Source of the DNA: Acidobacteriota bacterium
GTDB lineage: Bacteria > Acidobacteriota > UBA6911 > JACQSX01
Reading direction: 5' to 3'
Assembly: GCA_036507075.1 (NCBI GenBank)
Contig: DASXQR010000073.1
Span: 1 to 64,000 of the forward strand
DNA: 64,000 nucleotides
Shown here: positions 1 to 64,000 of the stretch, one piece after another
Layout of the letters: each line of letters begins with the position of its first letter
Numbering within the stretch: position 1 is the first letter of the stretch
Position numbers and translations under genes: made by a program
Notes under the pieces: model-generated
The model's input: only the letters and a program-made list of their open reading frames with translations
The model's database searches: none
What the model was told of the DNA's origin: nothing

Positions 1-24
1 AGGATCACCGATATACTTCCCTGA

Positions 25-549
25 ATGCTTGACTTGATATGGGATTGGCTGGCACCGGAATCTCAGCTTCGCAAGCTTCATGGGCTGGCTTCCCAGGGCG
101 CGCTGGAACAAAAGGTGCAAGTCTTGATGGAGGATACCAACCTGCAGGCCTGGGAAAAAGTGGACCCGCTGATCAATTACGCGCGCACGCTTCATGCTGA
201 AGTGATTCCGTTGCTGCTCTCTCTTTATGCCGCCACAACAAAGCTGCGCGTCCGGATAAACCGCGCACAACGACGCAAGGGCGGTATTTCCATCTGCGAC
301 GAAATAGATACAGTGCATCATTTTTTCTTTTTTGCGCTCGAGACCTATCGTGGGTATCCTGAGCGCGTTCTGCGTTTTGTCAGCTATTTGTGGGATGATC
401 TTGCAGCGCGTCTGGTGCGCGGCAAACCCGACCACGAGGATTTGCTTGCCAACCGTCTGGGGATGAAATGGGGATCGCTGCTGAAAAAAGACCCTTCGGC
501 TTCTGCGGGCCACGTCATTGCCCGCAACCTGAATCGGCAAAACGCATGA
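25..549 (+). CDS. hypothetical protein (174 aa), uncertain
   Basis: ORF with no motif I recognise; the ATG directly follows an in-frame TGA at the window edge. Confidence 0.35.
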   Translation: MLDLIWDWLAPESQLRKLHGLASQGALEQKVQVLMEDTNLQAWEKVDPLINYARTLHAEVIPLLLSLYAATTKLRVRINRAQRRKGGISICDEIDTVHHFFFFALETYRGYPERVLRFVSYLWDDLAARLVRGKPDHEDLLANRLGMKWGSLLKKDPSASAGHVIARNLNRQNA

Positions 550-607
550 AATGTGGTTTTTTTAACCAGATTCTTCACCGCTGATGAATCCAGGTAAGCA
601 AGCAGCA

Positions 608-845
608 GACCGCGAAGCGGTCAAAGAAAATAGCCAGGGGCAAGCGCGTGTTTTGCGCGCCGCCCCTGGTCGTGCCCCTAAACCAGGATTGACCCTGCAG
701 GGGTCGAAGAATGACGTGGCAACGATGGTTCTGCAAACAATTCTGGCACCCTTTCAGGGTGCACCGGTTTGGGAGGAAGCTCACCGGGGGCGGCGCGCAA
801 AAAACGCGTTTGCCCCCGGCTATTCTATTTGACGCTTTCAGCGTC
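608..845. repeat. composite nested palindrome (REP/REPIN-like element)
   Basis: 41-nt arms 629-669 and 784-824 are reverse complements at 37/41; flanked by small hairpins GACCGCGAAGCGGTC, GACCCTGCAGGGGTC, GCACCCTTTCAGGGTGC and GACGCTTTCAGCGTC. Confidence 0.8.
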
Positions 846-872
846 CGGACTGAGCAATCAATTCTTTAGACG

Positions 873-2390
873 ATGATAAACAGCGACTACGCAAGGTTTC
901 TGCCACTGGTTCAAGAGATCTATTATCTTCGCACTACCGCCGGCCTGCTCTCCTGGGACCAGGAGACCATGATGCCGCCAAAAGCCGCTGAAATCCGCGC
1001 CAAGCAGTTGGCAACGCTCAGCTCGCTTCATCACCAGAAACTCACTTCTCCGGAATTCGGCGATCTGCTGGGACAGCTCGAAACCCAGACTCTGGAAGCC
1101 GACGCCCAGGTCGTGGTTAGGGAAATGGGACGCGATTTCCGCCGCGCCGTCACCGTGCCGACCGCGCTGGTTAAGGAAATTTCCGAAACCACATCCCTGG
1201 CCTACAACGTGTGGAACCGGGCCCGCATCCAGTCCGATTTTGAGATGTTTGCTCCCTGGCTGAAAAAGATCATCCGCTTGAAAACCGAGGAAGCGCACTG
1301 TCTGGGGTTCGAAAAGAATTTATACGATGCGCATCTGGATGACTACGAGCCGGGTCTTACGGCCGAGAGCGCCGGAAGACTCTTCGCCCTGATCCGGGAA
1401 CAAGTGATCGCCCTGGTCGATGGGGCCGTAGCCGCCTCGAACAAACACAAGGATGATGGCTGGCTTAGTGCGACTTATCCGACGGAACTTCAGCGAAGCT
1501 TCGGACATGAAATTGTCGACAGCATGGGCATCGATTGGCAGGGCGGCAGGATGGACGTTTCGCCCCATCCATTCTGCAGCGGCAATGGCCCCACGGACGT
1601 TCGAATCACAACACGCTACAACGAGAATGATTTTCTGGTATCGCTGTTTGGAATAATTCATGAGGCGGGACACGCTCTGTACGAGCAAGGCCTGGACGTG
1701 AGTCGTTTTGGAACGCCGCTGTGCGACACTGTATCGCTCGGTATTCACGAATCCCAATCGAGGCTCTGGGAGAATCTTGTGGGGCGAAGCCGCGAATTCT
1801 GGGAACACTGGTTCCCGCGTTTTCAAAAGACATTTCCGAATCAGACTCGAGGACTCGAATTTGACCAGTTTTACGGCGCAATAAACAAGGTGGAGCGAAG
1901 CTTGATCCGCGTCGATGCGGACGAACTGACTTACAACCTCCACGTTATTCTGCGCTTCGAGCTGGAACAGGCCATATTTGAAGGACAACTCTCGGTAGAC
2001 GGCCTGGAAGAGGCGTGGAATCAGAAAATGAAGCTTTATCTGGATCGCATTCCACCCGACTCCGCCCATGGAGTGCTGCAGGACGTGCACTGGGCTTCCG
2101 GGCTGATCGGTTATTTTCCTACCTATTTGCTGGGCAATGTTTACGCGGCGCAGTTCCACCTGCAGGCAAAAAAGGACATCCCCGACTTAACGGATCAGAT
2201 CCGAAGCGGCAACCTGATGAACCTGAGAGAATGGCTTCGGAAGAACATCCATCTTCAGGGGAAACGCTACAGCGCGTCCGATCTGGTACGGCGCGTCACC
2301 GGCGAACCGCCGAATCCGAAGTACTTCATCGATTACCTGAAGCAGAAATTCTCCACAAATGCGGATTTCGGAATGCGGAATGCGGAATAA
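873..2390 (+). CDS. carboxypeptidase, family M32 (Taq-type)
   Basis: LLSWDQET, HPFC, DVRITTRY, HEAGH zinc motif, HESQS, GVLQDVHW, GYFPTY. Confidence 0.95.
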   Translation: MINSDYARFLPLVQEIYYLRTTAGLLSWDQETMMPPKAAEIRAKQLATLSSLHHQKLTSPEFGDLLGQLETQTLEADAQVVVREMGRDFRRAVTVPTALVKEISETTSLAYNVWNRARIQSDFEMFAPWLKKIIRLKTEEAHCLGFEKNLYDAHLDDYEPGLTAESAGRLFALIREQVIALVDGAVAASNKHKDDGWLSATYPTELQRSFGHEIVDSMGIDWQGGRMDVSPHPFCSGNGPTDVRITTRYNENDFLVSLFGIIHEAGHALYEQGLDVSRFGTPLCDTVSLGIHESQSRLWENLVGRSREFWEHWFPRFQKTFPNQTRGLEFDQFYGAINKVERSLIRVDADELTYNLHVILRFELEQAIFEGQLSVDGLEEAWNQKMKLYLDRIPPDSAHGVLQDVHWASGLIGYFPTYLLGNVYAAQFHLQAKKDIPDLTDQIRSGNLMNLREWLRKNIHLQGKRYSASDLVRRVTGEPPNPKYFIDYLKQKFSTNADFGMRNAE

Positions 2391-2476
2391 GTCTCGAAGC
2401 CGAGACTCGGATGTTTGGAATTAAATACTAGATCTCATAGTCTATTCCGCATTCCGCATTCCGAAATCCGCATTCG
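2358..2476. repeat. inverted heptamer array, family A (GGAATGC / GCATTCC)
   Basis: AATGCGGATTTCGGAATGCGGAATGCGGAATAA ... TATTCCGCATTCCGCATTCCGAAATCCGCATT; overlaps the M32 stop codon, between convergent genes. Confidence 0.9.
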
Positions 2477-2478
2477 GT

Positions 2479-2814
2479 CTACGGCATCTCCATCTTCTCC
2501 ACAATATTGCGCATCTGAACTCCGTGAACCAGCGAAGCGCCCCCCCGAATGGCGGCCGCTACGTGTATCGCTTCGGTCATCTGCTCCAGATTGGACCCTT
2601 TCTCCAGACACGCCTGGCTGTAGGCATCGATGCAATAGGGGCACTGCACGCAATGCGCGACTGCCAGTGCGATCAAAGCCTTTTCACGCTCGGTCAGAGC
2701 GCCTTCCGCGAACACTGCGCTGTACCAGGCCAGAAACTTCTGCCAGAGCTCCGGGCTCTCTTTGCCGATATCGGCAAACCTTCCCAGATCATCACGATGG
2801 TAATAATGTTCCAT
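2479..2814 (-). CDS. AhpD/carboxymuconolactone decarboxylase family peroxidase-like protein (arsenosugar-associated type)
   Basis: EGALTEREKALIALAVAHCVQCPYCID with CxxC; GGASLVHGVQM; GAAGGG RBS upstream of ATG 2814. Confidence 0.85.
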   Translation of the reverse strand: MEHYYHRDDLGRFADIGKESPELWQKFLAWYSAVFAEGALTEREKALIALAVAHCVQCPYCIDAYSQACLEKGSNLEQMTEAIHVAAAIRGGASLVHGVQMRNIVEKMEMP

Positions 2815-2831
2815 ATTGGACATCCCTTCTG

Positions 2832-2900
2832 AAAATGAACCACCAAGACACCAAGGCACAAAGCTGGCAATTCTGGCTTGGTGCCTTGGTGGTTCATTTT
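2832..2900. repeat. inverted nonamer array, family D (CACCAAGRC / GYCTTGGTG)
   Basis: AAAATGAACCACCAAGACACCAAG ... CTTGGTGCCTTGGTGGTTCATTTT. Confidence 0.85.
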
Positions 2901-2922
2901 TTCTGCCTAAGCTGATCAAATA

Positions 2923-4062
2923 TCACAAACCATTGTTTAGGAAATTGGAGATGGCGTCCTGCATCAGCTCCGCTTCCGCCAGAAATCCATCATGACCGGT
3001 CACTACCGGAATCTCCTGCAGCTTTCCGGGAAGGCCTGCCTCAACCCGCACTCGATGCAGGTACTGCTGCTCCACCGGCGGAAACAGTTCGTCATTGCGC
3101 ATGCTGACAATCAAACTCGGCGGCTTCACGGCGCGGATGCCGGAGTCAAGGCGCTGCCGGTAATCACACCCCGTCATTCCGTCGGCCAGGTCGTGGGAAT
3201 CCATCGCGTGTGAGAGCGTCAGGTAGCTGTTTGTATCAAAACTGTGCGCAAACTTCTGCGCAACGTGTTCCAGGTAATGCTCGATTTCAAACCGATACTC
3301 TTTCCTGTTTCGGCCGAAGCGCTCCCAGAATTCTTCATAGCTGCGATAAGTGACCATCCCAAGCTTCCGCGCCAGAGACATCCCTCGGACCGGCGGGCCG
3401 CTGTCGTAATAATTGCCGTCCCTCCAATCGGGGTCCGAGCGCACGATGTCACGCTGGATGCTTCGCAACGCGATCGATCTGGGCGAGGCCGCAGCTCCCG
3501 CTGCGATGGGAATCAACAGGTCCATGGCATTCGAATAAAGACGCCCCCACTCGAGCACCTGCATGCCCCCCATGGAGCCGCCGATCACCGCCCGCAACCG
3601 CCTTATTCCCAGTCCATCCATCAGCTTCTTCTGCGCATGCACCAGATCGCGAATTGTGAGCTCAGGAAATTCCGTCCCATAATGAACTCCGGTGCCTGGG
3701 TCGGTGCTGGCCGGTCCGGTGGAACCGTAGCACCCGCCAAGAAGATTGGAACAAACCACGAACCAGCGCGCTGTATCGACCGCCTTACCCGGACCTACCA
3801 GCTTGTCCCACCAGCCTTCGTCCCGATTCCTCGCAGACTCGGCCACATGGCTGCTGACGGAAAGAGAAGGACAGATCCAAATGGTGTTCGGGCGGGAAGC
3901 GTCAGATTCACCCCAGGTTTCATAGGCGATTACGGCGTTGCGCAGCACACCCCCTTTTTCGCAACGAAAAGGAGCATCAGGACGGGCAATCTCCAGGAAT
4001 GAACAACCCGGCGTTACAGGACTGCGCGGGTTGTACTCAAACTCATGAACCGTCGGCTGCAT
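2923..4062 (-). CDS. metX: MetX-family homoserine/serine O-acyltransferase (alpha/beta hydrolase)
   Basis: GWWDKLVGPGKAVDT, GGCYGSTGP, GGSMGGMQ nucleophile elbow, GHDGFL; start uncertain. Confidence 0.85.
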   Translation of the reverse strand: MQPTVHEFEYNPRSPVTPGCSFLEIARPDAPFRCEKGGVLRNAVIAYETWGESDASRPNTIWICPSLSVSSHVAESARNRDEGWWDKLVGPGKAVDTARWFVVCSNLLGGCYGSTGPASTDPGTGVHYGTEFPELTIRDLVHAQKKLMDGLGIRRLRAVIGGSMGGMQVLEWGRLYSNAMDLLIPIAAGAAASPRSIALRSIQRDIVRSDPDWRDGNYYDSGPPVRGMSLARKLGMVTYRSYEEFWERFGRNRKEYRFEIEHYLEHVAQKFAHSFDTNSYLTLSHAMDSHDLADGMTGCDYRQRLDSGIRAVKPPSLIVSMRNDELFPPVEQQYLHRVRVEAGLPGKLQEIPVVTGHDGFLAEAELMQDAISNFLNNGL

Positions 4063-4127
4063 GGTGATCAAAGATAACCACAAAGAGTCAAAGCGCGCCA
4101 AGCGCTTTATGGCGCCCGCAGGCTGGT

Positions 4128-4348
4128 TAACCCGGAATACTCAAAGATTAACCGCGAAGAAGCGCCAAGACGCGAACAGCGCGAAGAAGTGTGGCAGCAA
4201 CCGCTATCGATTCTGCACCCTGAAAGTTCGGGAGCTTGGTGCCTTGGTGGAAAAAAAATCGAACCACCAAGACACCAAGCCAGGTTTTTCAATGCGCGCC
4301 GGATGCGGACGGCCTGACGTGATCTTCGCGCTCTTCGCACCTTGGCGG
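4128..4348. repeat. composite repeat: family E nonamer arms (CGCGAAG/CGCCAAG) enclosing a family D cassette (4222-4288)
   Basis: TAACCCGGAATACTCAAAGATTAACCGCGAAG... left end resembles the end of the 19372-19480 element; CTTCGCGCTCTTCGCACCTTGGCGG right arm. Confidence 0.7.
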
Positions 4349-4369
4349 AGAACCGAGGCGGCTGGACAA

Positions 4370-4558
4370 TTATTTAATCCTTTTGATCCTGGGCTGCGCC
4401 ATACGTTGCAGCCTCTTCCGAAGGCGCTTCATTTCATCGTCTATCGCGGCCAGGCGATCACGCACGTATTCAAAGTCGGCGCTCAATCGATCGCGCTCCG
4501 CCTGCAGCATCCGCAATTTTAATTTGAGGGGTTCGGCTTCCGCGGGATCATTCGTCAT
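4370..4558 (-). CDS. small coiled-coil hypothetical protein
   Basis: 62 aa heptad-rich ORF; its start overlaps the VWA gene stop (TGATG). Confidence 0.6.
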   Translation of the reverse strand: MTNDPAEAEPLKLKLRMLQAERDRLSADFEYVRDRLAAIDDEMKRLRKRLQRMAQPRIKRIK

Positions 4559-5475
4559 CAGGCTCGTGGCGCGTAATAACCGCTCCGGTGCTGCACCCGC
4601 ACGTTGTCTTTCATCACACGCACCTGAACACGCCGGAAAGAGCCATCCTTCTTGGGATTGCTCGAATAATAGGAAACGTTGTACTGCTGCTTGATGATAT
4701 TGAGGATTTCCTGGAACGCGTTCGAAATCTGCTGCGCGTTAACTTTAGCTTCGAAAAAGCGGCCGCCTGTTTCCCGGGCGCATTCCCTCAAGGCGCCCCA
4801 GTCGCTGCCAAAATCGGATTTCACGCCAATGGAAAAAACAGTGACATCGCTTTTCTGCGCCGCTTCGATCGCTTCCTTTCGAGTCGTTCTGCTGGAAGTA
4901 TCTTCTCCGTCGCTCAAAATGACGATCACTTTACGGCCTGCCTCGGCATTCAAATGTTGCTCGCTCGCCAGCAGAATGGCATCGTAAAGGGCCGTGCTTC
5001 CACCGGGCTTAACGGAATGCAGCGCATTGTCCAGGCGGCCCAAATCAGACGTGAAGTCCTGGATCAGTTCCACGTCTTCACCAAAAGAGAGGATCGAGGC
5101 CAGATCTCTTTTGGGCTGCAGCACGTCCTTCAAAAAATCGGACGCGATCATCTGCTCCACGGCTAACTTGTCCCTTACGCTTCCGCTCGCGTCCACCAGC
5201 ATGGCCAGCGTCAGGGGTTCGGTCTGAGACTCGCTCGGTTTGCTGAAGAATTCGATTGTCTGCTTGACTCCATCCTCGTAAACTTCAATGTCTTTTTTGG
5301 TCAAGCCCGCGACGTGTTTTCCCTTTTTGTCAAACGCCGTGAACAGAATATTGACCAGGTTTACCTGTGCCCGAATCACTGTCTGCTGACCCGAGACAAC
5401 CACCGGCGGCGCGGCCATGGCGGTGACAATAGACAGCACAACCCCGACTCTGATAAAGCGTCCAAAACAACTCAT
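4558..5475 (-). CDS. secreted VWA-domain protein (acidobacterial VWFA-related type)
   Basis: signal peptide, GLTKKDIEVYEDG, DASGS MIDAS, TALYDAI, SDGED, ETGG, YxSSNPKKDGSFR, RSGYYA. Confidence 0.9.
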   Translation of the reverse strand: MSCFGRFIRVGVVLSIVTAMAAPPVVVSGQQTVIRAQVNLVNILFTAFDKKGKHVAGLTKKDIEVYEDGVKQTIEFFSKPSESQTEPLTLAMLVDASGSVRDKLAVEQMIASDFLKDVLQPKRDLASILSFGEDVELIQDFTSDLGRLDNALHSVKPGGSTALYDAILLASEQHLNAEAGRKVIVILSDGEDTSSRTTRKEAIEAAQKSDVTVFSIGVKSDFGSDWGALRECARETGGRFFEAKVNAQQISNAFQEILNIIKQQYNVSYYSSNPKKDGSFRRVQVRVMKDNVRVQHRSGYYAPRA

Positions 5476-5519
5476 AGTTTGAGTGTCGCAAACTCAAGCA
5501 GGAAAAGGCAAAAAGAAAA

Positions 5520-5972
5520 GTGAAAAAAGTGAGGATTTACTCCGACGGAGCCTGCTCGGGCAATCCGGGGCCGGGTGGATGGGCCGCCGTCCTGCTGTAC
5601 GGCCAGCACAAAAAGGAAATCTCCGGCGGAGAGCCCCTCACGACCAACAACCGGATGGAGCTGACGGCAGCCATTCGGGGATTGCAACAGTTGAAAGAAA
5701 GCTGCGACGTGGAAATGTACACGGACTCTGAATATCTGAAGCGAGGCATAACGGAGTGGCTGGCGGTCTGGCGCAGGAAAAACTGGCTGCGTGCCGACAA
5801 AGAACCGGTAAAGAACCGCGACCTTTGGGAACAGCTTGAAGCCGAAGTTGCCCGCCACAAGGTCCGCTGGCACTGGCTCCGAGGCCACAGCGGCGATAAA
5901 TGGAACGAACGTTGCGACGAACTCGCAGTGGCTGAAATACCGAAAATGAAGAATAAGAAACAATCTCGGTAA
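5520..5972 (+). CDS. rnhA: ribonuclease HI
   Basis: [46 protein letters not shown]. Confidence 0.97.
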
Positions 5973-6072
5973 GGGTTTGCGGGTTCCCGGGTTACGGGTT
6001 TTCGGGTTACGGGTTTTCGGGTTACGGGTTTCGGGTTACGGTGTACAGGTTTTCGGGTTACGGGTTACGAGT
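5973..6072. repeat. family B tandem array (CGGGTTA/CGGGTTT), left arm
   Basis: about 13 degenerate 7-8 nt units starting immediately after the rnhA stop. Confidence 0.9.
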
Positions 6073-6087
6073 CTCGGCGGTTGGGCT

Positions 6088-6466
6088 TTAAGCTGAGAAT
6101 GTCAGATGTTCTCGTCCTTTCTTCAGGGCTTTAAGGTAGCGAATCAGCGAACCAATCATGCGGCCGATTTGAAATGTGAATAGCATTAGTCGGTCAAAAG
6201 TTTCCCGGTCAGGTAATCCTGATCCAGTGCCACATACAGTTGCGATCTGACTTCGGCAATTGAGCCCTTTGCAATTGTCGATTTCCGCCGCGCTCGAATC
6301 CTTCTGCGATATTCGACATTGCCGAGATGCTTGCTCTCCGGATTTGGTCGCGCAGCGCGAAATCATGCCGAAATTCCCGTTGCTTCGAAATCTTATAAAT
6401 GTCGTTGGCCAGTTCCCTCGAATTCTTCCAGATTTCCAGATCTTCAAAATCTCGAATCGCAGCCAT
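6088..6466 (-). pseudogene. four-helix-bundle protein (23S rRNA IVP / Avd-like), two frameshifts
   Basis: MAAIRDFEDLEIWK..LRDQIRRASISAMSNIAEGFERGGNR, continuing in a second frame TIAKGSIAEVRSQLYVALDQDYL, then a third frame ETFDRLM..QIGRMIGSLIRYLK; lesions near 6279 and 6207; GGAG RBS. Confidence 0.9.
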
Positions 6467-6560
6467 GTCTTCTCCATTTACTGTTCTCTAGCGACATAAC
6501 TGCCCTTCGTGAAAATCTGCGAACATTTTTTTAAGAAAATTCCGCCTGGTTTCACTTACC

Positions 6561-6672
6561 AACCCGTAACTCGTTGTAACTATGATTCGCAACCCGTAAT
6601 CCGGAACCCGAAACCCGGAACCCGAAAACCCGAAACCCGGAAACCCGAAACCCGGAACGAAAACCCGAAAAC
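6561..6672. repeat. family B tandem array (AACCCGA/AACCCGG), right arm
   Basis: reverse-complement units of the 5973-6072 arm. Confidence 0.9.
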
Positions 6673-6689
6673 TCTCGCCTTCGGCGCGC

Positions 6690-8687
6690 CTATTTCGCTT
6701 CAAGCGCAAAGACTCCGTCCCAGTCTTCAGCAGGGGGTTGTTGTACGAATTGGCGGCAGCGGTTCAGGTATGTTCTGGCAACCGTGTCCTGGGGAAAGCG
6801 TTTCAGGTGGTCGGCAATCATCACGCAGGAACTCTCCCATTGCCGCTTCCAGTAGCAGTCAATGATTCCCTGAAAGGATTCCACCATGGGCCGCATCCGC
6901 TCGGCCGCAGGGTCACTCGTTTCAGCCAGCACTTCATAAACACGAATCGGCTCTTCCTTTCCCAGCACGCGAATGCAATCCAGCTCCCGGGTAAGAAATT
7001 TGCCGCGCACCAGTTCCTCTGTCGCGTCGCTGATCATGATCGTCGTTCCGTACCCCTTGTTGGCGCCCTCCAGGCGCGAAGCGAGGTTCACCTCGTCGCC
7101 GATCACCGTGTACTCCTTGCGATCGCGGTGGCCCAGGTCGCCCGCAACCATGAGGCCGCTGTTGATGCCTATGCGCGCCCTCAGAGGAGCCATGCCATCG
7201 ACCACGCGTTTCATCGCCAGCGCCGCCTGGCAGGCGAGCGCGGCATGACTGGGATTGGGAAGGGGAGCTCCCCAGATCGCCATGATCGCATCGCCGATAT
7301 ATTTGTTAATCATTCCTTCCCGCTTCATGATTTCGTCACCGGTGCGGGTGAAGTAATCATTTAATATCCTCGCCATTTCCTGAGCCGTGACCTTTTCCGA
7401 CATTTTGGAAAATCCGGCGATGTCGGAAAACAGCACCGTCGCCTCCACCTGCTTTCCCTCCAGCCCCAGCCTGTCAGGGTTTTTCAGCACCTCATGCATG
7501 ACCTGATGGGAAACGTAGCCCTTGAACGCCTCCCTCAAATGCGCTCGCTCCTTCTCGGTGGCACGATACTGGTAGAGAGTGTTGAGTGCAAAGATCGAGA
7601 GCATTATTGCCACCGGTTGCACGGTCTGCATCCAGTGGCGCGCATATGCGAAACTGAGAAAAGCTCCCGCCAGGTAAAGGAGAATCAGGACTACAGACAA
7701 CAAAACCTTGAGGCGAAGAGCGCCAAGCCCCAGCACAATGCCGCAGATCAGCAGTCCCGGGATAATCAGGACCAGCCAGGTCTCCACTACTCCCATCTGT
7801 GAAATGAACCTGCTCCTGAGCAACGCGTTCAAAATGTTGGCGTGCACTTCAACTCCGGGCATCAACTCCCAGGGTGACTCAAAGATATCCTTTTGCGTTT
7901 CGCCGCCGCTGATGTCATGAATTGTGAGAGACCGCCCTACGAAAACCAACTTGTGGGAGAACGTGTCTTTGGGGAGAGCGGTTTTATAGTCGAGCGCCTG
8001 GTAGTAACTAACCGTTGGAATGAAACGAGCCGGACCTACATAATCGATCAGAACGGCAGGGTCTTCTCTGCTCCCCCCGACCTGCGGAATCCTGGCCAAA
8101 TCCAGCCTGCCGCCGATTTGCGCCAGAGTTTGCGTGGCTAGAGTCGGCTCACCCCCGATTGAGAGACGGCCCCGCCTGAGCACTCCATCGCGGTCCGGAT
8201 ATTCGGTTGCATATCCTACCTTTGCCCCTGCCTTCAGCAGGATTTCGAGAGGTTCGATCTGCATCACCGCCGTGAAACGCGGATCTCTGACCTGATCGAT
8301 GGTACTGGCCAGCACCACCGGGGCGCGGCTGGCTTGAATGGCGGCTGCCAGTGCCTGATCATCCTGCGGTGTGCTTGGCTCGGTAAACGCGACGTCGAAA
8401 ATGATGCAGCGCGCGCCGGCTTCGTTGAGTAGCCGAATCAACTCGGCGTGCACCCTGCGGGGCCAGGGAAACCGCATCCCGGCATTGGCGAACTCCTTCA
8501 GTGAAGACTCATCAATCGCCACGATCACGATGTCCCTGGGTTTCTCTTCGGCCCCACGAAGCGTGCTCATCATGAAGTCGTAGCTCTTGCCTTCCAGCAC
8601 ATCGAGCCAGGGCGTGTACTGCGACATCAGGAACAGGGATACGAAGGTGATCAGGAGGATGATAATTGCGGCAATGTAGATTTTCAT
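6690..8687 (-). CDS. CHASE2-domain class III adenylate/guanylate cyclase
   Basis: IVIVAIDE, FPWPR, FDVAF, DRDGVLRR, MPGVEVHA (CHASE2); 3 TM helices; VLFSDIAGFS, KYIGDAIMA, YTVIGDEVNLASRLE. Confidence 0.95.
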   Translation of the reverse strand: MKIYIAAIIILLITFVSLFLMSQYTPWLDVLEGKSYDFMMSTLRGAEEKPRDIVIVAIDESSLKEFANAGMRFPWPRRVHAELIRLLNEAGARCIIFDVAFTEPSTPQDDQALAAAIQASRAPVVLASTIDQVRDPRFTAVMQIEPLEILLKAGAKVGYATEYPDRDGVLRRGRLSIGGEPTLATQTLAQIGGRLDLARIPQVGGSREDPAVLIDYVGPARFIPTVSYYQALDYKTALPKDTFSHKLVFVGRSLTIHDISGGETQKDIFESPWELMPGVEVHANILNALLRSRFISQMGVVETWLVLIIPGLLICGIVLGLGALRLKVLLSVVLILLYLAGAFLSFAYARHWMQTVQPVAIMLSIFALNTLYQYRATEKERAHLREAFKGYVSHQVMHEVLKNPDRLGLEGKQVEATVLFSDIAGFSKMSEKVTAQEMARILNDYFTRTGDEIMKREGMINKYIGDAIMAIWGAPLPNPSHAALACQAALAMKRVVDGMAPLRARIGINSGLMVAGDLGHRDRKEYTVIGDEVNLASRLEGANKGYGTTIMISDATEELVRGKFLTRELDCIRVLGKEEPIRVYEVLAETSDPAAERMRPMVESFQGIIDCYWKRQWESSCVMIADHLKRFPQDTVARTYLNRCRQFVQQPPAEDWDGVFALEAK

Positions 8688-8729
8688 TGCTTAATAGGGA
8701 ACAACTACATCGAGGGTCCGCTTGCTTAC

Positions 8730-8912
8730 GGGCGTGTTGCCCAAATCGAAGCCGGCCGTAGACGGACACATTGCATTCACCGCAGAGCCGCAAAGAACGC
8801 CGAGTTTCCGCAGAGTTTCATTACAACCTCAGCGAAACTTGGCGTTCTCGGCGGCTCTGCGGTGAACAGAATGTAGCCGTCTCCATTCTGTTCCGATTTG
8901 GGCAACACACTC
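8730..8912. mobile_element. 183-bp MITE-like element with terminal inverted repeats and a 4-bp target duplication
   Basis: TIRs GGGCGTGTTGCCCAAATCG / GAGTGTGTTGCCCAAATCG (17/19); TTAC at 8726-8729 and 8913-8916; palindromic interior. Confidence 0.8.
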
Positions 8913-8952
8913 TTACGCGCGCGTCTCGGATCTGGCCCAGGTAGCTACGCCA

Positions 8953-11900
8953 CTAGAAGTTGAATCTTAACAAAAGCGCAACCTGACGTCTTGGCACGCG
9001 CGGATCGAGAGCCAGCGGGTCGGCAAAGAATTTATACCGGCGACCAAAGAGATTGCTGGCGCGCAGCGAAATCAGACCAGTTTTGCGGGGCATTTCATAG
9101 GAGAAAGCGGCATCTGTCGTGAAGGCGCTCACCTGTCCCGGGAAATGTCTCAAAGTCGCCAGGGGCTGTCCCCGCCGCCCCGAGGCAAGGGAGAAGCCAA
9201 ACTGGTAGAGGTAATTCTGATGGAGCTCGAAGGAATAGCCCCTCGGATGAACGTAGAATAAGCCCAGCCTTCCTTCGTGGTCGTGGCGCAATCCGAGAAG
9301 TTCCAGGCTCCGTTCCACAGAATACTGCGGAATGAAAGCGAGCCGGTCGGTGAGGAACTGATTCAGAACGATACTGCCGCCGTAAATTCGCCCGTTGAAA
9401 GTGGTCGGGAGTGAAGCTAATCCGGTCACCCCCGGTGCAACCGTAACCGGCAGAAAATCGTAAATCGGAATAACACGCTTACGCGTAAAAGCCGTCACTC
9501 GCAGAAAGCTGTTTTCCTGGTACGACTGGTCCCAACCGACGCTATAGCCGGTACTGCGGGTCAACCCGAATTCATTCTGGTTGAAAAGGAATCCATTCAC
9601 GTGCGTTGGGGCGAGGCGCTCTCCGGTGTAGGTCTGGAGCACCCGCATCGCGGCAAAACGGAAGGTAGTGGAGCGAAACGGCGCGAACAGGATACCGCCA
9701 TGGGGATTCCACCGGGAAATCGGACGATCAAAGATTCCGCCTGGAATCGTTGGAATGGGGCTGTTTCGCTCATCGTCATTCAGGAAAATATTGTCGTCGT
9801 TGGACCAGTCGTAATTCAAACCGCCGGTTAAAACAAGCTTGGAACCAAACAGGTAATCCGACTGCAGGAAAACCGTCTTGAATCGATCCTTGCGCCGAAA
9901 CACCACATCGTCGACCGTAAGGTCGGGTCGAAGACCTTTACAGTTGCCGAGCGGCCGCTCGCAAAATTGCTCGAATCCTCCCCCTGCTGCAAATCTCTGG
10001 CGGTCGAATACGCGGTACCGGATATTGCCCTCAAAGACGTCGGCACCGTAGCGCAACCGGATGCTCTGAAACTTGACCAGGTGGGCGGCCTGGAATTTCA
10101 GCTCTGGAATAGAACGTCGTGAGTGTCGGAATGTGTGAACCGTCCCAAAACTGTCGCGCTGAGCATCGGGCTGATCATGAACGAATTCGTCGGCTCGAGC
10201 GGCCACATAGAGCAGGAATTCCGACGCCGGGCTGAATGCGAAGTGATATCCGACCTCAGATCGATGAGTGCGGAGATGGATTCGATCCCGGCTGGTGTTC
10301 GCGTCGCTGACAACAAATGCGGACGTTTGACTTGAATCAGCCAGCACCGGGGAAAGTCCATGATCTCCCTCCGCTGTTTCATTGAATGAGTACGACAGCA
10401 TCAGGTCACTCCGCGGCGACAGCGCAAACTTGAACAGATTCACCGTCGTGTAGTTGTGGGAATCATCGTTGTTGCGCCGAAAACCGCGGGAACGGTTATC
10501 GGTTGCAACGGAGCTGAACGCGAACCGACGCGTTCCACCGCTGGAAACAAGAGTGCCGCCGTATGTGTCGAAGTTTCCGTAGTGTCCTTCCACCGACGAG
10601 TTCAGGCGGGGCAGCTCAAACAGAGTGGTGTAATCATTAAAGGCGTTGAATGAGTTGGAATTCACCGGCAACAGCAATCGAGCCATCAAAAGCTCGCTTC
10701 CGGCAGCCAGAGTGCGCCCTCGAAGGTTGAGGAATGTGCCGGCCAGGAACAAACGCGCGGCGCTGTTGCCGGGGTCAACGGCATTTGATTTCAAGGCCTC
10801 CGCGTTGGCCAGCTCTCCTAACCCCAGCCGGTTGTATGCAGTCGCCAGATTGACGTTGCGTGTCGCGAGATCCTTATCCAGTACAAACCGGCTGCGGTAT
10901 ACCGCCCGGTTGTCATTCAACCGAATAGAAGCCCGATAGCTGGCCACGGCTTCTCCGGGGCGATTCAAATCATTCTGGAAAATGCCGGAATATAAAAGCG
11001 GCGTGGGATCGCGAGGGTCCAGGTCGATGGCCGCGCTCAGCGCGCTGAAAGCCTGCTCGAATTTTCTCTCTTCGTAGAATGCCTTGCCTAGATAGCTTTG
11101 ATAGAGAGCGATCTGCGGTTCCAGTGTCGCGGCCTCCAGCATCTCCTCAACGGCGTCGGTTTCCTGGCCCTCACGCATGTTGGCGATGCCAATCCCAAGA
11201 TGCGGCTCGCCGCGAGTGCTGTCCAGCTTCAGCGAAGTTTCAAACGAAGCGCGGGCGTCCGGCGTTTTCCCGCGGCCGAGCTGGATGAATCCGAGCGTAG
11301 AGTGCACGGCTGCTTCTTGGGGCGCACGCGCCAAAGCGCGGCGGATTACATCTTCGGCCTTGGCGCTGTTGCCGGCGCCAAACAGCAGCTTTGCATACTG
11401 GATTTGCGCCTGCAAAAAATCAGGATCAAGCTCCAGCGCCTTTTCCGCCGAGCGGGTGGCTGCCGGAAGATCGAAGAAGCTCTGCTGGACCAGGCTCAAA
11501 TTCAGGTATGCCGAGGGTGAAGCAGGGTTGGCGCTTACGGCCCGCTGCGCTGCAGCCAGGGCTTTGTCCTTGTCGTTTTGAGTTAAATTCACATTGGCGA
11601 TCAGCCCCTGCGCGAGCGTATAAGCAGGATCGACGGGCGCTATGGTTTCCAGCAGCGCGCGTGAAGATTGCGCGTCTCCTGCAATCAGGTCGAGCATCGC
11701 TTTCTGAAGTTTCAACACTGAATCGGCGCCCGGATTCTCCACGTAACGATAGGCTTCGGCCATCTCGTTGAGGCGGTAGTGAGCCAGCGACAGGCCCAGC
11801 CGCGCGCGCGCGGACCCAGCCGGCACCCGGTTCAATTCCTGAATCGCTTCCCGGATGCGGTTTTGCTCCAGGAAAATCCAGCCTCGGGTTTCGGACGCCT

Positions 11901-12693
11901 CGGCCGAAGTATTTCCTTCCAGCGTCATGATCGCCGCGGCACTGTCGCCGGCGTCGTGTTGAAGGCGTGCCAGCGCCACGGGATCGGCCGTAGACACGCT
12001 GCGCAGTGCGGATTGCGCCTGTGCCGCCGAGGCATAGACAAAAGGATAGTCGCGCGGGCTTACCGCGCCGCTGTAAAACAGCGTCCACTGCACGGCGTCG
12101 CGCGGGTTAAGAATGAGTGTCTTGTTGGGCGCCTGTCCCACTCGGGCGCGTCCCTGTTCTCCCGGGTTTACCACCACAAAACCGAAGTCGTTGCGGTAGT
12201 CGATGGAACCCTCGAGTACGATGGCGGTCGACTCTCCATCCGGCGCCACGCGAATGTCGAACTCCGTTCCTCGAATTGCAGCCGTTACGGCGGGGGTTTT
12301 CACGCTCAGTGAAGCGGGGGTCTTCTTGGAGCGGACCCAGGCTTCGCCCGTGGCCAGATTCAGGATGCTCTGATCGGCCCGCGCGCCCGACAGCGCCAGG
12401 CGCACCAAAAGATTGCTCGTCTGCCGGACGGCATTCAGTTGAAGCTGCGTGTTGGCATTCAGCTTCAACTGAGTTTCATCGGCCAGCAGCACCACGGCGC
12501 GGCTCTGGCGCCCGGTCCGGAGAATATCTCCGGCATTGAGAATCTGATTGCTGATGCCGGCGACCCAACGAGGCTGGCCGGCGGGCTGCACTTCCACGGT
12601 TCCCTGAACGCTGATCAGCTTGCCGGCCACGTCCGCGGCGGCCGTGGCGCAAAACAGCGGCAGCACAAGAAAAATGAGCCACGTTCTTTTCAC
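8953..12693 (-). CDS. FecR-domain + TPR + outer-membrane beta-barrel protein (NsrA-like)
   Basis: signal peptide; LNAGDILRTG..VKTPAVTAAIRGTEF..VLEG (FecR); many TPRs; beta-strand-rich C-terminus ending in Phe; GTG 12693 or TTG 12723 start. Confidence 0.85.
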   Translation of the reverse strand: MKRTWLIFLVLPLFCATAAADVAGKLISVQGTVEVQPAGQPRWVAGISNQILNAGDILRTGRQSRAVVLLADETQLKLNANTQLQLNAVRQTSNLLVRLALSGARADQSILNLATGEAWVRSKKTPASLSVKTPAVTAAIRGTEFDIRVAPDGESTAIVLEGSIDYRNDFGFVVVNPGEQGRARVGQAPNKTLILNPRDAVQWTLFYSGAVSPRDYPFVYASAAQAQSALRSVSTADPVALARLQHDAGDSAAAIMTLEGNTSAEASETRGWIFLEQNRIREAIQELNRVPAGSARARLGLSLAHYRLNEMAEAYRYVENPGADSVLKLQKAMLDLIAGDAQSSRALLETIAPVDPAYTLAQGLIANVNLTQNDKDKALAAAQRAVSANPASPSAYLNLSLVQQSFFDLPAATRSAEKALELDPDFLQAQIQYAKLLFGAGNSAKAEDVIRRALARAPQEAAVHSTLGFIQLGRGKTPDARASFETSLKLDSTRGEPHLGIGIANMREGQETDAVEEMLEAATLEPQIALYQSYLGKAFYEERKFEQAFSALSAAIDLDPRDPTPLLYSGIFQNDLNRPGEAVASYRASIRLNDNRAVYRSRFVLDKDLATRNVNLATAYNRLGLGELANAEALKSNAVDPGNSAARLFLAGTFLNLRGRTLAAGSELLMARLLLPVNSNSFNAFNDYTTLFELPRLNSSVEGHYGNFDTYGGTLVSSGGTRRFAFSSVATDNRSRGFRRNNDDSHNYTTVNLFKFALSPRSDLMLSYSFNETAEGDHGLSPVLADSSQTSAFVVSDANTSRDRIHLRTHRSEVGYHFAFSPASEFLLYVAARADEFVHDQPDAQRDSFGTVHTFRHSRRSIPELKFQAAHLVKFQSIRLRYGADVFEGNIRYRVFDRQRFAAGGGFEQFCERPLGNCKGLRPDLTVDDVVFRRKDRFKTVFLQSDYLFGSKLVLTGGLNYDWSNDDNIFLNDDERNSPIPTIPGGIFDRPISRWNPHGGILFAPFRSTTFRFAAMRVLQTYTGERLAPTHVNGFLFNQNEFGLTRSTGYSVGWDQSYQENSFLRVTAFTRKRVIPIYDFLPVTVAPGVTGLASLPTTFNGRIYGGSIVLNQFLTDRLAFIPQYSVERSLELLGLRHDHEGRLGLFYVHPRGYSFELHQNYLYQFGFSLASGRRGQPLATLRHFPGQVSAFTTDAAFSYEMPRKTGLISLRASNLFGRRYKFFADPLALDPRVPRRQVALLLRFNF

Positions 12694-12825
12694 TGATTTA
12701 AATCGGCTTACGGGGATTGACAATCAGCGTCAACTGTAACTTTTCCAAAGCTGGGGAGCAAAGCGAAATTTTAGGGAAGCAGTTTTTTCCTCGTACGGCG
12801 AGAATTTACCGCGAAGGCGCGAAGA

Positions 12826-13144
12826 GGGAGGGACTGAGGGATTGAGGGATTGAGAGATGGAGGGATGGAGGAATGGAGGAATGGAGGGATGGAGGGATGG
12901 AGGGATGGAGGGATGGAGGAATGGAGGGATGGAGGGATGGAGGGATGGAGGGATGGAGGGATGGGGGGATGGGGGGATGGGGGATGGAGGGATTCTGCTC
13001 AGCCACTCAATCATTCCATCCTCAATCCCTCAGTCCCTTAATCCCTCAATCTCTCAGTCCATCAATCTCTCAGTCCATCAATCTCTCAGTCCATCAATCT
13101 CTCAGTCCCTCAATCTCTCAGTCCCTCATCAGTCCCTCAATCTC

Positions 13145-13149
<5 letters not shown>
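12826..13149. repeat. inverted octamer array, family C (GGAGGGAT / ATCCCTCA)
   Basis: about 20 GGAGGGAT-like units, then ATCAATCTCTCAGTCC 16-mers; right arm overlaps the rpoD stop. Confidence 0.9.
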
Positions 13150-14830
<1,681 letters not shown>

Positions 14831-14905
14831 TCCAAAACTCCTTCCTGGCTCGCACCAGCGAGCCAGAGATTTCCTGCCAGACTCAAGTGAAACCGGAACT
14901 TGACG

Positions 14906-16639
14906 CTACGTCAACAGCTGGCGGCCCAATTCCTTTTTTTCTTCCAAGAGACGATTCAGCTCTTCCGGGTTTTCCGCTTTGGCGATGCGCGTTAATAATT
15001 CTTCCCGGGCTTGCTCAAGGCCGATCCGTTTGAGCGCATTCAGGCAGTTGATAGCCTCGCCCAGGCTCGGTTCCGGATCGATGGTCCGCGTAACTACAAT
15101 TTCTTCAAATAGTTGCCTGTCTTCCTGAGATTCCAGCAAATCCTTCAGGCCTAAAAAGCTTACATCCTTATTAAGATGATAAAACTCGAGCAAAAGTTTT
15201 AAAATCGACTCGGTTGCAAGTCCTTTTATATCGCTCTGCAGCAGCAGGGGAAGGATCTCGTTTCGAGCTTCGTGCGACTCCACCAACAGTTTTACCAGAC
15301 GGCGCTCAGTCTTGGTAACTGCTTGATTCAAAGGGATTTCAATTTTTGCTTCGCGTCGCCTTTCGACCGCTATCTTCTTCAGTTCCGATAGAATCAGGGA
15401 GCTTTCCAGATTGAGTCGACCCGCAAGCATGGAAACCGTTTCGGCCCGTTCGACACGGTTGGGAAGGAGGGCGACGTATGGAAGTAACTTATTGAGGATA
15501 TTGACCTTACCTCTGGGACTGGAAGCGGCCCTCTCCTGCCGAACTGCTGATTCTAGCAGGAAATCTATATACTTCAACGAATTCTTCAAAGCCTGTGAGT
15601 ATGCTTCCACACCCCTGCGGCGCACAAAGCTGTCCGGGTCCAAGCCCTCGTCAAGCCTTACTATGTTCACGCGAAACCCTTCCTGCAGGAACATGTCGAT
15701 GGACCGTGATGCGGCCGCCATGCCGGCCGAATCCGGATCGTAGTTGACAATGACATTACGCGTGTAACGCCCGATCAGCTTCACCTGATTCTGTGTGAGA
15801 CTGGTACCCAGAGATGCGACAATATTCTCCACACCGCGAATAAACGGGATAATCAGATCAAAATAGCCTTCCACTAATATGGCGAAATCCTTCCGGCGTA
15901 TCTGCTCTTTTGACAAATTGAGGCCAAAAAGGTTGCTGCTCTTGTGATAGATCGGCGTCTCGGGAGAATTCAGATACTTGGGAAGACCCTCCCCGAAAAT
16001 TCTCCCCCCCAAAGCGATCACCCGGCCGGAGATATCGCAGATGGGAATCATGATCCGTTCGCGAAACTTGTCGTGAAAAGATCCGGGAGCTGTGCTTTTC
16101 AGAAGGCCGCACAATTCCATTTCCGGCTCGTTGAATTTCAGCTCTTTCAGGTGCTTCAACAGCACGTTTCCCGAACGGGGAGCGTAGCCGATGCGGAACT
16201 TCCTGATCTCCTGTTCCCGCAGGCCGCGTTCGGCCAGATATTCCATGACTGGCTCGGAAGCGTTCTCCAGCGCGCGCTGGTAAAATCGGGCCGCACGTTC
16301 CATGATGGCATGCAGGCGCTCCTTCTGAATCGCAGCCTGCGGTGAGATGTGCCGGTCCGGGACCGCTACTCCCGCCTTGCGCGCCACTTCCTTGAGGGCC
16401 TCGGGAAAGCTCATGCCTTCGATCATCTCCACGAATTTGAAAACGTCACCCGATGCTCCACAGCCAAAACACTTGAAAATCTTCTTGCTTTCGCTGACGT
16501 AAAAAGACGGAGTTTTTTCGCTGTGGAAGGGGCAAAGAGCGGAGTGATCCTTTCCCGCTTTCTTGAGGGTTACGTATTCGGAGATGACTTGAACGATGCT
16601 GGCGGAGTTACGGACTTCTTCGGTGAAATTATGATCCAT
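14906..16639 (-). CDS. dnaG: DNA primase
   Basis: CPFHSEKTPSF..CFGC zinc finger, KYLNSPET, VEGYFD, YDPDSAG TOPRIM. Confidence 0.97.
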   Translation of the reverse strand: MDHNFTEEVRNSASIVQVISEYVTLKKAGKDHSALCPFHSEKTPSFYVSESKKIFKCFGCGASGDVFKFVEMIEGMSFPEALKEVARKAGVAVPDRHISPQAAIQKERLHAIMERAARFYQRALENASEPVMEYLAERGLREQEIRKFRIGYAPRSGNVLLKHLKELKFNEPEMELCGLLKSTAPGSFHDKFRERIMIPICDISGRVIALGGRIFGEGLPKYLNSPETPIYHKSSNLFGLNLSKEQIRRKDFAILVEGYFDLIIPFIRGVENIVASLGTSLTQNQVKLIGRYTRNVIVNYDPDSAGMAAASRSIDMFLQEGFRVNIVRLDEGLDPDSFVRRRGVEAYSQALKNSLKYIDFLLESAVRQERAASSPRGKVNILNKLLPYVALLPNRVERAETVSMLAGRLNLESSLILSELKKIAVERRREAKIEIPLNQAVTKTERRLVKLLVESHEARNEILPLLLQSDIKGLATESILKLLLEFYHLNKDVSFLGLKDLLESQEDRQLFEEIVVTRTIDPEPSLGEAINCLNALKRIGLEQAREELLTRIAKAENPEELNRLLEEKKELGRQLLT

Positions 16640-16702
16640 CAACGGGGAGCCGGCGTGCCCGAAAGGCAGCTTTCATTATGTTCTGTTTGCGTAGGGGAAT
16701 CA

Positions 16703-16958
16703 ATGGGAGAGTGGGGAATGGGGAATGGGGAATGGGGAATGGGGAATGGGGAATGCGGAATGCGGAATGGGGAATTCGGAATGCGGAACATCTTCCCGTG
16801 AAATTGTCCAGTTGAAAAATGAATCTCTGTTTCCTATTCCGGATTCCCTATTCCCCATTCCCCATTCCGCATTCCGCATTCCCCATTCCGCATTCCGCAT
16901 TCCGCATTCCGCATTCCCCATTCCAAATTCCACATTCCGCATTTCAAATTCCGCATTC
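16703..16958. repeat. inverted heptamer array, family A (GGGGAAT/GCGGAAT)
   Basis: (GGGGAAT)6 at 16713-16754 plus GCGGAAT units; long ATTCCGC/ATTCCCC right arm. Confidence 0.9.
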
Positions 16959-16967
16959 AATATCCCG

Positions 16968-19337
16968 CTACCTGAGCTCCACAACCGTCACCCCATTTCC
17001 CCCTTCCCGCTCGTTGCCGGCCCGTGCGGATGCCACATGCAGGTGGCCTTGCAGAAATTCCCGTAGTGCCTTTGCCAGCCTGCCGCTGCCGCGGCCGTGA
17101 ATCAGCCTTACGGAGGCATAACTTTCCAGCGCGGCTTTATCCAGAAACTTATCCACTTCCGGCAGCGCTTCGTCCACCGTTTTTCCAATCAGATTCAGTT
17201 CATGAGGCACTTCCTCGCCCGCGGCAGGAGTAAACGAAACATTGGAAGGCAGCCTAAGGGCCGCGGCCGGCGGCTCCTCCAGGCAACGCAGGTCTGCGGG
17301 CGCAAGGCGCACTTTTTTCCCCGCGATTTCAACGACCGCCTGCTTGCCTTCCATTCCCAGAAAAACTCCCGGCTGGTCCAGCGAAATAACCAGAACACGC
17401 GCGCGCGGCTCCGGCGTGCCACTGGCGCGCCCGTCGTCGCGTTCCGAGGATGCCCGCTGATCGGCAACTGCGGTATATCCCAACGCCTGTCTTCTAAAGG
17501 ATTCACGCAAAGCCTCGGCTTTACGCTTTTCGGCCGCGAGCCGCCGCTGGCGTTCCACTTTGTCGCTGATGCCTGCAAGTTCCAGTTTCAACGACTCCTC
17601 AAATTGGCGCTGCAATTGCGCCAGCCGCTCTTCCAGCTCCTGTTGCCGGCGTGCCAGTTTTTCCTCCGCTTCGATGCGCTGCCGGATTCGCTCCCGATCA
17701 AGCTCCTGGCTTTTGCGTTGAAGTTCCTCCCTGGCTGCGGCCAGCTTTTGGGCGTCTTCATTCAGACGCTGCAGATAGTTTTCCATTTCCAGTTCCCGGT
17801 TTCCGATTTTTGAGCGCGCCAAGTCGACAATTTCGCGATCCAACCCGATTCGCTGCGCAATCGTCAATGCGTTGCTGTGACCGGATATGCCTGAAATCAA
17901 GCGGAAGGTGGGGCGCAGCGATTGCTCATCGAATTCGACGGCGGCATTCTCCGCAAAGCCGCGATCCTGAGCGAAAGCTTTCAGTCTTTCCAAATGAGTA
18001 GTGACGATCACGTGGGCCCCTTTGGCTACCAGAGTTTCCAAAACCGCCAGCGCCAGAGATGCTCCCTGCGACGGATCCGTTCCCGCGCCCAGTTCATCCA
18101 GCAGCACGAGCGTCTCTCCCGCCGTCTCGGCAAGAATTTCTTTGAGACGCAGGATGTGGGATGAAAAAGTAGAGAGACTTTGCTGCAGGGACTGATGGTC
18201 GCCAACATCGGCTCGAATGCCGGAAAACATCGGAAAACGGGCTTCGCGGGCGGGCACCTGAAAGCCGCAATGTGACATCAGGGCAAGAAGTCCCACCGTT
18301 TTCAGCGCAGCTGTTTTTCCCCCCGTATTCGGACCGCTGATCACCAGCACTTTCGTTTGCGCGTTCAACCGGACATCTACAGGAACGACGTTCCCGGCTC
18401 CGATGAAGTGCATTAGGAGCGGATGTCTGGCCTGCAGAATTTCAATACCAGGCCCGCCCAGTGCCGGTTCGACGGCTTGCTGGCGCAAGCCCAGGCGAGC
18501 GCGGGCTGCAGTTACGTCCAACTGAGTGATGGCTTCCACCAGGGTATCGAAATGAACAAGCTGGCGGCGAAGTGAGGATGTCAACTCCTGAATGATCCTG
18601 CTGACCTCAAGGGCTTCCTGCTCCAGCAGCAGCGCCAGTTCATTGTTCATACCGACTACCGGCAACGGCTCGAGAAAGACGGTGGCTCCGGACGAGGAAG
18701 CCCCGTGCAAGACCCCTTCGACTTCCTGCTTCCTTTCAGCACGTACCGGAATCACATAGCGTCCGTTCCGTTCGGTCACGTAGCTGTCCTGGATCACTTC
18801 GGGGCGGGAAAAATATCTTTCCAGCGTGCGGTTCAACTCTTCGCGCTTCTGCCGAATGGCAGACCGGACCCTGCGTATTTCAGGCGTGGCGGAGTCCAGG
18901 ACATTGCCTTCTCCGTCAAGGGCTTTGGTTACGCTCCGCTTCCAGTCTCCAAGATCGGCGATCTTTTCGGCCAGCTTCCAGAGCACCGGAAAGTCAGTAG
19001 AGCGGGCCTTTATCGCGCCTTTGATCTCGGCGGCCCGGCCGATGTAGCAGCAGGCCACCAGAATCTGCGCAGGTTCAAGGGAGAGACCGGCGACACGAAG
19101 AGCTGCAAGAACCGGCTCGGGATCATCCAGGCCGGACAGCCGCGGGGAAAGCTGCTCAATCCATCGCCTGGCTTCTGTCGTCTGCGCCTGCAACCCTTGC
19201 GCGGTTGTCGTATTCGAAGCAGGTTCTATGGCGCGCGTTCGCCGCGCGCCTGGAGCGGTCTCGGCCAGAGCCGCAGCCTGCTCGAGCAGCGCGTCAAATT
19301 CGAGCGCCTCGCGGGTGGTCGGGTCGAGAATTGACAT
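16968..19337 (-). CDS. mutS2: endonuclease MutS2
   Basis: SSSGATVFLEP, GPNTGGKT, SLSTFSSH, LLDELGAGTDP, C-terminal Smr domain IHGRGSG. Confidence 0.95.
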   Translation of the reverse strand: MSILDPTTREALEFDALLEQAAALAETAPGARRTRAIEPASNTTTAQGLQAQTTEARRWIEQLSPRLSGLDDPEPVLAALRVAGLSLEPAQILVACCYIGRAAEIKGAIKARSTDFPVLWKLAEKIADLGDWKRSVTKALDGEGNVLDSATPEIRRVRSAIRQKREELNRTLERYFSRPEVIQDSYVTERNGRYVIPVRAERKQEVEGVLHGASSSGATVFLEPLPVVGMNNELALLLEQEALEVSRIIQELTSSLRRQLVHFDTLVEAITQLDVTAARARLGLRQQAVEPALGGPGIEILQARHPLLMHFIGAGNVVPVDVRLNAQTKVLVISGPNTGGKTAALKTVGLLALMSHCGFQVPAREARFPMFSGIRADVGDHQSLQQSLSTFSSHILRLKEILAETAGETLVLLDELGAGTDPSQGASLALAVLETLVAKGAHVIVTTHLERLKAFAQDRGFAENAAVEFDEQSLRPTFRLISGISGHSNALTIAQRIGLDREIVDLARSKIGNRELEMENYLQRLNEDAQKLAAAREELQRKSQELDRERIRQRIEAEEKLARRQQELEERLAQLQRQFEESLKLELAGISDKVERQRRLAAEKRKAEALRESFRRQALGYTAVADQRASSERDDGRASGTPEPRARVLVISLDQPGVFLGMEGKQAVVEIAGKKVRLAPADLRCLEEPPAAALRLPSNVSFTPAAGEEVPHELNLIGKTVDEALPEVDKFLDKAALESYASVRLIHGRGSGRLAKALREFLQGHLHVASARAGNEREGGNGVTVVELR

Positions 19338-19371
19338 GCTCGGTTTCAGGTTTGCGGGTTGCGAGTTACTA

Positions 19372-19480
19372 GCCCGGATTATTCAAAAACTTCACCGCCA
19401 AGAACGCCAAGATAGCGCGGGGTGACGGTCTTAGCGTTCTTGGCGCTCTTGGCGGTTAATGTCTTTGAATAATCCAGGGC
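19372..19480. mobile_element. 109-bp MITE-like element flanked by TA, inserted in a degenerate family B array
   Basis: TIRs GCCC(T)GGATTATTCAAA; TA at 19370-19371 and 19481-19482; interior CGCCAAGAA / TCTTGGCG nonamer arms. Confidence 0.75.
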
Positions 19481-19510
19481 TATTAACCCGAAACCTCAAT
19501 TCGAAAACGC

Positions 19511-20263
19511 CTATTTTCGTTTTCGATTAATCAGGCTGGCGACGTAACCGGCGCCGAATCCATTGTCGATGTTCACTACGGTGACGTTGGAAGCGCAGGA
19601 GTTCAACATTCCCAGCAGCGCGGCCAGGCCGTAAAATGAAGCGCCGTACCCGACGCTTGTGGGAACGGCAATTACTGGAACGCTCACCAGACCGCCTACC
19701 ACGCTGGGCAATGCGCCTTCCATGCCGGCCGCAACCACGGCAACCCGACAATCGCCAAGCTTCCGACTCTTCTGCAGCAGGCGGTGCAGGCCGGCGACTC
19801 CCACATCGAAAATTCGATCCACATTGTTCCCCATCACCTCGGCTGTAACGGCCGCCTCTTCGGCGACGGCCAGGTCCGATGTACCGGCAGAAATAATGGG
19901 AACCGTGCTTTCACCGTAAATCCTTTTGTCACGGCGCACCACCACACATCCGGAATCGGGGTAAAAGCGGGCCGACTTCTCCAGCCTGCGGACTTCGCTG
20001 AATACCTCCACGGTAGTGCGAGTAATCAGGAGATTTCGATGGTGCTCGAGAAGACTCTTTGCAATCCCCACAACGTGCTCGGTTCTTTTGCCTTGTCCGA
20101 AAATAACTTCCGGAAAGCCCTTGCGCAGGGTGCGATGGTGATCGACATTGGCAAAGCCCAGATCTTCGGAAGGAAAGTGACGCAGCTTCTCGAGCGCGCT
20201 GTCAACCGGCAGCACGCCGGCCTGCACCTGCTTCAGGAGTTTGCGTAGAAGCGTTCGATCCAC
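19511..20263 (-). CDS. larB: nickel pincer cofactor biosynthesis protein LarB (PurE-like)
   Basis: [56 protein letters not shown]. Confidence 0.93.
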
Positions 20264-20267
20264 CGGT

Positions 20268-20675
20268 TGGGTTCCTGGGTTATGAGTTCCGCGTTACGGG
20301 TTAACGGGTTTACGGGTTCCGGGTTTACGGGTTCCGGGTTACGAGTTCCACGTTCCGAGTTTACGGGTTACGGGTTTACGGGTTACGGGTTTACGGGTTC
20401 CGAGTTCCGAGTTCCACGTTCCGAGTTTACAGGTTACGGGTTCCGGGTTCCGGACGGGTTCCGCGTGGCAGGCAAGGAGACGTAGCGCGGCTAAACAGGA
20501 ATTAAAAACAAGAGCCGACCACAACCACAAAACCCGCAACCCGTAAACCCGCAACCCGAAACTCGCAACCCGTAAACTCGCAACCCGGAAACCTGCAATC
20601 CGGAAACTTGCAATCCTGAAACCCGCAATCCTGAAACCCGCAACCCGGAAACTCGAAACTCGGAAACTCGGAACT
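20268..20675. repeat. large inverted family B array with no enclosed gene
   Basis: about 25 CGGGTT(T)A/CGAGTTC units, a ~65-nt loop, then about 19 AACCCG/AACTCG units; fills the pnp-larB spacer. Confidence 0.92.
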
Positions 20676-20678
20676 TTT

Positions 20679-22778
20679 TTAACTCACCGTCTGCGCTTGT
20701 TTTTGCTCGCGCAGGACGGCCTTTCGGCTCAGCTTGATCTTTCCCTGCTGGTCGACGCTCAAGGCTTTCACCAGGATCTGATCGCCCGGCTTGCATTCAT
20801 CGCGAATGTCGCGAATCCGGTGCTCGGCGTATTCTGAAATGTGAAGCAAGCCCTCGGTGCCGGGAAAGATCTCGACGAAGGCTCCAAAATCCAACACCTT
20901 GACTACCTTGCCCAGATAGGTCTTGCCTACTTCCACGGTGGCAGTAAGTTCCTGAATCATCCGAATGGCCGCCTGGGCCGCCTCGCCGCCGACGGAAGCG
21001 ACGTTGACGGTGCCGTCGTCTTCAATATTGATTTCGGCGCCCGTTTGTTCCTGGATGCCGCGAATCACCTTGCCGCCCGGCCCGATGACTGCTCCGATTT
21101 TGGATACAGGAATCTGAATCTGGATAATACGCGGCGCATGGATCGAAATGTCCGCGCGCGGTCCGGCAATGGTCTCCAGCATCTTGCTCAGAATCGTCAG
21201 CCGCGCCTCCTTGGCCTGACGCAACGCCTGCGACATCAGGTTGGCGTCAACGCCGCTGACCTTGATATCCATCTGCAAAGCGGTAATTCCCTTCATCGTG
21301 CCGGCGACCTTGAAATCCATGTCGCCGTAATGATCTTCGGCGCCCGCGATATCGGTCAGGATGGCGTAGTTGTCCCCCTCCTTGACCATTCCCATGGCAA
21401 TGCCGGCCACCGGGGCCTTGATGGGGGCGCCTGCGTCCATCAACGCAAGGATGCCGCCGCATACTGTGGCCATCGAGCTGGACCCGTTGGATTCCAAAAT
21501 GTCCGAGACCACGCGAATGGTGTAAGGAAATTTGTCGTCCTCCGGCAACACCGCGGAAATGGCGCGCTCGGCCAGGGCGCCGTGTCCTATTTCCCGCCGG
21601 CCCGGGCCGCGCAGGAATCCCACTTCACCCACGGAAAAAGGCGGAAAGTTGTAATGCAGCATGAACTTCTTTGAGTATTCCCCCTGCATGTCATCGATGC
21701 GCTGCATGTCGTCGGCAGTTCCCAGAGTCGCCGTGACCAGCGCCTGGGTTTCGCCGCGGGTGAAAAGCGCCGAACCATGAGTGCGCGGAAGCAGGCCAAC
21801 CTCGGCGGTGATGGGGCGGATTTCCTTGAACTGGCGTCCATCGGGCCGCTTTTTTGCCTGGAGAATGTCTTCACGGAAGATCTTCTCCTTGATCGCATTA
21901 AACGCGCGACTGGCGTGGCGCTGTTTGTCGTCATCTTCCGGATAACTCTCGACGATCTTGTCATGGGCCTGATCCATCATCCGGTAGCTGTGAATCTTGC
22001 CGGGGGCATAAAGAGCTTCGCGGATAAGATCGGCGGCCTTTTCCTGCACTTCAGCCAGCAGCGCCGGGTCGAGAGGCTCGGGAATGTATTCCCGTTTCTG
22101 TGTTCCTCTCTGCCGGAACATTTCTTCCTGCAACTGAATCAGCTCCTTGATTTTCTGGTGGCCAAACTGCAAGGCTTCAACCATTCTCTCTTCGGAAACT
22201 TCCTTGGCGCCTGCCTCCACCATCACGATGGCATCTTTGCTTCCGGCCACAATCAGATTCAACGCGCTGTTCTTGATCTGCTCAAAAGTCGGATTGACGA
22301 CCAGCTTTTCTTCCACCAGGCCCACGCGAACGCCGGCGATCGGATTGTGAAAGGGAATAGGCGACAGGTACAGCGCCGCCGAAGCGCCGGTTATGGCCAA
22401 AACATCGGGATTGTTCTCCGCGTCTGCCGAAAGGACCATGGCAATGACCTGCGACTCATGCTGGTACCCTTCCGGAAACAGCGGGCGCAGGGGCCGGTCA
22501 ATGAACCGGCTGGTTAGAATTTCCTTTTCCGTCGGCTTTCCTTCGCGTTTGAAGAAGCCGCCGGGGATTTTCCCTGCGGCGTAGGTGTACTCGCGATAAT
22601 CGACCGTGAGAGGAAAAAAATCAGCTCCCTCTTTTGGTCTTAATTCTGAGCAGGCTGTTACCAGGACGACCGTGTCGCCATACCGGATCACAACGGCGCC
22701 ATCTGCTTGTTTGGCTACCCTGCCAGTTTCGATTGTGAATTCATGGTCGCCAAGTTGAATACTGGATTTTTGCATCAT
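20679..22778 (-). CDS. pnp: polyribonucleotide nucleotidyltransferase
   Basis: DFFPLTVDY, KIPGGFFKRE, RTHGSALFTRGETQ, RREIGHG, ESNGSSSMA, KH and S1 domains. Confidence 0.98.
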   Translation of the reverse strand: MMQKSSIQLGDHEFTIETGRVAKQADGAVVIRYGDTVVLVTACSELRPKEGADFFPLTVDYREYTYAAGKIPGGFFKREGKPTEKEILTSRFIDRPLRPLFPEGYQHESQVIAMVLSADAENNPDVLAITGASAALYLSPIPFHNPIAGVRVGLVEEKLVVNPTFEQIKNSALNLIVAGSKDAIVMVEAGAKEVSEERMVEALQFGHQKIKELIQLQEEMFRQRGTQKREYIPEPLDPALLAEVQEKAADLIREALYAPGKIHSYRMMDQAHDKIVESYPEDDDKQRHASRAFNAIKEKIFREDILQAKKRPDGRQFKEIRPITAEVGLLPRTHGSALFTRGETQALVTATLGTADDMQRIDDMQGEYSKKFMLHYNFPPFSVGEVGFLRGPGRREIGHGALAERAISAVLPEDDKFPYTIRVVSDILESNGSSSMATVCGGILALMDAGAPIKAPVAGIAMGMVKEGDNYAILTDIAGAEDHYGDMDFKVAGTMKGITALQMDIKVSGVDANLMSQALRQAKEARLTILSKMLETIAGPRADISIHAPRIIQIQIPVSKIGAVIGPGGKVIRGIQEQTGAEINIEDDGTVNVASVGGEAAQAAIRMIQELTATVEVGKTYLGKVVKVLDFGAFVEIFPGTEGLLHISEYAEHRIRDIRDECKPGDQILVKALSVDQQGKIKLSRKAVLREQKQAQTVS

Positions 22779-22900
22779 TAGAAACCTCCGTTGAGTTGAC
22801 CAGTCAAGCGGCGGAATCGCCGGTGCCTTGAATTGCAGCCCCGGAAGGGCCGCAACCTGCTCTTGCGAGGAAGTCCTGCGCCTGGGTAACGAATTCCGGT

Positions 22901-23060
22901 GAGGGGTTCTCTGGTGGTACAGAAAACCGCTAGCGGACGTCGTGGGAGCTGGTCATGTTAAGGGTACCGTGGGAAGGGTTGCGGCGTGCCAATGGCAGGT
23001 TTACGAGCCGCCCGTCCACCACAGGCGACTGGTACTCATGCCACGGCCACCAGAATCCTC
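22901..23060 (-). promoter_or_regulatory. putative structured rpsO-pnp intergenic leader
   Basis: minus-strand GAGGATTCTGGTGG can pair with CCACCAGAGAACCCCTC about 130 nt downstream. Confidence 0.4.
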
Positions 23061-23330
23061 TTATTTGCGTATACCCAGTTTTTGAATAATCTCCTTGTAG
23101 CGTTCGAAATCACGCCGCTTGAGGTAATCGAGCAGCCTGCGGCGTTGTCCGACCATCATTAACAAACCTCTGCGAGAGTGATGGTCTTTGACGTGTTTCT
23201 TGAAATGTTCGGTCAAGTAGGTGATACGCTCGCTCAACAGCGCAATCTGGACTTCAGGTGAGCCAGTGTCGCCCCCATGCTTGCGGTGGGAACTGATTAT
23301 TTGTGTCTTCTGCTCAAGCGTTAACGTCAA
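23061..23330 (-). CDS. rpsO: 30S ribosomal protein S15
   Basis: [25 protein letters not shown] start with GGAGG RBS. Confidence 0.98.
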
Positions 23331-23406
23331 TCATCACCTCCAGTGAGCACCTGTTTAAGCGCGAAGTTAAGCCCTAAAACTACCATGATACACGGCAATT
23401 ATTCAA

Positions 23407-23492
23407 GGTTGAGCAAGTTGAGCACGAATTCGAGCACGAATTTTCACGAATTTCACGAATTTATCTAAGATTCGTGAAATTCGTGCTCAACC
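23407..23492. repeat. inverted nonamer array, family H (CACGAATTT / AAATTCGTG)
   Basis: GTTGAGCACGAATT...CACGAATTTCACGAAT ... ATTCGTGAAATTCGTGCTCAAC directly after the truB stop. Confidence 0.85.
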
Positions 23493-23493
23493 C

Positions 23494-24375
23494 TCAAACC
23501 AGCACAATATCGGGGTGAATGCCGCTCTGGCTGACATTGCCCAGCGCTACCAGATTCTCTTGTTGGTCCAGCAGCCGGACCCAGCCCTGCTGAACCGCGG
23601 GTCGGGGACTCAGATCCTGGCCATGGCAAATCCTTTGGAACTCTACGACTGAGACGGTCACGCTGGGGATATCCTGAAGCAGTCGCTCCATTGGAATCAG
23701 GTTAGCCTTTATCGTGTCCGGACCTGCATGGTCCAGAAGCAGCGCATCTTCCACCTGGTAGGAACCCGCAGCGGTTCTGTGCAGCTCACTAACCAGCGCG
23801 CCGCAGCCAAGCCTGGCGCCGATGTCGTGCACCAGTGATCGGATATAGGTTCCCGATGAACAACGCACTAGAATCTCTGCCTCTCTTGTCGGACCCGACG
23901 CAGTCCAATCCTGCTGAGGTGTGAGCATCTTTAGACAGTGAATGGAAACACTGCGCGAAGGCCGCTCAACCTCCTGTCCCTCTCGCGCGAGTTCATAGAG
24001 CCGCCGGCCCCTGATCTTGACGGCCGAAAACATGGGCGGAACCTGTTCGATGTGACCCAGGAAATCCCTCAATATTCGGGTAAATTGCTCATAAGATACG
24101 TCCACCGGTCGTTCTCGGATAACCTTCCCTGTGATATCAAATGTGTCGCTCTCCTGGCCGAGTCGCACCCGCACGCGGTATTCCTTGTCCATTCCGGTAA
24201 AGAATTGCGACAGCCTCGTGGCCCGGCCAAAAAGCAGCAGCAGCAGACCGGTGGCGAACGGGTCCAGTGTGCCGGCATGGCCGATTCTCCGGATTCCGGT
24301 GTGCCTACGAAGGCGGGAGACGGCGTCGTGCGAAGTCACGCCGGGCGGTTTGTCGATCAAGAGCAGTCCGTTCAT
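23494..24375 (-). CDS. truB: tRNA pseudouridine(55) synthase
   Basis: LLLIDKPPGVTSHD, GHAGTLDPFATG, PPMFSAVK, SSGTYIRSL; ATGA overlap with the upstream gene. Confidence 0.97.
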   Translation of the reverse strand: MNGLLLIDKPPGVTSHDAVSRLRRHTGIRRIGHAGTLDPFATGLLLLLFGRATRLSQFFTGMDKEYRVRVRLGQESDTFDITGKVIRERPVDVSYEQFTRILRDFLGHIEQVPPMFSAVKIRGRRLYELAREGQEVERPSRSVSIHCLKMLTPQQDWTASGPTREAEILVRCSSGTYIRSLVHDIGARLGCGALVSELHRTAAGSYQVEDALLLDHAGPDTIKANLIPMERLLQDIPSVTVSVVEFQRICHGQDLSPRPAVQQGWVRLLDQQENLVALGNVSQSGIHPDIVLV

Positions 24376-25325
24376 TGGACCAGCGGGAGAAGGTGATCCA
24401 AAACTGTTTTGACAACCTGGTCGCAAGTTCCGGATAGCCCGAAGCCGGCGGCGTTGGTGTGACCGCCGCCGCCGAAATGCTGTGCCACCCTCGCCACGTC
24501 GATATCGTCTTTGGATCTTAAACTGATTCTAAATTTTCCTTCTCCGTCCTCGCGGAAAAATGCCGCGATGCGAACGTCCTTTACCGAAAGAGGATAGTTG
24601 ACCAATCCTTCGGTGTCCGATTTCTGAGCTCCCGACTGCCGCAGCATTTCATCGGTAAGAAAAATCCAGGCAATTTGTCCGCCCGCGTCACGCTGCAGGG
24701 TGTTCAATACCATTCCCATCAACTTCACTTTTTCATATGGATTGCTGTTGTAAATGATGCGCGCGGCGAAGGTCGGATCGACTCCCGCACGCACCAGGGC
24801 GGAGGCCACTTCGAGGCTCTCCGCGGTGGTGCCGGAATACTGAAAAGAGCCCGTGTCGGTAAACAGGGCAACATAAAGATTGTTTGCAATGGCGATATTC
24901 ATCGGGATGTCCAGTTCGCGCAATAAGTAATAGATGAGCTGCCCCACGGCGGCGGCACTGACATCATTCCAGTTCAGGAATCCGAACTTACGGTTTGTCT
25001 GGTGATGGTCGATATTAATCAGCCGCAGTCGATCCAGGTCCGCCACTTCCGGCCGCTGGGCATCTCCGCACTCCAGAACGATTCCCGCGTCAAAGTCGAG
25101 GTGGGGTACCCGATCCCTGATCAGAATTTTTTCTATTCCCGGAAGTTCAGCGTAAATGGAAGGATGAGGGTCGCTGTTGACAACCTCTACTTTCTTGCCG
25201 ATTGATTCGAGCCCCAGGGCCAGTCCCAACTCGCTTCCCAGGGCGTCTCCATCGGGGCGCGCGTGGGAAGTGATGAGGAAGTAGTTGTGGCGGCGGATGA
25301 AATCCGCAATTTCAGGAAGGCTCAT
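24372..25325 (-). CDS. nrnA: DHH/DHHA1 bifunctional oligoribonuclease/pAp phosphatase
   Basis: HARPDGDALGS, NIDHH, TDTGSF, SLRSK, GGGGHTNAAG. Confidence 0.92.
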   Translation of the reverse strand: MSLPEIADFIRRHNYFLITSHARPDGDALGSELGLALGLESIGKKVEVVNSDPHPSIYAELPGIEKILIRDRVPHLDFDAGIVLECGDAQRPEVADLDRLRLINIDHHQTNRKFGFLNWNDVSAAAVGQLIYYLLRELDIPMNIAIANNLYVALFTDTGSFQYSGTTAESLEVASALVRAGVDPTFAARIIYNSNPYEKVKLMGMVLNTLQRDAGGQIAWIFLTDEMLRQSGAQKSDTEGLVNYPLSVKDVRIAAFFREDGEGKFRISLRSKDDIDVARVAQHFGGGGHTNAAGFGLSGTCDQVVKTVLDHLLPLVQ

Positions 25326-25344
25326 CGCTTTGAATTCAACCGAC

Positions 25345-25445
25345 AATGCGGATTTCGGAATGCGGAATGCGGAATACGGAATAATTTTGATCTCGGCCTA
25401 GGAAACTTAAATTGAATATATTCCGCATTCCACATTCCGCATTCG
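25345..25445. repeat. inverted heptamer array, family A
   Basis: AATGCGGATTTCGGAATGCGG... / ATTCCGCATTCCACATTCCGCATTCG between rbfA and nrnA. Confidence 0.9.
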
Positions 25446-25448
25446 AGG

Positions 25449-25790
25449 TCAGTCCTCTTTCTTAATTTGATCCAGGATCTCCTCGACCCGTTCTTTATAT
25501 TCCCGGGATTGATCCAAATAGAACACCAGGTCAGGAATTCTCTTTACATTCACCTGCACAGCCAGTTCCCGCCGCAGATAGCCGCGCGCGTGATCCAGCG
25601 CGCGCAACGCCCGCTGCTTGGCAGCCGCGTCACCGCTGACATCCACGTAGATCTTGGCCAGCTTCAAATCGGCGGACATCTTCACTTTGGTCACACTAGC
25701 CGTCTCTACACGCGGATCATCCAGACCGTAGGGGATGAGCTCGGTTACTGCATGCTGTATCTCTTCTGCTAAACGCGCGTCCCGGCGCAT
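25449..25790 (-). CDS. rbfA: ribosome-binding factor A
   Basis: DPRV..SVTKVKMSADLKLAKIYV, GYLRREL, PDLVFYLD; synteny with infB and truB. Confidence 0.93.
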   Translation of the reverse strand: MRRDARLAEEIQHAVTELIPYGLDDPRVETASVTKVKMSADLKLAKIYVDVSGDAAAKQRALRALDHARGYLRRELAVQVNVKRIPDLVFYLDQSREYKERVEEILDQIKKED

Positions 25791-25791
25791 G

Positions 25792-25963
25792 TTCGAATGT
25801 TCGAGTTACGAGTTACGAGTTAACGGGTTTCGAGTTCACTAATTTGCGAAATAACAAAATCAGAAGTTTCGGCACCGCCAGACGTCCGCGCGCGAAACCC
25901 GCAACCCGAAACCCGTACCAGTCCCGGCAATTTTCAATTTTTGAATTCGCAACTCGTAACTCG
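25792..25963. repeat. degenerate inverted family B array
   Basis: CGAGTTACGAGTTACGAGTTAACGGG ... AACCCGCAACCCG ... AACTCGTAACTCG. Confidence 0.75.
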
Positions 25964-25971
25964 ATATCCGA

Positions 25972-26259
25972 TTAAAACTCAATGTATTCGATCTGACATT
26001 GCGTCAGGCCCTCCCCCAGAATCGCCTCGCTTTCGCGCACGAAGGCTTCAGTGACGCTTTCAAGCGACTTCCGATCGGCTGAGATGCTCACCGCTCCCAC
26101 CATTGCCCGCTGCCAGAGTTCCTGATGGTCAATCTCGCTGATAGAGAAATTGAATTTCGACCTGAGGCGATCCTTCAGCTTCCGCAGGACCATCCTCTTG
26201 TCCTTCAGCGACTGGGAATAAGGGAGGTGAATCTCCAGGGTGCAGAAAGCGATCGGCAT
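25972..26259 (-). CDS. DUF503 (YlxP-like) protein
   Basis: SQSLKDKR, KFNFSISEIDHQELWQR; lies between infB and rbfA. Confidence 0.9.
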   Translation of the reverse strand: MPIAFCTLEIHLPYSQSLKDKRMVLRKLKDRLRSKFNFSISEIDHQELWQRAMVGAVSISADRKSLESVTEAFVRESEAILGEGLTQCQIEYIEF

Positions 26260-26275
26260 TCCGTCTGAAAAACCA

Positions 26276-26392
26276 ACCGCGAAGGCGCAAACCGCGAAAG
26301 GAATCGACTGCTCCGGTCTGGCTAAATGCCGTCGGGCCCGCCTACACCGAAGTCATCCGTTTACCTTCACAATCTTTGCGCTTTCGCGGTGA
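26276..26392. repeat. inverted family E arms (ACCGCGAAGGCGCAAA / TTTGCGCTTTCGCGGT)
   Basis: short inverted arms around an ~80-nt loop after the infB stop. Confidence 0.65.
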
Positions 26393-26409
26393 AATATGTC
26401 GGAACTTTC

Positions 26410-29214
26410 TCACATCAATTTGGGCAGCACCTTTTCCTTCGTGTAAGCCTCGATGATATCGCCCACTTTCAGATCGTTAAAGTTCTCCAGTGAAAAACCG
26501 CACTCGTACCCGGTTTTTACCTCGCCCACATCTTCCTTGAACCGGCGCAATGATCGAATCTTGCCTTCATAGGTCACGACGTTATCACGCAGCAGGCGAA
26601 CTTCGGCGTTGCGATTGATCTGTCCGTCGGTGACATAGCCGCCGGCAACCGTCCCCACTTTTGGAACACGGAAAATATTCCGCACTTCGGCGCGTCCCAG
26701 GAACTTCTCCTTATAGGTGTGCTCCAGGAGCCCGAGCATGGCGCTTTTAATCTCGTTGGCCACATCGTAGATCACCGTGTAGGGGCGAATATCAACGCCT
26801 TCATGTTCGGCCAGATCAGCGGCTCCCTTCTCAGGACGCACGTTGAAGCCCACGATAATGGCATTGCTGGCAGAAGCGAGCAGCACATCGGTCTCGGTAA
26901 TTGCGCCGACGCCACTATGCATTACGCGCACCTTTACTTTTTCCGTGCTTAGTTTCTGCAGAGATTCCATCAGCACTTCCGCCGATCCCTGCACATCGGC
27001 CTTGATCACAATGGGAAGCTCTTTAACCGCGCCGGTTTTCAAGTGTTCGAAAAGATGATCCAACGTCATGCGCGAAGTCTTTTGCAGATCGCGCTCTCGC
27101 AGGCGCGACTGCCTGAGGACTCCGATCTGCTTGGCCCGGACCGTATCGTCGAGCACCTGGAACGGGTCGCCGGCTCCCGGAATTCCCTGCAATCCGAGGA
27201 TTTCCACGGCGCTGGCCGGCCCGGCTTCCTCGACCGGATGCCCCAGGTCGTTAAACATGGCACGCACTTTCCCGTAGACCGGCCCCACGATGAATGAATC
27301 ACCCACATGCACGGTACCGTTCTGAACCAGCACTGTGGCAACCGAGCCTCGTCCTTTGTCCAGCTTCGCTTCCAGCACTGTACCCGTTCCGGCCCGCTTC
27401 GGATTCGCCTTCAGATCAAGAATGTCGGCCACCAGGAGAATCATTTCCAGCAGCAGGTCCAGGTTGGTTTTCTGGAGCGCTGAAACCGGCACGGTAACCG
27501 TTTCACCGCCCCAGTCTTCTGCCAGCAGGTTATGTTCGGAAAGCTGCTGCTTGACACGGTCGACGTTGGCTCCCGGCTTGTCTATCTTATTGATCGCCAC
27601 GATGATGGGCACCTGTGCGGCGCGGGCATGATTGATCGCCTCGATGGTCTGAGGCATGACACCGTCATCGGCAGCCACAACCAGCACTACGATGTCGGTT
27701 ACTTTGGCTCCACGGGCCCGCATCAGTGTGAAAGCTTCGTGACCCGGAGTGTCCAGGAACACGATGCGGCGGCTGTGGATGTCCACGTGATAGGCGCCGA
27801 TATGCTGCGTGATTCCACCTGCCTCTTTTTGAGCCACCTTGGCTTCACGAATCGCGTCAAGCAGCGAAGTCTTACCGTGATCTACGTGACCCATCACGGT
27901 AACCACGGGCGCGCGCGCCACGCGGTCCTCAGCCCGATCGGTCTGCTGCTCCTGCTCGGAGACCTCTTCCTCAAAGCTGACGATGTGCGCCTTGAAACCG
28001 AACATCTCGCAGATTTCGTTGACAGTCTTTTCGTCCAATGTCTGGTTGATGGCGGCCAGCACCCCCTTGGAAAGCAGCTCACGCAGGATGTCTTTGCTCT
28101 TGACTGCAAGCTTTTCGGAGAGCTCTTTTATTGTCACAGCCTCCGACAGCGTCACCGGCTTGAATTCGGTAAATACCGGGCGCTCCGGGCGCGGCACGGG
28201 CGGTACGGGAACACGCGGCGCTGGAGGCGCTTCGGGTCTCCTTTCGCGGCGATGCTGCGGCCGCGGCGTGTATGGCCGGGGTGGCAGGGCCGTGGGGCCG
28301 GGGGCAATTCTTTCGATCTTGCGGGTCAGATCCGCACCGACGGGCTGGGCAGCGGATTTTTTCAGAATAGTGGCAGGCTTTAACACGCCGCGCCGGAGAT
28401 CGGTTCCGGGCTGGTGACCTGCCGGCCCGGCGGCGGCCAAGGGCGCGCCCGGCTTCTGAGGAGGCTGGGCTGGAGCGTGAATCATCGGCTTTGCCGCTTT
28501 TGGCTCTTCGATCCTGGGAGTGCCCGTTCCGGTTGCGGGGCTGGAACCAGCCGCTGCCTTGTCACCGCCTTCGGCGCCATGACTTATGGCTTCCGACGCC
28601 GGCTGTGAAAGCGTTTCCACAATGTCCACCAATTCATCATTGGTAAAGTGTTTCTTGCCCTTGCGAGGCTTCAGCGCTGCAGGAATCTCCTCTACCTTGG
28701 GTTTGACGGCAACCGTCGCCTTGGAAGCGGCGGGTTTGGCGACGGCTTTTGCAGGGGCGGTTTTGGCCGGGACAGCTCTTGCGGCAGCCGCCTTTGCAGG
28801 CGGGGCCTTGGGCACGGGCGCCTTCGCCGGGGGCGCCTTTTCAACGACAATCGGCGCCTCGGCCGGCGCTTCTTCGACCTCTACCTCGCCGGGTACCGTT
28901 TCCTCCGCGGCCTTCTGCCCCAGTTGCTTGATGCTTTTTCGCGCGCGCGGCTTAGCCGGAGCCGCCTCTTTTTTTGCCGCCTTCGCTTTGGCGGCTTTCT
29001 CTTTTTCGCGCTCGGCTTTCTGGACCTCTTCTGCCGCCTGGTCAGCGAGAAGCTGCAGGCGCTTGCGCACGCGCTCGGCAATTCCCTGGTCCAGCGGAGT
29101 GCCCGCGGAAATCACCATCACGCCTATTTTCTTTAACTCAATCATCACCTGGGAACTCTTCAGATTGAATTCCTGGGCGATATCGTTGACGCTGACTTTT
29201 TCCATAAAAACCAT
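26410..29214 (-). CDS. infB: translation initiation factor IF-2
   Basis: [27 protein letters not shown]; long Ala/Pro/Lys linker. Confidence 0.98.
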
Positions 29215-30719
29215 TACTCTCCACTATCCTCTCTTGAGGAGGCTGGTTCACTCTCAGCCGCTTTGGAAACTTCCACTTCATCTTCTCCAGATTGCCTGCC
29301 GGCAGGAACTTTATCCTCATCGCGTTCGGCTGCCTCTTCTTCGGGACCGACTTCCTCTTCCCCGGCCTGCGGTTCGGCTGCGATTTCGACTTCGGCAGGT
29401 TGTTCTTCTTCGGTCTCCTGTTCTGCTTCAGCCTGCGCTTTCTCAAGCCGCCGCTGTTCTGCGTCCTCCAGGTACTGGCGGGCGGCGGTGATCGCCTTTT
29501 CGGCTGTTTTCTCGCCGATCCCGGGAATCTCGCGCAGCTCATCTGGCCCGGCGTTGAGCAGGTCCTGGACGGTGGCAATGCCGGCCTCGTTCAGCTTCTC
29601 AACGGTTTTTTCTCCCAATCCAAGCTCCGAGATACTGGCAAGCGCGACGGCCATCCGCTCCATCTCATCCATGACCTCGCGCTTCTTTTCCTCTTCACTT
29701 TTGATTTCGATCTGCCAGCCGAGAAGCTTGGAAGCAAGGCGCACGTTCTGGCCCTTTTTTCCGATTGCCAGGGATAGTTGATCCTCCTGCACCACGACTT
29801 CGAGAATCTTCTGGTCCGCATCGGCAATCAGGACTTTGGAAATCTTCGCCGGGCTAAGAGCATTCACGGCGTATTCAACCAGGTCGTCAGAGAATTCTAT
29901 AATGTCAATCTTTTCACCACGCAATTCGCGAATCACGGAATTAATCCGCGATCCCTTCATTCCCACGCATGCCCCCACCGGGTCGACATCCGAGTCGCGT
30001 GAAAACACAGCCACTTTTGCCCGTTCTCCGGCTTCACGCACGGCATTCCGAATCGTGACCGTGCCGTCATAAATTTCAGGAATTTCCATTTCAAACAGGC
30101 GCATCAGCAGCGCCGGATCGGTTCTCGACATGATCACCTGTGGTCCTTTGCTGGCCTTGCTGACTCGCGCAATCACGGCGCGGATCCGGTCTCCCTGCTT
30201 GTAGATCTCAGATCTGGACTGTTCGTGGTAAGGCAGCACGGCTTCCGTCTTCCCGATGTCGATGATGACGTCGCTTCCTTCCACACGCCGCACGATGCCG
30301 TTGACCAGCTCGCCCACCCGGTCGCTGTATTCCGCGTACACATTCTCGCGTTCCGCTTCGCGTACTTTCTGGAAGATCACCTGCTTTGCGGTCTGGGCCG
30401 CGATGCGCCCCAGCACGTCGGTAGGCTTGGGGATTTCCACGGTGTCGTCGATTTCGAGGCTGTCGTCAATCTCTTTAGCTTCCTGCAGTGAGATTTCCCG
30501 GCTGTCGTTGGTAACTTCCTGAACCACGCGCTTCACCGCGAACACCTCGATCATGCCCGTATCGACATCGTAGCGGGACTGCAGATCTTCGTTAGTCTTG
30601 AAGTACTTTTTTGCCGCCGCAACCATCGCATCTTCGAGCGCTCCGATGATTACTTTCGAATCGATGTTCTTTTCCTTGCTGATCTGGTCGATCATCTGAT
30701 GCAACAAACTTGCGGCCAT
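29214..30719 (-). CDS. nusA: transcription termination factor NusA
   Basis: [11 protein letters not shown]1 and KH domains, [21 protein letters not shown], HhH domain and acidic tail. Confidence 0.97.
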
Positions 30720-30721
30720 GG

Positions 30722-31192
30722 CTATCCTTCGTCTTTAAACTCGTAAATCAAATTTGCCTTCTGGATATTCTCCAAATCAATTTCTACCGGGGCCATTTTC
30801 CCATCTTCCAGCAGGGCCATTTTCCGCCGCTCAAAACGCTGCATCGTCCCCTTGAAATTCCGCTGTCCGCCGATCGCCTCTCGCGTTTTCAGGCGGACAC
30901 GCTTCCCCAGAAATCGGACAAAATCGCGCTCTTTCACGAGGGGACGATCCAGACCTGGAGAAGAAACTTCCAGCGTGTACCGATGCGGAATAATATCTTC
31001 CACATCGAGCAGCACGCTCAATTTTTCGCTTATGTACTGACAATCATCCAGCGTTACACCGCCGGGCTTGTCGATGTAAATCCGCAGAACGGGCTGCCCC
31101 CCCGTGGTAAGGAATTCGTGATGCACGGGCTCATAACCTTCTTCCTCAACCGCCCTGTTGATCAGGTCGCCAAGACGGTCTGGGGCGCCCAT
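30722..31192 (-). CDS. rimP: ribosome maturation factor RimP
   Basis: LRIYIDKPGGVTLDDC, YTLEVSSPGLDRPL. Confidence 0.95.
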   Translation of the reverse strand: MGAPDRLGDLINRAVEEEGYEPVHHEFLTTGGQPVLRIYIDKPGGVTLDDCQYISEKLSVLLDVEDIIPHRYTLEVSSPGLDRPLVKERDFVRFLGKRVRLKTREAIGGQRNFKGTMQRFERRKMALLEDGKMAPVEIDLENIQKANLIYEFKDEG

Positions 31193-31208
31193 GCCAAATT
31201 CCTCCACC

Positions 31209-31240
31209 AAAATAAAAAAGTGGGCATTGCGGCCCACTCT
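31209..31240 (-). terminator. rimP leader attenuator hairpin
   Basis: minus strand AGAGTGGGCCGCAATGCCCACTTTTTTATTTT, the GTGGG..CCCAC plus U-tract typical upstream of rimP. Confidence 0.8.
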
Positions 31241-31266
31241 AGTAACTAGAGCGAATTGAGCACTTT

Positions 31267-31296
31267 AGTATACATAATTCCCAAAGTTCTTGGCAA
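31267..31296 (-). promoter_or_regulatory. sigma70-type promoter of the rimP operon
   Basis: TTGCCA-N18-TATACT about 25 nt upstream of the leader hairpin. Confidence 0.6.
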
Positions 31297-31366
31297 ATGA
31301 TATTCAGGCCCTTTCAGCGCCCCCGGGAACCCACTATCATAAGAATTGTTCGTGCCCGGGAGGCAG

Positions 31367-32683
31367 ATGCGCCACAGCCAGCAATCTCGTGAAAAGCCGG
31401 CAGACAAGACCGCCGTCGCCGTCGTGGAGCGCGCGTATGTCTCCTTTACACCCGAGCCGGTGTTCAAGCAGAAGCTCGCCAACGGCCTTAAAGTCCTGAT
31501 CAAAGAAGACCACAGCAATCCTATTGTCACCACCATGATCTGGTATCGGGTGGGCGCCCGCAATGAGAGGCCCGGAATCACCGGCGTCTCACATTTTCTC
31601 GAACACATGATGTTCAAGGGGACCGACCAATACCGCAGGGGGATGATTGATTTCATCACCATGGTCAATGGGGGTTCCAACAACGCTTTCACGTCGAACG
31701 ATTACACCGCGTATTACTTTAGCTTCGCTTCCGACCGTTGGATCCATGCGCTCGATATCGAAGCCAACCGGATGCGGCACAATGACTTCGTGCTGGAGGA
31801 ATTCCAGCTTGAAAAACATGTGGTCATCGAAGAGCTCAAGATGGACTTGGATTCGCCCTGGGGGGTTTTGCGAAGGGCCGTCGAAGCCAAGGCGTTTCGA
31901 GCACACCCGTACCGGTTCCCCGTTATCGGGCGCCTGGAAGACCTGCGCCGGCTGAACCTGCATCAGATGCGCAGCTTTTATGACGCCTATTACCGCCCGA
32001 ACAACGCCACACTGGTAGTGGTGGGGGATGTGGATTCGCATGACGCCCTGGCGCAGATCCGGCAGAGATTTGAAAAGATCGAGCCGGCCGCGATTCCCCG
32101 ACCGCGAATACCTGACGAACCTCCGCAGGAGCAGCAGCGGCGGGTGCTGATTCACATGCCGACCAATGTGACGCGCATGATGGTGGCATTTCGCAGCCCC
32201 GCTGTAACGTCGCCGGATATTTACGTCATTCCTTTGATCGACAAGATCCTGTCGGAAGGCAAGCTGTCCCGCCTCTATCAGCGACTGGTCGAGCAGGAGC
32301 AATTGACCACTTTCATCAGCGCCGAATTCAGCGAGTCGATCGATCCTCACCTGTTTTATATTCGGGGCGAACTCAACGCCGGCGTGGATCCCCGGCTGGT
32401 CGAACATGTTCTGTTCCAGGAACTGGCGTGCCTGCAGCGTGAACCGGTTTCGGTTGACGAGCTGCAGAGGGCGCGCAACCAGCTTTCCGCGCAATATCTG
32501 TCCGGCTTTGAGACGACCATGGACCAGGCGATTCAGTATGGAATTTTTGAAACTATCGCGAGCCACCACATACTCGAGCAATATATGGCGCGCATTCAGC
32601 AGGTGACGGCGGCCGACATTCAGCGGGCTGCTCAGAAATACTTCCAGAAGCGAAAAAGCACCGTCGGATTTGTTGTCGCATGA
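31367..32683 (+). CDS. M16 (pitrilysin-like) zinc peptidase, catalytic subunit
   Basis: HFLEH inverted zinc motif, NAFTSNDYT, YYRPNNA; GGGAGG RBS. Confidence 0.93.
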   Translation: MRHSQQSREKPADKTAVAVVERAYVSFTPEPVFKQKLANGLKVLIKEDHSNPIVTTMIWYRVGARNERPGITGVSHFLEHMMFKGTDQYRRGMIDFITMVNGGSNNAFTSNDYTAYYFSFASDRWIHALDIEANRMRHNDFVLEEFQLEKHVVIEELKMDLDSPWGVLRRAVEAKAFRAHPYRFPVIGRLEDLRRLNLHQMRSFYDAYYRPNNATLVVVGDVDSHDALAQIRQRFEKIEPAAIPRPRIPDEPPQEQQRRVLIHMPTNVTRMMVAFRSPAVTSPDIYVIPLIDKILSEGKLSRLYQRLVEQEQLTTFISAEFSESIDPHLFYIRGELNAGVDPRLVEHVLFQELACLQREPVSVDELQRARNQLSAQYLSGFETTMDQAIQYGIFETIASHHILEQYMARIQQVTAADIQRAAQKYFQKRKSTVGFVVA

Positions 32684-33939
32684 AGAGCCCTGCAATTCCT
32701 GTTCTGCGGCAGGCGCTTCCAAACGGCGTTGTGCTGCTGATTTCTCCGAACGCCAAGATCCCGATGGTTCACGTCAACGTCGTGGTGCGCTGCGGCACGG
32801 CGGACAATTCCCCGCACCGCAGCGGCCTGGCTTCACTGATGGCCCGCATGCTCGACGAAGGAACCTCCCGCTACACGCATCAGCAGATCGCCGAGATTAT
32901 TGAAAATCTGGGAGGATCCCTGGGCACCTTCAGCAGCCGTGAACTGAGCGGCGTTTCGGTGATGGTGTTGAGCAAGGACGTCCTTCAGGGTATCGAGCTT
33001 GCTCACGCCGTGGCCACCGATCCTTCCTTCCCGGAAGAGCGCCTCAAGGTCGAAAGGGATAAAGTTCTGAACCAGATCCGGAGTACGGCCGACAATCCTC
33101 AGATTGTGGCCAGCAACGAGTTCAACCGCATCGTGTACCAGCGCCATCCCGTGGGGGAGCCGATTCTGGGAGAGCTGGAAACAATAAGCGAAGTGACGGC
33201 TTCCGAGCTCAGGGATTTCCACACGCAGATGTTTGCTCCCGATTACACCATCGTCGCTGTAGTGGGAGACGTCCATGTGGAGACCTGCAACGAGTGGCTG
33301 GCCGAAAAATTCAGCGCATGGCGGAATCCACACCGGCGGCAAGCCAGCTACCCGGCGCTGGAAAAGTTGGCGTGCAAGGTGAGCCGGGAAATCCCGCTGC
33401 CCAAGGAGCAGATCAATATCTATCTCGGACACCTGGGAATCACACGCAGCGACCCCGACTACTACGCGCTGCAGGTGATGGATGTTGTGCTGGGCGGCGG
33501 ACCCGGATTCACTTCGCGCATTCCGGCCAAACTGCGCGACCAGCAGGGCCTCGCTTACTCCACTTACAGTGACATCAGCGGCACCGCCGGCATTTTCCCG
33601 GGACGATTTGCGGCATTTATCAGCACCTCTCCGCAGAATCGCGATCTGGCCATCGAAGGACTTTTGCGCGAGATCAAAACGCTGATAGACGAGGGCATCA
33701 CCGACCAGGAACTATCCGACGCCCAGTCCTACCTGACCGGCAGTTTTGTTTTCGATTTTCAATCCAACGGTCACGTTGCCAGATTTCTGCTTTCTGCCGA
33801 GATCTTCGGCCTGGGTTTCGATTATCTGGATCGCTATCCGGCCATTATCGGCGAAATCTCGAAAGGCGACGTCAACCGCGTCGCCCGCGACCATCTGGAC
33901 GCGGAGAACTACGCCGTGGTGGTCGCCGGGCCCGTCTAA
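32680..33939 (+). CDS. M16 peptidase, non-catalytic partner subunit
   Basis: LPNG, GLASLMARML (no HxxEH), LGGGPGFTSR..LRDQQGLAY; ATGA overlap. Confidence 0.9.
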   Translation: MKSPAIPVLRQALPNGVVLLISPNAKIPMVHVNVVVRCGTADNSPHRSGLASLMARMLDEGTSRYTHQQIAEIIENLGGSLGTFSSRELSGVSVMVLSKDVLQGIELAHAVATDPSFPEERLKVERDKVLNQIRSTADNPQIVASNEFNRIVYQRHPVGEPILGELETISEVTASELRDFHTQMFAPDYTIVAVVGDVHVETCNEWLAEKFSAWRNPHRRQASYPALEKLACKVSREIPLPKEQINIYLGHLGITRSDPDYYALQVMDVVLGGGPGFTSRIPAKLRDQQGLAYSTYSDISGTAGIFPGRFAAFISTSPQNRDLAIEGLLREIKTLIDEGITDQELSDAQSYLTGSFVFDFQSNGHVARFLLSAEIFGLGFDYLDRYPAIIGEISKGDVNRVARDHLDAENYAVVVAGPV

Positions 33940-33969
33940 GGTTTGATCATCTATCCGACATTTCCTGAA

Positions 33970-34066
33970 AATGCGGATTGCGGAATGCGGAATGTGGAAT
34001 AATGTGGGTTTTGCGCGAAGCTTGTAGTTGCTATTCCGCATTCCACATTCCGCATTCCTCAATTCC
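33970..34066. repeat. inverted heptamer array, family A
   Basis: AATGCGGATTGCGGAATGCGG.. / ATTCCGCATTCCACATTCCGCATTCC upstream of tldD. Confidence 0.88.
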
Positions 34067-34101
34067 AAGTAGAATAAGCAACCTTACAACGAAAACTTCC
34101 G

Positions 34102-35523
34102 GTGGAAAACTTCTTCGAACAGAAATTCGGCCTGACCGAGGCGCTCTACCAGCAGCTTCTAGGCCGGGCCCTGTCAGGCGGCGGAGATTTCGCGGAGATA
34201 TTCCTACAGTACCGGATCGCCGAGCAGATCCATCTGGAGGAAGGCCGGATCAAGGACCCGACCCGGGTGATTTCCAAAGGCGCGGGCCTGCGCGTCAACG
34301 CCGGCGAGAAGACCGGTTACGCCTACTCGGAAGACCTGACGCCCGAGGAGCTGGCGTCCGCCGCGGAAACGTCTTCCTGCATCGCCAGCTCTGCGCGCGA
34401 TTTCAAAATTTCACTGGGCGCGCCTGCCACGCCGGACCGAGACCTGTACTCGCCCGAAACGCCGCTGATAGAGCTGGTCCTTTCCGAAAAGTTGGATCTG
34501 CTGCGGCGCGCCGACGCGGCGGCCAGAAGCTACGACAGGCGCATCAAAGAAGTCCGCGTTTCTCTGCTGAATGAAATCTCCTGGATTACCGTAATCAACT
34601 CTTCCGGTGTCTTTGTTTCGGATCGAAGACCGTTAACGCGATTCAATGTTTTTGCGGTGGCGGAAGATGGAAAATCGCGCCAGATGGCGCAAAAAGGGGG
34701 CGGTGGGAGAATCGGAAAGGAATTTTTCCGGCAGAACACCCCGGAATTCTTTGCTTCCGAGGCGGCTCGAATTGCAGTCGTGACTCTGGACGCCGATCCG
34801 GCGCCCGCCGGTGAGATGGATGTTGTTCTCGGCCCCGGATGGCCGGGGATTCTGTTGCACGAAGCGGTCGGCCACGGGCTGGAAGCCGACTTCAATCGCA
34901 AAAAGAGCTCCGCCTTCGCCGGAATGCTGGGGCAGCGAGTGGCCTCCGATGAATGCACCGTGATCGATGATGGAACCATTCCACGGCTTCGAGGGTCTTT
35001 GAACATCGATGACGAAGGCACCCGCAGCGAGCGCACCGTGCTCATCGAGCGCGGGATACTGAAGGCTTTCATGCAGGATCGGCTGAGCGCCCGGTTGACG
35101 GGAGCGCCACTGACCGGCAATGGGCGGAGGGAAAGCTACCGGCATATCCCGCTGCCCCGCATGACCAATACTCATATGCTGGCCGGCCAACACGCTCCAG
35201 ATGAGATCCTAAGAACAGTTCAGCAGGGCCTGTATGCTCCCGGATTTGGCGGCGGGCAGGTGGACATTACCAGCGGCAAGTTCGTTTTCACCACCAGCGA
35301 GGCTTACTTAATCGAAGGCGGCAGGATTACGCGTCCGGTCCGGGGAGCCACGCTCATTGGAAATGGCCCGGATGCCTTAAAGCGCATGGTCGCCGTGGGA
35401 AGCGATCTGCAGTTCGATGAGGGCGTCGGCACGTGCGGAAAGGAGGGGCAGTTTGTGCCCGTAGGGGTCGGCATGCCCACCGTGAAACTGGCGCGCATGA
35501 CTGTAGGGGGAACAAGCGTGTGA
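34102..35523 (+). CDS. tldD: metalloprotease TldD
   Basis: GWPGILLHEAVGHGLE, DDEG, TGNGRRESY, PRMTNT, CGKEGQ. Confidence 0.96.
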   Translation: MENFFEQKFGLTEALYQQLLGRALSGGGDFAEIFLQYRIAEQIHLEEGRIKDPTRVISKGAGLRVNAGEKTGYAYSEDLTPEELASAAETSSCIASSARDFKISLGAPATPDRDLYSPETPLIELVLSEKLDLLRRADAAARSYDRRIKEVRVSLLNEISWITVINSSGVFVSDRRPLTRFNVFAVAEDGKSRQMAQKGGGGRIGKEFFRQNTPEFFASEAARIAVVTLDADPAPAGEMDVVLGPGWPGILLHEAVGHGLEADFNRKKSSAFAGMLGQRVASDECTVIDDGTIPRLRGSLNIDDEGTRSERTVLIERGILKAFMQDRLSARLTGAPLTGNGRRESYRHIPLPRMTNTHMLAGQHAPDEILRTVQQGLYAPGFGGGQVDITSGKFVFTTSEAYLIEGGRITRPVRGATLIGNGPDALKRMVAVGSDLQFDEGVGTCGKEGQFVPVGVGMPTVKLARMTVGGTSV

Positions 35524-36881
35524 AAATCCCAAGATGCGAGCAGCTTCTCGAGATCGCGGAGGAAGCGGTGCGCCAGGCGTTGCGTTATGGATCCGACCAG
35601 GCCGATGTCTTTCTTTCCAACGAAAAAGAAGTCCATGTCCTCACCCGGAATCGCGAACTCGAGATCTTGAAGCAGGCTGGAAGCAGCGCCCTGGGATTGC
35701 GCGTCATCGTGGATCACCGCAGCGCCCTTGTCTCCACTTCCGACCTGTCGCTGCCCGCAGTCGAGCAACTGGCGCAGCAGGCCATCGAAGTAGCGCGCCA
35801 GACTTCCGAAGATCCGCATATTTCGCTGCCCGAGAAGGATTGTTATCGCGATCTTCCTTTTGTCGAACGCTGGCTGGACACGGAAGGATTGAGAGTCAAC
35901 ACCGAACGGAGAGTCTCAATGGCGCGGGAGGCGGAACAGGCGGCGTTCGACTTTGATCCCCGAATCCAGATCAGCGAGGCGGGCACTTTTAGCAGCAGCG
36001 AGAACATTTTTTGCTACGCGAACTCCCACGGTTACTCCGGCGTTTTTCCTTTCAGCCAGTTTTCGATGTCCGCAAATCCAATCGCAGTCGAAGACGGACA
36101 GATGCAGCGCGACTTCTGGTACACTGCCGCGCCCGCCTTGTCGGGCCTGCGCAGTCCGGCGGAGGTGGGTACAATCGCGGCGCGCCGCGCGGTGCGACGG
36201 CTGGGGGCGCGAAAGACAGCCACCTGTGAAGTACCGGTGGTTTTTGATCCCTACACCGCCCAGTCCCTGGTACAGGAGATTTGCAATGCTCTCAATGGGG
36301 CGGCAATTTATCGCAGAGCCTCTTTTCTCAGGGATCGCCTCGGAGAACCGGTCGCCTCCAGGGAAGTGACGATTATCGATGATCCCACCTTGCCGCGCGG
36401 GCTCGGATCGCGGCCCTTTGACGGTGAAGGCCTGCTGACGTCTCCCTTGACCCTGATTCGCGAAGGAAGGCTGACAAGCTTTTTACTGGATTCTTATTCG
36501 GCGCGAAAACTGGGGCTGCCGGCCACGGCCTGCGCGGTACGCAGCAGTGCTTCGACACCTTCACCGGGCCCTTCCAATTTTTATCTGAAACCCGGGCGCC
36601 TCACGCCCGAAGATCTGGTCTCGGGCGTGCAGCGGGGTTTGTATGTCACCGAATTGATCGGATTCGGCGTAAATCTTGTAAATGGAGACTACAGCCGGGG
36701 AGCCGTCGGGCTTTGGATCGAGAACGGAGAGTTGACGTATCCGGTTCATGAAGTCACTATTGCCGGAAATTTGAGCACAATGCTCCACCACATTGAGGCA
36801 GTCGCCAACGATATCGAATTTTTGGGTCCAATCGCTTCGCCTTCGTTTAAGATTTCCACTATGACGATCAGTGGAACATAA
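35520..36881 (+). CDS. pmbA: TldE/PmbA family protein
   Basis: MQRDFWY, SRPFDGEG, YSARKLG, GDYSRGA, TIAGN; GTG start overlapping the tldD stop. Confidence 0.93.
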   Translation: MKIPRCEQLLEIAEEAVRQALRYGSDQADVFLSNEKEVHVLTRNRELEILKQAGSSALGLRVIVDHRSALVSTSDLSLPAVEQLAQQAIEVARQTSEDPHISLPEKDCYRDLPFVERWLDTEGLRVNTERRVSMAREAEQAAFDFDPRIQISEAGTFSSSENIFCYANSHGYSGVFPFSQFSMSANPIAVEDGQMQRDFWYTAAPALSGLRSPAEVGTIAARRAVRRLGARKTATCEVPVVFDPYTAQSLVQEICNALNGAAIYRRASFLRDRLGEPVASREVTIIDDPTLPRGLGSRPFDGEGLLTSPLTLIREGRLTSFLLDSYSARKLGLPATACAVRSSASTPSPGPSNFYLKPGRLTPEDLVSGVQRGLYVTELIGFGVNLVNGDYSRGAVGLWIENGELTYPVHEVTIAGNLSTMLHHIEAVANDIEFLGPIASPSFKISTMTISGT

Positions 36882-36897
36882 AGCCTGAGTCGCAGCC

Positions 36898-37404
36898 ATG
36901 AACCTGAAGCTGGAACCGCAACGGCCGCAGGAATCCGGAAGGAAAACAATACTGCTGGGCGCTGCCGTGGCAGCGGTCATTATTGCCGCAATAATCTTCG
37001 TCTGGATGAAATCGGCTACCAACCCAGGGCCGTCCACGGTGGAAGGCATGCTCCGTCCGGGCGACATCGAATTCCAGCGCTACCGCGGCACCATCACAAT
37101 CGAGCAACAGAAGGCTACCCTGTCGCGCAACTATATGAACACGCGAGTCATTTCGGTCAGCGGCGTAATCCACAATGGCTCGGATCGCTGGGTAGATTCC
37201 GTCGAGGTTCAGGTGTCGCTGAAGGCAGGCGATCAGATAATCCTTCAGCAAAAGAGAATGGTGGTGGGCGGCGGAAACGGCAAGCCTCTTCCTCCGCGCT
37301 CGGACTACAGCTTCTCCATCTGGATCGAACAACTGCCGAAAGATTGGACCGGCGGCCCCGCTGAAGTCGAGATCAGCGGCTTTAGATTTGCGCGTATTTC
37401 ATAG
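36898..37404 (+). CDS. membrane-anchored hypothetical protein (FxLYD/Ig-like)
   Basis: N-terminal TM helix, VSGVIHNGSD, PLPP..F beta-sandwich pattern. Confidence 0.65.
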   Translation: MNLKLEPQRPQESGRKTILLGAAVAAVIIAAIIFVWMKSATNPGPSTVEGMLRPGDIEFQRYRGTITIEQQKATLSRNYMNTRVISVSGVIHNGSDRWVDSVEVQVSLKAGDQIILQQKRMVVGGGNGKPLPPRSDYSFSIWIEQLPKDWTGGPAEVEISGFRFARIS

Positions 37405-37458
37405 ACGCCAAGCTGATGGGGCCGAACCGAAACTAAGATCGCTTTGGTTGCGGCTACC

Positions 37459-37533
37459 GTGCCTTTGTGTCTTTGTGTCTTTGTGCCTTTGTGGTTAAGG
37501 AAAATCGCACCACAAAGACACAAAGGGCACGAA
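37459..37533. repeat. inverted family D variant (GTCTTTGT / ACAAAGAC)
   Basis: GTGCCTTTGTGTCTTTGTGTCTTTGTGCCTTTGTGG ... CCACAAAGACACAAAGGGCAC. Confidence 0.85.
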
Positions 37534-37542
37534 GAATCCTAC

Positions 37543-39558
37543 ATGACCATAGTTCGCTGGGACAACCTGAAGAGAATACTGAAACCGCAGCGCCGCATCA
37601 CGCGTCTGACGCTGCTCGGCTTGATCCTTTTTGCGATCGGCGAACTGGTGGAGCGCAGTGTTCCTGATTCGATCTTCAGCATTCTGACAACAGTCGGGCT
37701 GGTGCTGCTGTTCATCGGCGGGATTTATTTCTTCTTTCGCTTTGTCGCCTGGCTGCAGCGCAGGCTGCTGTGGAAAGTAAGAAACAAAATCCTGGTTTCC
37801 TACGCCTTCATCGGCATTGTGCCGCTGGTCCTGATTTCGATCATGACCTGGCTGATGGCCAAGCTGGTGTTCGGTCAGTTGGGCGCCTTCTACGTCCGAT
37901 CGGCAATCGAGGAGGTACTGAGCGAGCTGGATGAAATGAACACGGACCTGCATCTCCAGCAGGCGAGAACTCTGGCGAGCCCCGGGCCGGCTTCGGAAAA
38001 CGATGCGATGCGGCTGGTCCCCGAACAAGCGCGCCGGGATTATCCCGATCTCCAGTTGAGAATTTACCGGGAACGCAGCGGGTCCTACCAGGAGCTGCCT
38101 TCGGGCCGGCCGCTTCCCTCCTGGATAAAGCCGCCTAAATGGAAGGGCATCACGATCGAGCAGGGAGTGCTGAGTCTGCAGAGCATTAGATTCAGCCCGC
38201 CCGGTCAGGGCGACTATGCCACCGAAGTGTCACTGCCATTGAACAGAGGTCTGGTGGAAACGCTGAAGCAGAAAACCGGTGTTGAAATCTCGCAGTTTTC
38301 GCCTGCTGCGGGATCTGAAGAGCAGAAGTCGGCCTCCCCCAACAGGAGTGCCATTACCATCCGGATCGGGCCGAATGCTGACAAGGCGGATCCCAACTTC
38401 AAACCAAGTAGCCGCAGCGTGTGGGTTCTTGTGCTGCAGCCCCAGGAGAGATCCAACGGCGATGTTTCCCTTGCCGCATTCTCATTGCTTGCTCCCCTGT
38501 CGATCCGCGACATCTTTAATTACTATTTTCAAAACAGCCGTGAGGTCGCTAAGTTTTTGTACGTACTGCTCCTTTTGGTCGGCGGCGCGCTGCTTTTTGT
38601 GGAGCTCGTCTCGGTGGTCATCGGCCTTGTAATCGCGCGCTCGATAACCCGCTCGGTTCACCAGCTTTCCCTTGGCACAAGTAGCATCCTTGCGGGGAAT
38701 TTCGACTATCGCGTGGCTGCCAGCGACCGGGACCAGCTCGGCCAACTGGCGCAGACCTTCAATCAGATGTCTTCACGCATCCAGCAGCTCCTGGTGGAAT
38801 CCGCGGAGAAGCAAAGACTGGAGAAGGAAATTGAGATCGCGCGCGAAGTCCAGTCACAACTGTTCCCGCGCTACGTTCCCAAATCGAGCCGGCTCGATCT
38901 GAGCGGGACCTGCCTTCCGGCCCAGGGAGTGAGCGGCGACTATTATGATTTTCTGAGCTACTCAAATTCGATCGACCTGATCATTGGAGACATCAGCGGC
39001 AAGGGTATTTCGGCTGCTCTGCTGATGGCAAATCTCCAGTCCACGATCCGCAGTCATGCAGGTGTGACAGGCGCCACGACACCTGACGGGGTCGGCGGCA
39101 TCGCTCGAATTGTGCACCTGATCAACCGGCAGCTTTATGACAACACTCTTCCGGAAAAATACGCCACTCTTTTTTATGGCCGCTACAGCATGGACGAATC
39201 CGCCTTGCTCTACTGCAATGCCGGACATAACCCACCGCTGTTGTTCTGCAACGGCTCGGTCTCGCGCCTGGAGGAGGGCGGTACCGTGGTGGGATTATTT
39301 GACAGTTCCGTGTACCGCGAGTCGAAGCTCATCTTAAAAAAGGGAAACCTTCTGGTGCTGTATACCGACGGTTTAACGGAGGCGCAAAATCCCGACGGGC
39401 AGGAGTTCGGAGAGCGCCGCCTGGTGGATCTGATCTCCGCGCATCTTTCCTTATCTGCCGCCAGGCTGCAGTATCTGATCACTGATGAAATTCAGAAGTG
39501 GATGTCAGGCGGCGCGCAGAGTGACGACATCACACTGGTCGTGGCCCGCGTAAATTGA
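37543..39558 (+). CDS. HAMP + SpoIIE/PP2C serine phosphatase (RsbU-like), membrane-bound
   Basis: TM helices, HAMP (DQLGQLAQTFNQM), VSGDYYDF, GDISGKG, NAGHNPP, YTDGLTEA, DDIT. Confidence 0.93.
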   Translation: MTIVRWDNLKRILKPQRRITRLTLLGLILFAIGELVERSVPDSIFSILTTVGLVLLFIGGIYFFFRFVAWLQRRLLWKVRNKILVSYAFIGIVPLVLISIMTWLMAKLVFGQLGAFYVRSAIEEVLSELDEMNTDLHLQQARTLASPGPASENDAMRLVPEQARRDYPDLQLRIYRERSGSYQELPSGRPLPSWIKPPKWKGITIEQGVLSLQSIRFSPPGQGDYATEVSLPLNRGLVETLKQKTGVEISQFSPAAGSEEQKSASPNRSAITIRIGPNADKADPNFKPSSRSVWVLVLQPQERSNGDVSLAAFSLLAPLSIRDIFNYYFQNSREVAKFLYVLLLLVGGALLFVELVSVVIGLVIARSITRSVHQLSLGTSSILAGNFDYRVAASDRDQLGQLAQTFNQMSSRIQQLLVESAEKQRLEKEIEIAREVQSQLFPRYVPKSSRLDLSGTCLPAQGVSGDYYDFLSYSNSIDLIIGDISGKGISAALLMANLQSTIRSHAGVTGATTPDGVGGIARIVHLINRQLYDNTLPEKYATLFYGRYSMDESALLYCNAGHNPPLLFCNGSVSRLEEGGTVVGLFDSSVYRESKLILKKGNLLVLYTDGLTEAQNPDGQEFGERRLVDLISAHLSLSAARLQYLITDEIQKWMSGGAQSDDITLVVARVN

Positions 39559-39567
39559 TGTGTGCTC

Positions 39568-39683
39568 GTAGAGACGCGATAAATCGCGTCTGAGTGGGGC
39601 GCGATAAATCGCGCCCAGCGCCGCTTTGCGGCGCGGACGCGACATGTCGCGTCCAACTCAGACGCGGCATGCCGCGTCTCTAC
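39568..39683. repeat. GTAG-type REP cluster (five hairpins)
   Basis: GTAGAGACGCGATAAATCGCGTCT ... AGACGCGGCATGCCGCGTCTCTAC with three internal hairpins. Confidence 0.8.
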
Positions 39684-39741
39684 GCAGGAAAATGTCCAAA
39701 CTCCGGGCCAAACTTTGGCACGCAATCATTTGGAGGCGACA

Positions 39742-40611
39742 ATGAAAAGACGATCATTCCTTGAACTGGCGACAGCGACGTCAGTTTCCGGTTTTGTCTC
39801 GAAGCGGGCGATGGCGCGCCCGCAGCCCAATCGTCTGGGTCTTTCAATCACATGGGGCATGTTCAGAAACATGCCTGCACCTGAGGCGCTGTCCCATCTG
39901 GCGAGGCTTGAATACGACGCTTTTGAAATGTTCAACTGGCGAGATGCCGTGCTCCTGGACGCCATCGCCGGCGAGATGAAGAAGTACAAACTGGAGTGCG
40001 CGACGTTGACGGCCAACAGGGGCGTCAAGGCCCCTGGTTGCAGTCTGACCAATCCGCGCGAGCGTGAAGCGTTCCTGGAACAAGTCGGGCTGGCGGTCCA
40101 GGCTGCCAAAAAAGTCGATTGCAAACGATTTGTAATCCTCACGGGGGATGAAGTGCCCGGAATGACCCGGGCGGAAATGATGGACAGTTGCGTCGCGGGA
40201 TTGAAGGCGGCGGCTCCAACGCTGGAAAAGAATGAGATTTCGGCCGACGTCGAGGTCTTGAACACTTATGTCAACCATCCGGGATATTTCCTGTACTACG
40301 TGCGCGACGGCGCCGAGATGATTGACCGCGTCGGCAGCCCCAATGTGAAGATCCTGTTTGATATCTACCATGTGCAGATCATGGAGGGAAATCTGATCCA
40401 GAACATCCGGACTCACATCAAGCGGATCGGCCATTTCCACATCGGCGACGTGCCCGGGCGCCACCAACCCGGAACGGGCGAGATCAATTATCGAAATGTG
40501 TTCAAAGCGATTTACGATCTGGGTTTCCAGGGAACGGCCGCTCTCGAATACAGTCCCACCATTCCCCTGCTCGAAGACATGGCCGCGATGCGAAAGCTGA
40601 CGACGTTTTAA
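39742..40611 (+). CDS. Tat-exported hydroxypyruvate isomerase / xylose-isomerase-like TIM barrel protein
   Basis: MKRRSFL twin-arginine signal; EVLN..HPGY, FDIYHVQIMEGN, PGRHQPGTGEINY; GGAGG RBS. Confidence 0.88.
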   Translation: MKRRSFLELATATSVSGFVSKRAMARPQPNRLGLSITWGMFRNMPAPEALSHLARLEYDAFEMFNWRDAVLLDAIAGEMKKYKLECATLTANRGVKAPGCSLTNPREREAFLEQVGLAVQAAKKVDCKRFVILTGDEVPGMTRAEMMDSCVAGLKAAAPTLEKNEISADVEVLNTYVNHPGYFLYYVRDGAEMIDRVGSPNVKILFDIYHVQIMEGNLIQNIRTHIKRIGHFHIGDVPGRHQPGTGEINYRNVFKAIYDLGFQGTAALEYSPTIPLLEDMAAMRKLTTF

Positions 40612-40652
40612 GAAGGTAGGCTGCACGATACAGAGAAGAACGTTAAGGCGAG

Positions 40653-40695
40653 AAAAAGCCGACCACATCTACGTGCACGTGGTCGGCTTTTATTT
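40653..40695 (+). terminator. intrinsic terminator
   Basis: AAAAGCCGACCAC-N12-GTGGTCGGCTTTTATTT after the TIM-barrel gene. Confidence 0.7.
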
Positions 40696-40847
40696 CTTCC
40701 GGCGGATGCGACTGACACAGGGCGCGCGCCGCTCCTTCCGGTCGCGGCTCTGTGGATCCCGGACACCACCGAAGCACTTCCTTCCCATGCTTAAATGACT
40801 TCAGAGATTGCCCCATCGGAATCTCGATCCACGAAAGGAGTGGTCTT

Positions 40848-41207
40848 ATGCGAAAAATCTGCTATCTCGTGCCGCTGGTCATCTTTGTTCTCAGCATGGT
40901 GTCGGGAGTCGCGGCCCAGCAAACCTGGGTCGGAAAAATCAGTGACAGCATGTGCGGCGCGAAACATATGTCGGGGGAACACGGAGCTAAGAAGATGAGT
41001 GATCGCGAATGCACGCTGGCATGTATAAAGAAAGGCGCCAAGTACGTGTTCGTGAAGGGTGGAAAGGTTTTCGACATTTCCAACCAGGATTTTGCAGGAC
41101 TGGAAACGCATGCCGGCCACACGGTACGCCTCACCGGCGACCTGTCGTCCGATGGCAAGTCCGTCACGGTTGCCAAGATAACGATGCCGGGCAAAAAGAA
41201 GGCTTAA
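40848..41207 (+). CDS. small secreted Cys/His/Met-containing hypothetical protein
   Basis: AAGGAG RBS, signal peptide, SDSMCGAKHM..CTLACIKKGAKY. Confidence 0.8.
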   Translation: MRKICYLVPLVIFVLSMVSGVAAQQTWVGKISDSMCGAKHMSGEHGAKKMSDRECTLACIKKGAKYVFVKGGKVFDISNQDFAGLETHAGHTVRLTGDLSSDGKSVTVAKITMPGKKKA

Positions 41208-41211
41208 CCGA

Positions 41212-41361
41212 CGGTGGTCAGTTGTCCGTTGTCAGTTGTCCATTGTCAGTTGTCCATTAGTCGGTGGTTCTTGCATACTTGGTCTGGAAACTACAACTGA
41301 CACAACAGACCACGGACTACTGACAACGGACCACGGACAACGGACAACTGACAACGGACCA
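41212..41361. repeat. inverted heptamer array, family F (CAGTTGT/CCGTTGT and ACAACTG/ACAACGG)
   Basis: GGTCAGTTGTCCGTTGTCAGTTGTC ... GACAACGGACAACTGACAACGGACC between convergent genes. Confidence 0.9.
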
Positions 41362-41373
41362 AAAACACTTTTT

Positions 41374-44031
41374 TTACTGCACCCTTGAAGCCGGCACCGC
41401 TGCCAGGACGCTTCCCGAGTTCGTCCCAAACAGCACTACCGCAGAAACCGGCTGCGTCGATTTGACGCGGATATACCCTCCCGCCTGGTTTACCGCGCCC
41501 GGAACCAGATTTGAAATCAGATCCGTCAGTTTCGTGTTTGCCTGCAGCGTTCGATCCACGCTGCCCAGCAACGCTCCCGCTGGATTTCTAACTTCGATGG
41601 TAACCTGCGTGGAGCCGGTACCCGGAAAGTACACAGACAGACCCGTGTAATAGGTCACCGTCGTGGCAAGCTGCTCGAAGACCAGGTCCTTGCCCAGGCC
41701 CGCCACTGATTCGAACGGGATTTCTGAAGCGAACTGGTTGTTGAATGTGTCCCCAAAGAGCAGGCTGGCAAAGATTGGATTGCCCGAGAGAGTCTTCAAA
41801 GTTACCGAACCGATCACAGCCGGCCCGCCGGGCACGATATTGAAGATCTCCGCCAGCCGCAGCTCAACAATCTGCTGGGCACTCAGAGGAAAGGGCGGTG
41901 AATTCAACAAGGCCCCCGAGGAGTTGCGTCCTTCAATTATCACCTGCTCGATCGAATTCCCCGGATTCACTACGTAAGCTTTGGAGAAGAACACCAGCCC
42001 CGCATTTCCCACTGCGAAATGGGATGAAACGATGCTGCCCGAACCGGCGGAGAGATCCTGCGCGTTCAGACTTACCAGCGAGGTGGCCGAGCGCACCAGC
42101 TCCACCGCGTTCACCGGCAAGGTGCTCTTGAAGGTCACGTATCCGACGTCGCTGTTGATGCCGCTGAAGAGTTGCTGGGCGGTTTCGCGGAAGCTCGCCC
42201 TCGGCGCGACGACGCGAGTCACATTGGAGACTTTCTGGCCTGTAGCGCCGACGTATTCGAAAGTCAGCGTGACGGCGACGTCATTGTTATTGGAGATATC
42301 GAATTCGGTTTCGAATGTGGCGTTTTGTCGGACATCGACAAAGATCCCGTTGGTGAGCGTCGTCCGCGGTACGTCGGTTCCATCGAGGCGGTTCAGCGTG
42401 CTGTCTCCGCTCAGAAAGAAGGCATACACCTGGTCCTGATCGGATTGCAGCTCTACCCATCCGCTCTCCTGCCGCACGGCTTCGAAAATTTCCTGGCTCA
42501 GTCTTGCCAACTGGTTGTTGGGCGGGATGGAAAGCGAAGAGGGATTCCGGATTCCGGGAATGGAAATCAGCTTGCCGGTACTGTCGTAATAAAGGGCGCG
42601 AATTACAGCCGTGTTGGCTGAAAGGTTGGTAATTCCGATGCCGGTAAATTCAGAGCTGCTCTGCTGAACGGCTGGAAAGCGCAGCGCCCTCTGGGTAATG
42701 TTTTGTTCTGCAATCACAAGGCCGGCCGTGTAATACGACTTCTGGTCGCCCGAGACAACGCGCACCTGCCGCGGACCCGGCTGAGCGTCGGCCGCAATTT
42801 GCAGATCGACAAATGCCCCTACCTTGCCGCTGGTAAACCTGAGCTTCCCCCGGCCTTGAATGGTAACGCCGCTGCCCTCGATTTCCAGTTTTAAAGTTCC
42901 CGAGTCGATTGCCGCTTCGGTTATCCCGTCACCCAGGGCTACCAGAGTAAACGATTGGCCGGGACCTGCCTGGAGCGGGCCTCCGCCAATAAAGAAACTG
43001 CCGGCAGAATTCGTGGGCGGCAGGAAGTTTCTTCCCACCGAGGTGATGTTTACAGTGGCCGTGCCTGAGGGAACGCTGATATCGGCATTCTGCACGGCTT
43101 GTCCTGCGGCTAGCGCCTGGCTGGCACCGGTGGAACTGATAAAGTCGACTTTCGAATTCGCAAAGAACGCATTCACGTTCCCGCTGAATAGCGAGCTCAG
43201 GGTAACCGGGCCGTCGAAAGGCTCCGCATAGATAACGTAATTGCCCGGCGGGAGGCCGTCGATGGTGTAAGAACCATCTTTCAAGCTGACGCCGCTCAAG
43301 TAAATATTTTTGGCCGCATCGTAGGCCACCACGTGCGCGCCGAACACCGCCGCGCCTCCGGACAGCACCTTCCCCGAGATGGATCCCAGCGGGCGGCTTG
43401 CGATCGGATAGGTCGCCGATGCAAAGGCTACATCGTCGGGATCCAGCGTGCGCTGGAAGAATTCAAGCTGGCCGGAGGACTGGTACATTGTGGCCGACAG
43501 GACTGCCGTGTGATCAGCGCCCAACGCGTGCCCCATTTCGTGGGTCGCCACAGACTGAATATCGTAGCCTTCCGTTCCCGGATTCACAAAAAACTTCGCG
43601 TTGGGATTGAAGACAATATCTTCATCTCGGATGGTTCCACTCGAGACGCCGAAAAGGATCAAGGTGATGGCCAACGTGTCGCTGCCGCTCGTGAATTGAT
43701 TCCCATCGGAGAAGGTAATGATGTTTTGGTTGTCGTTCTTTGCGATACTTTCCGTAGTAGTGGTGAATGGAGCAAAAGACACCGCGGACGTGGCAATCTG
43801 ATTCCATTCCTGGCGCGCGGCATTGAGCGCGTCTGTCGCACTGCCCCCGCCGACAATGTTTGGTGAGGTATTGATCTTGTCGTTCAGCACGAACAGAACG
43901 GTGGAGGACGCAGGCTTGACCGGCGTTCCACCGGGCCCGCCGCTGTTCGGAGGAGTGACAATGCGTGTATAACCGAATGAGAGCGCGGGAAAAAACAAAA
44001 GCATCAGGACGGATCCCAATAGTTTCTTCAT
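41374..44031 (-). CDS. secreted matrixin-like (M10/metzincin) metalloprotease with a carboxypeptidase-regulatory-like domain and four C-terminal repeats
   Basis: signal peptide; HEMGHALGADH and Met-turn ATMY; GSISGKV..DGSYTIDGLPPGNY; repeated G-[WY]-[VI]-x-x-x-S modules. Confidence 0.88.
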   Translation of the reverse strand: MKKLLGSVLMLLFFPALSFGYTRIVTPPNSGGPGGTPVKPASSTVLFVLNDKINTSPNIVGGGSATDALNAARQEWNQIATSAVSFAPFTTTTESIAKNDNQNIITFSDGNQFTSGSDTLAITLILFGVSSGTIRDEDIVFNPNAKFFVNPGTEGYDIQSVATHEMGHALGADHTAVLSATMYQSSGQLEFFQRTLDPDDVAFASATYPIASRPLGSISGKVLSGGAAVFGAHVVAYDAAKNIYLSGVSLKDGSYTIDGLPPGNYVIYAEPFDGPVTLSSLFSGNVNAFFANSKVDFISSTGASQALAAGQAVQNADISVPSGTATVNITSVGRNFLPPTNSAGSFFIGGGPLQAGPGQSFTLVALGDGITEAAIDSGTLKLEIEGSGVTIQGRGKLRFTSGKVGAFVDLQIAADAQPGPRQVRVVSGDQKSYYTAGLVIAEQNITQRALRFPAVQQSSSEFTGIGITNLSANTAVIRALYYDSTGKLISIPGIRNPSSLSIPPNNQLARLSQEIFEAVRQESGWVELQSDQDQVYAFFLSGDSTLNRLDGTDVPRTTLTNGIFVDVRQNATFETEFDISNNNDVAVTLTFEYVGATGQKVSNVTRVVAPRASFRETAQQLFSGINSDVGYVTFKSTLPVNAVELVRSATSLVSLNAQDLSAGSGSIVSSHFAVGNAGLVFFSKAYVVNPGNSIEQVIIEGRNSSGALLNSPPFPLSAQQIVELRLAEIFNIVPGGPAVIGSVTLKTLSGNPIFASLLFGDTFNNQFASEIPFESVAGLGKDLVFEQLATTVTYYTGLSVYFPGTGSTQVTIEVRNPAGALLGSVDRTLQANTKLTDLISNLVPGAVNQAGGYIRVKSTQPVSAVVLFGTNSGSVLAAVPASRVQ

Positions 44032-44543
44032 CGCACCACTCCCCTGTCACGCGCCTGTAATGCGTGAATCTTGTCCACCAGCTTGCGCAGCGGAATTCTG
44101 CCGCTTTCGTCACCGAGTGAAACTGCAGGGACTGCGATCTTCTGCCCGTGATCGTCGACCACCGGAAATTTCCCCTGAATCAAACCGGATGTGCGCCACT
44201 TGTCTCCGACCTTCTTGAGAAACACAAGCGCTTCCTCGCCGCGGCGGAACTGTGCCGTGCCCGGAACCGCCATTCCGGTGTCGCCCACCACGCCGCCCAG
44301 CTCGGTGATCACCACCGTTTGTCCGGGTTGGCCTTTAACGGCCTCCAGCACCTGAATGCGAGTATCCGTCATCACCCAGCCGCGTTCGGGCATGATGTAG
44401 CTGCGCGAGTCCAGTACCTTCCCATGCACGATCAACTCGGACTCGCTGACCAGTTGATCCAGGTCCAGTTTTCGGATCGTGGTTGCCGACAGAACCGCCG
44501 AAAAAGCCGCCGCCAGCAAGAGTGAACCGATCAGTTGTTTCAT
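44028..44543 (-). CDS. secreted hypothetical protein coupled to the matrixin gene
   Basis: signal peptide, LDQLVSESELIVHGKV, VKG, LGG..VPGTAQF..GEEALVFL, QGKF; ATGA overlap. Confidence 0.8.
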   Translation of the reverse strand: MKQLIGSLLLAAAFSAVLSATTIRKLDLDQLVSESELIVHGKVLDSRSYIMPERGWVMTDTRIQVLEAVKGQPGQTVVITELGGVVGDTGMAVPGTAQFRRGEEALVFLKKVGDKWRTSGLIQGKFPVVDDHGQKIAVPAVSLGDESGRIPLRKLVDKIHALQARDRGVVR

Positions 44544-44590
44544 AAATTCCCCTTTGAGAGCCTTTTAGAAGAGTTTGATTCGAATAGAAT

Positions 44591-45526
44591 ATGCCTCTAA
44601 AGATGCCAAAACTTGCGAGAAGTCTCACCAAATCCAACAAAACCGTCGCTCCGCTGCTCTTCCTTTTCATTGATGGCGTTGGGGTTGGACTTCCGGACCC
44701 GGCCAGGAACCCTCTTTTTGTGGCCGGCAGCAAATCACTCGGATACTACCAGAATATCAAACCGGAAGTTCCTCGCGGTGGAAAAATCATCCTCACGGAC
44801 GCCACTCTGGGAATCGACGGCATTCCGCAAAGCGCGACGGGACAAACATCGCTTTTCACCGGCGTCAACGCGGCGGCTGTTTTGGGGAGGCACCTGAGTG
44901 GATTTCCGACGCCCCGTCTGAAGCTGGTGCTGAAGGATTCGATCTTCAGCAAGGCGAAAAACGCCGGTTTAGCCGTCAGTTTTGCAAACGCGTACCGGCC
45001 CGAATTCTTCAACCAGCCGACCGACAGAGTTTCCGCTACAACTTCCGCCTTCCAGCAGGCCGGCATACCGCTGCGCTCCTTTGAAGACCTGCGCCGGGGC
45101 AATGCCCTATCCCACGAATTTACGAGATCCTTCATCAATTCCAAGGGATATCCTTTTGACCTGATCGGTCCGGAAGAGGCTGCGGCCCACCTGTTGAAGA
45201 TCTTTGGCGAATGCGATCTCCTTCTCTATGAGTTCTTTATGACCGACATGGTGGCCCATACTCAATCGATGCCCGAGGCCTTAAAGCTTCTGCAGACGCT
45301 GGAGACATTCCTGGTGGCGGTGATTAACGGCATCGATATCGAATCCGAATCACTTCTGATCACCAGTGACCATGGCAACTTTGAGGATCTGTCCACACGC
45401 TCTCACACGCTCAATCCGGTGGCCACCCAGGTGTGGGGTCCGGCCAGAGATTTCTTCTGCGTTGACACGCTCGACTTGACCGGAATCGGACCGCGCGTGC
45501 TTCAATCTTTGGGAGTGCAGGGGTGA
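44591..45526 (+). CDS. alkaline-phosphatase-superfamily metalloenzyme (phosphoglycerate mutase-like)
   Basis: FIDGVG, PQSATGQT, DMVAH, TSDHGNFED, HTLNPV. Confidence 0.85.
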   Translation: MPLKMPKLARSLTKSNKTVAPLLFLFIDGVGVGLPDPARNPLFVAGSKSLGYYQNIKPEVPRGGKIILTDATLGIDGIPQSATGQTSLFTGVNAAAVLGRHLSGFPTPRLKLVLKDSIFSKAKNAGLAVSFANAYRPEFFNQPTDRVSATTSAFQQAGIPLRSFEDLRRGNALSHEFTRSFINSKGYPFDLIGPEEAAAHLLKIFGECDLLLYEFFMTDMVAHTQSMPEALKLLQTLETFLVAVINGIDIESESLLITSDHGNFEDLSTRSHTLNPVATQVWGPARDFFCVDTLDLTGIGPRVLQSLGVQG

Positions 45527-46134
45527 AGGATCATCCGATAGTGTCCGGCTGCAAGGCCGGACTGCGGCTGCTCTTCCGTGTCTTTTTCCGGATTGGGTAT
45601 CTGGGGCTGGAAAACATTCCCCCTGAGGGTCCGTGCCTGATCGTGCCGAATCATCAAAGCTATCTCGATCCCCTTTTTGTGGGAGCCGCGCTGCCGCGAT
45701 CGAACCGTTACATGGCAATGCAGACTCTCTTTCGCAGCCGCCCGCTCGCGGCGTTTCTGAGATTTTTCGGCGCCTTCCCGGTCGCCACCGGCAGCGCCGA
45801 CAAGTCCGCAATCCGCGATTCCATCCGCTTCCTGCGCCAGGGAGAGCTGGTGATTATTTTTCCCGAGGGCGGGCGCAGCCGGGACGGAAATCTGAAAGAG
45901 TTTTTTCAGGGATTCGCCCGGATTGCGCTCCGCGAAAAAATTCCCATCGTGCCGGTAACCATCTCGGGCGCGCACAAAGTGTGGCCTCCCGGAAAACTGG
46001 TCCCTCGTCCCGGAAGAATCCGGGTCACTTTTCACCCGCCTCTTCATCCTCGGGAATCGGCTGGGCGTGAGGAGCCGGCAATGCAGGTCGTTCAGACCGT
46101 AAGAGACAGGATTGCATCGGGATTTCAGGGGTGA
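45523..46134 (+). CDS. plsC: 1-acyl-sn-glycerol-3-phosphate acyltransferase family
   Basis: NHQSYLD and FPEGGRS motifs; GTGA overlap. Confidence 0.88.
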   Translation: MKDHPIVSGCKAGLRLLFRVFFRIGYLGLENIPPEGPCLIVPNHQSYLDPLFVGAALPRSNRYMAMQTLFRSRPLAAFLRFFGAFPVATGSADKSAIRDSIRFLRQGELVIIFPEGGRSRDGNLKEFFQGFARIALREKIPIVPVTISGAHKVWPPGKLVPRPGRIRVTFHPPLHPRESAGREEPAMQVVQTVRDRIASGFQG

Positions 46135-46145
46135 GGGTTGATGCT

Positions 46146-46286
46146 TTTTTGCCACAAAGCCACGAAGACACGAAGATCTAAACTGACCCAGAAGTGTCAC
46201 TTCTCGGAACCTTACAAGGATTTCGAGAAGTTTCCTCTTCGGGATAAATATGAGAGCCTCGTGTCTTCGTGTCTTCGTGGCAAAAA
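46146..46286. repeat. inverted family D variant (CACGAAGA / TCTTCGTG)
   Basis: TTTTTGCCACAAAGCCACGAAGACACGAAG ... CTCGTGTCTTCGTGTCTTCGTGGCAAAAA between convergent genes. Confidence 0.85.
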
Positions 46287-46309
46287 GCGCGCCAAGGCCG
46301 GGTACAGGA

Positions 46310-47452
46310 TCAGGACCCCATCCGGGGCGCCGGATGTGGCGGCTGATCTTTTATCGTCACCAACACGCGCTCGTCCATGTATCTGCCCAGATCTCCCTTT
46401 AACGAAGGAGTCCAGTCAAAAACCTTCTGAAAGACGTCCTGGGTTTCCATACAGAGATAGACGGTGCTGGAAGAGCTGCGACTGCGGATCCACTCGATCA
46501 TGCGGGCGTACATTTCCACGCGAATCGGCTTGAAGTACTGGTACTTTCCGTCTGTGGCGCGCACGATCTCCCCGTAGAGAATCTCACTCTTGGGAAATCG
46601 CCATCGGATCACATCTTTCAACTCCTTGTGGAACCGCAGACTTCCCACACTGAGCCATGCGATCTCCTGCTCTGTGAAGCGATCAAACAGGCCATTCACC
46701 AGATCCCTGTAATCCGCCTGCCAGCGATCGTAATGAATCATGGGATCAAAATGGAATGCGACGCGATAACCGTGGTCCGCGCATCGGCGCGCTGCGGCGA
46801 GTTTTTCTTCCAGCGTCGCGGTCTTCCATTCTTCCCGGGAGCTCACGGCGGGAGTGTTGATCGACCAGGCGACCACCGTGTTCCGGTTTGAAGCGATTTG
46901 CAGCAGGTTTTCGATGTTGTTTGTTTTCGTCTTCAGTTCCAACACGGCGTTGTCGCGGCCGCCAAAGAATGGCACCAGCCACTTCGAGATGCCGGTGAGA
47001 TGGTCCAAGCCCAGCGAGTCGGTGAGCTCACCGGTTCCTACACGAAACACTTTTTGCGGATTTCTTGAGAATGCGCTGGCCAGCTCTCTCAGCAGATCGG
47101 GAATATTCACAAAGACACGCATGAACGGATTGTTCAGATAGGCCTGAAGAATGCAATAGGTGCATTCCAGATGGCAGTTGATTGCGTAGGTGACCGTAAA
47201 ATAGTCGCAGCATACGTGGCTGCCGGTACACCCCTGGCAATCCTTCAGGAACCTGCCCTGGTGGCGAGTGAGCACAAGCTGCTTTTTCCCCTGCGTCAGC
47301 GTGGCGTCGCCCGCGTAGAGTTTTTCCAACTCTTCGCGGTTTTGGAAAAACACCACCGGCACATCCGGCAAGCGCTCCAAAACGTGCCGGGTAATCGGCT
47401 CGTCTTTCACCGAAGGATCAACGAAAACCTTTTCCGGCCGGTAATGCTTCAT
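46310..47452 (-). CDS. spore photoproduct lyase family radical SAM protein
   Basis: CHLECTYC radical SAM motif followed by ILQ; ELKTK, AWSIN, FHFDPMI, RVEMY, YLCME. Confidence 0.88.
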   Translation of the reverse strand: MKHYRPEKVFVDPSVKDEPITRHVLERLPDVPVVFFQNREELEKLYAGDATLTQGKKQLVLTRHQGRFLKDCQGCTGSHVCCDYFTVTYAINCHLECTYCILQAYLNNPFMRVFVNIPDLLRELASAFSRNPQKVFRVGTGELTDSLGLDHLTGISKWLVPFFGGRDNAVLELKTKTNNIENLLQIASNRNTVVAWSINTPAVSSREEWKTATLEEKLAAARRCADHGYRVAFHFDPMIHYDRWQADYRDLVNGLFDRFTEQEIAWLSVGSLRFHKELKDVIRWRFPKSEILYGEIVRATDGKYQYFKPIRVEMYARMIEWIRSRSSSSTVYLCMETQDVFQKVFDWTPSLKGDLGRYMDERVLVTIKDQPPHPAPRMGS

Positions 47453-47455
47453 ATC

Positions 47456-48394
47456 TCAGATCAGTTTTAGAATGGCATCGAGTTCCGAGCTTGCTGCCAT
47501 CTCGAGCAGCTTGCGCGAGTAACGCTCCAGCTCTTCGCGCGACTGGAACGGAAAAGCGATACGGTACCTGTTCTCTTCAAAATAGGGAGAAGGCATAAGC
47601 TGGATCTGCCCGGGAAGCTTGAATCGAGCTTTGCTTTCCTCAAATTGCCGTTCCGCCTCCGTCAACCGCGGGTAACGAAGGGATTTGAGCTTGCGGATCC
47701 AGGAATCGTAGACGCGAAAGACCGGTTCGCCGCAGCGGATCTGATCCAGGATTCCGATCAGCTCGTCGGGCGGCAGTTTGTTGACGCGGACCACTTCATC
47801 CATCAGATCCAGCAGCTCGCGCTGCTTGTTTACTCCAAGGCCCAGCGTGGAAAACCACTGCGCAATCTGCTCCACTCGCCCGCCCCAAAAGGAAAGGCGG
47901 TGAGCAGTGTACAGATGCATTTCTCGGGCCGCCACTTTTGCCTGGACCTCGCGCGGCATCTGCAGAAGGGTTTGCAATTGCTCCAGGGCCATGGAGTTCA
48001 TTTTCATTCCAAGCAGCGGAAAGAGCGCTTCAGAAAGCTCTCCCGGGAGCCAGCCGTTTTTCCGAAATTTCTCCACCGCGCGCGCCCGCTCCACGTCATT
48101 TAACTCACCCTGGCTGAGGCGCTCCAGAAGGCCCAGCAACACTGTCTGGCGCCGGTCGAGCCCGGCGCAAACCATAGCGGGAACCGACTCAAGGCCATGG
48201 CTGCGCGCCGCTTCCACTCGCCGAAAACCGCACACTATCAGGAGCCCGGCTTCGGCTCGGAGCAGGATCGGCGGCTGCAGGATTCCGAATTCTTCCACGC
48301 CGCGCAACGGCGGCCGATTCGGATTAAAGGAGATCCGAAAATCTTCTGCGGGTGTAATTTCACAGGTTGACACCCGGGTCAGCTCGATCGGCAT
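47456..48394 (-). CDS. ParB/Srx N-terminal domain protein
   Basis: GILQPPIL..IVCGFRRVEAA (ParB box II-like), LNDVERA helix; 3 bp from the radical SAM gene. Confidence 0.8.
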   Translation of the reverse strand: MPIELTRVSTCEITPAEDFRISFNPNRPPLRGVEEFGILQPPILLRAEAGLLIVCGFRRVEAARSHGLESVPAMVCAGLDRRQTVLLGLLERLSQGELNDVERARAVEKFRKNGWLPGELSEALFPLLGMKMNSMALEQLQTLLQMPREVQAKVAAREMHLYTAHRLSFWGGRVEQIAQWFSTLGLGVNKQRELLDLMDEVVRVNKLPPDELIGILDQIRCGEPVFRVYDSWIRKLKSLRYPRLTEAERQFEESKARFKLPGQIQLMPSPYFEENRYRIAFPFQSREELERYSRKLLEMAASSELDAILKLI

Positions 48395-48422
48395 GCGGTT
48401 GATTATACCTGACAGGTCGTTT

Positions 48423-48478
48423 CCTGGCTTGGTGCCTTGGTGGTTGATTTTTTGAACCACCAAGGCACCAAGACACCA
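48423..48478. repeat. family D cassette
   Basis: CCTGGCTTGGTGCCTTGGTGGTTG-loop-GAACCACCAAGGCACCAAG. Confidence 0.85.
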
Positions 48479-48559
48479 TTTCCATCGGGCCTTTTCGTGA
48501 TAATTTAGTGAAAACGAATTTTTTTTCGTGGAATTGGAATCACGCCGGTTTAGCTATAC

Positions 48560-50857
48560 ATGTCGACCAGTCTGTTCTTGGAGAGCCTCAACGAGCAGCA
48601 GCAGGAAGCTGTTCAGCACGTGAAAGGCCCGCTGCTCATTCTGGCCGGGGCGGGCAGCGGTAAAACACGCACTCTGACTTACCGTATTGCATTTCTGATC
48701 GAGCAGGGACACGCGCGCCCCGAGAATATCCTGGCGGTCACCTTTACCAACAAAGCCGCCGCCGAGATGAAAGAACGGGTGCTGCAGTTGCTGGCCGGCC
48801 GGGGCGGAAATCCGCTGGTCAGCACTTTTCACTCCTTTGCGGTACGGGTACTGCGACGCTACATCGACCGTCTCGGCTACACGCGCGACTTCACCATCTA
48901 CGACTCAGATGATCAGAAATCCGCGGTTAAGAACATCTTGAAGGAACAGCAGGTCGACGAGGCGCTGCTTTCACACCGGCGGGTTCATTCGATGATCAGC
49001 TATGCCAAGAATCATTCCATCGGACCCAAACAGTACCTCGAAAGCGCCGGCAACCGGGAGATGGAGATGGTGGGAAACGCCTACATGGCGTATCAGAGCT
49101 TCCTGAAGCAATCCAACGTCGTCGATTTCGATGATCTCATCCTGCTTACCACCCGGCTCTTCAGGGAGAATTCCGACCTGCTGGAACAGTACAATGCGTG
49201 GTACCGATTCATCCTGGTGGACGAATACCAGGACACCAACCGCCCGCAGTACGAGCTGATCAAACTGCTGACCACATACCATGACAACCTGTGCGTTGTA
49301 GGGGATGAAGATCAATCGATTTACCGCTTCCGCGGAGCGGATATTCAGAACATTCTTCGCTTTGAAAGGGACTTTGCCGGCACCCGGGTGATCAAGCTGG
49401 AGCAGAATTATCGCTCCACTCAAAACATCCTCACCGCCGCGGGCGCCGTGGTCAGCCAGAACACGCAGCGCAAGGGTAAAACACTCTGGACAGAGAATCC
49501 GGCAGGATCGCTCATCGATCTGTACCAGGCGTCTGACGCGTATGCCGAGGCGGATTTCGTTTGCAGAGAAACAGCCCGCATCCTGGATTCGGACGACAAC
49601 ACGCGCGTTGCGATTCTGTACCGCACTAATTTTCAGTCCCGGCAGTTTGAAGAATCCCTGCGGCGCCGCGGGCTGCGCTACAACATCGTGGGCAGCGTCG
49701 GATTCTATGCGCGCGCGGAAGTCAAGGACGTGATTGCCTACCTCAAGGTTCTGCTCAATCCTCACGACGCCGTAATGCTCACGCGCATCATCAATGCCCC
49801 GGCTCGCGGGATCGGCAAGGCGACCATGGACCGCTTGTCGCAGATTGCGTTTCAGGAACAGATTTCAATCTGGGATGCCCTGCAAAAGAGCCTTCGGGAC
49901 AACCTCTTCCCGGCGCGCACGCATGGAGCGCTGTCCCGCTTCCATCAATTGATCACCACTCTGCAGGAGAAAACCGGCACCGCTTCACTGTCCACACTGC
50001 TGGTGATGATTGCCGATCAGAGCGGATATCTGGAAAGTTTGGAAGCGGAAGGAACCGATGAAGCTCAGAACCGGATCCTGAACATCAAAGAATTGATCAA
50101 TGCGGCGCGCGAGGCCGAGGGCTCCGGACAGACGATCCAGGAGTTCCTCGATCATGCCGCGCTCATTTCAGATACCGACGAACTGGACAGCCAATCCCGC
50201 ATTACCTTGCTGACGATGCACAATGCCAAGGGCCTGGAATTTCCCCTGGTTTTCATCGTCGGATGCGAAGAAGGCCTGTTCCCCCATATTCGCTCCAACG
50301 AGAACACCGATGATCTGGAAGAGGAGCGGCGGCTCTGTTATGTGGCAATGACCCGGGCCAAGACAAAACTGTGGATCACTTGCTCGCGTGCTCGAAGGCT
50401 TTACGGAAGCGACATGCCGGCCATGATACAGCCCTCGCGATTCATCGGCGAGATTCCTGCGGCGCTGCTCAATGCAGTGGGCGAACCGGCATGGGAGTCC
50501 GGCTTTCGCCGGGAGAGGCAGGGATTTCCGACGCGCCGGGCGCCTCACCAGCCTGGGTTCCAGCCGCCCTCATTTCCACGGCGTAAAACCTACACCGGCG
50601 CCACACACGATACTCCCGATGCTGTGAGAAAGTTCCTGCAAAGCAGGCCGGCGCCGGCGGCTGCAAAACCGGAACCCGCCATACCCGGAACGGTCGCTGC
50701 CATCAAACCCGGCTCCCGGGTGCTTCATGAGAAATATGGGATGGGCGTAGTGGTAGACCGCCAGAAAGCCGGCGATGATTTCAAACTCACCGTGAGCTTT
50801 GTCGGCATCGGCCCCAAAAGGTTGATGGAAAAGTTTGCGAAGTTGAAAAAAGTCTGA
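48560..50857 (+). CDS. pcrA: UvrD/PcrA ATP-dependent DNA helicase
   Basis: AGAGSGKT, TFTNKAA, VDEYQDTN, VGDEDQSIY, QNYRS, HNAKGLEF, EERRLCYVAMTRA, C-terminal Tudor-like domain. Confidence 0.95.
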   Translation: MSTSLFLESLNEQQQEAVQHVKGPLLILAGAGSGKTRTLTYRIAFLIEQGHARPENILAVTFTNKAAAEMKERVLQLLAGRGGNPLVSTFHSFAVRVLRRYIDRLGYTRDFTIYDSDDQKSAVKNILKEQQVDEALLSHRRVHSMISYAKNHSIGPKQYLESAGNREMEMVGNAYMAYQSFLKQSNVVDFDDLILLTTRLFRENSDLLEQYNAWYRFILVDEYQDTNRPQYELIKLLTTYHDNLCVVGDEDQSIYRFRGADIQNILRFERDFAGTRVIKLEQNYRSTQNILTAAGAVVSQNTQRKGKTLWTENPAGSLIDLYQASDAYAEADFVCRETARILDSDDNTRVAILYRTNFQSRQFEESLRRRGLRYNIVGSVGFYARAEVKDVIAYLKVLLNPHDAVMLTRIINAPARGIGKATMDRLSQIAFQEQISIWDALQKSLRDNLFPARTHGALSRFHQLITTLQEKTGTASLSTLLVMIADQSGYLESLEAEGTDEAQNRILNIKELINAAREAEGSGQTIQEFLDHAALISDTDELDSQSRITLLTMHNAKGLEFPLVFIVGCEEGLFPHIRSNENTDDLEEERRLCYVAMTRAKTKLWITCSRARRLYGSDMPAMIQPSRFIGEIPAALLNAVGEPAWESGFRRERQGFPTRRAPHQPGFQPPSFPRRKTYTGATHDTPDAVRKFLQSRPAPAAAKPEPAIPGTVAAIKPGSRVLHEKYGMGVVVDRQKAGDDFKLTVSFVGIGPKRLMEKFAKLKKV

Positions 50858-50858
50858 G

Positions 50859-51016
50859 TCATTAGCCATTGGTCATTGGTCACTGGGTTGTATGGCGTTG
50901 CTCAAAAGAGGGAAACCTGGCTTGGTGTCTTGGTGTCTTGGTGGTTGAATTTTTTTTACCACCAAGGCACCAAGACCCTGAACTTTCATACTGCATGGCC
51001 AATGACCAATGACTAA
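50859..51016. repeat. family G heptamer arms (TCATTGG / CCAATGA) enclosing a family D cassette (50912-50987)
   Basis: GTCATTAGCCATTGGTCATTGG ... CCAATGACCAATGACTAA directly after the pcrA stop. Confidence 0.85.
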
Positions 51017-51042
51017 TCACCGGTGACGGCTCAAGGAAACCA

Positions 51043-52821
51043 ATGCTCACCTTCCTGCTGAAACGCAAGAGTCCAGACCAGCTCATCGGCGATTCGGAGA
51101 CACCCGAACGCAGGATGCGTCGCTCCCTTTCCGCTTTTGACCTTACCGCCTTAGGCGTCGGGGCCACGATCGGCGCCGGAATCTTCGCGCTGACCGGCAC
51201 GGCCGCCGCCGGCCAGGCTTCAAATGCGACTGGAACTTTCATTGATACTCCGGTTCTGAACTTTATTATCCAGGGCCTGACTGGCGGCTCTTTGGAACTT
51301 GGCAGGCTGGGCGCCGGACCCGCCATCGTGGTTTCATTCCTGGTGGCGGCACTCGCCTGCGCTTTCGCGGCGATTTGTTACGCCGAACTCGCCTCCATGA
51401 TTCCTGTTTCCGGAAGCGCCTACACGTATTCCTACGCCACCCTCGGCGAAATCATCGCCTGGATTATCGGCTGGGATTTGATCCTGGAATATGCCGTGGG
51501 AAACATTGCGGTAGCGACCAGTTGGTCCGGCTATTTTGTCGAGCTTATTTACAACACCATCGGCCTGAAGTTCCCGCTCTGGCTGGTTGCAGATATCAAA
51601 ACCGCGTCGGCAAAGCTGTCTGAAGGCGGCGCCGGACTGCAGATGTTCTCGTCGACCGACTTACCCCGGCTTTTTGGCCATCATATCGCGCTCAACATTC
51701 CGGCCTTCGCCATTGTTGCCGCCCTGACGGCGCTGCTGATTTACGGCATCAAAGAAAGCGCAACCGCCAACACAGTCGCCGTGATAGCGAAGGTTGGCAT
51801 CGTGATTTTCTTCGTCGCTTTTGGCGCATTCTATGTAAGGCCCGGAAACTGGGTTCCATTTGCGCCCAACGGCTTCCTCGGAGTAATGGGCGGCGCGGCG
51901 ATTGTGTTCTTTGCTTTCATCGGATTCGACGCCGTTTCCACCACGGCCGAAGAAGCGCGCAATCCGCAGCGCGATATGCCAATCGGGATGATAGCCTCGC
52001 TGGCAGTCACCACAGTCCTTTATATCGGCGTGTCAATGGTTCTGACCGGAATGTTGAACTGGAGGCAGCTTAACGATGCCGCACCCGTGGCTAAAGCTCT
52101 GCGCGAGGTGGGCGGCGCTCGATGGGCCCAGGCTTTTGTAAGCGCCGGGGCGCTGGCGGGGATGACTTCCGTGCTGCTGGTTTTCCAGTTGGGGCAGCCG
52201 CGCATTTTCATGGCGATGGCGCGGGACGGTTTGCTGCCGCAGTACTTTTCCAGAGTTCATCCACGGTTTCGTACCCCGCATGTCACAACTTTCTGGACGG
52301 GGGTGTTCGTTGCCGTCCCCGCGCTTTTTATCGACATCGGGTCGGCCGCCGAACTCACCAATATCGGCACCCTCTTTGCGTTCATCCTGGTTTGCGCGGG
52401 AGTGATCGCGCTGCGCAGGATCGATCCGCACCGGCCGCGGCCCTTCCGAACCCCGATGGTTCCGCTGGTTCCTTCCATCGGAATTGTGCTTTGCATTGTG
52501 CTGATGTTCAGCCTTCCGCTGCTGACCTGGATGCGTTTTTATGGCTGGTTAAGGATCGGACTGACGATCTATCTCGGGTATGGAATTATAAAGAGCGCCA
52601 TGATCGCCGACGACGCCGGCCGTCTGGAAGCGCGCGCAATCAGTTCGACCACCGCAGCCCGTCTCGGTCTGATTGCCGTATTGATTGATGCCTCCATCGC
52701 GGCACTGCTTTGGGCGTTTCACCCGGATTTTTTCCACACCACAGAGTTTGTTCTCTTCGCCGGAATTCTGGTTTTCTCCGATGCCGTGCACGCCTGGATT
52801 GCCGTATCCCGGCGGACGTAA
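51043..52821 (+). CDS. APC-family amino acid permease
   Basis: GATIGAGIF, AGPA, YAELAS..GSAYTY, FFAFIGFD, PRIFMAMARDG; many TM helices. Confidence 0.95.
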   Translation: MLTFLLKRKSPDQLIGDSETPERRMRRSLSAFDLTALGVGATIGAGIFALTGTAAAGQASNATGTFIDTPVLNFIIQGLTGGSLELGRLGAGPAIVVSFLVAALACAFAAICYAELASMIPVSGSAYTYSYATLGEIIAWIIGWDLILEYAVGNIAVATSWSGYFVELIYNTIGLKFPLWLVADIKTASAKLSEGGAGLQMFSSTDLPRLFGHHIALNIPAFAIVAALTALLIYGIKESATANTVAVIAKVGIVIFFVAFGAFYVRPGNWVPFAPNGFLGVMGGAAIVFFAFIGFDAVSTTAEEARNPQRDMPIGMIASLAVTTVLYIGVSMVLTGMLNWRQLNDAAPVAKALREVGGARWAQAFVSAGALAGMTSVLLVFQLGQPRIFMAMARDGLLPQYFSRVHPRFRTPHVTTFWTGVFVAVPALFIDIGSAAELTNIGTLFAFILVCAGVIALRRIDPHRPRPFRTPMVPLVPSIGIVLCIVLMFSLPLLTWMRFYGWLRIGLTIYLGYGIIKSAMIADDAGRLEARAISSTTAARLGLIAVLIDASIAALLWAFHPDFFHTTEFVLFAGILVFSDAVHAWIAVSRRT

Positions 52822-52867
52822 TGCCCCAAACGAAAAGGAAACGAAAAGGGGACAGACACCGGTTTGA

Positions 52868-52988
52868 AATGCGGAATGCGGAATGCGGAATGCGGAATGC
52901 GGAATGCGGAATGCGGAATAAGAAGTGATTTTGGTCTTAGCTTTGAAGCCTTGAGTTGGACACATTCCGCATTCCCCAATCCGCATTC
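52868..52988. repeat. inverted heptamer array, family A
   Basis: 7 perfect AATGCGG units, ~45-nt core, ATTCCGCATTCCCCAATCCGCATTCG. Confidence 0.92.
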
Positions 52989-52997
52989 GGACGTGCG

Positions 52998-53957
52998 CTA
53001 GAAAATCTTGCTGCCGGCACTCACTCTTTCCAGAATTGCAATAGTCTTCGATCCGCGGTTGCAAACCAGAACGTAGCGGTTATCGCTGCCTGGTTCGACA
53101 AACGCCGGACGCACACCCACCTGGATCTGCTCCTGCTCGGTGAGCGTGTCCGTTTCAAAGACGGCAACACTTCCTTCCAGCCCGTTGCACACGTACAGGT
53201 ACTTGCCATCGGCGCTGATGGCCAGTCCCACTGGCCCGCTGCCGGTAGAAATCCTCTTGGTCTCCCTTTCTACGTCCAGTGAAATTCGAAGCAGCGTATT
53301 TCTAGGGCCGAGAGCAAACAGCCACCGCTCGTCCCGATCGATCTTCAACGGGCTGTCCCTGGCGGTCAGAACTTCAAAAGAATGAAGCACCGATCGGGAC
53401 AACAAGTCGATCACGGCAATCTTATGCATTCCCACGATCACATAGGCCGTACGACGCCGGGGAGCAACGGCAAGGCCGCCCACAGCGCCATCGAAGGACA
53501 GATCTTTAGCGGAACGCAGATTAAAGCCGTTGAGAAATGAAACTCGTTGTTCTCGGGACTGCGCCAGCAGGATTGTCTGGTTGTACTGGGCAAAAAACGT
53601 CGGACCGTCTCCGGTGGGAACATTGCGCATCAGCCGGTTGCCGTAAAGGTCGAACAGACCAATGCGCCGTCCGTTCCAGAATCCCACCACCGCGAGTTTC
53701 CCGTGCGGCAAGCGGTGAATATACAAAGGCGACCCTTCCACTCTGATTCTTCGCACCACTCTCGCCAGCCGGAGATCATACACAAGCACCTGTTCGTCGG
53801 CCGTGGTGATCGCCAACTTTTGATTATCACTGCTGAGAGAACAGGCAACCGGCACAGAATCCAGCCTGATCGTGGTGTACAGCTTGTGGGTCGCCTGGGC
53901 GTAGACCGCGGGGCCAATGAGAACGGCCAACAGCACCAGGAGGATTGATTTGGTCAT
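52998..53957 (-). CDS. secreted YncE/YVTN-type beta-propeller protein
   Basis: signal peptide; repeated blades such as TGSGPVGLAISADGKYLYVCN..GSVAVF. Confidence 0.85.
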   Translation of the reverse strand: MTKSILLVLLAVLIGPAVYAQATHKLYTTIRLDSVPVACSLSSDNQKLAITTADEQVLVYDLRLARVVRRIRVEGSPLYIHRLPHGKLAVVGFWNGRRIGLFDLYGNRLMRNVPTGDGPTFFAQYNQTILLAQSREQRVSFLNGFNLRSAKDLSFDGAVGGLAVAPRRRTAYVIVGMHKIAVIDLLSRSVLHSFEVLTARDSPLKIDRDERWLFALGPRNTLLRISLDVERETKRISTGSGPVGLAISADGKYLYVCNGLEGSVAVFETDTLTEQEQIQVGVRPAFVEPGSDNRYVLVCNRGSKTIAILERVSAGSKIF

Positions 53958-53978
53958 CACGAAATTCGCGTATGAATT

Positions 53979-54133
53979 TTTTACCACAAAGGCACCAAGG
54001 CACAAAGTCAGGCGAGTGGCAGGGAGAGGCCGGCCAGCTCCAGTGACATGTTGCCAAGGCGCCGGTTGCATGGGCTGACCGGCCTCTCCCTGCCACTCGT
54101 CTGACTTTGTGCCTTGGTGCCTTTGTGGTAAAA
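53979..54133. repeat. near-perfect 60-bp inverted repeat with family D outer arms
   Basis: 53979-54038 vs 54074-54133 reverse-complementary at 58/60, 35-nt loop. Confidence 0.95.
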
Positions 54134-54148
54134 ATCCGTACTCGGATA

Positions 54149-55354
54149 TCATCGGAAAACCACCCGCTCTTCCGGTTCCCTTCGAAATCGCTCAATCCAC
54201 TCAACGCACTGCTCTGCACCGGAGGCCTGGCGAACATCTATATGATTCGTGCACTCCAGCTTTTGGCGAATGAAAGATTGTAAGACATGGGTTTCCCACG
54301 TTTCCGCAGCCGAATAGCCGGAAAAAAAGATGGCGCGCAGTCTTTCTTGGAGCTTGGAGCGCTGATCGCGTCGCCCGCCGTAGAGAGAATCCCCGGCGAA
54401 TTTGCCTTCCCGCACAAAAAAGAGATGCAGTTGGCTTTTCCTGCTTCCCGGCAACACAAGAACCAGGTCCGCATCGCGATAATATTCGGATCCCCGTTCA
54501 CGAACCTCAAGCTGTGTGTTGATTTGCGGTTTCCACTTCTCGATGGCGCGTGCTTCTTCCAGGAAAGCCTCCAGCTCGCTTCCCACAGCAAGATATTCAA
54601 TCTGGCAGAGACGTTCGTGAATGCGAGCCAGCTTGTCATCCCAATGTCTGGGAGGGATGAAGTAACTGCGCAGGCGCCGGCTGAGATTCTTGCTTTTCCC
54701 GACATAAAAAATCTCTCCATTGCTATCCGCCATCCAGTAAATCCCGGCGGTCTCCGGAAGCTGGTCCAGATAATCCTGGCGGAACCGGTAACGCGAGAAA
54801 TCAAGCTCCTGCTGTCCAGCCACAAGCTGCTGAAGATGCAGCAATCCAAAGTTCTCTTCCAGAAATCCAGCGGCCTGGCCCAGCAAAGTGGCAACCTGGC
54901 GTGTTTTGGCGGGCTCCTGGAATGTACTGCCGACGTGCTTTGCCACTTCGGACAAGCGCACGCGCTTTCGCCCTCGCCGGGGAAAGGCTGCGCGCCACAA
55001 ATCCTGAAAATCCCAACTCGAGTTTTCCGAATCAGGAAGCCATCCGGCGAATCGCAGCAGCAGCTCCAGCGCTACATTCAGATCGGGCCAGCACAAAACC
55101 GGGCTTCGCAGGCACCGCTTTAACGCTTCCGGCCCTGCTCCTTCCCGCCTGCAGGAGAAGGGCGACTCTTCAAGCAGCTCTTCGGTCAGGCGCATCGGAA
55201 TGGGAATCCTGAGGCGGCACGCCTCCCGTCGCGCTTCCCCGCCTTGCCAGCGCTGCACAAATAACTCTTCTACAAACTCGTGACAGCCTCGTATCTGCCG
55301 GCGGGTGGCAACGACAATGCTAAAATTTTCTGTTTCGGCCTCAATTCCTGTCAT
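54149..55354 (-). CDS. GIY-YIG (UvrC/Cho-like) nuclease domain protein
   Basis: LPETAGIYWM....IFYVGKSKNLSRRLRSYF..GSELEAFLEE..I..KPQIN; start uncertain. Confidence 0.8.
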   Translation of the reverse strand: MTGIEAETENFSIVVATRRQIRGCHEFVEELFVQRWQGGEARREACRLRIPIPMRLTEELLEESPFSCRREGAGPEALKRCLRSPVLCWPDLNVALELLLRFAGWLPDSENSSWDFQDLWRAAFPRRGRKRVRLSEVAKHVGSTFQEPAKTRQVATLLGQAAGFLEENFGLLHLQQLVAGQQELDFSRYRFRQDYLDQLPETAGIYWMADSNGEIFYVGKSKNLSRRLRSYFIPPRHWDDKLARIHERLCQIEYLAVGSELEAFLEEARAIEKWKPQINTQLEVRERGSEYYRDADLVLVLPGSRKSQLHLFFVREGKFAGDSLYGGRRDQRSKLQERLRAIFFSGYSAAETWETHVLQSFIRQKLECTNHIDVRQASGAEQCVEWIERFRREPEERVVFR

Positions 55355-55365
55355 ATTCCTGTCGC

Positions 55366-56292
55366 ATGGATACGGTTGAGCGGCCTTTGCAAACAAGAGG
55401 TTTCCGGCACTGGCTGGCGGATGGCGCGCTCGTGGTGGTGACCCTCATCTGGGGGTTTTCCTTTGTCATCGTAAAGCAGAGCCTGCAGGATGTGCCTGCT
55501 TTTTACTTTAACGCCCTGCGCTTTACCGTGGCTACCGCGACGTTTCTTCCTTTTACTGTGGGCCGGCTCAAAATGCTGGGACCGATGTGCCGGCCCTCTC
55601 TGGCTCTTGCGGCGTTCCTGTTTGCCGGTTTTGCCTTCCAGACGAGTGGTTTGCAATTCACCACCCCTTCAAAATCGGCTTTAATCACGGCATCTTCGGT
55701 TATTCTTGTGCCCGTCTTCCTCTGGCTGGTTTTCAGAAAACGATCAGACCGGAGCGCAGTTGCAGGCGTGATCGTCGCATTCGGGGGGCTATACCTGCTC
55801 AGTTTCCCGCGCTCGGGGCTTCAAGTGAGCCCGGGGGACGTCCTGACAGCCTTTGGTGCCATCGCCTGGGCGTTCCACATCATCCTGATCGGCCGTTATT
55901 CGCCGCACTATCCGGTACTTACTCTAACCACCCTGCAGATTTTCTTTGCCGGCGCTGCCTTCTGGATTACCGCCTTGGCGCTCCACCAGGTCCGGCCTGT
56001 ATCGCTGCCCGTTGTGCCAGCCGTGTTATACACCGGAGTTCTGGCAACCGGCCTAAGTTTTGTCCTGCAAACATGGGCGCAGCGTCATACCTCTCCCACC
56101 CGGGCAGGCCTGCTGTTCACGACCGAACCGCTTTTTGCCGTGATTACCGCCTATTTCTGGATCGGGGAACGGCTTACCCTTCGCGAGAGCCTCGGCGGGG
56201 CGCTGATCGTGGCGGGCGTGCTGGTGGCCGAAGCCGGATACCACTGGCGAATCTCCCGCCGGGTCCGCAGCAAGCACTCTGCCTCTCTGTGA
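55366..56292 (+). CDS. DMT/EamA family transporter
   Basis: LIWGFSF, RF, QTSGL, GDVL, QTWAQ, EPLFA, GERL; about 10 TM helices. Confidence 0.92.
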   Translation: MDTVERPLQTRGFRHWLADGALVVVTLIWGFSFVIVKQSLQDVPAFYFNALRFTVATATFLPFTVGRLKMLGPMCRPSLALAAFLFAGFAFQTSGLQFTTPSKSALITASSVILVPVFLWLVFRKRSDRSAVAGVIVAFGGLYLLSFPRSGLQVSPGDVLTAFGAIAWAFHIILIGRYSPHYPVLTLTTLQIFFAGAAFWITALALHQVRPVSLPVVPAVLYTGVLATGLSFVLQTWAQRHTSPTRAGLLFTTEPLFAVITAYFWIGERLTLRESLGGALIVAGVLVAEAGYHWRISRRVRSKHSASL

Positions 56293-56397
56293 TAAAATCT
56301 GACGGTAACCCCTTTGAGAGTGAAGGAAGACAGATTTTTCAACCATTGTCGGGTGATACTCGTATAAATACTGATTGAACCCGGAGGAGTAAGTAAG

Positions 56398-58002
56398 ATG
56401 AGTCAGAAACATTGGAGCGAGGTCTTAAGGGAACGCCGTGGATTGCTTTTTGCAATCCTCCTTTTTACCCTCGCCGTTGGAATAACGATTGGAACTTTAA
56501 TACAGTACGGCGTGCGCGCGGAGCGCAGCGATGTAGCCCAGTTAAAAATCACCGGAGAGGGCCAGCCTCTCAGCCTGAACGGAACGGCCTCATTGCAGGA
56601 CGGATTCAACAAGGTCGCTCAGACCGTGGAGCCGGCCGTAGTCAATATCAACACGCGGCAGATCATACGCGCCCAGCGACGCCCCCGGCAGCAGGCGCCC
56701 CGAGACCAGCAGAGCCCGCGCGAATTTTTCGACGATGATTTCTTCGATCGATTTTTCGGAATGGTCCCTGACACGGACCGCAAGGTGGAAGGGCTCGGTT
56801 CCGGCGTGATCGTCGACAGCGCAGGTTACATTCTCACCAACAATCACGTGATTGAAAGGGTCGACAAGATCACCGTGAAACTGCAGAGCGGCGAGGAATA
56901 CAGCGCCAATATCGTCGGCGCCGATCCGGACAACGATCTGGCCGTTTTGAAAGTCGACACGAAGAAGCAGCTTCCGTTTGCGAAGGTCGGGGACGCGGAC
57001 AAACTAAGAGTGGGAGACTGGGTACTGGCAATAGGCAGCCCGTTCGGATTCGAGCAGACTGTGACAGCCGGGATTATCAGCGCTACTCATCGAACCGTTG
57101 AAAACACTCGTTCGTTCGGAGATTTCCTGCAGACCGACGCGGCCATCAACCCCGGCAACAGCGGCGGACCGCTGGTGAACATGCGGGGCGAAGTCGTCGG
57201 GATCAATTCCTTCATCTCGAGTACCGTTCGCGGTTATCAGGGAGTCGGTTTCGCAATTCCCAGCTCGGTATTCGTCAATTCCTACAATCAACTGGTATCG
57301 CGCGGAAAGATGGAGCGTGGCTGGCTGGGCGTTACTATGAACGATGAGATTACCTCCGAAATGGCCAAGTTCTTCGGCGCCACTACCAGAGACGGGGGGG
57401 GCTACGGGGTGTTGATCACGCGACTGGTAGACGAACAGGGCAATCCGTCCAGCAGCGCCGGCCCGGCCGCAAAAGCGGGAATTCGCGAGGAAGACATCAT
57501 CGTGGAATTCAACGGCAAGCCGATCCGCAATCGATCGGAGCTTCGCTCAGTGGTTGCCAACACACCTCCCGGCAAAACAGTGCCGATCAAGGTTGTCCGC
57601 TTCGGCCAGGTCAAGAGCTTCAACGTGAAGTTGGAGGAAAGAGTACTGTCGGACCGGGAAGAGTCGCCCGTTTCCCTTGACAAGCGCGAGGAACCGCCCA
57701 AGGACAAGACCATCGGATTGCAGATTCAGGACCTGCGGCGCGGTGAAATGCAGCAACTCGGCGTTGACGAAGAAGGGGTTCTCATCACCGAGGTCACTCC
57801 CGGCAGTCTGGCCGACGACGCCAAGCTGGAACCGAACATGGTGATTGTTCGGGCTAACGGAAAGCCGATGAAGAGTGCTCAGCAGTTCCGCGATTATGTC
57901 ACCGGGCTTCGTTCCGGCGAAGCAGTGGTACTGCGGGTGGTTGTGCCGTTTGGGCCACGCCGCCAGCCCAACGTGATGTATACGTCGTTCGTGAAGCCCT
58001 GA
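56398..58002 (+). CDS. DegP/HtrA (Do-family) serine protease with two PDZ domains
   Basis: GSGVI, TNNHV, DLAVLK, QTDAAINPGNSGGPL; GGAGG RBS. Confidence 0.95.
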   Translation: MSQKHWSEVLRERRGLLFAILLFTLAVGITIGTLIQYGVRAERSDVAQLKITGEGQPLSLNGTASLQDGFNKVAQTVEPAVVNINTRQIIRAQRRPRQQAPRDQQSPREFFDDDFFDRFFGMVPDTDRKVEGLGSGVIVDSAGYILTNNHVIERVDKITVKLQSGEEYSANIVGADPDNDLAVLKVDTKKQLPFAKVGDADKLRVGDWVLAIGSPFGFEQTVTAGIISATHRTVENTRSFGDFLQTDAAINPGNSGGPLVNMRGEVVGINSFISSTVRGYQGVGFAIPSSVFVNSYNQLVSRGKMERGWLGVTMNDEITSEMAKFFGATTRDGGGYGVLITRLVDEQGNPSSSAGPAAKAGIREEDIIVEFNGKPIRNRSELRSVVANTPPGKTVPIKVVRFGQVKSFNVKLEERVLSDREESPVSLDKREEPPKDKTIGLQIQDLRRGEMQQLGVDEEGVLITEVTPGSLADDAKLEPNMVIVRANGKPMKSAQQFRDYVTGLRSGEAVVLRVVVPFGPRRQPNVMYTSFVKP

Positions 58003-58022
58003 AGGCGGCAATCCGCACGATT

Positions 58023-58082
58023 AAGTTCCCGAGCTTGGTGCCTTGGTGGTCAGAAAGAATTGAACCACCAAGGCACCAAGCC
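58023..58082. repeat. family D cassette
   Basis: AAGTTCCCGAGCTTGGTGCCTTGGTGGT-loop-GAACCACCAAGGCACCAAGCC. Confidence 0.85.
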
Positions 58083-58237
58083 TTCCCTTCCTGTCGAACA
58101 GGACCAGCCATCCAGAATTCCCGCCGAACTGTAAGAACGTTTGCGATTCGGTATCGCCAATTTAGATTCTTGAATTCGCAATCAGGCGACTTCTAGTAGA
58201 CTAAACTCTCCAGTTCCTGACTGTCGCTGAAATCGTT

Positions 58238-59746
58238 ATGGCAAAGCCCCGCGTATTTAATAACTTCATCGATGGCGAATGGGTTCCATGCCGCTCCGGC
58301 AGAACGTTTGAAAATAGAAACCCCGCCGACCAGGACGACATCATCGGCTTGTTTCAGGAATCCTCGGAAGCCGACGTAAACGACGCGGTCGAAGCGGCTG
58401 CGCGCGCCTACCAGAAATGGAGGCTCTTCCCCGCCCCCAAACGGGCTGAAATCCTGTTTCGCGCCGCCCAGATTCTGATTGAGCGCAAGGAAGGATTTGC
58501 CCGCGACATGACTCGCGAGATGGGGAAGATACTGACCGAAACCCGTGGAGACGTCCAGGAAGCCATCGACATGACGTTTTACATGGCAGGCGAGGGACGG
58601 CGCATGTTTGGATTCACGGTTCCCTCGGAGCTTCCCAACAAGTGGGCCATGTCCGTTCGCATGCCCCTGGGCGTATGCGGAATGATTACGCCGTGGAACT
58701 TTCCCATGGCGATTCCCTCGTGGAAGATGATCCCCGCGCTCGTTGCCGGCAACACTGTCGTGATCAAGTCTGCCGAAGACACACCCTTGTCTCTGGTTAA
58801 TTTCTGCAGGAGTCTGGAAGATGCCGGAATTCCGCGCGGAGTGGTGAACATGGTCAGCGGATCGGGTCCGGCTGTGGGAGCCCCGTTGGTGCGGCATCCC
58901 GACGTTGCCATGATTTCGTTCACCGGCTCGACCGAAGTGGGGCAGGAAGTTGCCAGGATGTGCGCCCCCACAACCAAGCCGCACCATCTGGAAATGGGCG
59001 GCAAGAACATTATTATGGTCATGGAGGATGCCGACCTCGAGCTGGCCATCGAAGGCGCGCTTTGGGGAGGCTTTGGAACCAGCGGACAGCGCTGTACGGC
59101 CGCCAGCAGGCTGGCTGTTGACAGGAATGTCTATCGGGAATTCACGCGCAAGTTGGTCGATCGGGCTCGCCGCCTTCGTGTCGGCAATGGATTGGACGCC
59201 AAGGTTGACATGGGGCCGCTGATCAATGCCGCGCAACTGGAAACGGTGGACCGCTATGTTCAGATCGGAAAGAATGAAGGCGCGCGTCTGGCCACCGGCG
59301 GAAGCATCCTGGCGAAGGGAAGTTACAAACGCGGTTTCTTTTTCGAGCCCACAATCTTTCTTGACGCCGATCCAGAAATGCGAATCGCCAGGGAGGAAAT
59401 CTTTGGCCCGGTGGTCAGCGTCATGCCGGTCACCGGCCTGGAAGAGGCGATAGAGATCGGCAATTCGGTCGACTACGGCCTTTCTTCGTCCATCTACACT
59501 CGAGATGTGAACAAAGCGTTTGTCGCTGTGCGGGATATGTTTACCGGAATTGTTTACGTCAATGCTTCGACCATTGGCGCCGAAGTGCACCTTCCCTTTG
59601 GAGGCACCAAAGCAACCGGCAACGGTCATCGGGAGGCGGGACATGCCGCCCTGGATGTCTTCACCGAATGGAAATCAGTTTATGTGGATTTCAGCGGAAA
59701 ACTGCAGCGGGCTCAAATCGATCAACTGGAGGATTCGCAGCCGTGA
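58238..59746 (+). CDS. aldehyde dehydrogenase family protein
   Basis: [38 protein letters not shown]. Confidence 0.95.
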
Positions 59747-60861
59747 TCATCGGACTTCCGCGCGAAGTGAAAAATAATGAATATCGCGTTGGACTGGTTC
59801 CGGCCGGAGTTCATTCACTCGCAGTCGACGGGCATGAAGTCCTGGTGGAAAAGGAGGCGGGCGAAGGCAGCGGTTTCAGCGATATGGAATACGAAAAAGC
59901 GGGAGCCGCCCTGATCTCATCGGCCAAAGAAGTCTTTGATCGATCCGACATGATCGTGAAAGTGAAGGAGCCGGTTGAGGAAGAATACGAACGTCTCAGG
60001 GAACGGCAAATCCTTTTTACCTATCTGCATCTGGCCCCGGCGCCAAAACTTACGCAGGTGTTGCTAAAGAAGAGGATCATCGGCATCGCCTACGAAACGA
60101 TCCCGGACCGTCGCGGCACGCTTCCGCTGCTGACCCCTATGAGTGAAGTCGCAGGGCGAATGTCAATTCACGTAGGCGCGTTTTATCTCCAGAAGACCAA
60201 TGGCGGACGCGGGAACCTGCTTGGTGGCGTGCCCGGCGTTCCGCCTTCGATGGTGCTCATCATCGGAGGCGGGATTGTAGGAACCAATGCCGCCAAGGTG
60301 GCCTGCGGCATGGGCGCGCGCGTCATCATCATGGACATCGATCCGGAAAGAATGCGCCAGCTCGATGACATTTTCTACGGGCGTGCCGAAACGCGCATGT
60401 CCCACCCCTTCAATATTGCTGAGCTGGTTTCACAGGCCGATGTGGTCATCGGCGCGGTGCTGATCCCCGGCGCTGAGGCCCCCAAACTGGTCACGCGAAA
60501 GATGCTCTCCAGCATGAAAAGAGGCTCCGTAATTGTCGATGTGGCGGTCGACCAGGGCGGCTGTTTTGAGACAACCCGGCCCACAACGCACAGCGATCCG
60601 GTCTATGAAGTGGATGGAGTGGTGCACTACTGCGTCACCAACATGCCGGGCGCCGTTCCCAGAACCAGCACTCTGGCCCTCACCAACGCAACCTTTCCTT
60701 ATGTTTCCAAGCTGGCGCGTGGTCTTCCCGCGGCTCTGAAAAGAGACCCTCTGATAAGTGAGGGAATCAACGTCTATGACGGCGAAGTGACGTGCAAACC
60801 CGTCGCCGAAGCCCAGGGATTAAAGTATCGCCCGGTGGCGGAGTTGCTGGCGGGGCGGTAG
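59743..60861 (+). CDS. ald: alanine dehydrogenase
   Basis: [58 protein letters not shown] start overlapping the upstream stop. Confidence 0.96.
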
Positions 60862-60862
60862 T

Positions 60863-61030
60863 GGGATTGAGGGATGGAGGGATGGAGGGATGGAGGGATA
60901 GAGAGAGGGAGAGAGGGAGGGATCGAGGGATTGAGAGGGAGACACATACTCTACCGCGTCTCACACTCCATAATCCCTCCGTCACCCCGTCCCTCCGTCA
61001 CCCCGTCCCTCCATCCCTCCATCCCTCTCC
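60863..61030. repeat. inverted octamer array, family C
   Basis: GGGATTGAGGGATGGAGGGATGGAGGGAT ... ATCCCTCCGTCACCCC..CCATCCCTCC directly after the ald stop. Confidence 0.85.
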
Positions 61031-61043
61031 CCCGTTCCCCACA

Positions 61044-61072
61044 TTGACTAGCACCGAAGCGAATGTTATAAA
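61044..61072 (+). promoter_or_regulatory. sigma70-type promoter of hrcA
   Basis: TTGACT-N17-TATAAA with a TGn extended -10. Confidence 0.75.
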
Positions 61073-61102
61073 ACTGAGCGTGGGTTCTCTCGCTAAGTAT
61101 TT

Positions 61103-62146
61103 ATGAAAGAAGAACTTTCCAGCAGCCGATCGCGCGGGCTCCTCAGGCACCTGATCCAGGAGTACATCCATACCGGTGAGCCTGTCGGCTCCAGGCGCCT
61201 GTCGGAATTGAGCGAGGAAGGCTTAAGTCCGGCGACCATCCGCAACATGATGGCCGACCTGGAGGAGAGCGGCTACGTGTGCCAGCCGCATACCTCTGCC
61301 GGCCGGGTTCCCACGGAGAAAGGCTACCGTTTTTACGTCGATGCCTTGCTGGAGCGAAGAGAGCTTTCCGGACGGGATATTTCCGAAATCGACTGCGCTC
61401 TGGAAAGCGGAAACTCCAGCGCCAGTGATTTGCTTTCATGCGCTTCCAACATTCTCTCCACCGTTTCGAACAACGTCGGGTTTGTGGTCGCTCCCACCAT
61501 CCACCAGATGGTGCTCAGGCACGCCGAGTTCCTGCGACTGGCCGACAAGCGTGTGCTGGTGATCATCGTGGGCCAGTCGGGAATCGTTCAAAACCGGGTA
61601 ATTCGCATTGATGAGGACCTGAGCCAACTCGAACTGGATTATGCCGGTCGATATCTGGTGGCCCAATTCGCCGGGCTGACCTTGCCTACCATCAGACGGA
61701 AGTTGCTGCAGATGATGAAAGAAGAGAAGGCCCTTTACGACAAAATGCTGCAGCAGGTGGTCAAACTCGGCACCGCCGGCCTGGAAGATTCCGCCGGAGA
61801 GAGCAATGTTTATGTGGATGGAACGGCGCGGCTTGTCCGGAATCGTGAGTTTGCCGATGTCAAGCAGATGATCGAGATTTTCGAAATGTTCGAACACAAG
61901 AGCCGGCTGGTGAAGATTATCAGCGAGTGCATTCCCAGTGAATCCGGTCCGAAAGTGACCATCGGAATTGATGCGGGCACGCCCGCCGCCAACAATTTCG
62001 CCATGGTAACATCGTCTTATGCGTGCGCAGATCAGACACTGGGAGCAGTCGGAGTGCTGGGCCCCAAGCGGATGGAGTACGCTCGCGCTATTTCCCTGGT
62101 CGATCACGTCGCTAAGGCGGTGGAAAAAATTTTGAACAGGAACTGA
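61103..62146 (+). CDS. hrcA: heat-inducible transcription repressor HrcA
   Basis: EPVGSR, SPATIRN, QPHTSAGRVPT..GYRFYVD, GVLGPKRMEY. Confidence 0.96.
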   Translation: MKEELSSSRSRGLLRHLIQEYIHTGEPVGSRRLSELSEEGLSPATIRNMMADLEESGYVCQPHTSAGRVPTEKGYRFYVDALLERRELSGRDISEIDCALESGNSSASDLLSCASNILSTVSNNVGFVVAPTIHQMVLRHAEFLRLADKRVLVIIVGQSGIVQNRVIRIDEDLSQLELDYAGRYLVAQFAGLTLPTIRRKLLQMMKEEKALYDKMLQQVVKLGTAGLEDSAGESNVYVDGTARLVRNREFADVKQMIEIFEMFEHKSRLVKIISECIPSESGPKVTIGIDAGTPAANNFAMVTSSYACADQTLGAVGVLGPKRMEYARAISLVDHVAKAVEKILNRN

Positions 62147-62155
62147 CGGGGATTT

Positions 62156-62728
62156 ATGGCTGACAAGAAAGATTTCACGGCTACGGAGCACACCGAGAAC
62201 GAGAAGGAATCCGGCACGGCGGCAGATGAACCGCAGACGGCAGATACGACCGATTTTTTTGCCCAGTCGCTTGCCGCGCTGCAAAAAGAACGGGATGACT
62301 ACTATGACCGGCTGCTGCGCAAGCAGGCGGAGTTTGAAAACTACCGCAAGCGTGTGGAGAAGGAAAAATCAGATCTCCGTTTCGCAACCAGGCAGGAGAT
62401 CCTGAGAGAGTTGCTGAATGTACTTGATGCCTGTGAGCGCGGCCTGCAGAGTATGGATCAGCATGAGGCTTCTCTGGAGACTTACCGGGAAGGATACGAG
62501 CTGCTCTATAAACAGATACAAAACCTGCTCGCCAAATTTGGAGTGGAGCCGATTGAGGCAGTGGGACAGCCTTTTGATCCCAACGTGCATGAGGCCATTC
62601 TTCATGAATCCAGCGACTCCCACGAGGAAGGCGAAGTGATAGAAGAACTGAAGAAGGGCTACAGGCTCAATGATCGCCTGCTGCGCCCTGCCCAGGTAAA
62701 AGTCGCTCGCAGACAGGGCCAAGACTGA
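62156..62728 (+). CDS. grpE: nucleotide exchange factor GrpE
   Basis: AEFENYRKR, FDPNVHEA, KGYRL.DRLLRPAQVKV. Confidence 0.96.
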   Translation: MADKKDFTATEHTENEKESGTAADEPQTADTTDFFAQSLAALQKERDDYYDRLLRKQAEFENYRKRVEKEKSDLRFATRQEILRELLNVLDACERGLQSMDQHEASLETYREGYELLYKQIQNLLAKFGVEPIEAVGQPFDPNVHEAILHESSDSHEEGEVIEELKKGYRLNDRLLRPAQVKVARRQGQD

Positions 62729-62787
62729 AAAGCTTCCCTCTGTGTAACAAATTGGCAACTTCCTGTTCTTTTGCAAAGTTTTTCAAA

Positions 62788-62948
62788 GCCGTCTACGGGC
62801 ACGTGCACGTCAACGTCCACGATTACGTTTACGACTTCGCTCGGTTCGTTACAGACTGCGCAGAAACTGAGGAGCTGTCTGTGTGTTGTCGTGTTCGTGG
62901 ACGTGAGACGTGGTCGTTGACGTGGACGTGCTCGTGAACGTGGACGGC
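62788..62948. repeat. inverted hexamer array, family I (NNCACG / CGTGNN)
   Basis: GCCGTCTACGGGCACGTGCACGTCAACGTCCACG ... CGTTGACGTGGACGTGCTCGTGAACGTGGACGGC. Confidence 0.85.
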
Positions 62949-62999
62949 TTTTTGGTTGCGGCCTACGGCCGCGCTGTGTTGTAAGGGTTTATCGAAAAA

Positions 63000-64000
63000 A
63001 TGGCCAAGAGAGATTACTACGAAATATTAGGCATTTCACGCGATGCGCCGGGGCAGGATATAAAGCGAGCCTATCGAAAACTCGCCGTGCAGTATCATCC
63101 CGATAAAAATCCGGGCGACGCGGCAGCAGAAGAAAGGTTTAAGGAAGCTGCGGAAGCTTACGCCGTCCTGAGCGACCCTAACAAGCGGGCGCGCTATGAC
63201 AGGCTGGGCCACGCCGCTGCTCAGGGCTTCGGCGGTTTTGATCCGGATATCTTTTCCGACTTCAGCGACATATTGGGAGACTTCTTCGGTTTTGGGGACA
63301 TCTTCGGTTCGACGCGCGGAGGCCGCCGCGGCTACGCGCAGCGGGGCGCCGACCTTCGTTATGATTTGACGATTTCTTTTAAGGAAGCTGCCTTCGGCGT
63401 TAAGACCAAGATCAAAGTGCCGCGGCGGGAGACGTGCGAGAAGTGCAGTGGCTCGGGTGCGGAGCCGGGATCGGGACCGACCCAGTGCCCTACCTGCTAT
63501 GGCGCCGGACAGGTTCGCTACCAGCAGGGCTTCTTCAGTATCAGCCGCACCTGCTCGCAGTGCCGGGGTACGGGCCGCATCCTCAAGAATCCGTGTCAAA
63601 TCTGTCGTGGCGCGGGAACGGTGCCGCGTGAGAAGATCCTGGAAGTCAAAATTCCGGCCGGAGTGGACTCGGATTCCCGGCTGCGTATTTCCGGCGAAGG
63701 CGAAGCGGGAGGCAATGGCGCGCCTCCAGGCGATCTTTATGTAGTGCTCAGCGTCGAGGAGGACGATTTCTTCAAGCGCCAGGACAACAACATTTACTGC
63801 GAAGTTCCCGTCGGGTTTACCCAGGCGGCTCTCGGCGCGGAGTTGATGATCCCCACGCTGGAAGGCGAGGAGAAGCTGCGCATTCCTGAAGGAACTCAGA
63901 CCGGCACCACCTTCAGGCTCCGCGCGAAGGGCATCGTAAGCCTGAACGGACGCGGCAGGGGCGACCAGTTCGTCACCATGCGGGTCGTGACTCCGGAGCG
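63000..64000 (+). CDS. dnaJ: chaperone DnaJ (runs off the window end; not in the ORF track)
   Basis: MAKRDYYEILG, HPD motif, G/F region, four CxxCxGxG repeats, GDLYV. Confidence 0.97.
   Translation, partial: MAKRDYYEILGISRDAPGQDIKRAYRKLAVQYHPDKNPGDAAAEERFKEAAEAYAVLSDPNKRARYDRLGHAAAQGFGGFDPDIFSDFSDILGDFFGFGDIFGSTRGGRRGYAQRGADLRYDLTISFKEAAFGVKTKIKVPRRETCEKCSGSGAEPGSGPTQCPTCYGAGQVRYQQGFFSISRTCSQCRGTGRILKNPCQICRGAGTVPREKILEVKIPAGVDSDSRLRISGEGEAGGNGAPPGDLYVVLSVEEDDFFKRQDNNIYCEVPVGFTQAALGAELMIPTLEGEEKLRIPEGTQTGTTFRLRAKGIVSLNGRGRGDQFVTMRVVTPE

Follow-up and report, generated by a model that had tools for sequence, protein, structure and literature searches.

A broken four-helix-bundle gene between inverted heptamer arrays: seemingly one member of a widespread and apparently mobile kind of gene-in-hairpin cassette

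In the window, by which we mean the whole analysed stretch of 64,000 nucleotides of an Acidobacteriota genome (G000), the junction between the convergent genes for RNase H (rnhA) and a CHASE2 cyclase is filled by a pair of inverted CGGGTTW heptamer arrays around a broken PF05635 gene (5973-6672), the ends of which adjoin the stop codons of the two neighbours. This unit seems to be one member of a widespread, apparently mobile kind of cassette, in which a gene is enclosed by the arms of a hairpin. We lean towards the reading that it is a dead copy of a foldback cassette of the same type as the intervening sequences (IVSs) of rRNA, i.e., a small selfish element.

The left array begins immediately 3' of the rnhA stop codon. 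TRF finds (CGGGTTA)x11.3 at 5988-6069 and (AACCCGA)x11.3 at 6591-6670, and the best inverted pair joins 5987-6051 with 6591-6655, 65 nt that are 88% complementary. A four-helix-bundle gene between inverted heptamer arrays, with rnhA and the cyclase gene convergent, is what a model had described from the letters of the window (the sequence-only reading in the following), and TRF, the inverted pairs and the Pfam matches confirm it (Table 1). The gene is a pseudogene of PF05635 / TIGR02436, with a domain of about 106 residues that is not contained in one open frame: the ORF at 6209-6466 on the minus strand scores 67.4 bits (cut-off 33.8) over PF05635 positions 1-59 of 106, a second piece scores 21.8 bits over positions 58-88, and what is left of the domain is found in two other frames. 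Pieces A and B are separated by a 19-nt deletion and pieces B and C by a 1-nt deletion. When the gene is aligned to the intact homologue of a relative (L157), seven residues (21 nt) are missing after GGNR with 2 nt in place, which amounts to 19 nt, and 1 nt is missing after DYL; both losses had been estimated correctly from the letters. Since the gene is inactivated, we regard the unit as a relic in decay, at a junction whose occupant changes from relative to relative.

Table 1. The cassette, its neighbours and related arrays, with positions counted from the first letter of the window.
Feature	Position	Strand	Evidence and remarks
rnhA (RNase H), upstream flank	5520-5972	+	PF00075, 1.7e-46
Left arm, G-rich, tandem CGGGTTW heptamers, super-period 15 nt	5973-6077		TRF 5980-6041, 5988-6069, 5988-6077; inverted pairs
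PF05635 four-helix-bundle pseudogene, three frames	6088-6466	-	piece A 6278-6466, B about 6210-6275, C 6088-6210
Promoter-like box (A-tract, TTCGCAGA, 15 nt, GTTATGT), upstream of the helix-bundle gene	6494-6532	-	genome consensus match
Right arm, C-rich, tandem AACCCGW heptamers complementary to left arm	6561-6672		TRF 6591-6670; inverted pairs; predicted stem
Short terminator-like hairpin between right arm and cyclase stop codon	6665-6684	-	weak, 1 found vs 1.5 expected in shuffles
CHASE2-adenylate/guanylate cyclase gene, downstream flank	6690-8687	-	PF05226 6e-47, PF00211 1.1e-25
Composite: hairpin element of the nonamer TCTTGGCG family between short degenerate outer arms (GGTTTSN-like)	19340-19505		TRF
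Gene-less hairpin of the CGGGTTW unit family	20268-20675		TRF; about 24 + about 16 heptamers, loop about 77 nt
Short gene-less hairpin of the CGGGTTW unit family (CGAGTTA / CGAAACC)	25792-25963		TRF

In principle, assembly through repeats could have put the interior at the wrong place, between rnhA and the cyclase gene, and the frameshifts could be sequencing errors. Independent contigs break inside both arms, so that the connection to the flanks depends on short overlaps within the repeats, and the depth of interior vs flank is 19 vs 13 in X1 and about 2 vs 8 in X2. We nevertheless find an artefact very improbable, because the cassette interior is unique in the genome, because the very same junction is occupied by a homologous cassette in a syntenic relative, and because the interior recurs in other assembled contigs. 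The sequence support is drawn from contigs of four soil DNA runs. One contig of the probable source sample is identical over 6008-6634, one of another study spans 6002-6243, and the interior is reproduced in part in two other studies with the 1-nt deletion site included. As for assembly error at the frameshifts, a concern of the sequence-only reading, both sites are thus present in the probable source sample, while the 19-nt site is covered nowhere else. Contig joints that lead from arm to arm (e.g., 6015 to 6612) were considered as traces of excision and rejected, as they are indistinguishable from other hairpins of the CGGGTTW unit family; nor do we take the low cover of the interior in X2 as evidence of excision.

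The predicted fold of the intact L157 homologue, with helices at 5-27, 36-58, 62-88 and 94-119 (pLDDT 73), is a four-helix bundle, and its best PDB matches are 2GSC and 2RLD, followed by Avd (4DWL) and the DGR RNP 8UB7. Together with the PF05635 match, this bears out the assignment of the broken gene as an IVP/Avd-like four-helix bundle. Five chains are present in each of 2GSC and 2RLD, and a homopentamer is described in the literature (Warrier 2016 citing Lin 2006, PMC4990558). The likeness to Avd (4DWL; 8UB7) is one of fold (TMt 0.83, probability 1.0 for the L157 model); in sequence, the similarity to Avd falls below the threshold of the profile search. The surroundings differ from those of a DGR in that no reverse transcriptase, template or variable repeat lies beside the cassette, and the RVT_1 matches of the genome are on C146 and C119, contigs other than that of the window, and not near arrays.

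The layout with the gene in arms is specific to the PF05635 gene family and holds across phyla. In the genome under study, short-period arrays occur on both sides within 300 nt at 7/7 PF05635 loci and within 160 nt at 5/7, while of 200,000 random 315-bp segments drawn from the same genome, 0.32% have such arrays on both sides at no more than 160 nt. At 30 PF05635 loci of relatives, arrays are found on both sides in 21 cases, on one side in 8 and on neither in 1, compared with both sides at 3/25 control rnhA loci in those genomes; shared labels overstate this support, since the relatives are not independent. A third set, obtained by profile search of genome contigs from many phyla, has 80 loci, of which 53 have arrays on both sides, 21 on one side and 6 on none, against 0/128 control segments; a 7-sequence alignment served as query, and the 80 loci therefore represent one subfamily. 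The expectation that arrays flank four-helix-bundle genes more often than other genes was thus borne out far above the controls in all three sets.

These counts also bear on an alternative, according to which the hairpins are independent, either born by slippage or MITE-like intergenic elements near gene ends, and an unrelated small selfish gene lands in them or persists nowhere else; a match between protein clade and repeat unit would then reflect common descent together with the landing site. We regard this as quite unlikely. Other small mobile genes, namely those of the Y1 transposases, are not embedded in arrays, only 1-2/12 of them in G000 being near arrays, and the layout recurs in many phyla with a period of 7 (117/127 arrays of the many-phyla set) regardless of the unit. 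What speaks for such landing is that the gene splits an arm in C225 and C88, where it lies between two direct copies of one arm and outside the loop.

Comparison of proteins with their units points the other way. In 13/15 protein pairs with at least 70% identity, the repeat units agree within 1 mismatch, and in four pairs of that kind pS is 0.75-0.86, i.e., saturated. By these alignments, every clade of the protein has retained a heptamer unit of its own even though synonymous sites are saturated, a constancy that argues against mere landing in pre-existing hairpins. Across many phyla, repeat unit and protein identity are weakly correlated (Spearman -0.09; 11/2000 permutations as low). The dN/dS ratio is 0.06-0.09 in the 4 measurable pairs, which indicates strong purifying selection on the intact genes.

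Such selection would also suit a host regulator, that is, a domesticated protein that acts in trans by binding the arrays of its unit throughout the genome, in RNA or DNA form, with a possible function in termination, RNA processing or hairpin stability; the gene in its array would then be autoregulated and the arrays would have spread otherwise. We consider this unlikely. In its favour, most of the larger unit families with long arrays in G000 have a cognate gene in G000 or a confamilial genome, although neither has one for the AGGGATGG family; the cassettes carry the promoter consensus of the genome itself; and the homologues form pentameric toroids and share their fold with Avd, which binds nucleic acids. 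Yet only half of the PF05635 copies in G000 are intact (4, next to 2 frameshifted ones and 2 remnants), the largest unit family, AATGCGG with 450 arrays, has no gene in the assembly, the sites of the gene differ between related genomes, 12/31 of these genomes have no PF05635 match, and the deletion series described below resembles the decay of an autonomous element.

The proposal that the cassette is a mobile unit agrees with how cassettes of this kind behave, with near-identical copies at non-syntenic sites and one empty allele. To exemplify, two copies (L065 and L066) encode proteins that are 96% identical and share 599 nt at 90%, confined to arms and gene, at different sites, and the L065 site is empty in a second genome (G001), with 127 nt instead of 821 nt. 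The identity between the occupied and the empty site is about 76%, too low to define a target-site duplication or the precise ends of the element. In the GGCAGRA clade, spread over 5 genomes, 10/10 pairs are without common flanks, some of the flanks being short or missing. The homology of non-syntenic copies ends at the arm ends, and the arms travel with these copies, which again speaks against a gene that settled in hairpins of separate origin. In the ACGTSN family, there are outer inverted repeats beyond the arrays.

Cassettes lose their gene by frameshifts and internal deletions, with both arms kept. In G000, the copies on C73 and C231 are frameshifted, C17 has a 47-aa gene remnant, and C82 has a 193-nt loop that still contains the promoter and the two ends of the ORF; C82 and C17 are the deletion derivatives in the pairs C231/C82 and C225/C17. 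In G001, at least 14 contigs have both arms of the ACGTSN cassette with differing interior deletions, two of them read directly. The suggestion that the gene decays and leaves empty arrays behind holds for these derivatives, but remnants are found in only 2/533 empty loops, the other 531 being without any. Gene-less hairpins, of which the genome has about 600 against 8 gene-bearing or remnant ones, need therefore not descend from gene-bearing ones, the more so as the interior of the CGGGTTW cassette has no second copy in the genome. Their excess favours an independent origin of the hairpins, as does the fact that many empty hairpins form separate families with conserved loops of their own and that elements are nested in one another. 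Three sites in the window (20268-20675, 25792-25963 and 19340-19505) had been listed as the same arms without a gene: the unit family was right, but the last of them is a composite, no site has a copy of the cassette interior, and the hairpin at 20268-20675 is without a remnant of it. That the three are empty copies of the cassette at 5973-6672 is unproven.

At the rnhA-cyclase junction, the one syntenic relative (L157) is occupied by the intact homologue in the opposite orientation and with different arms. In G003, a gene-less nested hairpin is located at the rnhA stop codon, and in G002 there is no array at rnhA; the cyclase gene is syntenic in neither. Comparison of the junction between relatives, as suggested from the sequence, thus gave no empty allele among G002, G003 and L157, yet no conserved cassette either, because the arms of L157 differ. 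The locus shows that one and the same gene junction can be occupied in turn by different cassettes. Unrelated units at this junction in two relatives, and the nested hairpin of G003, would also be expected if hairpins arose there on their own.

With regard to RNA, the predicted fold pairs both arms (MFE -282 kcal/mol, z -9.5), and the terminal inverted repeats, complementary at 88% over 65 nt, would be able to form a stem around the ORF. Duplex energies of the 320-nt flanks (sense vs antisense) were too noisy, and a test on mismatch classes was used instead: the arm mismatches have no G-U excess (87 vs 106, p = 0.19). Of the proposed long RNA stem, it is the predicted capacity that stands, without an echo in the mismatches; the stem as such is unproven.

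The nearest known system is the ORF-bearing IVS of 23S rRNA, as in Coxiella burnetii, Leptospira and others. In the account of Coxiella burnetii in PMC4990558, the helix-45 IVS has a 28-bp stem that is cleaved by RNase III, GACAGAT heptamers occur 3-4 times before the S23p start codon in a number that depends on the strain, and the ORF is decaying. An S23p/PF05635 ORF in the loop of a stem of terminal inverted repeats, tandem heptamers and a decaying ORF are thus common to IVS and cassette, and IVSs are there regarded as selfish. The two differ in site, which is helix 25 or 45 of 23S rRNA for the IVS and the space between the rnhA and cyclase genes for the cassette, and in arm length, which is about 100 nt or about 11 heptamers for the cassette compared with the 28-bp stem of the Coxiella IVS (PMC4990558). 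Unlike the IVS, the cassette has a promoter-like box of its own, and it is for the IVS that excision by RNase III is demonstrated (PMC4990558).

Heptamer repeats have been described as GGGAATC inverted pairs in Xanthomonas and GGGGAYT in Nostoc (Rehm 2015, PMC4692102), as heptanucleotide repeats in Geobacter (PMC2700814) and as TAACTGA repeats in Beggiatoaceae (PMC4679880). Published repeats are, as here, mostly intergenic and near gene ends, often as convergent pairs (70-75 in Xanthomonas; PMC4692102), and one GGGAATC array overlaps the annotated start of XCC0516, a crystallised member of the PF05635 family (PMC4692102, supplement file 2). In their main texts, where '23S' and 'four helix' are absent, these three papers give a G-quadruplex or regulatory reading and leave the four-helix-bundle gene unmentioned. 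We found no published description of a helix-bundle gene in a heptamer hairpin.

Cassettes resemble MITEs, REPINs and their autonomous parents as dispersed hairpin-forming elements, in the case of ACGTSN in G001 with a deletion series from gene-bearing to gene-less; the CGGGTTW cassette, with its unique interior, has no such series. They differ from these and from RAYTs in that the gene is no known transposase or RAYT and in that the arms are tandem arrays of variable length, not fixed terminal repeats. Arms of tandem short repeats are a property of the foldback (FB) transposons of eukaryotes.

In the favoured interpretation, as an IVS-type foldback cassette, the element would consist of two inverted heptamer arms that enclose a promoter and one gene, whose four-helix-bundle product (PF05635, S23p/IVP, Avd fold) forms pentamers. 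The protein would recognise the unit of its own arms in DNA or RNA form. Elements with such arms, gene-less derivatives served in trans among them, may thereby spread or be retained, and host enzymes would supply the catalytic steps. The transcribed arms would, by analogy with rRNA IVSs, form a stem that RNase III can cut, and from such cutting it would follow that insertions at gene ends are harmless.

Proteins of the PF05635/S23p type have had structures since 2006, and we know of no function for them; catalogues of bacterial heptamer repeats go back to about 1990, to our knowledge with no agreement on the origin of the repeats. If their pairing is specific, co-varying and evolutionarily maintained, it joins the two into one testable system. 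Seen in this way, rRNA intervening sequences would be the smaller share, resident in rRNA, of a much larger class of foldback elements, and the pairing would explain poor assembly at gene ends in repeat-rich soil genomes such as G000. In a wider and more tentative reading, possible rather than probable, the pentameric protein would be the sequence-reading subunit of a hitherto unrecognised class of foldback elements in prokaryotes that spans phyla, each clade reading its specific heptamer, and together with host enzymes it would drive both spread and upkeep of gene-bearing and gene-less hairpins alike; rRNA IVSs and heptamer repeats, such as GGGAATC and the STRR, which are intergenic heptamer repeats of cyanobacteria, would then be one system.

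As to the enzymes, genes for a transposase, recombinase or polymerase are absent from the cassette, and none of the host enzymes could be linked to the cassettes. PF05635 and RVT_1 occur together in 14 genomes, PF05635 alone in 5 (G004, G008, G013, G018 and G023, a single-contig genome among them), RVT_1 alone in 6 and neither in 6. Synthesis of arms by a telomerase-like or other RT-dependent route is unsupported, as RVT_1 was not found in those 5 of the 19 PF05635-positive relatives. Y1 transposases are present in 18/19 PF05635-positive and 9/12 negative genomes and, being in 27/31 in all, are too widespread for a test of their role as mobiliser. Among the 12 Y1 matches in G000, the one on C85 lies among AATGCGG-type arrays and the one on C122 partly so; none is associated with CGGGTTW arms.

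Some minor observations on the locus and its arrays may be added. No Rfam family matches within 5400-7300, and a scan with the sigma-70 consensus gave 0 promoters. The promoter-like box was considered as a marker of cassettes and rejected, because its consensus is genome-wide, with 31 matches of which 8 are near arrays. The G-rich arm comes first in 315/327 heptamer hairpins, and if the hairpins did belong to one foldback class, this polarity would be a footprint of how arms are made or tolerated.

Genes of the PF05635 family (23S rRNA intervening-sequence protein, Avd-like) lie between inverted arrays of short repeats far more often than other genes do; the refuting condition set by the sequence-only reading, no enrichment over other genes, clearly fails. 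In the source genome of the window (G000), all seven PF05635 loci have arrays of short period on both sides within 300 nt, and a strict 160-nt rule is satisfied by five of the seven vs 0.32% of 200,000 random segments. The family is present in 18 of 30 relatives of the same class (19 of 31 genomes with G000 included). Of 30 loci fetched from this set, 21 have arrays on both sides, eight on one side and one on neither, vs 3/25 for control rnhA loci in the same genomes; the 30 include two loci from G000 and two from the relative G015, and without the G015 pair the count is 20/28. The association extends to 80 loci of a single protein subfamily, drawn from Acidobacteriota, Desulfobacterota, Chloroflexota, Bacillota, Bacteroidota, Planctomycetota, Pseudomonadota, Verrucomicrobiota, Patescibacteria and one archaeal metagenome-assembled genome. 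Here, 53 loci have arrays on both sides, 21 on one and six on none, while no array pair flanks any of 128 control segments from the same loci. The period is 7 in 117 of 127 arrays, and at 57 of 79 loci the inverted alignment scores above the highest control.

The arrangement is not always a simple enclosure. In two intact G000 loci, on contigs C225 and C88, the gene lies between two direct arm copies and the complementary arm farther out, i.e., in the order arm, gene, arm, loop, complementary arm. Among Y1-transposase genes of G000, one of 12 lies among arrays (C85), and another does so partly (C122). The C85 gene, which is RAYT-like, sits between REP-like hairpins, and the arrays on its flanks, GGAATKG and CGGAATG, belong to the largest unit family in the genome.

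Features of the window and of other contigs of the source genome
Feature	Position	Strand	Remark
rnhA	5520-5972	+	stop codon adjoins left array start
Cassette	5973-6672		between convergent rnhA and CHASE2-cyclase genes
Left array	5988-6069		(CGGGTTA)x11.3, TRF
Promoter-like box	6494-6532	-	
Right array	6591-6670		(AACCCGA)x11.3, TRF
CHASE2-cyclase gene	6690-8687	-	stop codon 17 nt past right array end
Inverted array pair	12827-13150		GGAGGGAT
Inverted array pair	41217-41359		GTCAGTT/ACAACGG
Inverted array pair	50858-51021		GTCATTG
Inverted array pair	60863-61027		GGGATGGA
Nested hairpin	19340-19505		in loop of another hairpin
Hairpin (polarity example)	2358-2475		
Hairpin (polarity example)	16702-16958		
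Hairpin (polarity example)	25345-25444		
Hairpin (polarity example)	33970-34067		
Hairpin (polarity example)	52868-52988		
Gene between direct arms	C225:58441-59400		intact
Gene between direct arms	C88:58486-59238		intact
Y1-transposase gene	C85:28590-29603		between REP-like hairpins

The window unit is a decayed member of this family of IVS-type foldback cassettes. Its best arm pair spans 65 nt with 88% complementarity and, when the 717-nt unit is folded as RNA, a single long stem between the arms is predicted (MFE -282 kcal/mol; z = -9.5 vs 20 shuffles); a search of Rfam gave no family match to the cassette. The gene is on the minus strand, with residues 1-63 in a single frame (67.4 bits, cut-off 33.8) and the rest split over two further frames. 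Alignment with the intact homologue on L157, a metagenome contig of a closer relative, places the lesions where the sequence-only reading had estimated them: seven residues are missing after GGNR while 2 nt remain, i.e., 19 nt are deleted, and 1 nt is missing after DYL. One contig from the probable source sample is identical to window positions 6008-6634, and one from another study is identical to 6002-6243, which includes the 1-nt site. Independent cover thus extends to the 1-nt site; the 19-nt deletion recurs only in the probable source sample.

Within the cassette lies a promoter-like box, found strongly conserved at 30 other places in G000, which consists of a tract rich in T or A, TTCGCAGA, a spacer of about 15 nt and GGTTATGT. 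The box precedes many small or mobile-looking genes, several Y1-transposase genes among them, and a specific sigma factor may recognise it.

A profile built from 19 members of the family hits two five-chain PDB entries, 2GSC (XCC0516; E = 7e-33) and 2RLD (E = 3e-19). The L157 protein is predicted to fold into four helices (pLDDT 73), and its best structural matches after these two are Avd in the ribonucleoprotein 8UB7 of a diversity-generating retroelement and free Avd (4DWL, TMt 0.83). No reverse transcriptase lies near the window cassette. Across the relatives PF05635 and RVT_1 are not linked: 14 genomes have both, five only PF05635, six only RVT_1 and six neither.

On L157 the order vwa-rnhA-X-cyclase is kept (protein identities 86%, 85% and 81%), and X is an intact PF05635 homologue of 126 codons, in a cassette that fills the junction from stop codon to stop codon. 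The gene has the orientation opposite to that in the window, and the arms are (AATTGAA/AATTGCG)x5 and (TTCAATC)x30. The two proteins are mutual best matches in the local set: the three pieces of the window gene show 60%, 73% and 37.5% identity to the L157 protein, whose next best match reaches 48%. Either a single cassette may have persisted, flipping by way of its arms and acquiring a different unit, or two related cassettes may have taken the same site successively. An empty rnhA-cyclase junction, for which the sequence-only reading had proposed to look, was not found in the relatives compared. L157 is occupied, by a differing cassette; in the relative G003 a gene-less nested hairpin (outer unit GGAGGCA, inner GTCATTC) begins inside the end of rnhA; in G002 there is no array at the rnhA end; and in both of the latter genomes the cyclase gene is located elsewhere. 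At the G003 locus L002, the rnhA frame enters a heptamer array, which provides its final codons and stop codon.

The mobility and decay proposed for the cassette are supported for the family. In the GGCAGRA clade, found in five genomes, flanking genes are unshared in 10 of 10 pairs, some flanks being short or missing. Loci L065 (G003) and L066 (G001) encode proteins that are 96% identical and have 599 nt in common at 90%; this stretch comprises arms and gene only, and the sites differ. The G001 site orthologous to L065 is empty, with 127 nt vs 821 nt between conserved flanks. With an identity of only about 76% between the occupied and the empty site, no target-site duplication could be made out. 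Cassettes are also inherited vertically, because two other pairs are syntenic. The ACGTSN cassette (L065, L066, L239 and L240, in G001 and G003) has outer inverted repeats beyond the arrays, and some copies have a further 65 nt or so in common beyond the right arm, from which it follows that the mobile unit can exceed arms plus gene.

Decay is seen in G000 as four intact genes (C199, C88, C225, C37), two frameshifted ones (the window contig C73, and C231) and two remnants. In C17, 47 codons survive inside a loop of 154 nt; C82, which has the same arms as its paralogue C231, retains the promoter and about 15 codons of each ORF end in a 193-nt loop. In G001, at least 14 copies of the ACGTSN cassette on separate contigs have adjacent left-arm and right-arm matches, with about 200-460 nt of interior absent and differing breakpoints (two copies were checked base by base). 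This series resembles an autonomous element decaying into non-autonomous ones.

The three gene-less hairpins that the sequence-only reading took for empty copies do have a unit family in common with the window cassette, but their descent from it is not supported: the cassette interior has no second copy in G000, a coding remnant occurs in only two of 533 empty loops and the promoter box in only one, and 306 of 523 loops are singletons, the rest falling into families that each have a conserved loop and that often nest in one another. The assembly (6.12 Mb, 233 contigs, G+C 56%) contains 2885 merged arrays of period 6-9, 117.6 kb in total by TRF, whose units group into about 16 large families, the largest being AATGCGG/ATTCCGC with 450 arrays. 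Inverted pairs whose units are complementary number 766, and in about 600 the loop is below 300 nt (median 86 nt), so gene-less hairpins are the rule. Hairpins often lie nested in the loops of others, as in the window, at L002 and in many G000 loops, a sign that insertion may favour loops or arms.

Array units vary among loci yet track protein clades. For protein pairs with at least 70% identity, the units agree within one mismatch in 13 of 15; one pair is two mismatches apart, and the last was mis-scored when an adjacent array was picked. In four such pairs the unit is retained although the proportion of synonymous differences, 0.75-0.86, is saturated. As relatives are not independent, such counts overstate the support; the saturation argument for unit-protein pairing is the stronger. 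A dN/dS of 0.06-0.09 in the four pairs with measurable dS implies that intact genes encode a selected protein. Across phyla, protein identity and unit are weakly related (Spearman -0.09, with 11 of 2000 permutations as low), and a common unit is seen in 2% of the pairs with 35-45% identity but in 32% of those above 65%. For most of the larger long-array unit families of G000, a cognate cassette exists in G000 itself or in a genome of the same family, e.g., for AAAGTCG (G001 and G003) and for AATGCGG (G001, with a unit that differs by one mismatch); for AGGGATGG no cognate gene was found in these genomes. Among 60 loci of the 80-locus subfamily, AG occurs in the unit of the G-rich strand at 55, AGT at 30 and CAG at 25; units of the AGTGGNN type are seen repeatedly, in Acidobacteriota, Gammaproteobacteria, Clostridia, Chloroflexota and Planctomycetota.

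If the stem were selected in sense RNA, arm mismatches should favour G-U over A-C. No such excess was seen in the 41 of 55 cassettes whose arms aligned well enough (87 G-U-type vs 106 A-C-type, p = 0.19, beside 198 transversions). An RNA role of the arms thus gains no support from this test but is compatible with it, since both strands may be transcribed. The Coxiella IVS has a 28-bp stem, is cleaved by RNase III and carries a decaying ORF; GACAGAT heptamers, three or four in tandem depending on the strain, stand ahead of the start codon of S23p, and the Xanthomonas homologue is pentameric (Warrier et al. 2016, PMC4990558). Xanthomonas also has 70-75 convergent GGGAATC repeat pairs, and in supplement file 2 of that study an array overlaps the start of XCC0516, on which the text passages make no remark (Rehm et al. 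2015, PMC4692102). Passages describing heptamer repeats in Aklujkar 2009 (PMC2700814) and MacGregor 2015 (PMC4679880) do not mention a PF05635 gene. A published link between free-standing PF05635 genes and heptamer-array arms was not found in the literature searched; subscription journals or supplements may hold one.

The hairpins have a marked polarity. Among 599 G000 hairpins with loops of at most 300 nt, 327 are heptameric, and of these the G-rich arm comes first in 315 and the C-rich arm in six, with six ties; the bias spans at least 15 unit families. As heptamer hairpins are inverted repeats, their polarity is the same on both strands and independent of gene orientation. Cassette arms follow the same rule, G-rich first in 33 vs 9 among relatives (nine ties) and in 63 vs 8 across phyla. 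A possible explanation is that the C-rich arm, if transcribed ahead of its partner, would remain single-stranded for enough time to load Rho. The opposite polarity prevails in nonamer families (16 G-rich first vs 82 C-rich first) and hexamers (1 vs 23).
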